Part shown: in pieces, positions 1 to 64,000 of the stretch
How positions within the stretch are numbered: the stretch's first letter is position 1
How the letters are laid out: each line of letters starts with the position of its first letter
Source of the DNA: Iphione sp. A-MEVVRFRX5
Lineage: Eukaryota
Reading direction: 5' to 3'
Length of the DNA: 64,000 nt
Assembly: GCA_976226885.1 (NCBI GenBank)
Contig: OZ320313.1
Span: forward strand, 106,206,001 to 106,270,000
Translations under genes and position numbers: made by a program
The notes under the pieces: generated by a model
Database searches by the model: none
What the model was told of the DNA's origin: nothing
What the model saw: the letters and a program-made list of their open reading frames with translations, nothing else

Positions 1-399
1 GGAGGAGGACGGTCGAGGATGTACGGTGGGAGGCAAGTCCGGGGGTTAATGCGAAGAAAGGGGCTGCTGTGGCCGGTGGGACTCTACAGGGGATAAAAGG
101 CCACCTACGAGTTACAATGATCAACTTTCCCACTCTAATGTGGATATGTCCTCACACATGTCCTTATGTCCTTGAAGGTTGGGTAGTCCTAGGTATCAAT
201 GCCTGACGCTCTCAGCCACCTCCTCTTCCTCCTCCAGTGTTCTTCAACTCCTCCTTACTACTGCTATATTCTCCTGTCTCTCTCCTGCAGTGATCGGTTA
301 CTTTACCCCACGTTTGACTACGCCCACTACAATCGTACATGCACACTGCCTGGAGGGCTGGTCCCTTTTGCCGCTAGGCTCCCACAATGCAAGGGGGTA

Positions 400-700
400 T
401 AGGCGCCCTGTGCGGCCACCACTAGTCAGGCGGTGCAGGCAGGCAGGCGGGGCGGGGTGGCCGACTGGCGGCCGGGGGTGGTGGGGTACAGGCCCGGCGG
501 GTCTGTAGGTAGCTGCGGTCGCGGCTCTATTGCTCCATGAGCGGCCAGGGGGCGGGGTCTTATGGCCATGATTGACAGTTGCCACTCGATCCCGCCAGTC
601 GGCGCAATCAAGGCGCCAGTATGGAAAGTACCAACAGATCCAGGGATTCACCCCACGATTTGTAACTGGAGGGGGCTGTTGAAACCGGACCGCCTCTGCT
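400..700. promoter_or_regulatory. GC-rich regulatory island (GC boxes, CTCF-like motif, PBX-MEIS decamer)
   Basis: Several GGGCGGGG boxes, CGGCCAGGGGGCGG at 542-555, and TGATTGACAG at 569-578. Confidence 0.45.
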
Positions 701-1329
701 CGATATATATGTGCTTTCCCTTTCGTCCGAGCTGCCCCTGAAACTAACTTGTGGATAGCCAGGCATTGCCTCATATACGTAGTGATATGCGTTCGTGTCT
801 GAAATTTGCCTCAGGACAAATTAGATTCAGATGCCTAGGAACGTACAAAAACAGACAGATAGTAAGCAGGCTGATATATATTGACAATGACAGGAACAGA
901 GCGGTTACGAAGGGACAGGACACGCCTGTAGCCTCTATAGTTAGTCTTTAGGTCAGTGTACATCTTAGGGTGGGCACACAGCTACACACATGCACACATA
1001 CACACACATGCACGAAGCAGGTACAAAAGGATCATGACTAATTAACTGCCGTCTGCAGAGGATACTCTTAGGAATCGAGTCTTGTAGCGACACGCATCAC
1101 CATGAGGACCGATGGCGCCGGTAAGGATTGTGCCTGGAGAGAGACCACAGGGAGCAGAAAGGGATTCATATCGTTGGTTGGTGTGGGCAGCACTGGCAAG
1201 TTTAGCGCATAGAGAGGGACATTTACGATTTGATAGAAAACGACTGGTATCGTTGGTTGGATGGAAGTTAGGGGCACAGAAAAAGGACCAAAAGGAGGGA
1301 GAGCTGAATGGAACAGAAGTAGAGGCGAG

Positions 1330-1530
1330 AGTTAAGGATGGGAAGAGGAAGCGGTGCAAGAGGTGGAGGACGAGGATAAGTAGGAGGAAGAGAAGAAGGA
1401 AGGGAAGAAGGAAAAGGAGAAGGAGGAAGAGATAGAGAGGAGGAAGAGTAGGGGGAGGAAGAGGAGAAGGAGGAACAGGAAGAGGCATAGGCGGAGGAGG
1501 ACGAGGAGGAGGGAGAGAAGGAGCTGGCGT
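1330..1530. repeat. Purine-rich (GGA/GAA) low-complexity tract
   Basis: Near-continuous GGA/GAA/GAG repeats. Confidence 0.9.
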
Positions 1531-2320
1531 TCCAATATAGGAAAACGCGGAGGGGAAAACCGAAGAGACAGAGGTATGGCTTGTTATCAGAGAGGAGGAG
1601 GTCTAGCAAACGAGTGCTGAGGTTGGCCTGGCGAAAAGTGCAGGTGGGTCCTGAAAGCCGCCTGGACAAAAAACAGATATGGTGGGCTGCCCTAATGTGG
1701 TGACAGCGGATGACTCGGTAAAAAGGCAGAGGAGCTTTGTCTAGTAGCACGAGCTGAGAGAAAAAAGGCCGCGAGACTTTACATGGAAAGAGGGGGCACG
1801 ACGGCCTTCGAGAAGGAGCTGGTCACTTGGCATGAAAATGATAGCTTTGGGAGAGGTCCACGCAAGATAGGAGACAACACAGTGGGATACATGGGAAGAA
1901 TACAGGGGACGGTCCAACATGACAACTGAGAGTGGCTCTGGGTAGTCCAGCATTACAACTCAGCTTTTGCTGCACAATGGGGGGGGGGGGGGAGGAGTTT
2001 GGTTTGTGCCTTCTCTGACATCCCAATGGATGTTTGTCTGATCAAATGGAATATTCCAGCCACTCTTTTCGGAAAAGTCATACTGTAAAGCCGGTTTAGA
2101 ATCTACACATTAATAGTGTTGGATGCATAACCATAGCAAGCAGGACAAACCAGAACATAGGAACATAACTGCCGCCTACCAATGTGTCCTAATCCACTGT
2201 TTACAGAGTTTATCAGATACCAATTTGTAAGAAGGATGCTTGATCGCTTGATTCCAACATAAAGCGGCTCTCAGCCTGGCCACAATGCATCATTGCGTGT
2301 ATTTTAGTTAATATCCTGTA

Positions 2321-2888
2321 CAGGAGAACCCCACCATGCGACCAGTCGCCTAGGGTGACCAGTCGGCCAGTGCGACCAGTTTTACTAAGAACGAACCAAA
2401 TTTCAGTACATTGTCTATGTGGGAGACTCCGCCCATGGCGACCACTGGCTTGGGTGACCATTCGCCCATTAAGACCACTATTTTCAGAACCAAAGTCATG
2501 ATTTCAAGGTGTGTTGGGCGACCACTTGCCCACATACCCAATAAACACTACTTTCAACCATAATATTCAGTTAATTTAGACTTCTTTTCCCATAAGATTC
2601 AGTTAATTTGGACTTTTTCCCCATTAGATTTAGTTAATTTGGACTTTTCCCCCCATAAGATTCAGTTAACTTGGACTTTTTCCCCATAAGATTCAGTTAA
2701 TTTGGACTGTTTCCCCATAATATTCAGTTAATTTGGACTTCTTTTCCCCATAATATTCCCCATAGAGAAGGAGACAGAGAGATGGACATAGAGAGAGAGG
2801 GAGACACCCAATGCCTTAGGCGACCAGTCGCCTAATGCAACCACTTCAGCTCAGTCCCTTAGGTGGTCGCTTTAGGCGGAGTCTCCTG
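2321..2888. mobile_element. Tc1/mariner-pogo-type MITE with internal ~32-bp minisatellite
   Basis: TA|CAGGAGAACCCC ... GGAGTCTCCTG|TA, repeated GCGACCAGTCGCCTA subterminal motifs, and about 6 copies of CCATAAGATTCAGTTAATTTGGACTTTTCCC at ~2558-2765. Confidence 0.8.
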
Positions 2889-5326
2889 TACATTGAAAAG
2901 CAAAACAGAAGATGATAAGAAATATGTTATAGCCACATATTTGACACTGGAAATACATGTACACATTTGTACATGGAAAGCCCGCCTAACAAGTTTTTTT
3001 TATTTCTAGGCGATGGGTCAATCGAGAGTGGCCTGTTAAGAAATCAGAGTACAGTCCAACCTGACAACTGAGATAAGGGTGACTAACTTCAATGCTAAAA
3101 AAAAGACCCAAAGGCAACTTACACTGATATGACTAAGAATATGAGACATTTAATTTCCAGGATTATATACTTTGTGTTAGTTAAAATGATTAAGCTTTTT
3201 TGTCAAAATGACTAATCAAATATGTTGAAATTAACTTATATGCTAGTCACATTGACTACAAGAATTTTCATTTCTAGGAAATTTGTGACTAATCTATCAG
3301 TCTATCTTAACTAACTGGGCATAGTCCTAACAGACTGCTACAGCAAATTTAAGTTCATATCACATAAAAAAAACAGTTGATATCATTTCAGCAGAGTAGA
3401 TATAATTTTTCATACAATCACAAGTAATTGTCCAATTTGGATGCAATAAATATCTAGAGAAAGCTCACAGTCTACCTGATAAGACTATTCTAGATGCTTG
3501 TTAGATCAATAAAGGTAAAGAGAAGAAGTATGGCAAGCTGTCTTAATCATGATGTGTCATCTTCAAAGAATAGAGGAGCAGGAAAATGTGTTATCCATCT
3601 CATTAAAGAGTTCCACAAGAGGATTAGTCATAAGCAACTAACAACTTAGTCTGAGCACTGGTCATCATGACTATCTTCATCAAGTCTAACTTGAGAAAGT
3701 TGCTGGTGACTAAGTTGCGGTGTGCTTAGGTGAAAGGCATGCAGTGGCTTTCAAGAATGTGTGTGTATAGTGCTGACAGTATAGGGTGTGTATACAACGA
3801 CCCGACATGAAGTGCGCAGGTTAATAGTGACTATCAACGAAAGACTGGGCAGCTCTGAGAAGGAGACTATATAGCCCTGTTCAAAAGATGGAGGGAAGCA
3901 GGAAGAAAACAACCACCAACCGGCGGCAGCTAGCGGTTCGGGCCGTAACCCTCTCAGGATAGCACTAAGCTCAACAGGAGCCCGCAGGGAGGAGGGCAGG
4001 GAGGCTGGCTATCCAGCAGGCTTAGAGCGGGACAGAGATCAAAGAAGGATGGAGACGAGCCAAGGTCTGTATTAACCATACAGTGTAGACGGGAGTAGTG
4101 GACGGAAGGATGGCACAGAGCCATCGTTGGAGGGGTAGGGGGAGGGGGGCGCGAACACGTGACGTCCTCACGTCCATTATACAACATGGACGACCAGGCC
4201 TGATTTTAGAGTCGGGTGTACACGTTCCTTGTCTTCCGTATAGGATCTGACCATTTTGGCCATCTTTATTAGTAAAACTTAAATATTATGCATCTAAATT
4301 ATCAGTATTGATAAAATTGTTTTCTAAGCATTCGAATAATGAAGTACATATAGGTAAAATATTCTCATATTATTGGTCTGTCGAGCGTGTTCTAAGGATC
4401 GTCTGTCTTTGGGGAGTTTCATGTACTTCGTTACACTTAATATTTGTACAGTTTTGTGATCAGATTTTCATTTTTTAAAAATTTTTTCTGTATATTTTTG
4501 TCGCCTTGATTACAAAAACTGATTTGTTAAAACATTTTTGGAAGATGCAACAGTAGCCTGGAGACCCTTTCAAAACAATAAAAGCAAAAACAGTGATTTG
4601 ACGTAACACTGTATTTTGATAAGTGGAATATTTCGGATATAGATATATGTCCTTGTATACATGTGTATAAATATATATTACTTGTCATATATAAGTTCAT
4701 GTATACTGCTTCCCTTGCGCTTAAGTTTCTGTATACCGCCTAAATGGTTAATTTATTGTTAAATAAATCACAAAGTCAATGCAACTGACGATGGTACATC
4801 ACTTCAAATGGTGCACAGAAGACAAATAAAGGTTGGAGCAGGCTATATTTTAGGACGAGCAATAAAGGTAAACACCTGACTAGACCAAACAAGTAGGAGA
4901 AGAACGCCAACAGCACACATTACAATAGATCCATGCTATGTACACTGATCAAGGTGAACAAACACAGCGTTAAAAACGGCCCGGCTCATTGTGGGAAACT
5001 AAAACACTCCCTGCTCAGGTGGCAGTTTTTCCCGCTGAATATGGACCTTTGTCCTACTGTTGAATCCATAGCTCTCTCGCCTCTGGTTCTCCATTTTCCC
5101 AACGCTGCGTAACGTTTGACTGTGAAATGTCAGTACCGTATATATGCACATGTATATATACACGTATATATTTATATATATGTAGGTATGCATGTCTAAA
5201 GTTTATGCACAGACCAGAAGTGTGTTTGATTGATTAATTGTTAGTCAAAGAGGGAGAGAGACAGTCAGAGGGAAAGAGAGAGTACGAACAGAGGGAGGGC
5301 TGTTTTGATAGTTTGCATGTGTGTTA

Positions 5327-5855
5327 GGCCCAGTTTCCTTACATGCGGTGATGTCTATGTGTGATTCTGTGCAGTTCTGTGCATTATTATTGGATAATAG
5401 GCTATCAGTGAGAGGTGTTCCATACATGCGTCAGCTGTCCGTGTGCAATGATATATGTATTGCCCATTTTCAAACCAGGTCCGATAATTTCACACACATG
5501 CACATCAATACACAGTAGCATAGGTTAGATTGTCTTTGAATCAGGTGTGCTTGTAAGATATGAGAGATCTGGAGATGGAAAATGGATGTTTCAGCTGGAT
5601 AGACACTGTCTATCATGTGATAGGTGATATGAAATATTTTCTAATTTGCTTACTATTTCCACGAGAACTGCACAATTTCTACAAATATGCTTCCATCTCC
5701 ATGAGAAACCACACAATTTAACCTGCTATGCCTTAACCTCCATGAATAACCCACACAATTTATACTGATGTGCCTCAACCTCCATGGAAATAAGATAAAT
5801 CTCTCTCCCTCCTCTCTCTCTCCTCTCTGTGTGTCTCTGTCTAACTGTCTCTGTC

Positions 5856-5886
<31 letters not shown>

Positions 5887-6036
5887 ACCGTGCGTTTCAC
5901 ATGTGTTTCCTGCAGGTATGGAACGGCCCTGTGCAGAAGGATGTGGGAGACTGCAGGAAAGAAAACAACGCATGGTGACACACACGGACAGCTCCCACAC
6001 CCTCCCGCACCTCAGCACAGGTATGGAAACCAGGCC
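5327..6036. mobile_element. PIF/Harbinger-type MITE
   Basis: TIRs GGCCCAGTTTCCTTAC / GTATGGAAACCAGGCC, TTA target-site duplication on both sides, subterminal GTGTTCCATAC/GTATGGAAC motifs, and an internal ~43-bp repeat at ~5690-5790. Confidence 0.8.
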
Positions 6037-6038
6037 TT

Positions 6039-6082
<44 letters not shown>

Positions 6083-6834
6083 AGATGTGGGGGGGGGGGG
6101 CAGAGAAGGCGCTACTGAGATAGTTACTGGATGGATACATCAATTATCGATTGACACTAGAGAGTCAGAGAGGGAGAGAGAACGAGACAGAGAAACCCAG
6201 AAATACAGTAGACCCTCGATTAGGAGACCAATCTTGGGACTGGCTGATTTTGGTCTCGCCTGTGTTAGTGCTTGGTTAAGAGTATGTGTATGTGTATTTA
6301 TCTTGTTTCAGAGTGTGTGTATGTGTATCTATTTGTGTGTGCACCTTTCCGTGGGGGACGGCGTTTGCGGGCGTCAGAAGTCGCAGTGGGCACGTGCAGT
6401 GGGAGGGCCCGAGGGGGCTGATCATGTGACTGTCATGTGACAGACAGTCGGATGCTGTGGCTGCCACTAGCCGGCCGCTAGGGCGGCGCATCTGTTCCGG
6501 GACCTCATTCATGTGCGCTGACACGCGAAAAGCGACGCAACCGGTGTGCGCTGCGTGCGAGTCGTGGAAAAGGCAGAGCAAGACAGACTGAGAGGGAGGG
6601 TGTTCTGTGTGTGTGGGGGGGGGAGGGCGCCACAGCTACACGGGGAACCAACCCGGTAGTTATATTGGCAGCTACAGGGAGAGATGGCGATAACGGTTAA
6701 GTTCGGGACCTGATCAAGCTGATCGTCTTCGGTCAGAAGGGACATCTATATTGAAATTTTAAATCCTTCCCTAAAAATTATTGTTGATGTAGCGTGCTAT
6801 ACTAAGGGCTGAGGTGATAATAGAGGAGCGCCAG

Positions 6835-6836
<2 letters not shown>

Positions 6837-6885
<49 letters not shown>
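6837..6885. repeat. (GA)n microsatellite; similar tracts at ~6042-6076 and ~7283-7328
   Basis: Read directly from the sequence. Confidence 0.95.
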
Positions 6886-6886
<1 letters not shown>

Positions 6887-7279
6887 GAGATTGTACGAGA
6901 GATGAAAGGGTGTATAGTATCTCCATCCCTGTACCTATCCCTATCCCTATTTCCATATCCCTACCCTTTCAAACATATTTCATGGCTGACTTCCACACAT
7001 ATCTTTGGTTTCAGCTTATAATCTCAAGAATATTTGTGTCTGTACAGCTATCTGGCCGTCTCTCCTTTTTGAAGAAATTTTAAGATGACCAGGAGCGATA
7101 TACAATATTGTATGCCTAACAAAATATGCATTGCACATATTCGCATATGTGCTTCATAGTTTAGTTTTCCTCTCTCGGTTTTAACAACAAGACCCCAGGC
7201 CTAAAGGCGAGTGCTTGGATGATAATGGAAGCTGTTAAGACTTGAGCTGTAATTAACTAATCAGCTTGAAAACGAGTGG

Positions 7280-7328
<49 letters not shown>

Positions 7329-9433
7329 AAGGCTTACTTAACCCTGCGACTGTGTAGAGAAAAGATGAAAGAGATGCAGATGACACAACTGAGAGATATA
7401 TACATGTATTGAGATTGAAGATAGCCTACAAGCACAAAAGCAGAAACTAATGAGATAGGTATTTAAGAGACGTAGAAACTGAAACAAGTTGACAGATAGA
7501 TGCTGTATAGGAGAAATGAGACTCACTAGGAAAGATCAAAGAAAAACCTATTCACCTAGTACTAATACTCCATACAATTCTAACCTGAGACAATTTCAAG
7601 TATGGTTGTTCAAGGACCCATGTATCAGCCCGCACTCAAGGGTGGGAGTCATCCCCGGTGGCCAGCGAGCTCACTCAAAGGGTATACCACCATCAGTATG
7701 TACACTACCATCCTTGACAAATTAGTTTGAATGGTCCTTTCCCATACTACTGTACTTCTTTGTTATACACTAGTACCAGACCATTATGCCATCGCGACGC
7801 TACATGTGTGCACTCACTACCATACGCACACACATGGCGCGCGCTCTTACACACAAACGTTAACACACCCCCGACTGAGGTTTGAGAACACAAATAACGG
7901 TATATCATATCATGGGAAATTGGCTTAAGTCTGCCGGGTTGGCGAGCTTCATGCCAGCATCAAAGAGGAGCGATAGTTCTTAACGGAGAGGGGTTTAATG
8001 TAGTGCCACGACACTCGAGTAGTGTACTATGAATGGCGGGTAGGGGGCGAGTGGCTATACATCAGAGGAAGCCTGCTAATTGTACAGCGTAATAGATCTT
8101 TAAACACATTTACATACACTCTGTGTCAGAGCAAGCCTTCAAACACACATACCCTGTTCTTTTACCAGTGAAGACAGCTTCCGCCATAGTTATGTATGCA
8201 GGCCAACACAAATTACCGAGTACAGTGGCATTCATTGGGGGATTGGGGGAGAGAACATTTCAAACTCCAGAGGACTTCCTTCTCTATACTAGAATGGACG
8301 TGTCTTACAGCACGACGCAAGCCTACCTTCTCTCCCGGAAATGCATTATTCTCTGTCTCATCCTATTACAACTGTGTCCCATAATTTAAAGCCAGATAAG
8401 ACCATTTTCCTACTTCGTCCCTATTTTGAATTACACATTATCATCAAGACTAATAACAACCAGAGGAGATGACGGGTGGTGGAAACAGGGGAAGGGGGTG
8501 GAGACTGGCAAATGAATTGAGTATGCAGATAACACTTAGACCCTCCCAGACTAATTTAAGCATCCTTTTCTATGGGAGCATTCCATTAAGCCTCCCGCGA
8601 AAGGCGCCGCCTGTCTAAGTTGGCGCAGTTTTTGGGACTTAAGCGCCCCAAAGTGAAAGTGACGGTTTCATCGCGCTTTCCCTAGTCATCGCCAGTCTTC
8701 TAACCTCCTGGGTACGTTTCTGTGTCGACTGGGCTGGGAGCTTCGATTACCCATTAGATGTAACTCGCCTGTCACCACCGCCCGCCTCCCCCTGCCGGTT
8801 GACCGGGACTCAGGCGATAATGAAGCGAATGACTAAGATGCCGCTTGCCGCAATGACAAATGTAGGTGGTAATCATGGGTAATTGCATTACCCTCCACGC
8901 CACCTCGCGGGAATATACTTCTCGAAGTATTATGGATCAGAGGAAGTCCATAGGCGGAGTTCGGCTGAGGCGAGGGTTGAGACGCGGGGAGGAATTCTGT
9001 CCGGATGCACACCATTCCATGACTGACGTAGGGTAGAGTCTGGATGGGGTAAGGTTTGATTGGGTTGTTGCCGGTCTTTATTTAGTTGGAGTTGCGTGAG
9101 AAAGGGCCTTACAAACTGACATGACTGGTGTATAGCTATTATGGAATTTCTGAATGGGGTTGGACCATATAAAGTTGCAGATGTATAGGAGAAAAAAGGA
9201 AATATTGGTCAGTTGTGAAAAATCCTAAATTCTTACTAAATTCTAAATTCTTGCAGAAACACAGTTCCGTGGGACACTTTCCAATTTGAAAACATGCCAT
9301 AGGTGCACACACTGCATGCTACATGGAACTAATGTGCATGAAAACACTCTTGTGTTTATCCCAATTCTAAAAAAAACAGTGAAAACCTGCTGTCATAGCT
9401 GTAAAGACATGAATACATGGAAATAAAGCCTAA

Positions 9434-10203
9434 GGCTGGGTGTCCATGTGCGCATGTTGACATGGGGGAGCATATGGGAATGTATCAGGATGTGTTTCTC
9501 TTAATCTTGTAACGTGTCTAATGTCGAGATGAGCTCTAGTAGCCAAAAAGACTGTATTATAATTAAATTTGAGAAAAACAGATGAATAACGTTCACTCCA
9601 AACATACTGATGTAGTTGTGCATGGAATGGTCTCTCTCATATATGCAAAGAGAAAGGGTCTGTTTATTCCAGAAAACATGGGTTTATATATCACAGTGTT
9701 ACATAACAGTTGCTAAAAATAATGCATCTAGACATACATTCCTACGCAGCAAATAAACAACCTTTGGTATACCTCTACTACGCAGTACCCAGTCAAATCC
9801 GGGAGCGTCACAGATTTCTCCCTGTCACGGATCACGGACCGACCCTCTCACGGATCGCTATCGTGGACTGCGTCTAGCCTCTTAGCATTATACGCTCTTA
9901 ATTCATGCACACACTACAATCTGATAACCACTGTATACATACTGTAGTGCATGTATTCACTGTTTTCCCACTTACACGCCTGTTATAATCATTCTGCCAA
10001 AAATACACATGCTAAGCACATGCTGTGTATCATGGAAAATGGGACATGTTTCATTTTGGAAACACACTCACACACAGCTATGCATAGCCATGCATCGACA
10101 CACTTATATGCATACACTCATCATGTTAACCATAGTTCCCAAAAAATATGTACTAAAACATGCATGGACACACACGCCTACATGCGTGCATGGAAACCTT
10201 GCC
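9434..10203. mobile_element. Diverged Harbinger-type MITE
   Basis: Ends TAA|GGCTGGGTGTCCATGTGC and GTGCATGGAAACCTTGCC|TTA; the flanking trinucleotides are not identical. Confidence 0.55.
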
Positions 10204-10369
10204 TTAGATTTAGAACAGCTTTGGCTGGAACAGCACTATATTGCACTATCTATTGGACAGGCTCTTATTGGAACACCCTTGATTCTTTCTGAAACTGTCC
10301 CTGATTGAGATGGGTCCCTATAAGCAACTTCTTTTAATATATGGAAAAGATGATCTGTTCTCCCTAATA

Positions 10370-11236
10370 CAGTCGGACATCTCGATTACGGACACCCTTG
10401 GTTCTACTTCAAATCGTCCGCATTTCAGAAGTGTCCTGATTATAGATCACTTAGTACATTAGTAGCATATGACAAGTGTGTTTGTGAAGTGCTGAATTTG
10501 ACGAGTAAGAGTCAAAAAAAGTGCTGAATTTGACAAGTAAGAGTCCTAAAAGTACTGAATTTGATGAGTTTGAGTCACATAAGTGCAGAATTTGACGAGT
10601 AAGAATCAAAAAAGTGCTGAATTTGACGAGTAAGGGTCAAAAAAGTGCTGACTTCAAGGTGTGAGGGACATCAGAGAGGTCACTGTTTATGCCCTCTGTC
10701 TCCCCCAACCACTCTTTCAATTGTTAACAGAGGTGTGATGTGCATCAGAGAGGTGATCATTGACACCCCTTGCAGGTATAGACCGCTAATTGGCAGGTTT
10801 AGACCGCAAACTGGGGGGTTTAGACTGTGAATAGGTCGGTTTAGACTGATTTCAAGGTGTGAATTCGCATTTCAAGGTGTGAATTCACACAAAAACATGT
10901 ACAGGGGCTTGATACCCTACCCTTTGCGGGTGTCCACAGGGAGACGCTCCTCTAAAATGGGTGTCCTGATTAGGGAGGTTCTCTTACAATGCTTTACTAT
11001 AGGAAACACTTTGGTTCTCCTCCAAATTGTCCACATTTGGGACGTGTCCGCATCCCAGACGTGTCTGCGAGGGGATGTCCTACTGTACTGTCCCTATTGG
11101 AGACTTTTCCTTATGGGAAACGTGTCCCTAAGGTGGCTTTCTTCTAGGTGTTGTGCCACACTAGATTGGAGACACCCCCTAAATGCAGACACTTTCACTG
11201 GGAACCAAGGGTGTCATCATTTCCAAGGTTCTACGG
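10370..11236. mobile_element. Tc1/mariner-pogo-type MITE with internal 31-bp minisatellite
   Basis: TA-flanked, with ~75-bp imperfect TIRs sharing GACACCCTTGGTTC...GTC(C/T)GCATTT...GTGTC. Confidence 0.7.
10488..10652. repeat. 31-bp tandem repeat, ~5.3 copies
   Basis: Unit AAGTGCTGAATTTGACGAGTAAGAGTCAAAA, head-to-tail with no spacers. Confidence 0.95.
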
Positions 11237-12683
11237 TAAACTCCTGTCATCCACAATCTCCCCAAAATATTCACTCACAACAATAACCTACACAAAGTAC
11301 AACTTAAAAAATACACCTTTCATAGACCTGATAGCCCTCTGTAATCTCCTAAAAAGTCAGCAATTGCCATAAATGCTACCCCCTAAGGCGGGTTTCACAT
11401 GCATCCATTTGTAATGCAAGCAGACACATTTTGAAGCTTGCATAACAACCTATGCATAGTACATCTATTAACTCTTTCAGATGTCTCCCTTTGCATTTGC
11501 ATTTCCCCTACCTGTCCAGGTTGGATTATTACACAAACAGATACATTTCTCCATAGGAAAGAATTAAGAAAGATATCTGGTGTCCACTCCAGCTGATTAG
11601 TTCGTACACTCAATGGGGAGTTTATGCACAATGCTCCATTGTGCAGGAAAAGTATATTATATTATATATTATATTTAGGATGCATATGAAATCCGCTTAT
11701 CTCCTGCAAACATCCTCCAATAATGACAACTGACACTACTGCCACTCACACTGTACAAAATGTTTTTGATAGTGATATATCGCGGTGTTGTTAACGAATA
11801 CAAATGCTATACTATTAACACTCTTTATAAGCTAGAATTATTTATAGTAGCTTCATTAGCTCAAAGTACATTGTATTAAATATCAAATCCATAATTTTCT
11901 CTAAACACTATTTATTTCTATATACTAGATATCGGACCCATATTTTCCTGTCAACAGAATTTAAGTGTTTTCAATGTGTTAGAAGCTTATAAACATGTTA
12001 ACACAATTATTTCTAATCAGTCATATAGGTTCCAATTCTATTAACACAGTATCATATATTTAAAAAGTTTTAGACAAAAGGGCTTAAACTAAACACTTGT
12101 TTGTAGATGTACAGCCGCCCATAAAACATCGTGAAGGCTAACAACCTATACTTCTGCCAATGACAACTTTCCACAAAGATTTAACACTAACAAAAACCTG
12201 CAAACCTGCTACCCACAATTCCCTAAAACATTCTCCAATATGACTGATATATTTCACTGCCAGCAAACACCTCCCACAAACACATATAACGACCAACATC
12301 TTGCCCTACTGCTATTGTTCAGTTATGCAAAATATACCACTATTAACCTTCTACCCAACATCTATCACCTACAACCCCCACCAATATTATCCACCAGTCC
12401 GACTCTTATTGTATCCAAGCACAACAGTTCTAAAATGGTTCAGCGTGACTCTCCTATCTTTTCAATGTCTAATAAGCATATTGAAACCTGGGACTAGTCA
12501 CGGCCCAGATTCAAAAACTATGTCAAGCATGCACAGTGTGTTCCTCCAAAATGGTGTTGAAGGTAAACATGCTGTGTAGCAGTCAAGATATCCCAAATAT
12601 GGTGAATTATGGAGAATATAAGGCCAGTAAAAGGTTAGTTTTCATCAAAACCATATCAGAACTGAGTTTAATGATTACTTTTT

Positions 12684-12750
12684 GTGACTGGTCTAGGTTT
12701 TGACACTCATGCCCCTTGGCCTCTTTTGTCAAAACCTTTGGACCAGTCAC
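12684..12750. repeat. 67-bp inverted repeat / hairpin
   Basis: GTGACTGGTCTAGGTTTTGACA - ~21-nt loop - TGTCAAAACCTTTGGACCAGTCAC. Confidence 0.85.
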
Positions 12751-13439
12751 TCAAATCCATTGCCAAACCCTTCAACTAACTCAAAACTCCTCATTCATAC
12801 AGTCGCCAATGTTTGCTGTAGCGTTTGCAGCCCAACAGATTTCTAGGATCCTGTTTTTGGAATAGAGGTCCACACAGGATGAAGTTTCAGCAAAAGATGT
12901 TTTTTTTAAGGATTTCCTGCTATTTGTACAATTTTACCCTAGTGGTACTTGATATCAACCATTCGGGTTTGAGACTATAAACAAGAACAATTACACAATG
13001 TGTTTCATGATAACGCACAGTTGCTTGTAACCTAGATGCTAGAGCATGCGTCTGTCTTATGTTGAGTCGGAGCACATAACAACACAATTGTCATGGCAGG
13101 CAGAATGATTGTCCATTCCAGGAATGATAATCCATGATCGCAATCATCACACTAGTATATTTTATGACCTCAGCTCACCCTTACCCCTCAAGTTCACATG
13201 CAACCAATCACAATCACCAACAACCGCAAGAACATTCGCCGATTATCACACACATTGAACACAATTAACCTATTACCGGCTAGAACAGCTAACAAATAAT
13301 TATGATCCTCTGTAACTAGTTGTTATTACACATGAAAACAATGAATCATAATCTCCACTGCCAGGAAAGTCCACCAAATAAATACCCTCCGACTTATATA
13401 CAGCTGCAACAAGCACTAATCCCAACCATTCCCATCATC

Positions 13440-24900: not shown

Positions 24901-27564
24901 AAGAGCTCTCTCATGTAATAGAGAATATCTAGTTCCTCCAAAGTTACAATTAGTTCCGTAGCAAAAGGGCCTGGGTTTCCTCTGAACATCCTGCAAAGTA
25001 GTTGAGTTAGTTCAACCTATCCCTGTTTAGATAACTTCTAGTCTTCAGAAAAAAACATCCCATTCATGAGGCTACTTACGGGTCTGAAAATTGTATCATA
25101 ACCTCACTGCACCTACAAGACAAAGTACATGTATCAGACAAGTGACCAAGTTTGCTTCTGTTTTCATTAGCATGAGTTGGCCCAGGAACCTTAATTGAAA
25201 ACTCTCTCGAAGGGGCTTTAGGCGGGTGCATCACGTCGGCCATTATGGCCGATTAGACGGCGCCAGGGCGACACCTGGGGAGAGGCGCGCGTACCAGAAG
25301 GAGCGCGCTGATGTGCGCGCGCATCTCCCCGGACGGCCATCGTGGGACGCCGCGAAACTGGCGCTAGTTCCATCTGGCGACGCCAGGGGGCGTCATTACC
25401 CACAAATCCCGGTTGCTGCTTCCGGTGTATGCAGCGGAGCTGTTATCGTTAATGCTGGAGCGCAGCAAGCGAGCGGCCGGTGATTCAAGTGTAAATGTTT
25501 GATGACGAATTGCGAGCCGCTTTCATGTCCGATTGAGAGCGAGGACTTCATTTCCACAGATGAAATGGCAATTCCGAGTAGATTTTACGACGACACCGTT
25601 CTTGAAGTCAATTTAGTCCTGCTGGGAATGGTGGAACGAGTGCCGAAAGGGGCGGGGAGGCTTGGCCTGATCAACACCAACTCTAAGGCTATGATAGCAC
25701 ACGATAAATTCAATGATCATAGAAGAAGAGGAGTCTGCCCAATCTAACGGTCTCTTTGTTTCAAAATCGCAACTTATCATTACAGGCAATATGCAACACT
25801 ACCATTTTTTATGGCGCACTAGAAACCCTAAAATCACTGTTGTGAAGTCATCTTGATTCATCAAGGTTACAAAGTGATGGCTTATCTATGATCTGCGAAA
25901 CATGATCTATAAGATACAACATCTATGGAGATTTGAATTAACCCAGAATTATGTCCTTAAATTGGACAGAAAAAAAAGATCTCTCTCCAACTGACGGAGA
26001 GGTTTGTTTCCATTGACGGACAGTTTAGTAAAGCCATAAGCTGGTTCCTGAAAAAGCCTTTCCATTGTGTACGTTTTTAAGTATGATTTTTGCGATTGTA
26101 CATCAAACCATATTTAAATTAAACAAAGGATTTATTCTGAACATCTTGAAGATCTTTACTTTCTTTTACAACCTTGACATACACACATATATAATGCATA
26201 TAAACATGTATTGGGAAAATGAACTCACATTATTTCTCAGAAAGTGTGTACATGTACACAACTATGAGGCCAATTGCTAAGCTAACAGTCCTGGACAGTG
26301 ATGATATGTCTCTTCGTATATCAGTTGGATTTTACCATTTATACGACGAAGAAAGCGCTTGGGAATTGAAGTCAGCTTTATTTATACAATAGATGTGTAC
26401 GGTACATGCACGTATTAGATCCGGATTTTGGAGGTTTCGGCCCAATAGGGCCTCGGATAACTAATAAGAAAGATAAAGCAAATAGAACATATCCACTTTA
26501 AAGGAACACAGCATGTTTTTTCTAGTGGAAACTTCTGTCAAGGCCAGGGAGTACGTTAGACACTAGGAGAATCACGATTCATCAGAACTCCAGTTGAGTT
26601 TCACTTGGGCAATGGTTTCCTGAGACTTGTAGAAATAACAATGTTGGCTTCCACCATAATAAGACGACATATATCTGTGAAGAGGGTTGCTTATTGCTGA
26701 ATGGCTCGAACACAACTGACGAAGATTCGTGGAACAAACTTGCTTTTATAGTAAATTTGCTCTCCCTCCAGGAAGTTAGCCCTCCCTCCGCAAACGTAAT
26801 CCCATCCTCAGCTCTTCACTATTTCTTGCCTCCGCAACCTTCACCCTCCAGTCCTCCGACCAACAATAACTTAACTAAATAATTTAATATAACCTTTTGC
26901 AAATTATCACTTATAAATAGTGAAGTGTTTCCATCTATAAACCAAAAAAGATCACCTGCCCAGTTCTAGTGACGGGCTTGCTAACACGCCTCCCTCCCCA
27001 TCACCTGTCCTACTCAATCAATACTTGTAGAGATGGGTACTGCCATTTGGCAGCAGAAGCCCCCACAACCTTTATTGCCAACTAGCACGCAAGGCTTTGA
27101 GCCCAGTAATCCAACAATCAATAAACATTTTTCAGCTTCGACACGTCGTCCTGCGCCTGCCTCTAAGCAATGTTCACGTGACGGATTAACGCCTGCAAAG
27201 CCCCGTTGTGATTGGAGGTCATTCTACGGGGGGGGGAGGCTGGGAGGGAGGGTGGGACTAGGGAGGAAGGGAAGGTGGGGCTGTTTGATGGCTGAGACAG
27301 ATAATGATGTGTGTTCGGCAGGGAAGGTGTGGAAGCGGCGCGGATCAAGGGAATAGAAAAACAAGGAGAGTGTTGATTGGGAGGCGAGAGTAGGATGATG
27401 GGAAGAGAGGAAGGAAGGGAAGAATGAGACGGGCCGGAGTAAAAGGAAAACCATAGGGTAGATTTGGGTTGTCATGAATGCGGACGATTGTAGTGATGTT
27501 TACATATGAGGTAAGTGAAGGTTCAAAGGGCGAAGGGAGATGAAGCGACGCAATGAATGGGGGC

Positions 27565-27592
27565 AGAGAGCGAGAGAGAGAGAGAGAGAGGG

Positions 27593-27623
<31 letters not shown>

Positions 27624-27625
27624 GA
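27565..27625. repeat. (GA)n microsatellite
   Basis: Read directly from the sequence. Confidence 0.95.
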
Positions 27626-27719
27626 ATGAGAAGAGAGAAGAGCGGTCGGCCGGGTGGGATGGAAGGTTTGGGTTGGGGAGGGTGAAGGGAGAGCATGACA
27701 CACCCACCCATCCACCCCT

Positions 27720-28010
27720 CGTCCGCCGCTATCTGGCTGACCATCACCAGCCTCCGGGTAGAAACTGATTACAGTGACCGGTGGTCAGCGGCCGTCATCG
27801 GCCGTCTGTGACTGACACTTCGGCCGGAGGTGGTCAGAGGTGGTCAGTGAAGCCCGTCCGTCCTGGCCTTGACCGACTGACCACCAACAAAGGCCTTGGG
27901 GGAGGGAGAGAAAACGAGGGGTAGGGAGGGGCGGGGGGTATGACCGGAGGCTGGGCCAACGCTTTGACCTCAAGGGACATTGTCAGCTGACGGCACTGGC
28001 GTCAAACGAA
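27720..28010. promoter_or_regulatory. Enhancer-like homotypic cluster of GGTGGTCAG/CTGACCACC
   Basis: Four exact copies within 106 bp (27780, 27829, 27839, 27877) plus further GGTCA/TGACC half-sites. Confidence 0.55.
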
Positions 28011-30399
28011 GGAGTTACTCACAAGGCTGGGTGTCTCAAAATACCCCTTTCTATCGACGTAGGTTCATGTAGCCGAAACAACTGAGATCAAGTGCAATAT
28101 AAATAGTCACTGTTACCACCAGACTGTGAATTTTGGTGTTATTCCTTATGGCTGTTATCTAGATGACTACATGTATGTGACTACTGGGCCATGAAAAGTC
28201 ATAAGTAGTATATACAAATGGGACCTATCTGGCGATGAGTAATTTAATGACAGTTTGTTGTAGATGTTGGGGAGTATTCCGCTCAGTTATCAGCTAGTAG
28301 GTGTAGGAGGAGTGCTCATCTACTGTTTTGGCCTTCTCTATTAGCACATGTTCCTTCCTCCTAGCTCAATGAGGAAGGTGTGTCAGTCAGATTTTGTTCG
28401 AAAGGTAAAACAATACGTTATATATTTTAGCTTCAAAGATTTGCATGCCGTTTCCTTCATACCCTATCTTAAAAAAGTGTTAGCTATATATATGTATCTC
28501 TAAATTTCCATTTTGTCTGGTATGTACAGCCATATTTTACTTATTTGGAAGGTTTTCGGGTGAATTCGAAGAAAAAGAAAAGGTTCTAATATCACACTAT
28601 GCTTCTATTTATTATATGGTTGCCATCCCCTGATGACGCAAGTTTACATACGAATGAAGATTTACTCATTCACGCACTTCTTTTAAACTTAGACACCAAG
28701 AGGTCCTAACAGCTTCGTCGACAAATGTTTTATCATTCTGATTCCGAAATCATTACAGAAAATAATGGAGTTCTCTTGCGTGTATTTGAATACAAGGATA
28801 GCTGGTCTACATCAATACAACGAAATGCCAATTTAGGGACTCTTTTCTAATCGGGACATGCCTATGATAGGGACATATTTGGACAGAAGAAATTAGAGTT
28901 GCAACACGGACAAGTTGGACAAGAACTGAGGGTGTCCTGATTAGAGGCTGTCCATTGTAATGTGTATATGTAAGCTGCCTTCAAACCTTCGATAAATCAA
29001 TGCATATACTATGTTAGTCACGCTGTATAACACTCAGTCCATCGCCCTCATTAGTAAGGGGCATTGGTGCACGTAGTACCTGCCAGGGAAAATGAGGGGG
29101 AGAAGAGGAGGGGCAGTTAACACTACCTACCCGCTCTTCGCCAATCATGCCAGGGGCTCATCAGACATGAACAATGACCGTGTCGCTACTTAATGTCCTC
29201 GAGTAGGCCCAGTCTCCGGAGTTGTATCAGGAGAAGTGATCTAATTCTCTTATTTGTTTCTAATCAGGATGGTCTGATGTAGATTAGAGAAACGATATGA
29301 TAACTTGTTAAGTTAGCCTGTGTATTTTCTTGCTAGATGACCTCAGCGGGAAGTAACGTGCAAAATACCGTGGAACACAGTAGATCCCTCGGTATTGGGC
29401 CACCCCAGAATAAGGGTCACTTCTTTACTTGGGGCAGATTCCACTTGTACCAAGCATTTTATATATAATTTATGTATATCCCAGAACTGGGAATACTCCC
29501 TAAATGGAGACAATTTCATCCAGAACCAAGGTTGTCCCGCTAGAGGATTTACTGTATTACTCCATGGACAGCCTACGATTAAGGACAGGTCAAAGTGTAG
29601 GTTTCTGCATTTCACATTTTCAGTATTTTTGTGATAGATGACGGCGAGGTCAGTACGATTAGTAAACCAGTAGGTCTGATTACGGTCAAAGACCAATCAT
29701 CAGACACAGCAGGAAGTGTAAAAGACCAAGAATGTTACAAACTAGCAGAGAGGCACTTCTGAACAATTCCTTATAGAGGGACAACGTTCTGACATGACCA
29801 GTTACGGAACCCTCCTGCTATTACAAGGTTATGATATTTCACAAATATTAAATTTGCTGTGTTTTGCCTGATTATGAAATGCATTAAACTCTCGTCTGTA
29901 AACGTTAGGCCTATGATCTACATGTATATAGCCAGGCTATAACATCAATGCATTATAAGTAAAGGTGAGAATACATCATGAAGAGTACAGTATATTAGGT
30001 GCCTGTTTACTAATATGTCGAGAATGAAAAAATAACACAAAAGTATTGTTCAAACATATGAAAATACATGTATCCGTAAACATATGTCCCTTAACAGAAA
30101 CCAGGAGAGAGAAAATAAACTGAGTCGATTTGGGCTGAGCTGAGGGGAGTCTCTATTTTTAGGGGAGCAAATAGCACTTTCAATTTACAAAACATTTATC
30201 ATAATCCCATTTAGTAATGCTCTTTTATATCAAACCATTACATGTACGATATCTCATCATGATCTTTCTTTAAATGAAAATCTACACTTCAGACATGATC
30301 TTCAAAAAGTGGCCTTTTGATGTTATAATTTCCCTAAAGAATTTGAGGCATAAGGATGTTGACCCCAGTCTCCATGCGTCAAATCGCTACAGTTCTTTA

Positions 30400-30600
30400 C
30401 TTCAGTCCTGAAATTTATGGCAAATCGTTGCCTAACAGGGCCTGCCCCCCACCGTTTAAGCGCTCGGCCCGGGTTTGCTTCAAACAGATGTTTTTCTTCC
30501 CTCGACGGACGTTTTACGGTCATTTCTAACGACTGCGCATGCGTCCATTTCACGTGACTCTGCTCAAGTGGACTTTGCAACAGTATCGGAAGGTGTTTTC
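30400..30600. promoter_or_regulatory. Core-promoter-like element (NRF1 + USF/TFE E-box)
   Basis: TGCGCATGCG at ~30534 followed closely by TCACGTGAC at ~30550, in a CpG-rich patch within AT-rich DNA. Confidence 0.5.
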
Positions 30601-33179
30601 TTTTTAGAAAAAAAATAGTGCCGAACACGCTTATGTTTTCGTGGTAGGGTAAAAAAATATTCAAAGGCTTCAGCTGAAGGTTAAGGTTATGGTAAGCAGG
30701 ATCTGAGGATAACATGATTCTTAAAAGACTGCGATAGCATTCCCTGGCATTTACGTTTTGCTATCCATTAGTATAGTCGATATGCACAACATTTTAGTTT
30801 TGAACAAAAACATATATGTGAAATTGAATTCTTTAACTGTCGCTGCAGACACATCACACAAAAGCTGTTGTAACGGTGTTGCGGGTGTACCAATGCAATA
30901 GTGTGTGGCTCGTTGATGTTGAAAATTGGCTTATAAGACTAGATGGGGTGAATCAGTCAAAGTCTGGTCGAGATATAGAGAGTCATTCAATTGTTAATAT
31001 CCTATCAGTTGTTTAAAAGAATGTCATGGTTGAGGTGTATCACTAAGTTTTAGAAACTGTGTCAGAATGTTACAAAAGCAATATCGTGCTAGATGGCTTC
31101 ATTGAAAACCGTTTATATGCATGTTGTGAGAAATGGGTACCTTGATGAAATACATCATTAAATGAATACGTTATTTAAATGTTGGCATTTGGATAAATGT
31201 TTTAAATATACATCCAAAATTCTTGCAATCAGACGCGGTCCAAGATTCATGCATGCGTTTGCACGGTAAATATACATACGTACATGTATATATACAGTCA
31301 AATCTCATTACTTTCAGAACTCAAAACTTCGAATTCCTCAATACCTCAAACATAAGAGGTAAGATTATCTTATATTTGACATTATACATGTACTTCAGTA
31401 GGCCTATATAATGAATTGTACTTCAGATAGTTCGGCACTTCAGACGAAATTCCTGTAACCTTGCAGACTCGAGGTAATGGTATCTGACTGTATCTGATAT
31501 CTCCACATTTGAAGACACACAGTACCTTGGGTGAGTTGCTCTTCTCGCGTGTCCTGCTGAGTTCCTTTGCGGCCGGTTAAGACTGATGAGCTGTCTGTCC
31601 AAGATCACACAGATCGATTGGCCTAGCCGTCGTTACACCTGGCCTGTAAGGTGACAGCCAGAGTAGTTGACGTGAGGAGTACCTGGAGGTGTTCTAACTT
31701 AGCCTGGTGTGCTGTGTATGTAGGAAGGTATGGGATAGGAATAAGGCAAGGGGGTCATGCCGTAAGGAAACACATTCACAGGGATCGAGAGAGAGGTGTG
31801 GAGGAGTTCAGAAAGGGTGAGTGTGTGTGCTGTGTGTGCGTGAGATAGAGTGTGTGTATGAATGTGTAGGTATGTCTTGGCAGATATGTGTTTGCAACAG
31901 AAAAGGAAATAATGGGTACCCAAACAAACCAGTCTTCCCTCATCATGAGATCAAAAAAAGCAGGAAGAGGAATGGGTTATAGGAAACATATAGAGAAAAC
32001 GACGACAGAAGACAGAGGGGAACAGAAAGCTAGAGACGGAGACGGAGAGAGGGACACACAGCAAGGCAGAATCACACAGATAGGCACAGGAATATCCGAC
32101 GCTGAGCGTGTTTTGTCTCCCGCTGCGCCCTCTACAACATCTGCGTCAAGAGCGGCGAGGGAGAAGACGGCGACGAGGGGACGAGGAGACAAACCTTCTG
32201 CAGTTTACTAACCGCCCCTCTTCCTTCACTCCCTTGCTCGTCCAGGAGGCTAAGGAGGACTTTCTCCCACACAGCTAGAGCGCCACTTTGCATGAAAGTA
32301 GTAACAACATGACTTTCCCTACCCGTGGCAACTTTCGTATGACTGAGCTGGTCCTTTTGCTACTATGGTACTCCTTGTTGTGGTGAGTAAAGGCGGAGGG
32401 GGAGATGGTGGACAGGAGAGCAATCGACTGATTGGGTGACACGGCAGTTTGTATCGCTCCCACCCCTCCCTCCCATCAACCATTTCCACCACCAGCACCT
32501 CCGACCCCGCTCCCCTCCTCCCTGTAAGTTTACCCTGACCTCGTGCATCATCTCTCATCTAGTACCAAACAATTCTGTCTCCCACGAGAGAATCTCTCCT
32601 TGCGTCATCTGAGCTACATAGTTGATTGGGTGATTATATGAAGAACTACCATGAGTGATATTCAATAGCTGTTAACAACAAACCGTTTTGTCAGTGATAA
32701 CTTCCGCTCTTCACACCATCGCGTTGACTGAGTCAGTGTAGGCCTTAATTTAATTGTTTTAATTAGCTGACACAGAGGTTATTTTACAATACGACAGGTA
32801 CTCTGGACAAGAGGTGGTAAAGCAAATCAAATATACAAATATATAAAAAGACTTTACCAATGAACGCCATGTAATCATTAGCAGTCTTACGGTGTGTTCG
32901 CTTTCGATATAATTCATATGAATGAAAAATATGAGGCACCAAGGTAAACATCTACTCAACCTGAAGTCTTGACCACATGCAGAAATTTGTAAGGCGACAG
33001 ATGTTCCCTACCAATAATAAAACGGTCTCGGGAAGTACCCTGAATTTGTATGACTCCTCTACGTATTAGATGAGATATCAGTTGGGAAAAAAGATGGAAG
33101 CAGGAGAGAAGCCTGAGGCGATGACTGAGGAAAAGTAGGAGGCAAAAGGATGAATGGCTGGCCCGTGCATCGGCAATAC

Positions 33180-33520
33180 AGGGGTAGAGGGCGAGAGGTC
33201 GGCCCTGCTGGCCCCAGCCACACAATACCATTGTAACCACTGACTGACCACCGAGGGCACAGAGTCGCTACTCAGGCGCCCTCTGCCGCACTGCTTGGAA
33301 ATGTGTGATGCCCGCCTTGCCTTTTGTGTCGCCACCTAGCGGACACAGAGCGCACCTTCCACCTGACCACCTCGCCACGCGCGCTTCCGCACGCCCACCT
33401 TGTTAGCGCCGTCGGGGCACGGGTGTTGTAAATGTCATGCGCGGAGAACAGACGCCGGGTCCGTCCTGGGGAGCCGAGCGACTGAACTGGTCAGCTTGAC
33501 CGGGGAAGCGTTCCCTTTTG
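33180..33520. promoter_or_regulatory. GC-rich island with two co-oriented CTCF-like motifs and two CTGACCACC
   Basis: GCGCCCTCTGCCGC (33276-33289) and TCGCCACCTAGCGG (33329-33342) each match CCASYAGRKGGCRS at 13/14 on the minus strand. CTGACCACC at 33244 and 33363. Confidence 0.5.
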
Positions 33521-34160
33521 AATTGGGTTAGCACATTCTGAACTCCCATCTTAAGGGCGCTCTGTCGGCTAGTTGTAAGGCAGTATTTTCTTTCTTATTC
33601 AAACGTGTTCCTAATAATATGGAGGAGAGATCTGTAGGAGGAATGTTTCACATGGTTCCTCCGCCAGAATCAATCGATAATTGCGCGTCCTTTGGGATTG
33701 TAACCTTTTGTGGTGCGCAAACTATGAAAATATCCCGCGAAATACATGTACTATTATTGGCGAAAGATTCTTTTCCGTTAAATACAGGAGACAACTTAAA
33801 GCAGACACTGCTTCATGTAGGCCGTTTCTAGAACGTTCACCTTTCCAAATTATGTGCAGTGTGGATCCACATTCTAAAAAAAGTGGAAACATGAACAATA
33901 TCTTTATTACATTACAACTGAAAAAATATTTATGAACGAATGTTAGGTGGTAAAATTGACTTTGCTTAATGACAAATACCATGGATGCGGAGTTCTAATC
34001 AAACTTTTGAATGGTATGGATGTAAACTACCATAGACGCCTAATAGAAGCCGCAACTATAATCCAATGCGTAACGGACGTTCCCTGTCCTGCTTTTAATA
34101 GAAATATTCCATGGTATAAATTTGACAGTCTTTTCGTGATTAAGACGCGGTACCGGTGGA

Positions 34161-34175
34161 GTGTGGTGTGTGTGT

Positions 34176-34236
<61 letters not shown>
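34161..34236. repeat. (GT)n microsatellite
   Basis: Read directly from the sequence. Confidence 0.95.
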
Positions 34237-34240
<4 letters not shown>

Positions 34241-37200
34241 CGTGCGGGAGGGTTGCTTATCAGCAGGCAGGCCCCGTTGGCGGACACAACAAATCGGGCT
34301 GTCGGCCTCCGCGAAAGGACGGGTGAGAGGGGCTAGGGCGCTGGGAGGGGGTGCTGGCGGCGACTAAGATAGAGCCAGCGGCGGCCACCTGGAAACAGGA
34401 GGGGGTGAGGAGCTCTGAGGGGTGAGGGATCCAAACTCCCAGGGCAGAAGCAGTAGCAGTGGCGGCGCAACCTTCTTCCTGGATCACAGTCAGCATTTAG
34501 CGCGACCTCTCAGGCTGCAAGCGGAAAAAAACTGACACTGACGGTCTGAGGTCCTTAGATGCAGCCAAGCGACAGGGAGCACGTACCGAATGCACATCTG
34601 TCAAAGGGCCTGGACGGGCAGCCATCTAGCGAGGAGGTACGAATTACAGAGCTCCGAGCGTTTGATGTAACCTCTCGACAGAAGGGTAGAAAGAGAGAGA
34701 GAGAAAAAAAAAACGTGCAGACGGGGGACGGAAGAGTGGAGAAAAACGACGCAAAAGAAAATCATTGAGGGAGACAGTCAAAGGGCATGAGGTGAGACTG
34801 GCGGTTGGACAGCCCCTGTGGCATTACCCCCATCTGCTTGTTGTCGCTCATCGTTAACTCCCTCTGGCCTAGTCACACTGGCAGGCCCTACCACCTTCCG
34901 ACTTCTACGTCTCCCCATTGGCTGGCAGTGTCTGTCTCGGTCACTTCTAGCCCAGAACTCCCCATTGCCATTCAATATGACCGATGTCCCAACGTTTAAG
35001 TACCAGCTACAACACATACTTTCACTCGTTCCTCCCGAGACAGTGATTGTGGTTAGGCAAAGTATGAAAATACATGTACATAATGAGAGGATAAATCAAC
35101 CTTCTGACGCTCCGCCCAGAATATCGCCAGGATATGTGTTATCGTTTAAGTGTTGAAACATCAACAAACAAATATTTTGGGACTTTTCCAAACTGTAATT
35201 TCAATTCACCGATTGATTTTAGTGATGTGACAGGTGAACTGACCAATTAGATTGTAGCTTTCAACGAGGGGGCAATTGGAACTATAGACAAAATGCTTAG
35301 CTTTGAAGTCAATGATACCTTTCGAAAGCCTTAACATATTACAGATACAATTATGAAAAATTATTATTATAAAAACTGTAAGTTTGGTTACATTATATTT
35401 AGTAAGTCTCTTAGTTCTAAGAAATCAAAGATGACTATCTCAAGGCTAGACAGCTTGCTGCCTGTCTTTGCTGGGATACCGGACACTTTTACTGAGAACC
35501 AAGGGTGTCCTACTAAGTGTAGCTTTACTGAACATGAAGTTATCAATTAAATGTTAGCACATTATGTCAGACACCATGAAATAAAGCAAAGGACATAATT
35601 TTATGCAATTAGGGGTTATAGGTAGCATATCGATATCTAAACAGAAAAATCAACGAGGACATAAGTTCGTGAAGTCATAAGTAATGGACTAGTGAAGGAA
35701 CGTTTTGGGAAATCAGTGTAGTGTCATCTCTGCCACTCTAGTGTCTCCGGCATTTAACAAATTGCTGTCATTCAAAACGGATATTGTGTTTGCAGTGACA
35801 GGTATTTGTGATTTTTATGTTCGTAAGGATATACGGTATGTATCACTACTATGATAATATAATACAGGGAATTTTGGTCCTGACATGAAACCATTGAGGA
35901 GAAGGGGTAATGTTCGAAATAAGAAAAAACATCAAAAACTCCAAGGTGATGGTTGAAACGTTTTGCATATCACCATTGTATAAGACCATGGGATTACGGA
36001 ACAGGCTACTCTTAACTGTTATCGACTGTTATACTTTATAAATGTAATTTATGGATGCATTGCAATACAATTAGGAGGGAAAATTACAGAGTGTTGTGAA
36101 CATTGTAATTTATCGAAAAGTCATGGGTCTGTATGAAATAACCTTGGCTGAGGCTACCTGCACTGCGACAAATGAGATTAACGTAATTCTAGTTTTGATC
36201 AAACTTATTTGAAGCTACATTTAGAACCATTGATAGTAGAGGCAATGGTACTGATTTACATTTTTTTAATCAAATCCTATGTATCGCCTTTCTTTTCTCC
36301 TTAGAAGTATTGTTTATGTTGTCAATGTTGCACCGGTCTTGGTTAAGGATATACAACAGGGTCATTGGGCAAGTAATAAGTTAGAATGTTAATGTTGGTT
36401 ATGTGGCTAAACTGGGTACATGTTCCTGTTATATCACACGAGAATTGTATATTTCACTAAATATACATGTATGTCACTACTGTATAAGGAAATTGTAACT
36501 GTCACATATCATCTCATGTACAGTGATCTGAATGTCTGTTCCATTTATTTAGTATGTCTCAAATTCAGAAAAAATCGAATCAATCAATCACTCAAAACAC
36601 CATTACAATGTGATTTCCACTGTTTCATGGAAACATTGTATATTATTTTATTGATGGAACGCCGATTATGACATCATATTCTAAGTACAGTAACCCCTTG
36701 CTATTTCAAAACATCTCTATTACAGATACAGTTACTTAATACAGCAAAAGACAATTTAATACAAAGTTTCCTCTTTATTTCAACCCCTCACCACTGCAGA
36801 CACAATCTGTTTGAACTGAGCAGTGTCACACGGTGAGAGGTTACTGTCAGGCCTAGTTTCCATACTTCCATTGATGCGTTTGTGTTGCATTTGTTTTGTG
36901 GAGCATTTTCTTTTAGCAAAGTGAAGCAATGTTAGCATTTTCATGCATGTGTTGCACTGGTGCATTGCCTGCGTGTCGTCAGTGCATGAGTGTGCATTGT
37001 TGCTTTTTTTAGGCAGTGCCTGTAAATTTAATGCAAATGCATTCGAACAAGGCAAGGATACCAATGAACCTATGTTAGATGAAGTAAAAGAAACATGATG
37101 CTCACACATCTCTGCACATGAACATCAAATTTGCTGGTTTTAGGATGAAATTCACATCAATTTCGCCAGTATTAGGCCATCTTAACATCAAATGCAGTGG

Positions 37201-37986
37201 TTTGGGGCCCTCATTGAATCAATTTCACTGGTATTAGGATGTTTTGTGATAAAATTGACCGGTTTTAGGCCATTTTTCATATCTTTACATCATCATACAT
37301 AGTTTCAACATATTGAGCGATGCTGCTCAATGCAGACAGGTATCACTGCATTACAGCCCCAATTATGGAAACTTAGCCTAAGCCATCTTGTTGTGACAGC
37401 ATGGTTGATACTCCAGCAAAGCATTCAGGCCTTAACAAGGTATTGATAGTTTAATTTTGCATCAATTTCCTCAGTTTATATGCTTCTTCTTCACTCTCAT
37501 CCCAACAATCCTCACCTTACTGAAAATCACACGACTAATGAGGATGAAGGATAAGCCAAGAGGGCACCAGTAATATTATTTGTTTACATTTCAGTTGAGC
37601 CAAGAGACAATGATTTGTTGTAAGATAAGCATTCATTTCAATGATATCATTATGTATATAAAATAATCATTAAGCCTAATCTTATGTTTCTGTCATGCAC
37701 TCTTTTTAGCTTCAATCATACTTAAGTCAAAATTAGATTGGGGTATTATTGCTGGTGCCTAAGTTACAGAATTACCACAAGTTTTATCACACAAAATTCA
37801 ATGTCCATTATAATGTAACAAAAGGCACAAAACTGCATTGTAGTGGGGCTGCTGGCAATTCGGGGATGGGTCAAATGATATGGGTACACAAGTTTGGTTT
37901 GCTCAGGGAAGATTGTCCACGGTAAGTGTGATAGATAAAAATTAATCATTTGCAGTGAAAGGCAAGGAGTAAACATTGTACACGTA

Positions 37987-38447
37987 CAGTAGAACTTTAC
38001 AACTGAGGACATCCACAGATCCCAGTGAAAGTGCTCCTATGTAGGGGCGTCTCCAGTCTTGTATGTAGCATTACATGTATCTATTCCATAATGGACAATC
38101 AATATAAATCGTTTGTCATCTTATATTATCCCTATTGTTAGCTACATCTGTGACCAGGATCTATATATACACCTTATATTTTTTCTTAGTAATTTTCTAT
38201 ACATCATCTCTTATATTGTTTTTTAATCCTCCATGTCTAAACGAGCATCCGGTTTGCTTCTGTTGTTGTTCCATTCTCCTTTTAACATGTTCCCAGTACT
38301 TTTTATCGCTATTTCCCATTTTAATGTTGTGATTTCCCTTTTGTATGGTACTATGTATCGCCCTAATTTGATGCTTTTCTAGCCCAAAGTGTCCCTTGTC
38401 TACGGGCGTCCCTTTCCTGAAGTGACCGAAGTCATGAAATTCTACTG
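37987..38447. mobile_element. Tc1/mariner-pogo-type MITE (CAGTAGAAC family)
   Basis: Left end TA|CAGTAGAACTTTACAACTGAGGACATCC is nearly the reverse complement of the right end of the 50687-50866 copy. Right end ...GAAATTCTACTG. Confidence 0.6.
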
Positions 38448-39199
38448 CAGTTCATGTAACAATGCACCGGTATCTTAGAGCCATAGTTCAAACAAGAGTG
38501 TAGACTTGCGAGGTCTAGGGTCCCCCAACTTCAACTACCCATGGCTGGCACAGCTTTGCTACAAGGTGGTGGTAGAAGGGGACTATTGTCAGATCTAGCC
38601 CATGACAGTCATGCTATGTGTGTGTGACTTAGAAAACCAACTTCGTATGTTTGTGGGTTTGGTAGCAAAGGAGTAAATTGCCATAATTTCAGTTTTGAAA
38701 TACTTGAATGACTAATAAAATTACCCAGTGGCACAGGTCCAAATATATAAGTATCTATATCAGAATCATTTCATTTAACTGGAGGATTTTAGAGCTATAG
38801 GACCCACAAGAGTGTGATGAAAGGTCGGACAGTCAGTCAGCAGCATTCCTAAGGTCTCTTCCTCTCTATGAGGAAGGGGACAATTAGAAATAGTCCTTAG
38901 ATTATTCTCTACTATCATAACAAACTAATAAACAGGTAAAGTATATTAAAAGATGTTTCATAGTTTAGCTTAGTTCATATTCGTCCTGCCAATGCTCTCT
39001 GAATGCACACCAATGCTCACTGAATTCCTGTAATATCTATGTATGTAAAGAGAGGCTGTTTTTTTCTGTTTTGAAGGTGATTTGGACTAGGATAATCCTG
39101 CTACGCTCATAGTGATTGTGTCTGCACCATAAGTTCTCTAATTATTGCAAAATGCTGGTAGTAAATCTTACTCCTTCTCCTTGCTCTTCCTGCTTTGGG

Positions 39200-39460
39200 A
39201 CTATAGAGTACCAGACTACATGACCAGCAGACTACCTAACCACAGAAATACCAATCTACCTAACTATTGGTCTCAAACAAGAGGACTACTGACTGCCAGA
39301 TTAATTTTCTAGACTGGTATCAGGCAACTGAACTACGGACAATCAGACTACTAAACTACTTCTTACTAGACTGTTAATTGCTTAAATATCGAACTACAAA
39401 CTTCCAAACGTTTCGCTACCACTAACTACTAAATGTCTAACTACCAAACTTCTGACTAGA
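39200..39460. repeat. Degenerate GACTAC/AACTAC simple repeat
   Basis: Many ACTAC/GACT words with no fixed period. Confidence 0.6.
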
Positions 39461-40094
39461 AATACATATCTATCTATATAACACTAATTCAGTGAAGCTT
39501 TACCACAAAAGAACATTATTTTCATCGGGGCACTGTAGTAGATCAGTGACTGGCCAAGCGTTTATATTATGTGGGCAGCAAGAAAGCAAAAAAGTAGAGT
39601 GAGTCAAGTAGAACTGATCATTACAACAAAAAAAGCCGTGAAGCTGCTTTTCCTCAATGCTGGACAACACTTAGATGCGCTCATTGAACATAGCAGCTAT
39701 GGGCTGGTCTGACATACACCCCTGACCCCCCAAGATTAAATCCGCCCCCCCCACCTCATACCCCTGTGGCATTCCTGCCGCGCCTCGACATGTTGCCCAG
39801 TACGTAGCTACGTATCAGGAGCCGGTTTATATTTGTGGCGTGGCGACATCTATCAACATACGTCGGCAAAGAAACCCGTTCAAGAGACTGGCGGAGCGTA
39901 GAGGACGGCGGTCGGCAGATGGTTCTCGGGAGCACGGGAAGTACGGCAGGTCGGAGTTCGGAGGACACCGGGGGAAGCTCGGAGAAAGGCCCTAGGACAT
40001 GTCTGTCTGGGCTCAATATAGTGACGTGTAACAATCTGTTTTCTGTTTTCTCCTCTTCACTCTTAACATCCCGAGTCCTACCTTTATCCCCCAT

Positions 40095-40274
40095 NNNNNN
40101 NNNNNNNNNNNNNNNNNNNNNNNNNNNNNNNNNNNNNNNNNNNNNNNNNNNNNNNNNNNNNNNNNNNNNNNNNNNNNNNNNNNNNNNNNNNNNNNNNNNN
40201 NNNNNNNNNNNNNNNNNNNNNNNNNNNNNNNNNNNNNNNNNNNNNNNNNNNNNNNNNNNNNNNNNNNNNNNNNN
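40095..40274. other. Assembly gap (180 N)
   Basis: Run of N. Confidence 1.
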
Positions 40275-41544
40275 ACCTATCTACCGGCCTATATATCAAT
40301 CTATCTTATTATTTATGTTTCTCTATATCTATCTAAACCCCCCCCCCTCCTCATTGGACTGATCCAAGGGAGCAGGAAGATGGCCCGAAAGGACATTAAA
40401 ATATGAACCCTATAACCCCGCCACGACCACCTTTCTCCTTTATTCTCGCCCGCATGTCATCTGGCCTTCCACTGTAGTCTTCATTCTTGACCATAGAATA
40501 AAGAAGTATAATAGCAATCCATCCCACCAATATTATACTTTGTAGTGTTTGTAGTTACATTACCTGTTGAAAATGTTGCTTGGAAGGATGAAAATTGATC
40601 AATACTGTCTGTGTTGAAAAGTTTATGATTGAAAAGAAACACGTTTAACTAAACGAAAAATCACTCACTGGCCAGAACTGGTGTAAGTACCAAAGGCACT
40701 TATGTATATACATAAATAGTGCGCTGATCACACTCCAGTGAAATAGAAATTTATACATATGATTTTTTATACGAGCCTATAGTATTACTTTTATCGTAGC
40801 TTTGAGCTGCATCGTTTTGCCTATTGTGTGACCTGTACACTTGATTTCATTTGATTTGATCTTTATTTATACTTCTCATGTATAATATTATAGAGTTCTT
40901 CCAGTGAAAAAACAGTTACAAAAACGTTGGTACTCTTAATCATGTTTCCAAGTGCTGGGACAAAGGCAACGTATTGCCTGGAGTGATACATATTTATTTG
41001 TTTAGACATTAGCACCGCTTCTTGTGGGCAGCTCAACTAGCAGGGCAACCCAGAATTAAGGGCAAGTTTAGTTGGTCCGAATACTGTATTAATATACATA
41101 TGCAATAAACAATTGGCAATTAATCTCTTTCATTTTCTATGTCTATATATGCTACTTTTGCAAAGTGTAACTTCTACCAAAGGCACGCCATGATGTCAAT
41201 ATTCTTCGCACTTACCGTTAACTTATTAGAATCATTCAAGTTTTCTGGGACTGTAGCATTAACTTGAATATAAAGATTCACTTTTAGTCATGGTATCAAA
41301 CGTCCAATTACATTTTTCTGTTTCTGTCTAATAGGTCTTTTTCCTACTTTTTAATGACGTTAAGTGTTGACAAATACCTGTACAAGGTATCGTTATAAGA
41401 GGTTGCGATTTAATCAAAGGAGGGAGAGCAATCTATAATAGAAAGCAGGACCATCCCCCGACCCAAGTAGCACAGCTCGAGTGCACGTCGTGGTATATCA
41501 GCCACCACCATGGGGAGAGTACACCAGCAGAACTTGCAGTGTTA

Positions 41545-42106
41545 GGCTCCGTTTCCATACTTGCGTTGATATGCAGAGATTTATGGGAGAAGAGGTGTGC
41601 ATGCATTTCCAGTGTGTTTATGTGTGTTCATGTTTTGCCGCACTACAACGCACAGGGGTGTTCCATACATGTGTTGTATGTTGTGCATTTGTGTGCATAA
41701 AATGATGGGAAAAATGGTGAAAAAGGACAAAAATGATGCTTAAACCTGCAAAAAATGGCAAAAATGACGGGGAAAAGGCTGAAAAGGACAGAAATTATGT
41801 TAAAAGCTGCATAAAACTGTCAAATGACAGGAAAAAGTGTGGAAAAGGATACCCATGTATGGAAATGTATGGTGATGACAGTGACAGTGAGTAATAGTGA
41901 GTAAATATGAAGAAATAGGTGTGTGTTGTTGTGTGTTGCCATGTGTGTGGCACATTAAGAAAACTGGTTCGAAAATGGGCAATGCACTTCACTGCACTTC
42001 ACCGCAGGTATGGAACACCTCTCACTGATAGCCTATAGTCCAATAATAAAGCACTTTAGCGCACTTCACTGCACATGCACTTCACCGCAGGTATGGAAAC
42101 TGGGCC
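41545..42106. mobile_element. PIF/Harbinger-type MITE (same family as 5327-6036)
   Basis: TIRs GGCTCCGTTTCCATACTTGCG / CGCAGGTATGGAAACTGGGCC, TTA TSD on both sides, internal GTGTTCCATAC and GTATGGAACAC. Confidence 0.85.
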
Positions 42107-42327
42107 TTACCAACAAAACTTCAAAGCATAACAATATGTGCCCCAAATGACACTTTCAGATTTTGAGATGAATTCAACTGCAAATGCTTGACTATCTATC
42201 TTACTTGTCCCTGAATCTCAAGTAGATATGAAGCTGAAATGGGTGGTCAAATATCTATTCCTAAAATACACATATATTGTTGTTCAAGTTATTGGGAATA
42301 AGTTTAAAGTTTACCCCTGAAAACCAC

Positions 42328-42510
42328 TTGAAACATATTTTAGGATAGACCTTCAAGCCTATATTTTCAGATGATGATAGAATAGGTCTTGTTACATCAT
42401 AGAATCACTAGAATTAATTTGAAACATATTTTAGGATAGACCTTAGAGCCTATATTTTCAGAAGATGATAGAATAGGTCTTGTAGAATGGAATCACTAAA
42501 ATTAATTTCG
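42328..42510. repeat. 91-bp tandem duplication (2 copies)
   Basis: TTGAAACATATTTTAGGATAGACCTT...GATGATAGAATAGGTCTTGT starts at both 42328 and 42419. Confidence 0.9.
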
Positions 42511-42559
42511 ATAAAAAGGACTGTACCTATGTTTTTTGTTCATGGCGATGTGCCACTAA

Positions 42560-43136
42560 GGCCTGGTTTCCTTGTGTATGGATTTTGTGCCCAGACCACG
42601 GACTGCATGGTCCAGAGAAAAATGGTCTCACTGATTTTAACAGAGGGTGTTCCATATGAACGGGTGCGTGGTCCATGGTCCATGGTCTGGAGCCTGAAAA
42701 CGGACAATGCTCATTTTTTTCCGCACCACGCATGCACACGGAGGAGTAGAATAGAGAGATGGCGGGTTTCAGCAGGAGAAACACTGTGTTACATGTGTTA
42801 GATGTTGTGAATTATTTGTAATTTGCATATCATTTGCATACAAACTGTACAATTTTTACCAATATGCCTCAATCTCCACGAAAAACTGCACAATTTTTGC
42901 CGATATGCCTCAATCTCCATGAAAAACTGCACTATTTCCACCAATATGCCTCAATCTCCATGAAAAAAATAAATACATGTACATACATTACAGTACATCT
43001 CTCTTTCTCTCTCTATCTCTCTGGAAAAAAATCTGTACACAAAGAAACTGGGTGTATGTGGATGTGCGGAAAACAGCTCATTTTCCGGACTTCACATGCA
43101 GTGCGGAAAATTCTACATGCACATGGGTACCGGGCC
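42560..43136. mobile_element. PIF/Harbinger-type MITE
   Basis: Ends GGCCTGGTTTCC / GGTACCGGGCC with TAA TSD. The internal ~41-bp repeat TATGCCTCAATCTCCATGAAAAACTGCAC (x3) resembles the internal repeat of the 5327 copy. Confidence 0.7.
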
Positions 43137-44810
43137 TAACTGAGGGAGCAAGTAATAATTTGGTACAGTTTTGGCTCTAGGTCAAGACCCTCTTGTTATT
43201 TCATCTAGGTAAGAAAAATTCTGGTTACATTAAGCATAAATGTACAGATAAATGATACTACCTTCCTCAGAATTCGGCTAAGACAACGAGATAACTGGAA
43301 TTCTTAGTAAGTTGAGAGTCAGATTTGACTGTATAAATAGATAGATATGCACCTAGAAAGCAAGACAGCAAAACCAGGACAGGGACTTTTTGCACAACGA
43401 CATGCATATATACGAGTTAAATGTCGTTTATCAGAGGCCTAGAGTCTGAATTTTCTCTTTATGCTGATTAGTGTCCAAGGAAATGTATCACTTCTTTGTA
43501 TATTATATTTAGTGCATCCGAAGTTGTCCTCATCTGGCTGAAATGACAAGTAACACAGAGGGTCCTGATAGAGAAACATGACTGCACGTACTCTAGAAAT
43601 ACTTACCCCGTGTGAGATGAAGTGTCCTGCGACGATGAAGTGTCTACGCTCCTAACCTTCCGCCTGCCGGGTCCGATCTGGCCTGCTTACAATGCTCACC
43701 TACAGTACTATACATCAGATCCAAACACTCAAACACATGCACTGTTAACGCCGTCACCTAAGTGGCCCGTCGCCACACTGCTGTAGGATAACAATATTTA
43801 GCCGTGCTGTTTTATGGAAGTTTTTCACACATGATAATCTAAAAAGGCCCCACAAAAGCCGCGGGGTATATATTGTGCTGGACAGGGGTGTGGGGTACTA
43901 TGTCTTCAGAGGCGGTAGCGACGTGGGGAAAGGGTTATATTGACTCAAGGGGGTTAACGTAGAATTTCTGGCCGGTGGATCGCTTTGATTAGAGACATGC
44001 CCTCTTATTGCCTACCTCTCTCCCCGTCGTCCCGCCCCCAACAACGACTTGCCCGCCCACCTGGTCAGTGTGCCCACCGCTCCGTTACCCTGAACGCGTA
44101 GGATGCCGGTAGGCCATGGGGCCCATCTTTCTTCTATTCCCTCCTCTTCCTTCGTCTGTCTCCCACACCCTATTCCTCCATCCCTTGTCTCCCTCTTCCA
44201 TATATCCTGTCTCTATTTCCCCTTTGCTCACCCCCTATAACTTCCTCTCTCCGTTTCTTCTTTCTCACCCCTCTCTGTCCCGCAAGCTTCGTCTCCCTCC
44301 TCTGGGTGGCTATTAGCGCCGGTAGGTTAATGGGCGGCCATTGTTGGTAAAGAGAAACACAGCTCGGATCAAACGACGCCAGGAGCTTGGCACTCGGGTG
44401 AACCTCAAGGGAACCGAAGAACCATATCACCCGACTGTGCTTGGCGCAGTCCCGACCAGGCGAACCCCACCACTCCTTCCTCTCCTGGAGGTGCGAGGGC
44501 CAACGGGGTGTGCAATAAGAGCGGGGGCCCAGCGAAAGGGCACGAGGGAAAATAACAACATTGGCATGATGATGTCGCCCGTCAACAAAGTGACATGTGC
44601 ATTCATAGGAGAGGGCACCGGGAGGTTAGATGTGAGCCAGACGGTTTGTAGCCTCTTAGTGGTCCTAAGTCCCATGCAGCGCAGCCGAGTGAACACGTAT
44701 GTGTTAGCGTGAGAAAGGCCACCCTGGCGCGGCCACCTTGGAACTCGATCCTGGTATGCACACTTACATTTGTATAGAAATATAAATAAGTATATAGGTA
44801 TCTATGGGTT

Positions 44811-44821
44811 GAGGCTCTCTC

Positions 44822-44865
<44 letters not shown>

Positions 44866-44890
44866 GTCTGTCTGTCTCTGTCTCTCTCTC
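44811..44890. repeat. (CT)n/(CTGT)n microsatellite
   Basis: Read directly from the sequence. Confidence 0.95.
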
Positions 44891-45197
44891 TGTTTCCCCC
44901 ATCTAATATTGTGAAGAATACAATATATATGAATATATACACTTGGCTTTTAGTTTTGTACCGCTTTTTACATGTACGTGTACCTGTAGTTCATATTGGC
45001 GTAAATAATGGTGTACAAATATGTAATATGATAGATATACATGTATGTATATGTACATATGTGCATATTTAGATAATGCAATTTCCATATGTATAGATAG
45101 GTGTCTTCTCAGCCATTTATATATGAATGTCCATTGTAAATGCACTGTTACAAAAATCGGGTTGACTGTGCGCATATCTTGGTATATTCAAGGCTTA

Positions 45198-46260
45198 GGC
45201 TTGGTGTCCGTGTGCATGTGTTGCTGTGGAGCATAATTATACAGACGTGAAAGATATATCCTCTTAGTCACTGTACAGTCACTAAACACGGTGAGAGTGT
45301 TTCCATGTGCTTGATGTTTTTCAGCCGTGAAAGCACAGAAAACACAGGGAAGAAGGAAAAATCAAGCAAAATGGCCTGAAACAATGCAAATATCAGCTAA
45401 AAACACTATATATCTTAGAAACTTGGTAAGAAAAACCACCAAATTTCATGGAAACTAGGCCTAAAATGTGTGGTAATGTGTGGTAATTTGCGGTAATGGG
45501 TTTCTTCAGTACAAAATGACACCTTACATGGTTCATTTGATTCCACTTTTGCTATATTTCTGTGGAAAACATGGCCGTGTTTCCATGAAAAATGGGATGT
45601 CCCATTTAGAAAATACAGAGCACACAGACACAGAGCATGGAGCACACACACATCGAACCAGTCTTTCTGTTAATGTTATTCCCAAAACAAATTGAAAACA
45701 TGTCCACATGCACTACAGTGACATTTGCACATGGAAAATTAGCCTTGGGCCCACTTTCCTTAAATATATTTAGGTGCATTAGGCTGCCTGAAGTGTCTGT
45801 GTACATCACCATGTTTTTTTTTTATCACACAGCCTCACGCAGCTTAGGGATGTCTTTTGAAGATGTGTTCAGGCTGCATGAGACTGTGACAAACGGTTAA
45901 TTTGACTGCAAAAAGTATAAAAACCAGCAAATTTCACAGGAAAATGAAAAAAAATGTAAAATTTCACTGCAAAAAGTATGAAATTGTGCAGCTATGTGCA
46001 AAAAATGTGCGGAAAACTGCACAGAGAAGTGACGAAATAGAAGGAAACTTGCCTCCTCCAAAGACTATCTGTTGTATACTACTGTGCATTTTTGTGTTTG
46101 TGTATTAAACTACTGGACACTGCTTGAAAATGAACAACAGATGCCAAACACATCTTAATGCACCTCAACGCACATGCAGGTAAGGAACACCTCACACGGA
46201 AGACCATTAGTTTAATAAAAATGCACCTCAATGCACCAAAGTGAATGGGGTAAGCTTGCT
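45198..46260. mobile_element. Cluster of nested or fragmented Harbinger-type MITE pieces abutting the LINE remnant
   Basis: Left end TTA|GGCTTGGTGTCCGTGTGC at 45198, right-end-like CATGGAAACTAGGCC|TAA at 45461 and CATGGAAAATTAGCC at ~45747, and the family motif GCAGGTAAGGAACACCTC at ~46177. Confidence 0.5.
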
Positions 46261-46269
46261 TCATTCTTT

Positions 46270-47250
46270 GATCAGTGTCGGAATTAATTAGGGGAAACTG
46301 GGGGAGACGATGTCACTTTATCTTGGTTGCGGTCATATTTGTTGAACAGGGTTCAGGAAGTCTCAGGTAATGGCATGAGTTCACAGAAGCTTAGTATGAA
46401 CCAGGGAGTGCCACAGGGGAGACATCGTGGGTCCCTGTTGTTCTCCTTGGTGGTAAACAGTCTACTAAAAGCATTACTTGGTGATGAAGGCAGTGATGTA
46501 TGCTGATGACATCACTGTGTACTGTGAGGCATCTAACATAGAGGCCCTCCAAGTTTAACTCGGGGGGGGGAGTTAAAGGTGTCTCCAACTGGTGCTCTGA
46601 AAACAGTCTCCTGTGAAGATTTCTCACATGTTCAGCAAGTCCAAGCCGTTTCACCTGGATCTCACTCTTGCAGACTCTGGGCTATTATCTGGAGGAGGAG
46701 CTTTTATCGAGAAAAATGGCAATGTTCATTAAGTGAAAGACTAGACACAAGGGCTATTGTCTCTCTAAATTAGTACATCATGTCGATCTGAATGTAAGGT
46801 TCCAAATGTTCAAGATGTTCCTGGAACCCATATTTGAATATGGATTGCCCTTCCTTTGTTGTCGCAGCAAAAAAATCATGCAAGAGCTCCAAGTGGAGTT
46901 CACTAGACGGCTAAAGCTAGTTGTTATGGGAATGATGAGAACGCGATTATCTGCTCACTCTCTGTGACAGCTAATAAAGTTTCCCTCCTTGGAGGAGTGA
47001 GGCAGACAGCAGTTGATTGACCTTACCCACAGGTTGAAACTCAGTGGTCTGTGCCAATTTGAGCAGAGCAAGAGAATTACTCACAGGAGTCTTACAAACA
47101 ATCTAGCTGAAAAAAGGCCAGAACCAGACTCTTCACTTCCAGTTTCTGGTACATTGGCTATAGGTTGTGGAATCAACTCCCATAGAAAGACGAAAAGAAA
47201 CTGCGAGTAAATCAACTCAAAATCCCCAGGGAGTTACTCGTCTGAAAGCT
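46270..47250 (+). mobile_element. Decayed, 5'-truncated non-LTR retrotransposon (CR1/L2-type) reverse transcriptase remnant
   Basis: Plus-strand translation with frameshifts gives LSWLRSYLLNRVQEVSGNGMSSQKLSMNQGVPQG, then (I)VGPLLFSLVVNSL, VMYADDITVYC, SNWCSENSL and FQMFKMFLEPIFEYG. These are the classic GVPQG and YADD motifs. Several stops and frameshifts are present. Confidence 0.85.
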
Positions 47251-49349
47251 TCTAACCTAGTATTTACTGTATAGAAACATTTCGCATAGTCTTCATTTTC
47301 AGATACTATTTCTATCCTCTTTTTATATCCATGTATACTTATAATTAGATGCATTGCTGTCTGATCAACGAAGCATATTCAACTTAGCATACATTCTACT
47401 GATTAATTTCGACCTGACATCATGGTAACTTATATAAATTTGTTTTTATATCATTCTTCATAACTGGTACACATATGCTCCTAGCCTCATGTATAAGCAT
47501 CTAGAATGTGACCTCTTACAGCCACTAGGCTGCTGCGAGTGTTGTAATAGACTAATTGAACAATTTTCGATTAACCACTTATTTTTTGTTATACTGGAAG
47601 ACCTCAACGTCTACTTCAATGTAATGACGAGATATGAAATAAAAAATTGTCAAATTGTCAAACTTTATTTCTTGTGGTGCCCAATACACAATATGACAGT
47701 GAAACACAAACGTTTCCACAAATCACAAATTCTCAGTCACTCACGATACAGGCAAAATGGCAGGGGATTAGTTCCGTAAATGCCTGGGAAATAAGCCAAA
47801 AGGCTAGAAGGAAACTGTAATTTCTGAATTCAGTATCCCTATCAGTGCTTCCTGTTGACAAGTATGTGAGAGCGAAGAGAAGGTCGGATCAACGGATTTA
47901 AAATAGCCATAACAAAGAGTCTAAATCTTGTTGACTTCTTTGGGGTAATAGGTCACTCCAAAAATTGCTCCACCCCATTTGCTGCAATTGTAACTGTGAA
48001 CAACATTTATGAATTGTTGAGCTAGTTGTTGGTGGACATGTACATATTGTGGTGGATGTAGAACCTAGACGTATCCGACAGGTTAAGTAGGTTGCAGCTG
48101 ATATACTTCCTCATCTAAGACATACTACAGTATGCACATGGGATATGTTTAGTCTATATTGCCAGCATGTCAGGTGTAGTCTTCATAGGACGTGTGGTCT
48201 ACATTACCGGCATTTGGGTGCAGTCTATAGTGCATAGGGACATTTCCAGTATACATCGCTACCAAATATAGAGTAATTCAGTGCATGTGGGACACGTCCA
48301 GTCTACATCAAAAGTATATGGGGTGAGGTATACACTGCAAGTGTATGGGATGCAGTGTGCAGTGGTTTTGTACATGCCCTATTCAACGAAATCATCAAGG
48401 CAATCAAAGAAAGGTTACAGTTATAGCACACACTCAACACACTTATGACACTTTTCAGATGTCTGTAGTGGGGTATGGTGCAATGGGACAAAATTTAGGC
48501 ACCCTCTATAGCCAGACCCCATATTCAGCAAAGACCACTGACATAGCCCTACTCTACCCAGATACAGGCATCAATACACCAATGATAAATGAACCAATGA
48601 TTTTATATCAATAAATAATGACTAATATCTTCTTCCTGCTTTATCAGAACCTTGCTCCGGGCATACAGTTGCCACAGTTGCAGCTGGTCCCTGATGGAAT
48701 CAGCTACATGTATATGGAGCACAGTTCTAACACTCTGACATAGTTTTCCATGATTAGTCCCATAGGAATGATTGTTTTCCATGTAAAATGGTCAGAGGAC
48801 GAACTAACAGGTAGAATTTGCAAGGGGAAAAGTCATTGGATTTTGGAGTAACAATATGGTGGTTCCTTGACTACTCAAGCTCACAAGTTGTGGATAAAAA
48901 TACTATTATACTATGGAGAGAAACGACTTATAATTGTTATTAAAATACACAATGGACAGTAATTAAGGAACTATCTACTTAAATAAGTATGAAACCCTTC
49001 AGAAATCCAATATGGGGACATTATGTTTGAGTGTCTTCAACACTAAAGGTCACACGACTCAAAATCTTTTGCATGCTGCCATGTGATCTCTCCCTTAACC
49101 AATGAAATGCTTCTGCACAAATATCAACCTGCACTCAAAACCAACATGGCAGCCATCATGAGAGTTTCCATCCAAAATGCGAACAAGATGCTCTATTTGC
49201 ATGGTTAATATACATAATCTGGACTGATTCCCATAATCATCATTGTCAGAACTGTGTTTAAGTGTGGATACTTTAGTTTTAGTGTGCTAGTATTTTAAAC
49301 CACTGTTGCCCTTGACCGCCGGTCTAGGGCGACATGGTTAAACGTCGGG

Positions 49350-49473
49350 TTTAACGAAGGTATTGAGTTCCTGGTGTGGAAGTTTAGACACGAAACCGAG
49401 GGGTTGGACGCAGTCCAACCCCGAGGAATTGAGTGTCTAAACTTCCCACCAGGACCGAAATGAAGTCGTTAAA
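49350..49473. repeat. Long imperfect palindrome (probable centre of a palindromic non-autonomous DNA element)
   Basis: Arms CCTGGTGTGGAAGTTTAGACAC...GGGGTTGGAC and GTCCAACCCC...GTGTCTAAACTTCCCACCAGG around a GCA loop, with outer TTTAACGA/TCGTTAAA. Confidence 0.8.
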
Positions 49474-50686
49474 TCCAGTTCTAAAATGATTTTCATTAAT
49501 ATTATTAATGTAACTACTATAAAACTAACCTTTTATAGGGCTTAAGTCCATTATATTCCATCTTTTGGGAACGTTTCAGCTGCCACAGCTGCTTCCTCTC
49601 CTTTTCAAAACAAACCGCCATCTTAGTGCCATGTGACCTCTCAGGGCCAATCAGATTGAAGGAAATGCAATGAATATTGATTACTTCTCCTTGTCCAATG
49701 AGCTACCACCTTCTACTCTAATGAATATTAATACCGTGATTAGTCTGCCGTTTAAAGACGTTTTTTTAGTCTCTATGTTCAATATATCTCTCACTCTAAA
49801 GCATTTTAGAACAAGCACACCAAGTGAGTATCCATACTTAACCCCTTAGATATAATCTTGGTCCCGCTTAAATCAGAACTTTGTGGCAGGGTTGTTCTTG
49901 GAACTGACTCCAACTGGAATTATCTCGAGCAGGGGCCCTTAACTTTTTGGTTCAAGCCAAATTACAGTGATGGTATTGGCTTGGTGACCCATACTGAATT
50001 ATCACCAGTAAAAACTAGATGGAACCAAAGAAGTGTTTCATTATGACAAATTTGGCCCCTAGTGTGTACATATATAGATGACAAATCTAAACGCCTTGGG
50101 TGACCCATTCCAAATGACCTAGGGACCTACGTTGTGTTCATAACCCAGGGATTAAGACATCCTCAGCTATAGAGTCCCATTGATTTAAGCTTCCCATGAG
50201 TAAGAGTTAGTATGAATGAGACGTCGATGCCAGATCGAACTGGTTCAGACTCTATCGGGTTGCGAGCTACATTTAGTTGAAGCACAACCATAGAGGTGGC
50301 ATAGTCGAGTCCTCTCTCTCTGTGGGGAAAACCTTTAGTTTACCCTCCCTCTATGTAATTACTTTCTTTAAGTGCAATGCACTCAGAACAAAGTAGAAGA
50401 ATGATTTTGGAGAGAACAAAACACAAGAGGTCAGCAGATCCACAATTGTCTTAACTTTGTCCTGAATGCCTGCACCGTCTCATGTGCCAGCAGATTTGGA
50501 GATACATTTAGATGTATTACAAAAACGTTCTATTCCCATAATCTTGAAGCCGAACATCTCTAGGGAATACAAGCAGCCAGTTGTTATTGTTTACTTATGG
50601 TTCAGATGAACAAATGTACGGTCGGTAAGTCAGTGGCCATTAGAGTGTGTAATGCAGGGAGTGAAGACAATGATGACAACTACATA

Positions 50687-50866
50687 CTTAGAACCTCACT
50701 ACTGGGGACACCCAAAGAACAGGATACAGTTATGACTAGGCACACTGTTAAATGGAACAGTATCATATTGTGCCCATTCATTGTACAATCCAGGACTGGT
50801 GATACCTCCATAATTTGCACATTTTCATCAGGAACCAGGGGTGTCCCCAGTTGTAAAGTTCTACTG
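50687..50866. mobile_element. Tc1/mariner-pogo-type MITE (CAGTAGAAC family)
   Basis: TA|CTTAGAACCTCACTACTGGGGACACCC ... GGGTGTCCCCAGTTGTAAAGTTCTACTG|TA. Confidence 0.7.
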
Positions 50867-51129
50867 TAATTGTTCTGAGAGAATGTGTATGGCCCCCCTT
50901 TCACGATTTCTACGTCGAGTGTTCCTGTGGACGGCACCACCTTCTGAATCCAGTGGATATCAGCAGTACGAAATCGCTGCCTCCAGAACATGGTTTCTGA
51001 ATCACTGGGTCACTTCCCAAATTTGGGTCACAATACTACTTCGATTGAATCAACTTGGCTCTGTGGATAATTTTAGTACGGTATTTGGATACATAGTTGT
51101 TTAGTTGCAAAACTGAAGTATAAGCTAAT

Positions 51130-51640
51130 CGGTATATAGGTAGGTCGGGTAAATAGGTATCTATGTAGGTACGAGCCTTTGAAATTAGGAAGGCAATAGG
51201 CTGGTAGGTATGTTGTCAGGTAAGTAAACTGGTGGATGGATTGTTTAGGATGGGGGTAATTAATATGAGGTAGTTGCTTTAGTGCGTAGGTAGAATTGGT
51301 AGGTAAGCCATCTAAGTAAATGAATCATGAACAGGTATGGGGCGAGGAGGGAAGGTACCTAGTCGGGCAGGCAGGCTGTTTAAATAGGTCTTTAGTTAGG
51401 TAAGTAGATGAAGTCTCACGTAATGCAGTGTGCATAATTATGAGGTCAGGTTGTAGATGGCTTAATGGGTAGGAAAGGGGTCACGCATTTAGGTACATGT
51501 ATAGGTTCGAGCATGCGTAGGTAGGGAGATAGATAGGCAAGTTAAGTGTGCAAGTTAGAGGATACGATAGTATGTATAAAAGTAGGTAAGCTGCTAAGCA
51601 GGGTTCAGGAAGGCAAATTATAAAGATGGGTAAGATAGGT
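51130..51640. repeat. Degenerate (TAGG/GTAGG) simple repeat
   Basis: Dense GTAGG/TAGGTA words. Confidence 0.6.
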
Positions 51641-51693
51641 AGCCATGCAATCTGGCTCATTCGTGATAATTTTACCGGCAGGTTTCAGTTTAC

Positions 51694-52092
51694 TTTATTT
51701 GTAGAGTAGTATATTATTTCATTTGTGCACAGACATTGATGCACAGTAATTCTCTCCTACATCTGGATGGGAGAGGACCAACTGAGTCACATTCACTTCG
51801 GATGTGTCGCCTGGCTACTAAAGTTTAACGTTTCCCCCAGGTGGCGTAACCATCGATTAGACTTCTAGGGCTGTTCGGCATTGACAGTGACACCCATCTG
51901 TGGTTCCGGGCAAGACAGTCAGTTACTCATGATTAAACGAAAGATGTCCTCATTTGATAAGTGGATTTGGCAATCTTTATTGTAATTAGCAAATATGTAA
52001 GGACTTCGGTCCCTCTGCTGTTCACTAAGAGAAATGATTTCTTAATGAAAATAAAAGGTAGAACGCAGCAGATATTCGTATACATCTTTATT
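51694..52092 (-). terminator. Candidate poly(A) signals for TTC28 (AATAAA on minus strand at ~52087, ~51976, ~51694), implying a ~2-2.4 kb 3'UTR
   Basis: These are the first plus-strand TTTATT hexamers I found downstream of the stop codon. No transcript evidence. Confidence 0.3.
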
Positions 52093-54109
52093 CAGATTAA
52101 TCCCATTTGTCTCAGATGCAATTCTGAGAATTCTTACACCCGCCGTCGCGGTATAATATATAAGCATTAGACGTGCGTCAAGTCTCTACAGCCAGAATTA
52201 TTATCGAGGACACGTGACCAATTAAATAAGGCGAAATTGAATTGATCTAGGAGGACCTTTCGACTCACTGCAACTAAAAAAGGGTGATCGGATAATAAAT
52301 ATGTGAGCTGAGTAAGGTCCAAAGTGTGCTTTTTGATTATTTGTGGTCCGAGGCATTTTCGAGATGCGGCAAAGAAAATGCGTACAATGAAGTTCGCCTA
52401 TATCCGTAACAAAGGCGAAACAGCGGGGAGACTACATAGGCACTGACGATGTACAGATATTCCCAAGATTTATAATCTCATTTGTCTATAAATAACATGA
52501 GGTGTGTCCAACGGGCGGTCGGGAAAAGATCATGTAGGTATTCCGGACTGAAATCAAGGTAAAAATGTTTCCAGCTAAGGGAAATTAGATGAGTTGAACC
52601 TTCACTGGAATGTCCTCTGTATGTGTTTGTATTTATGTACATGTATGTAGATGTATGTGTATATAATGTATTTGTGCAGGTGTACAAAATTCACTTCATC
52701 ATCAGAAACTAGGTTAACAGAAGCAAGATATATTACAATGAAAACTCTCACATGAGGTCGTCTGAAATAGTATATTTCCGTTCTGAATATTACGACTTCG
52801 TTATAAAGAGACTTCGGTCTCGGAGGATTCGTTAAGAGAGGTGTTTCTGTAAGCACACTTTCTTTATATGCTGTGTTTGTAAGCTGGGATGCACTGTGTC
52901 TATGTATGTATGTATAGATGTTTATGTATACGGGTACGTATGCACGAATGTATATCATTATATATACATATACGTTATGTATGTGTGTGTTTGGGAATCG
53001 AAGTAGTGGAATAAAGCTATAATTCAAGTATCAATCTCAGGGCTAGCATGATTGTGACATCCATGGGTCAAAGGAAGACCTGAGCTGAATCTGACTTTCA
53101 TTTTTTTTTCAAGTGAAAATGTAGGACATCTTTGCAAAAAAATACTGCTGATGTTTTGCAAAATTTCATGAAAACGTGAGGAGAGGTATGAAAAAGAAGA
53201 GGGAACTACGTGGAATGTAACGTTGTTTTCTGGGGTAGACGACACCAGTTAGTGCTGTAAACCCTCATTCCCGTGCTGGGTTTACGTGGTTGTCAAGTGA
53301 GATTTCTGGGCGCAATGGTTAAGGGCAGTGCAAATACATGTACATGTACTCAGACCCTCTGGGGCACGGCTGGTGAGACTGGACTGACAACATAAAAACA
53401 CGGTACTAAGTAATGATCTAAATATGGAGGGAGAGGCTTTGTATATATATATGCGAGACTGTGGGAAGTATCTCTTCCTACATATATAACTGAGTATCTA
53501 CATATGTATAAGAGAAATGATTAGTACTTCACCAGATATTTGTGAGAATATTATTATATGAACATAAGAGTATTTTTCTTGCACACGAAAAAAAAAACAT
53601 TATTCGCACTTGAACATACACAGAGGAGTATTCGGACATACATTTCCGGAGTACCTTGTACATACAATGTATATATCAGTACGTGTCATTATACAAGTAT
53701 ACTTCATGTGCAATATGCACATCCATGGATTTCTCTGACCAATATGTGCGGGGGGAGCGTAATGCAAGTTCTGAACATGACTATTGAACATCACAGACCT
53801 CCTGGTTTTTCGCATTCTGCAAGATATGCTGCTTGTGTAGAATGTTTGCAGAAACATCATGATATCATGATACATGAATATTATATAAAATAAAAAGGCA
53901 TGCCTGCACTTATGCACGATTCTATACATTTGCCACAGAACAGAAATTGTCGATGGGTTTATCAAATGCCTTACAAAATATACAAACTAATGATGCACCT
54001 CTCTGCAATAGCCATGGCATTTGTGACCATTTTGTCTCTCTTCAATAGTTAAGCACTAGGACTAGCACTCTGCCTGGGTTTGCTGTTGTTTGTGGTTTCT
54101 GGGGCGATG

Positions 54110-57100
54110 TCAGCACTTGGACGACTGTAGTGATGTAAGTTGAGGGCCCGACCCCCGAACGTTCGTGCTAGCCTCCCCGGGGCCAGAGTGGTAGGGGTCC
54201 CGGGGGGGTGGGCCCCCAAAGGCCTTCTGTCCAGGTGCTGGACGGTAGGGGGGAGGTGGATTGCCGCTGCTCGCCGATGGGTAAGACAGTCCTGGCTGCC
54301 CGCCTATCTTGGATCCGCCGCCTGCACCGTTGAAATCCACCGCACTGCCGTAATTCTGCGAGGTCTCCACATAAGGTCTGCGCTTGTAGTTGTCGACTGA
54401 GTCACGAGAGGTCGCCGTGGAGCCGCTGCTAGCCCCACTGTACGTGGGGTAGCGGTCCCTGGGCGCATGTTGAGCAGGTGGTGGTGGTGGCTCGTGTTGT
54501 CTGTGGTTGGCGGTGTATGTTGTTTGTGGGCTAGGCCTGTAGAAGTCCGGCTGGGGCTGGGCACGCCCAGCCTGTTCAACATAACCATGTTGCCGGTTAG
54601 CAACGGCTGCAGCTTCTTGAGCACCTGGTCTACCTGCAGCTTTGTCGTATCCTGTGGTTGGCATGCTAGCAGGACCAGGGACCTGCCCCGGCTTTCCGTG
54701 GGTGAGCGGCCGGGCGGGTGACGAGTTGCTCTTCGGCAAACCATTTCCAACTGGCCTGTATCCAAACTGACCATGATGACCTCCTCCCGAGTCCTGGCTG
54801 CCCGCCCTATACGGTGCTGCACCTGGATCCGTTGGTCTCCGAGCAGATAACCCTTGATTACTGGCACCCTGACTGGCCAAGCTAGGGTTCGTAGGATCAC
54901 GACTGACTTGGTTTTGGATGGCCGCCGGGTGCTTAGCCAACCCTTGGCTTTGCAGTGCCTGACTAACAGATCCGTGACTGTTCGACCAATAACCCTCTGT
55001 TTCATGACTAACTGGTTTGTGACTGGGTGGCCCATAGACTGTAGGCTGATTAATTCCTGCTGATCCAGTAATTGGCCCTTGTCCCACGGGCCCGTTCATA
55101 GTGGATCTATATCCGGACGGCCCGTATCCTGCTGGACTTTGATGGCTGGCTGGAGGCTGGCTGGGGGTATAATCCCGGGCTGACCTCTGTGGGTCAGCTG
55201 GACCAGTCATGGCTCCAGGGTATGACTGGTTGCTGGGAATGACCCCTGACGGTAACGTGGTCTGCAGTGGACGATTGTAGCCTTGCACCTGTTGTCGACT
55301 GTAGAGGGCGTGGTTGTAGGGCGGGGGTCGGCTGTGGCTGGTGTACTGGGGCTGGACGGCTGGGTAGCCACCGCTGCTGAACGAAGACGACTGACTGTGA
55401 ACCGAACCGCTGGACACCGGGGAATGACTGTGCCTCGAACTGGCCTGGCGGGCCGCCATGTCAGAGAACCACTTCAGGTTTTCATAGACAGGGGAGTCAA
55501 GATCCCCCCGTAGTGGCGGGCGGGGCGGCCCGACCCCGGCAGATGGGGAGTTGGGCAGCAGGTTGATGGTGCTGCTGCCGCTACTATGGACATCACTCTC
55601 GCTGGTGTACCCTAGCTGGTCGGGCCCACTGATCAGCTCGATAGTGTTTGCTGTACTAAAAGTGTTCTGAATGTAGCTCCGGGCTGTGGTACTGCTGTAC
55701 TTACTCCCAGCGGAGCTACTGTTGGGAGCAGGCACCACGGAGTCTGGAGAGAGCGAGCCGCAGTAAGGCATGGCTTGGACATAGCCCCGGCCACCAATAC
55801 CCAGCCCGTCTAGGTAGGCGGCCGAGGCCGACGGAGGCAGGTCATAGGTGCGTACAGGACGCGTACTTGTGGTCGTGGTCGTGGACACTACATGCCCCGA
55901 GCCATCATAGAGGCTTGAACGTTGACTGGACACCTCGCTAGATGGCGACTCGAGCACAGCAGACATCTCGGAGTCCGACGACTTGGAGTCGTACCAACAA
56001 CCTCCTCCATTCCCACTACTTGTCTGTCCTCCTCCCCCTCCTGTGCTTCCTGCCCCGGCGGATCCGATGGCTGAGTGAAGCAGGTGGTCTACCTGGCTGG
56101 ATGCTGCTCCCCCCGGGAGCCGCGGGCCGGGGTATGGAGGAGGTGGTTTGTAGGGCTCCTGGGGCTCTCCACTGCTATTGACGTACCTGTAGAAGCCCCC
56201 CGGGTGGCCATTAGCCCTGCTCGCGGAGTCTTCAGTCCGTCCGCGGGCTGGAGACCCAGCCTGATATGATGAACCGGCACCAGGGGTCGCCACCTGTCTT
56301 GGCGGAGGTTGGTTCACCCTAGAGGCACCAGGGGGCGACACTGCTGGATGTGGCTCCTCTTTGGGTCTGTCTTGAAGTAATCCTCCGGGACTACTGTGGG
56401 CCTGAACTGACGAGGTTTTGGGTAGGGCCGATAATGAGGTGGCTTTACTGGGCAGACCTGTGCTCACCAACTGTTTGGCGTTGACAGGCTCACTCTGAGC
56501 GCTCATGGAATAGTGCATGAGGCTGGATAAAGATTGCGTCGTGCGTACCACCTTGGCTGGCACTTGCTGTGGTAGGACAGATGGACCTGCGACAGTCCCT
56601 GCGTTATCCACAGTAGAGGAACCCACCACTTTGGCCGGTAGACCGGCTGCTGAAGCCGAAGTAGCTCTACGAGCCAGATTGTCAGGCAACGAGTAGACGG
56701 CCACAGAGGAGTCCAGGCTGTTGTCAGCCGCGGAATGCTCCGGATCGGGCGTTGGTGCCGATTCCTCAATAATATCACTGAATTTGACCGATTTGGACTT
56801 AGCCAGAGGAGCCACTGCCTTAGAGCAGCCCTCTGTGTCCCCATCCTTCACCTCCTCTTTTTGTTCGGGGGCTTGCTCCCGTACCTTACCAGAGTTGACA
56901 TCAATCCCTCCAGCGGTTTCTTGTTGTGGGCCGATTGTTGACCCACCAGGGGGCGATGACTCAGCAGGTTGTTGGGTGGTGGAGGGTTTCGACAATGCTG
57001 TGTGTTGTAAAGGTTTAGGCGGAGGAGTTGGCTTCTTGTTGCCTCCTTGTGAACCTGGCTTGACACTGGGAGCCACGCATCCCACAGGTTTGTTCGCTGA

Positions 57101-58099
57101 AGCAGGTGTACTGCTTGACGTCGTGTGAGAACTGCTGCTACCCAGAGGGCTGGGCACCAGTGGGGCATTCGCCGACAAACCAGTCATCTCCCCCTTACTT
57201 ATTGTGTGACTCGGCGTTTGCAGGTTGGGAGACTGTGCATTGGTGGTTGCGGGGTCGGTTGGTGGTGCCTTAAGGTCGGCGGTTTCCGGTTCCTGCCCGC
57301 CGGCCTGCACCACCGACAGACGCTGCATATGCTCCAGTGCCATCCGTTCTTGCCGGGTCTCGGCCAGAACCTTGCGCGCCAGCACTGTCGGGTCTAAAAG
57401 CATGGCTGGACCCTCCGCGTCGGCGCCTTCCGTTGTTATCGCCATCGTCGCGACCGTTCCTGACGATGTCTTCACCGTGTCGGCCGCATCGAGCTCGTCG
57501 TCGGCGCTCCACAGCCCGTCCTGACTGGGGCCGTAACCGTCATCAATGACGGCCGTTTTATTCCGAGTGGCAGTTTTCGGTCCTGTTTCCCTATTGTCGG
57601 CACCACCACTGGCACCGGAAGTCCCAGCGGCAGGTGTGTCCAAGGAGTATTGTTCTGCGTCCCCAGTCAGTGTCCGGTCGCTCGCCGAACTGCGCGTCGA
57701 TGTCAACGAGCTACGGCCGCGCGTGCGCCGGAAGGCACCACTACCACCGCCACTTCCTGTGCTTTTCAATGTCACTGTACTACTCGAGGACAGCACGGAG
57801 CTTCGTGCTGCCGACGACCGCGTCAGCGTACCGCCGCCGCCCACGTCGCTATCGTCGCTGTCGCTTGCCGACGTGCTGTAGCCGGCCGGCGGCGGCGGCG
57901 GCGGGAGTTGCTCGCGATGATGTGAGGAGCGGTCGGTAGATGGGAGGTCGGCGCGCGCGGTCTGGTCGTCGGAGGGCGCGGTGTCGTTATCTTCACTGGT
58001 GGAGCTCGGACTGCTGTACTTGGCGCGGATCATGTTCTGGTGCGTGAGATGGAGAGAGATGTTAGGCCCCTGAGCCCGCGAGCCTCGGCCTTTACCGCC
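54110..58099 (-). CDS. TTC28: TTC28 terminal exon, ~1329 aa, low-complexity/disordered, ends ...LQSSKC-stop
   Basis: Acceptor TTTTTTCTGTGTGTTTTCCACAG|GGC in phase 0, matching the upstream donor. The ORF is open for 4 kb. It contains LDPTVLARKVLAETRQERMALEHMQRLS, similar to vertebrate LDPQELAQKILEETQSHLIAVERLQRS, and the C-terminal SSKC that I recall in human TTC28. Confidence 0.9.
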   Translation of the reverse strand, partial: GGKGRGSRAQGPNISLHLTHQNMIRAKYSSPSSTSEDNDTAPSDDQTARADLPSTDRSSHHREQLPPPPPPAGYSTSASDSDDSDVGGGGTLTRSSAARSSVLSSSSTVTLKSTGSGGGSGAFRRTRGRSSLTSTRSSASDRTLTGDAEQYSLDTPAAGTSGASGGADNRETGPKTATRNKTAVIDDGYGPSQDGLWSADDELDAADTVKTSSGTVATMAITTEGADAEGPAMLLDPTVLARKVLAETRQERMALEHMQRLSVVQAGGQEPETADLKAPPTDPATTNAQSPNLQTPSHTISKGEMTGLSANAPLVPSPLGSSSSHTTSSSTPASANKPVGCVAPSVKPGSQGGNKKPTPPPKPLQHTALSKPSTTQQPAESSPPGGSTIGPQQETAGGIDVNSGKVREQAPEQKEEVKDGDTEGCSKAVAPLAKSKSVKFSDIIEESAPTPDPEHSAADNSLDSSVAVYSLPDNLARRATSASAAGLPAKVVGSSTVDNAGTVAGPSVLPQQVPAKVVRTTQSLSSLMHYSMSAQSEPVNAKQLVSTGLPSKATSLSALPKTSSVQAHSSPGGLLQDRPKEEPHPAVSPPGASRVNQPPPRQVATPGAGSSYQAGSPARGRTEDSASRANGHPGGFYRYVNSSGEPQEPYKPPPPYPGPRLPGGAASSQVDHLLHSAIGSAGAGSTGGGGGQTSSGNGGGCWYDSKSSDSEMSAVLESPSSEVSSQRSSLYDGSGHVVSTTTTTSTRPVRTYDLPPSASAAYLDGLGIGGRGYVQAMPYCGSLSPDSVVPAPNSSSAGSKYSSTTARSYIQNTFSTANTIELISGPDQLGYTSESDVHSSGSSTINLLPNSPSAGVGPPRPPLRGDLDSPVYENLKWFSDMAARQASSRHSHSPVSSGSVHSQSSSFSSGGYPAVQPQYTSHSRPPPYNHALYSRQQVQGYNRPLQTTLPSGVIPSNQSYPGAMTGPADPQRSARDYTPSQPPASHQSPAGYGPSGYRSTMNGPVGQGPITGSAGINQPTVYGPPSHKPVSHETEGYWSNSHGSVSQALQSQGLAKHPAAIQNQVSRDPTNPSLASQGASNQGLSARRPTDPGAAPYRAGSQDSGGGHHGQFGYRPVGNGLPKSNSSPARPLTHGKPGQVPGPASMPTTGYDKAAGRPGAQEAAAVANRQHGYVEQAGRAQPQPDFYRPSPQTTYTANHRQHEPPPPPAQHAPRDRYPTYSGASSGSTATSRDSVDNYKRRPYVETSQNYGSAVDFNGAGGGSKIGGQPGLSYPSASSGNPPPPYRPAPGQKAFGGPPPRDPYHSGPGEASTNVRGSGPQLTSLQSSKC

Positions 58100-59195
58100 C
58101 TGTGGAAAACACACAGAAAAAAAAACCTCCGCTTTCTAAATAGTGGCTCCCTACATGTTTCAAATGCACGATTTAATGATTATAGATACCTTTTTATGCG
58201 TGATTTTCGCAGTTAGTCTAATAACATAAATCGTGTTAAATCTAAAATACAAGTTGTCTTTAAGAAAAGAGAACAAATTCAAACTATAAATTAAGTACAT
58301 GCATGTGACAGTAGCTTGTGAACATAACATTTAAAAAAACCGTTTCCCTGGGTGAAATATACCTGTCTAACATATAAATTATTCTCAAATAAACAGACCA
58401 CTAGTGAGACAAAAAGTTCTTGACAGAGGGGATAGCAAAGAGAAAGTCTACACTAAAATACCACGGAATGCATGATTATCTGTATATAACAGCTGTAGTT
58501 GTCAGATCAAGAGTCTTCGTTGAATGGATGGGTGAAACCAAGCAGTGAAAGGATAAAGAATTCGAGAGGCAAATTATAATGAAAAACAATAGAAAACTGA
58601 CGGATAGGTATCCGAAATGCACAAAGGGGAACAATTGAGATCAACTACGTTTTAGTATTGAAATCGGTGACAAAGCAAAATAATTTGAATTAGTTCTTTG
58701 CAAAGTCCAAAAGCAAATGTGATCTTTTAGAGTGAAAAAAGCGAATTACAACAAGAATAAGCTTTTGAAAGGTGTTATGAAACACTGCCATTTTAAATCT
58801 TCTTGATTGCAAATTGATAATAAAACCGACTACGGCAATTGTGGCAGGACTCAAATCTACCTTTTTCGTACAATTTTACCGCAATTCTATTGTTTTTTTA
58901 ACAGCGAGATATCTATACAACAAGATTCTCAGAAAACGCCACCTGGTGCGCTGGCAGTCAGCAATCCACCCCAACACCTGCAATTATGTGCTGACGATGG
59001 CAAAATTATTTTTGTTTACAGATCTCGGTCACTCTTGCCTATGGAGCTCTAGGGCCCTTGCCCCTCCTCCTGCTCCTCCTCCTGCTGCAGAAGGAGGTAG
59101 AAGTAGAAGCTCGAGGCTGGTGGACCTTATTGAATGTTGCTGTTATGATCAGATGGTCATACGTGGCCTACGTGCACTACCTGAGCATGGTTCAC

Positions 59196-59389
59196 CTTAG
59201 CGGCGGACGGCAGCTTGTCCACCTCGGCCGGATTAAAGAACGATTTCCGCCGGCCCGCCGTCGTCGGCGAGCCGGGCGGCGAGCTGCCCTTGGAGAAGTT
59301 GGAGGTGGAGGTGGCCGACCCGCTGGAGCAGAGGCTCTCCATGGAGCTGGAGGAGTCGAGGCACAGCGTACGCGGCGCCTCCTGGGTGT
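59196..59389 (-). CDS. TTC28: TTC28 internal exon (194 nt, phase 1 to 0)
   Basis: Acceptor GGTTCCCTCACAG|AC. Translation (D)TQEAPRTLCLDSSSSMESLCSS...DKLPSAAK resembles vertebrate LPKRLSLDSSSSLESL. Donor AAG|GTGAAC; alternative in-phase donors lie just downstream (e.g. CAG|GTAGTG at 59180), so the exact 3' end is less certain. Confidence 0.85.
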
Positions 59390-59725
59390 CTGTGAGGGAA
59401 CCAAACATTTAGCATAGGTATTACTTCGAAGTTGGTGAAGAATGACACCAAACCCTCAACAGCCATGTTACAGCACCTCATATATATCAAATATTATATA
59501 TTGTTCTCGACTTTTACCTATATCATAAAACAGATATTCAATGCATTACACTTCGATCTGAGACAGAGCCTTCATTAAACTCTGATTCGACTTTGGTGTC
59601 TTTACATTTCACTTTCCCTAACATCATTACCAATTCGGAGGACTATCCCAAGAAATAATCCAATGAATCCAATAAAGTCTAAAGTAATGTGCCTGTACTT
59701 AATATCTACGTATGGGTACTCTTAC

Positions 59726-59833
59726 CGAAAATAGCAACAAGCGCTTGGAGAGCAAACTGCATCGTCCGTCGGTTAGCCTGTTTACCAGCCTTAATCTTTA
59801 CTTCGTCCTTCCCGACATCGATAAGATCAAAGC
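59726..59833 (-). CDS. TTC28: TTC28 internal exon (108 nt, phase 1 to 1); absent from the ORF track
   Basis: Acceptor GTTATTCCCTTAG|GC, donor TTC G|GTAAGA. Translation (G)FDLIDVGKDEVKIKAGKQANRRTMQFALQALVAIF resembles vertebrate FDLCEVGQEEVILKTGKQANRRTVHFALQSLLSLF (from memory). Confidence 0.93.
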
Positions 59834-60079
59834 CTAAGGGAATAACAAACATGATACATAAAAATAATGTTGTACTGGCTGTACAGCTAAAATTTCAATA
59901 TACTGACTTTTCTCTGGACGGTGTTTTGAACCGTGCTGATTGCGACAACCACTGCAACTCTGTCAGTATGGGGAGCTTTCCTTAGTCAAACGAGCTGCTC
60001 AGTATAAAGTGTTACACTATTACCCCCGTAGCAGGCTAAACACCTAGAGCTTGTCTATACGTTGATAAGAATTACCTAC

Positions 60080-60262
60080 CTAGCGAGGCGAGGAACTCGT
60101 GACAGCCAGGAGCCCGCCACAGTTTGACACTGATGGGGACAACAACATTTGCGTCTTGGCTGAACTGGGCGTTCACCTCCCGGACAAGCCCAGCCACTGC
60201 CTCACCCACCTCCTGGTGGTTAAGCAGCTTCGAGAGAGCTGTCAATGTTGGTACTGCCAGGC
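60080..60262 (-). CDS. TTC28: TTC28 internal exon (183 nt, phase 1 to 1)
   Basis: Acceptor TTTCTATCATTTCAG|GC, donor CTA G|GTAGGT. Translation (G)LAVPTLTALSKLLNHQEVGE...VPISVKLWRAPGCHEFLASLG resembles vertebrate TTC28 (...SISVQLWRLPGCHEFLAALG, from memory). Confidence 0.92.
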
Positions 60263-60960
60263 CTGAAATGATAGAAACGTAAAGGTACGTTGAGAGAGCT
60301 GACAGTGTGGGTACTGCTGGGCCACTAACAATAGACCTGTAAAAATAAATTGAGAGAGCTGTAAATGTGGGCATTGTCAAAGCTGTAACAATATATAAGT
60401 AATTGCACATCAAGAGAGCTGTCAACGTGACGGAGCCAGGCCTGGAATGGTAGGCATGTATGCTTTTTGTTTTTTTGTTTTTAGACATGTAAAGGTATAT
60501 TGAGAGAGCTGAAATTGTGGGTATTGTCAATCCTGCTGCAATAGAAGTGAAAAATTACACCGGGAGAGCTGATGGATCTTAACAGGCCTGCGACAGTACA
60601 CATAGAACAGAACATCAAGAGAGCAGTCAATGGAGGCATTGCAGGCCTGCAGCAACAGACAAATCACTGTACATTGAGAGGACTGATGATGTGGGCATGG
60701 CCAGACCTCTACCAACAGTCGTGTAAAGGTACACTGAAAGAGTTACCAATGTGGGCACTGCCAGGCCTCTGACAATAGACATGTAAAGGGGCACTGAGAA
60801 CTGATAATGTGGGTATTGCCAGGCCTGCAGCAATAGATGTGTACAGGTATGTTTAGAGGACTGACAATGTGGCCACTGCCAGGCCATTAACAACAGAAAC
60901 ATCAAGGTATAGGGAGGAAACTGTCCATATGGGCATTACCAGGCCAGCAGATTGTAGGCC
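60232..60960. repeat. ~60-bp minisatellite (~12 diverged copies) spanning the TTC28 intron/exon junction
   Basis: The GAGAGCT-like landmark recurs at about 60240, 60300, 60360, 60420, 60510, 60570, 60625, 60684, 60744, 60802, 60862 and 60922. The first unit contains the real acceptor and the first ~30 exon nt. Confidence 0.9.
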
Positions 60961-61431
60961 TGGAGTACTAGTTGTAAATGAATATGGAATGGATAAGTAT
61001 ACAAGAATGTTTCCTTCGTCCTCTTGCGTAGCGTAAAGGAGTAGATATTCGCTTAGTAATGGACAGTTGAACCTTCTGATTGGCACTTTGACAGGCACTT
61101 TGACAGTTATTTTTCTTATCCTTTGTCAGATTTTATGTAATTAAATGATACTAAGTGGGCGGAATGAGAGTACGAAAGACAAGAAAATAGTAGCTAAGGG
61201 ATGATCGTAAATGAGTATCTTAACATTATAAATTATACGATGTCTGTGGGAGAAAATCAGAAATAAAGATGGTGACGAATACCACCAATGCTCATAGAGA
61301 TGAGTGGGTGGAGCAAATTACGATTACACGGAGAGAAGAATGTCAATATGTCAACTGTCAACAATTACAAGGACACTGTAACAAGTAAATTAACAGGTGG
61401 GGAATTTGACAGACATGATGGACACTTTGCT

Positions 61432-61438
61432 GAGAGAG

Positions 61439-61519
<81 letters not shown>
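61432..61519. repeat. (GA)n microsatellite in a TTC28 intron
   Basis: Read directly from the sequence. Confidence 0.95.
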
Positions 61520-61520
<1 letters not shown>

Positions 61521-62814
61521 GAAAAGAAAAGGTTGCTGAGGGAGAACAGGCGGGATCGAGAGGGAAAACAGCAAACTCCAAGAACATAAGCGATTTCTAA
61601 ACTATGTCACGGGGTACTTCCCTGCAAGATTGTGTAAAGTGCGTCACCGAGTAATGACGCACATTCCAGAAATTCGTTCTGGCTATTTTTCGGTTAAAGT
61701 TACCGACGGCAATCTATTATTGCTCAACAATATCAAAAAGCATGACACACGTCGCCATTTTTCTTGCATTTCTGGTGTCTGCAGTAATTCTGACATTCGT
61801 TTATTCATGCACTGTAGCACATAACAACTACCAAAAACTACTGAAAACTACATGTACTTGTATCGCCACAAATCAAACTGTAACTTTTGACAGTTAAATA
61901 TTTGACATTGAAATATGTTGTGAAAAATACTACAATTACGCAAAACTGGAAAGTATAAGATGCACTGAAATATAAAATATACTTAAATGCAAAAGGGTCT
62001 AAATATGATAACAGCATTCATAATATGGACTAGAATCTGAATTTGTTAAATAGGGATTACACTAATGGTCAAGTAGAAGAGGAGACGTTGGAATAAAACA
62101 CGCATATGTTAAAAATAAAGTATGGTGCATGAAAGTAGTTTTACGAGAAACCACCATACAACCAACGTTCTGTTTCATAGCTGAAATATAACTTCCTATA
62201 AGGTGGTTTGGCTAGGCTGGGTGGGTGGGGGTCTCTCACTATGTCCACCTGGTGGACAAGGCATACATTAAAATCAAGCTTACTGGTAGATAGTTCCATC
62301 TAAAGAATGCGACCCTAATTTGACCTTACGTTACGTGAGAGGATAGAATCACAAGGTCAAGACGGAGGGTCAGATAGTCAGACAGCGGTAATCCTGAGGT
62401 TTCCCTGACGGAGGAGACAAATAGGATTTACTTCAGCAGAAAATCATTCTTACTGCTAAATACTTCCAACTAAAAACGTGCCACTCTATTAACTAAATAC
62501 ATACATGAATATACTACATGTTGCATACACTTATTTCCTCAGTAAGCATGTACAGTCAAACCCCCTTTAGCAGGAATCTTAAACAAGGAATTCTTTCCAT
62601 ATCTGGATGAGTTTCCAAGCTACAAACTCTCAACTGTCTGTACGTTCAAGTCTATTTTATCCGGATTTCTCTTTATCTGGATGAAACAAGAAACCTAGAG
62701 TCCGCATAAATGAATGTAATCCTGGTTGCAATCAATTAATGTATTCTGTACAAGAAACTGTCATGCCCAAATCAATAATCATGGACTAATACTAAGCTAT
62801 AGAAGAGACCTTAC

Positions 62815-64000
62815 CTAGCAGGGCTTGTAGACTGGCGCTGCACTGAGTGAGTCGGTCGCCAGGGTCAGAGGTCGGGAAGAAGACGCCAGCCGGGATGCCG
62901 TTGGCAGCCGCCTCAAAGCGGAAGCCTACGGAGGAGAGCAGGTCCTGCCAGCCTGCCACGTCCCCCACTTTGTTCTCTATACTCATCTGCGTGGTGTACA
63001 TGGCGTTCCGCTGCCCCTGGTGAATGCGCTGGAGGGACTTCTCCACCAGGTGGAGCACCACCCTCATAGCCTCCCTGGAGCGGGCTGGTTGCTGAAGCAG
63101 CTGACAGAGGGCGTGACCCATCAAGGCCACCTTACTGGAGAGCTTCACATCGCTGCCCACCAGCACCCAGCTGGCCCAGTTGGCAGGGTGGGCGAACTGC
63201 CGGGTGCCCTGCACGGCCCGCATGGCGTCGGCAAGGGCGCGGCTGGCGGTGAGACCTCGCAGGAGGCCGGTGTAGAAGGCTTTCAGGAGGCCCCTGGAGG
63301 CCTGCTCCGGGACGGGCCACAAGGAGAAGAGCACGGACTGAGCGCCGGCCGCCAGCAGGGCGCGGGTCACCCCCACCACGCCGTCCGAGTTGATGCGACC
63401 GGCGCGGTCGTCGCTATGTCCAGAGCTCAGCACCACCAGGCGGGCCCCTATCCGCATGTTGAGGACGTCGGCCGCGGTCAGCAGGAAGTCGGCTAGCGGC
63501 GGTCCGTCGTCCAGGCCTCCACTAACGCTACCGCCTCCCGCGCCGTCGTTCAGTTCCATCCGCTCCAGGCGACCACCCTGCCCTCCTGAGGCCCCGCCTC
63601 CACCGGTCGTAGTGGTGGTGGTGGAAGGAGAGGAAAACTCACCAGGGGAAAGTACAATGGCAGCTAGCTTCCAGGATACGTGCGTACTCATGTGGAGCAC
63701 CTCGGCGCGCGGCGCCATACGTACCACATTCTCCTTAGACGCCTGCAGCCCGCTCAGCGGCTTGGCTCCTAGAATCTCCCCCAAGATGCGGCATTCCTGG
63801 TCGGCGGCCGGCAGGGGGCTCCACTGCCACTGTTCGTGCACACACGCGGGCAGCTTGGGGTTGCTCACCAATACGGAGCCCGAGCAGTCCGGGTCGTACC
63901 GACTGGGCGTCTGCTCGCGAGCCTGGCCAGCCTGCAGACTGCGGATAGAGGGCGCCACGATCAGATTGAAGCGTTCGTAGAGGCACTGGGCGCCCTGCGT
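62815..64000 (-). CDS. TTC28: TTC28 (TPR repeat protein 28 / TPRBK) exon encoding the CHAT (caspase-HetF-like) domain; open frame continues beyond the window edge
   Basis: The frame is open from 64000 (TQGAQCLYERFNLIVAPSIRSL...). It contains the CHAT motifs AEVLHMSTHVSWKLAAIVLSP, LVVLSSGHS and FAHPANWASWVLVG, followed by LVEKSLQRIHQGQRNAMYTTQMSIENKVG...VFFPTSDPGDRLTQCSASLQALLG, which I recognise as the TTC28 post-CHAT region. Phase-1 donor CTA G|GTAAGG, intron starting at 62814. Confidence 0.95.

What the first reader, a model, noticed from the sequence alone, without database searches (positions are those of the whole stretch)
60232..60960. Minisatellite made of a duplicated splice acceptor: a tandem array of alternative or decoy 3' splice sites in TTC28
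Seen: the ~60-bp unit equals about 30 nt of intron end plus the first ~30 nt of the exon (minus strand ...CATTTCAG|GCCTGGCAGTACCAACATTGACAGCTCTCTC), repeated ~12 times upstream into the intron. About 8 of the 11 extra copies keep an AG at the homologous position (e.g. TTGTTACAG|CT at 60382, CCATTCCAG|GC at ~60441, TATTGCTGCAG|GC at ~60823). The unit is 20 codons long. The 60382 acceptor lies exactly 120 nt upstream in a stop-free frame and would insert 40 mostly hydrophobic residues (ALTMPTFTALSIYFYRSIVSGPAVPTLSALSTYLYVSIISG...) next to the CHAT region. The next copy has a 1-nt deletion and gives an immediate stop (a poison acceptor). Known (from memory, to be verified): exon-edge-derived 'mirage' minisatellites were reported in amphioxus Adh introns. 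Inference: a copy-number-variable splice-site array that could tune isoform length or NMD. The spliceosome must bypass many upstream AG decoys to reach the true distal site, which conflicts with simple first-AG scanning unless the branch point is also unit-specific.
Basis: partly seen in the sequence, partly recalled or inferred. Interest (0 to 1): 0.7.

Follow-up and report, generated by a model that had tools for sequence, protein, structure and literature searches.

The report
Old minisatellite copying a splice acceptor
An intron of a TTC28-like gene holds about a dozen decayed tandem copies of the gene's own intron-end-plus-exon-start, a repeat type already known from amphioxus ("mirage" minisatellites); nothing here shows the extra splice sites are used.

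Summary
On the minus strand, 60232-60975 is a tandem array of about 12 units of 60 nt. Each unit is 29 nt of intron end (branch-point-like TTTAC, pyrimidine tract, AG) plus the first 31 nt of the exon. The array's 3' end is the real acceptor, with first exon base 60262.

That acceptor sits at exactly the same codon and phase in two other animal genomes. Their introns are 215 and 584 nt and hold no repeat. In 19 of 20 junction-spanning homologues the junction reads straight through.

Eight of the 11 extra copies keep AG. Two would add in-frame peptides (+40 and +90 aa) and six run into a stop.

The units are only 57% alike on average and 73% at best. The real unit is closest to the consensus, and the AG retention fits neutral decay. 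The unit occurs nowhere else in the 1.18-Gb genome.

This is a "mirage" minisatellite, as in amphioxus Adh3, globin, TnC and PGBD5, and the acceptor-side counterpart of the human F7 IVS7 VNTR. It is old and lineage-specific. It is unlikely to be copy-number-variable now.

No RNA run was listed, so use of the decoy sites is untested. The scan had already noted the same kind of repeat at other loci of this genome.

The parts
62815..64000 (-). Upstream coding exon (end of the CHAT domain plus the first PUB-like module). The last exon base is 62815, phase 1. The exon runs past the window end.
   Evidence: Pfam CHAT E=1.5e-40 on the ORF 62792-63958. The sequence reads ...CTG CTA G|gtaagg. The Atlas nearest cluster is 'tetratricopeptide repeat protein 28-like'.
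62813..62814 (-). GT of the donor site of the intron that holds the array.
   Evidence: Read directly. The donor is at the same codon position in L006 and L007.
60263..62814 (-). Intron of 2552 nt. The orthologous introns are 215 nt (L006) and 584 nt (L007).
   Evidence: No Rfam family matches in 59000-63000.
60232..60975 (-). Mirage-type minisatellite of about 12 units of 60 nt (56-60 nt, one of 90 nt with an insertion). The last, partial unit is the first 31 nt of the exon.
   Evidence: It is unique to this locus in the genome.
60263..60264 (-). AG of the authentic acceptor (tttcag|GC CTG GCA). The pyrimidine fraction is 0.75 and there is no other AG for 34 nt upstream.
   Evidence: The AG aligns with the acceptors of L006 and L007. 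The junction is conserved in 19 of 20 homologues.
60279..60283 (-). Branch-point-like TTTAC inside the last unit, with its A 17 nt before the acceptor. The same motif is kept in the units at 60766, 60706 and 60322.
   Evidence: That it acts as the branch point is inferred, not shown.
60080..60262 (-). Real exon of 183 nt, phase 1-1, encoding (G)LAVPTLTALSKLLNHQ...GCHEFLASL(G). It is part of the TTC28_C region.
   Evidence: Homologues P0001-P0006 carry precomputed PF26117 TTC28_C. Nucleotide alignment.
60383..60384 (-). AG of a decoy acceptor (gttacag|CT). If used it adds 120 nt, or 40 aa, in frame with no stop.
60533..60534 (-). AG of a decoy acceptor (tgcagcag|GA). If used it adds 270 nt, or 90 aa, in frame with no stop.
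60442..60443 (-). AG of a decoy acceptor (attccag|GC). The unit has a 1-nt deletion and the reading stops after 6 codons.
60588..60826 (-). Five further decoy AGs, with first exon bases at 60587, 60646, 60706, 60766 and 60824. All meet a stop codon if used. Those at 60706 and 60766 are in a poor gAG context.
60323..60324 (-). Homologous position of the nearest upstream copy, where AG has become TG. AG is also lost in the copies at 60884 and 60944.
60453..60482 (-). A 30-nt insertion inside one unit, including the A-rich run 60464-60482. It splits the array into the two blocks that Tandem Repeats Finder reports.
59196..59389 (-). Next coding exon (194 nt, phase 1 to 0).
   Evidence: Sequence and ORF frame. 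The relative L007 has a TTC28_C-positive ORF at the matching place.
54110..58099 (-). Large last coding exon, a low-complexity tail of about 1330 aa, with the stop codon at 54110-54112.
   Evidence: These two downstream exon junctions mean that a stop inside an extended exon would be premature.

Best explanation
This is an old, decaying 'mirage' minisatellite. A 60-nt segment straddling the 3' splice site of one exon of a TTC28-like gene was duplicated in tandem. The segment was 29 nt of intron, holding a branch-point-like motif, a pyrimidine tract and the AG, plus the first 31 nt of the exon. It expanded to about 12 units. Because a copy of the junction always stays joined to the rest of the exon, the duplication leaves the mRNA unchanged as long as the 3'-most acceptor is used. 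The other copies become intron sequence. They have since drifted as pseudo-acceptors: three lost the AG, two have a poor gAG, and six of the eight with AG would give a premature stop. The real site is recognised through its own in-unit branch point and pyrimidine tract and its nearness to the rest of the exon and its donor (exon definition). Any occasional use of a decoy would mostly be removed by nonsense-mediated decay. What is shown: the anatomy, the direction of copying (exon edge into intron), lineage specificity, the old age, and uniqueness in the genome. What is inferred: the duplication mechanism, exclusive use of the distal site, and neutrality.
For: The array and its unit structure are shown. 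The exon-like part encodes (G)LAVPTLTALS, which is conserved in homologues from distant animals, so the exon edge is ancestral and the intron copies derive from it. The acceptor is at the same aligned column and phase in L006 and L007, whose introns are 215 and 584 nt with no tandem repeat. In 19 of 20 junction-spanning homologues SLQALL|GL..L.ALSK reads without an insert. Mean pairwise unit identity is 0.57, the maximum is 0.73, and adjacent units are no more alike than non-adjacent ones (0.573 against 0.567). The real unit is closest to the majority consensus (0.85 against 0.50-0.82), as expected if only it is under selection. Units lie 15-25% from the consensus. Third codon positions of the exon differ by 46-59% from the two relatives, so the array is younger than those splits. 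AG retention of 8/11 compares with 5-7 expected. The real site has the best signals: Y fraction 0.75, cAG, TTTAC at -17, and a 34-nt AG-free zone. The unit is found nowhere else in 1.18 Gb. For precedent, amphioxus mirages do not disturb regular splicing although many units keep AG/GT (PMC3087553, PMC3902484). The human F7 IVS7 pseudo-donors are functional yet silent (PMC1557585).
Against: There is no RNA evidence for this species, so exclusive use of the distal site is only inferred. The exon-like half of the units is better conserved than the intron-like half (top-base frequency 0.82 against 0.69; pairwise identity 0.63 against 0.50). I cannot explain this; it may partly reflect anchoring the units on that half. 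Differences by codon position (0.26/0.16/0.31, chi-square p=0.059) lean weakly towards a coding-like pattern. That lean is inflated by one shared CCC/CCA difference that most likely arose in the exon copy. The nearest AG-bearing decoy is a good cAG site and is open in frame, and so is a second one.
Confidence: 0.75

Rival explanations
1. Some decoys are genuine alternative acceptors. The 60382 and/or 60532 sites would give isoforms with 40 or 90 extra, mostly hydrophobic residues inside the TTC28_C region. The stop-containing sites would give NMD-coupled down-regulation.
For: Six decoys have a cAG with pyrimidine fraction 0.62-0.75, and two are open in frame. The frame stays open for 152 codons. 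The exon-like halves are somewhat better conserved than the intron-like halves. In a low-confidence model (pLDDT 64) the junction falls in a 3-residue turn between two helices, where an insert is less disruptive than inside a helix.
Against: No homologue has a real insert at this junction. The array is absent in two relatives. The word search with the 152-aa open frame found no protein containing array-encoded residues. Open frames in 2 of 8 copies, and 8 of 11 AGs, are what drift gives. The literature on mirages reports no aberrant mRNAs.
Confidence: 0.13
2. The array acts as an intronic splicing regulator without being spliced to. It would be a sink for U2AF, U2 or SR proteins, with the exon-like halves carrying exonic enhancer motifs. 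This would slow or modulate recognition of the true acceptor.
For: There are twelve copies of branch-point, pyrimidine-tract and exon-edge motifs within 740 nt. The exon-like halves are better conserved.
Against: There is no conservation outside this lineage. The units are heavily diverged. Nothing tests binding.
Confidence: 0.07
3. The direction is reversed: a pre-existing intronic minisatellite was partly exonised, so the exon edge derives from the repeat.
For: The exon start and the repeat share 31 nt.
Against: The 10 residues encoded by those 31 nt are conserved in homologues whose introns lack any repeat, and in lineages with no intron at that place.
Confidence: 0.02
4. The array is an assembly artefact, a falsely expanded tandem duplication.
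For: None specific. The amphioxus draft genome mis-assembled one mirage (PMC3087553).
Against: All units differ from one another by at least 27%, so no collapse or expansion of identical copies is involved. The contig is 179 Mb long in an 89-contig assembly.
Confidence: 0.02

Closest known systems
'Mirage' minisatellites of amphioxus (Adh3, globin BflGb6/BflGb9, troponin C, PGBD5)
   Same: Tandem repeats whose unit spans an intron-exon boundary. The authentic junction lies at the end of the array. Many but not all units keep AG/GT. Unit lengths are 10-160 bp, and PGBD5 has 60- and 108-bp units (PMC3087553, PMC3902484).
   Different: Here the units are far more diverged (57% mean, 73% at most) than in BflGb6 (81-100%). 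This looks like a fossil array rather than an unstable one. The host genome is 1.18 Gb and unnamed, and earlier scan notes call it a worm, so it is probably not amphioxus; I did not verify that. Splicing and length polymorphism are untested here.
Human F7 intron 7 37-bp VNTR spanning the exon 7 donor site
   Same: A minisatellite whose first unit straddles a splice junction, giving a row of pseudo-splice-sites that stay silent while the authentic site next to the exon is used (PMC1557585).
   Different: In F7 the donor side is copied, the pseudo-sites are identical in sequence and the array is polymorphic. Here the acceptor side is copied, the copies are diverged, and the chosen site is the most downstream one.
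Intron gain or splice-site creation by tandem genomic duplication (Rogers model; potato RdRp case, PMC4974935, title and abstract only)
   Same: A tandem duplication that includes AG/GT signals creates extra splice sites.
   Different: No new intron arose here. The intron position is old and shared with two relatives. The duplication only lengthened an existing intron.
NAGNAG and other tandem alternative acceptors
   Same: Several in-phase AGs upstream of one exon.
   Different: NAGNAG sites are 3 nt apart and share one branch point (from general knowledge). Here the sites are 60 nt apart and each has its own branch-point-like motif and pyrimidine tract.

Membership tests
Mirage minisatellite (tandem duplication of an intron-exon boundary) | Head-to-tail tandem array with a minisatellite-size unit | tested here: met
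   A 60-nt period with about 12 units.
Mirage minisatellite (tandem duplication of an intron-exon boundary) | The unit contains both intron end and exon edge, and the array abuts the real junction | tested here: met
   The unit is 29 nt of intron plus 31 nt of exon, and the homology stops 31 nt into the exon. The real junction is fixed by orthology.
Mirage minisatellite (tandem duplication of an intron-exon boundary) | Many but not all units keep the splice dinucleotide | tested here: met
   8 of 11 upstream units keep AG.
Mirage minisatellite (tandem duplication of an intron-exon boundary) | Regular splicing is not disturbed; the decoys are silent | not testable with these tools
   No RNA run was listed for this stretch, so read laying could not be used.
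Mirage minisatellite (tandem duplication of an intron-exon boundary) | Length instability or polymorphism between haplotypes | not testable with these tools
   No reads and no second haplotype: there is only one locus in the assembly. Unit identity of 73% at most argues that instability is now low.
TTC28-like protein (host gene) | N-terminal TPR repeats, a CHAT domain and a TTC28_C region in that order | tested here: met
   TPR_12 E=1.9e-103 on the 813-aa ORF upstream of the window (L012). CHAT E=1.5e-40. PF26117 TTC28_C is precomputed on homologues of the exon. The local Pfam copy gave no TTC28_C hit on the 63-aa exon itself.
NAGNAG tandem acceptor | Alternative AGs 3 nt apart | tested here: not met
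   The spacing is 56-90 nt.
Dispersed repeat or transposon-derived satellite | Copies of the unit at other loci of the genome | tested here: not met
   Only this locus matches by BLAST and by a degenerate pattern with up to 3 mismatches in 1.18 Gb.

The most novel reading that the evidence does not exclude
At least one decoy, most plausibly the cAG at 60383-60384 (+40 aa, in frame), is used in some tissue. A neutral junction duplication would then have given a lineage-specific TTC28 isoform with a hydrophobic insert between the two PUB-like modules, or an NMD switch. Combined with earlier, unverified scan notes of many such arrays in this genome, that would make junction-copying minisatellites a recurrent source of new alternative splice sites in this animal.
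Probability: 0.1. Interest if true: 0.55.

Novelty: new member of a known kind. Interest (0 to 1): 0.22.

Why it matters
The structure adds little on its own. It is one more splice-junction-copying minisatellite, a class described in amphioxus and, on the donor side, in human F7. Three things give it some value. It is a clean acceptor-side case in which orthologues fix the true site and show the direction of copying. It shows what such an array looks like long after expansion stopped, with decoys decaying at the neutral rate. It is a natural test set for 3' splice-site choice: six reasonable cAG decoys, each with its own branch-point-like motif, lie upstream of the chosen site. If the earlier notes of many such arrays in this genome hold, the genome-wide excess is the interesting question, not this locus.

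Tried and rejected
- **RNA evidence:** The look-up of sequencing runs (kind rna) on 59000-63960 listed no run. Read laying was therefore never called, and decoy usage stays open.
- **Dispersed-repeat idea:** rejected.
- **ncRNA in the intron:** no Rfam match at E<=0.1.
- **Exonised-satellite idea:** rejected by orthologues.
- **Coding constraint on the copies:** the codon-position test is marginal (p=0.059) and confounded by shared ancestry and by one change in the exon copy. I do not count it as support.
- **Taxon:** searches for the accession numbers of the relatives in papers found nothing, and the Atlas gave only 'TTC28-like'.
- **Other junction arrays in this gene:** I looked from the window to about 26 kb upstream (loci L012-L019). 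Tandem Repeats Finder shows no second array at an evident exon edge, but exon edges there were not mapped in detail.
- **Structure model:** the model of junction-spanning homologue P0003 is low confidence (pLDDT 64) and I use it only as a hint.
- The big representative search was not run, because the word search settled the protein's identity. The N run near 40.1-40.3 kb was left alone.

Full report
**What is there**

Read on the minus strand, 60975 down to 60232 is a head-to-tail array with a 60-nt period. Tandem Repeats Finder reports two blocks, 60232-60371 and 60635-60897, with 70-75% matches. The repeat finder lists up to seven in-register copies at 60-nt spacing.

Cutting the sequence at the conserved core gives units whose first 'exon-like' base is 60944, 60884, 60824, 60766, 60706, 60646, 60587, 60532, 60441, 60382, 60322 and 60262. 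A profile built from the eight best units also recovers the degenerate ones. It finds nothing else in the 64-kb window. One unit (60532) carries a 30-nt A-rich insertion, which is why Tandem Repeats Finder splits the array.

Each unit has two halves. The first is about 29 nt that looks like an intron end, with consensus AATGTACCTTTACATTTCTATTGTTACAG. The second is 31 nt, GCCTGGCA.T.CCCACATTG.CAGCTCTCTC. In the last unit those 31 nt are the start of a coding exon, and the homology ends exactly there.

**The gene and the true acceptor**

The host gene is on the minus strand and is TTC28-like.
- Upstream of the window lies an 813-aa ORF full of TPR repeats (TPR_12 E=1.9e-103).
- A CHAT exon ends at 62815 (CHAT E=1.5e-40).
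- The 183-nt exon 60262-60080 follows. Its homologues carry the precomputed family PF26117 TTC28_C.
- A 194-nt exon (59389-59196) comes next, then a last exon of about 4 kb (58099-54110).

The donor reads CTA G|gtaagg and the acceptor tttcag|GC CTG GCA, both in phase 1.

Two other animal genomes have an intron at exactly this codon and phase: L006, a Logan assembly, and L007, an ENA assembly. Their acceptors align to the same column. Their introns are 215 and 584 nt and contain no tandem repeat, against 2552 nt here.

In 19 of 20 homologues that span the junction in one reading frame, SLQALL is followed directly by G/A-L-x-x-x-[ST]-L-x-A-[LI]-[SA]-K. The one exception is a read-through of a short intron at the same place.

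So the acceptor at 60264-60263 is the ancestral one. The ten residues encoded by the repeated 31 nt are old coding sequence. The array was therefore copied from the exon edge into the intron, not the reverse.

**The decoys**

At the position homologous to the true AG, 8 of 11 upstream copies keep AG.

| First exon base | Dinucleotide and context | If used |
|---|---|---|
| 60944 | TG | no acceptor |
| 60884 | TG | no acceptor |
| 60824 | cAG | stop |
| 60766 | gAG (poor) | stop |
| 60706 | gAG (poor) | stop |
| 60646 | cAG | stop after 6 codons |
| 60587 | cAG | stop |
| 60532 | cAG | +270 nt, +90 aa, open (reader missed this) |
| 60441 | cAG | stop after 6 codons (1-nt deletion) |
| 60322 | TG (nearest copy) | no acceptor |

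Two exon junctions lie downstream, so those stops would be premature.

The true site has the best signals. It has a pyrimidine fraction of 0.75, a cAG, a TTTAC with its A 17 nt before the AG, and no other AG for 34 nt upstream. Any branch point further upstream would meet the AG at 60300-60299 first, so the branch point for the true site has to lie inside the last unit. This step is inference; no lariat data exist.

**Age and selection**

Mean pairwise identity of the units is 0.57. The best pair reaches 0.73. Neighbours are no more alike than distant units (0.573 against 0.567). The true unit is the one closest to the majority consensus, at 0.85 against 0.50-0.82 for the others. This is the pattern expected if all copies drift and only the real junction is held by selection.

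Units are 15-25% from the consensus. Third codon positions of the exon differ by 46-59% from the two relatives. The expansion is therefore younger than those splits, which fits its absence there, but it is still old.

With per-site retention of 0.69-0.82, 5-7 of 11 AGs should survive by chance. Eight do, and the probability of eight or more is 0.09-0.49.

Differences between the exon-like halves and the exon fall at codon positions 1/2/3 at rates 0.26/0.16/0.31 (p=0.059). Nearly all copies share CCC where the exon has CCA, which is most simply one synonymous change in the exon. Without it the third-position excess disappears.

One thing I cannot explain is that the exon-like half is better conserved than the intron-like half (0.82 against 0.69). 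Anchoring the units on that half may contribute.

At 73% identity or less between units, slippage or unequal exchange is unlikely today.

**Uniqueness and artefact**

BLAST of the array against the whole 1.18-Gb assembly finds only itself. A degenerate 31-nt unit pattern with up to 3 mismatches hits four times, all inside the array, with zero hits for the reversed control. It is therefore not a dispersed element. Because all units differ, a false tandem expansion by the assembler is very unlikely. No Rfam family matches the intron.

**Comparison with what is known**

Tandem repeats that span an exon-intron boundary were named 'mirages' in amphioxus Adh3. They are also reported in amphioxus globin, troponin C and PGBD5 genes. 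Units are 10-160 bp, many but not all keep AG/GT, regular splicing is undisturbed, and length instability has been seen (PMC3087553; PMC3902484).

The human F7 gene has a 37-bp VNTR whose first unit spans the exon 7 donor. Its pseudo-donors are functional but silent (PMC1557585).

The present array meets the structural criteria of a mirage. The two behavioural criteria, silent decoys and length instability, could not be tested. It differs from the amphioxus cases in being much more decayed. Earlier notes of this scan call it a worm, and I did not verify that.

**Earlier notes of the scan**

Look-ups by place and by words returned several reports of the same kind of junction-copying arrays at other loci of this genome. 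Follow-up agents also filed them as mirages. I did not test those loci. In the roughly 36 kb of this gene that I inspected, from 54 to 90 kb in extended coordinates, this is the only array at a recognisable exon edge.

**What could not be done**

No RNA run was listed for this stretch, so read laying was not used and decoy usage is open. A structure model of the junction-spanning homologue P0003 has low confidence (pLDDT 64). It places the junction in a 3-residue turn between two helices, which I treat only as a hint.

**Verdict**

The structural interpretation is supported. The functional interpretation is unsupported and somewhat disfavoured. This is a new member of a known kind, and its interest is low to moderate.

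Noticed in passing
window 61432-61518 (minus strand reads CT): A (CT)43 tract lies in the same intron. It is a very long polypyrimidine run in the pre-mRNA, followed within 20 nt by ...ttctctctcag|CAAAG. That makes it a strong-looking cryptic acceptor about 1.17 kb upstream of the true one.
   Followed up: no
window 62816-63169 and 60081-60263, minus strand: The end of the CHAT exon (...VLHLVEKSLQRI...IENKVGDVAGWQDLLSSVGF) aligns with the next exon (...VAGLVREVNAQF...ISVKLWRAPGCHEFLASLG). This suggests two tandem PUB-like modules, an old internal duplication inside TTC28_C. Some homologues carry precomputed PF09409 PUB hits, and P0003 gives a weak local PUB hit.
   Followed up: partly
L008:1666-2178 (NCBI GCA_022702835.1) and P0021: In P0003's genome the junction is read in one ORF, so there is no intron at this position. 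P0021 reads through a short intron of about 57 nt at the same place. The intron is therefore present in some lineages and absent in others.
   Followed up: partly
G000:C1 about 106311000-106318000 (L014, L016; 41-48 kb beyond the window end): A series of near-identical minus-strand ORFs of 74-83 aa (...SITCVIWSVAFWSKSRPSMCNSFRVMTVFLFTHL...) recurs every few hundred bases. This looks like a large tandem satellite upstream of the region inspected.
   Followed up: no
window about 40090-40300: There is a run of N, an assembly gap or masked stretch, seen as X in ORF translations. I left it untouched.
   Followed up: no
window 2558-2758, 10487-10651, 42328-42508, 42842-42967: Other minisatellites with 31-, 41- and 91-nt units and 82-90% matches lie downstream of the gene's 3' end. 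They are much better preserved than the array studied. I did not check them against any exon edge.
   Followed up: no
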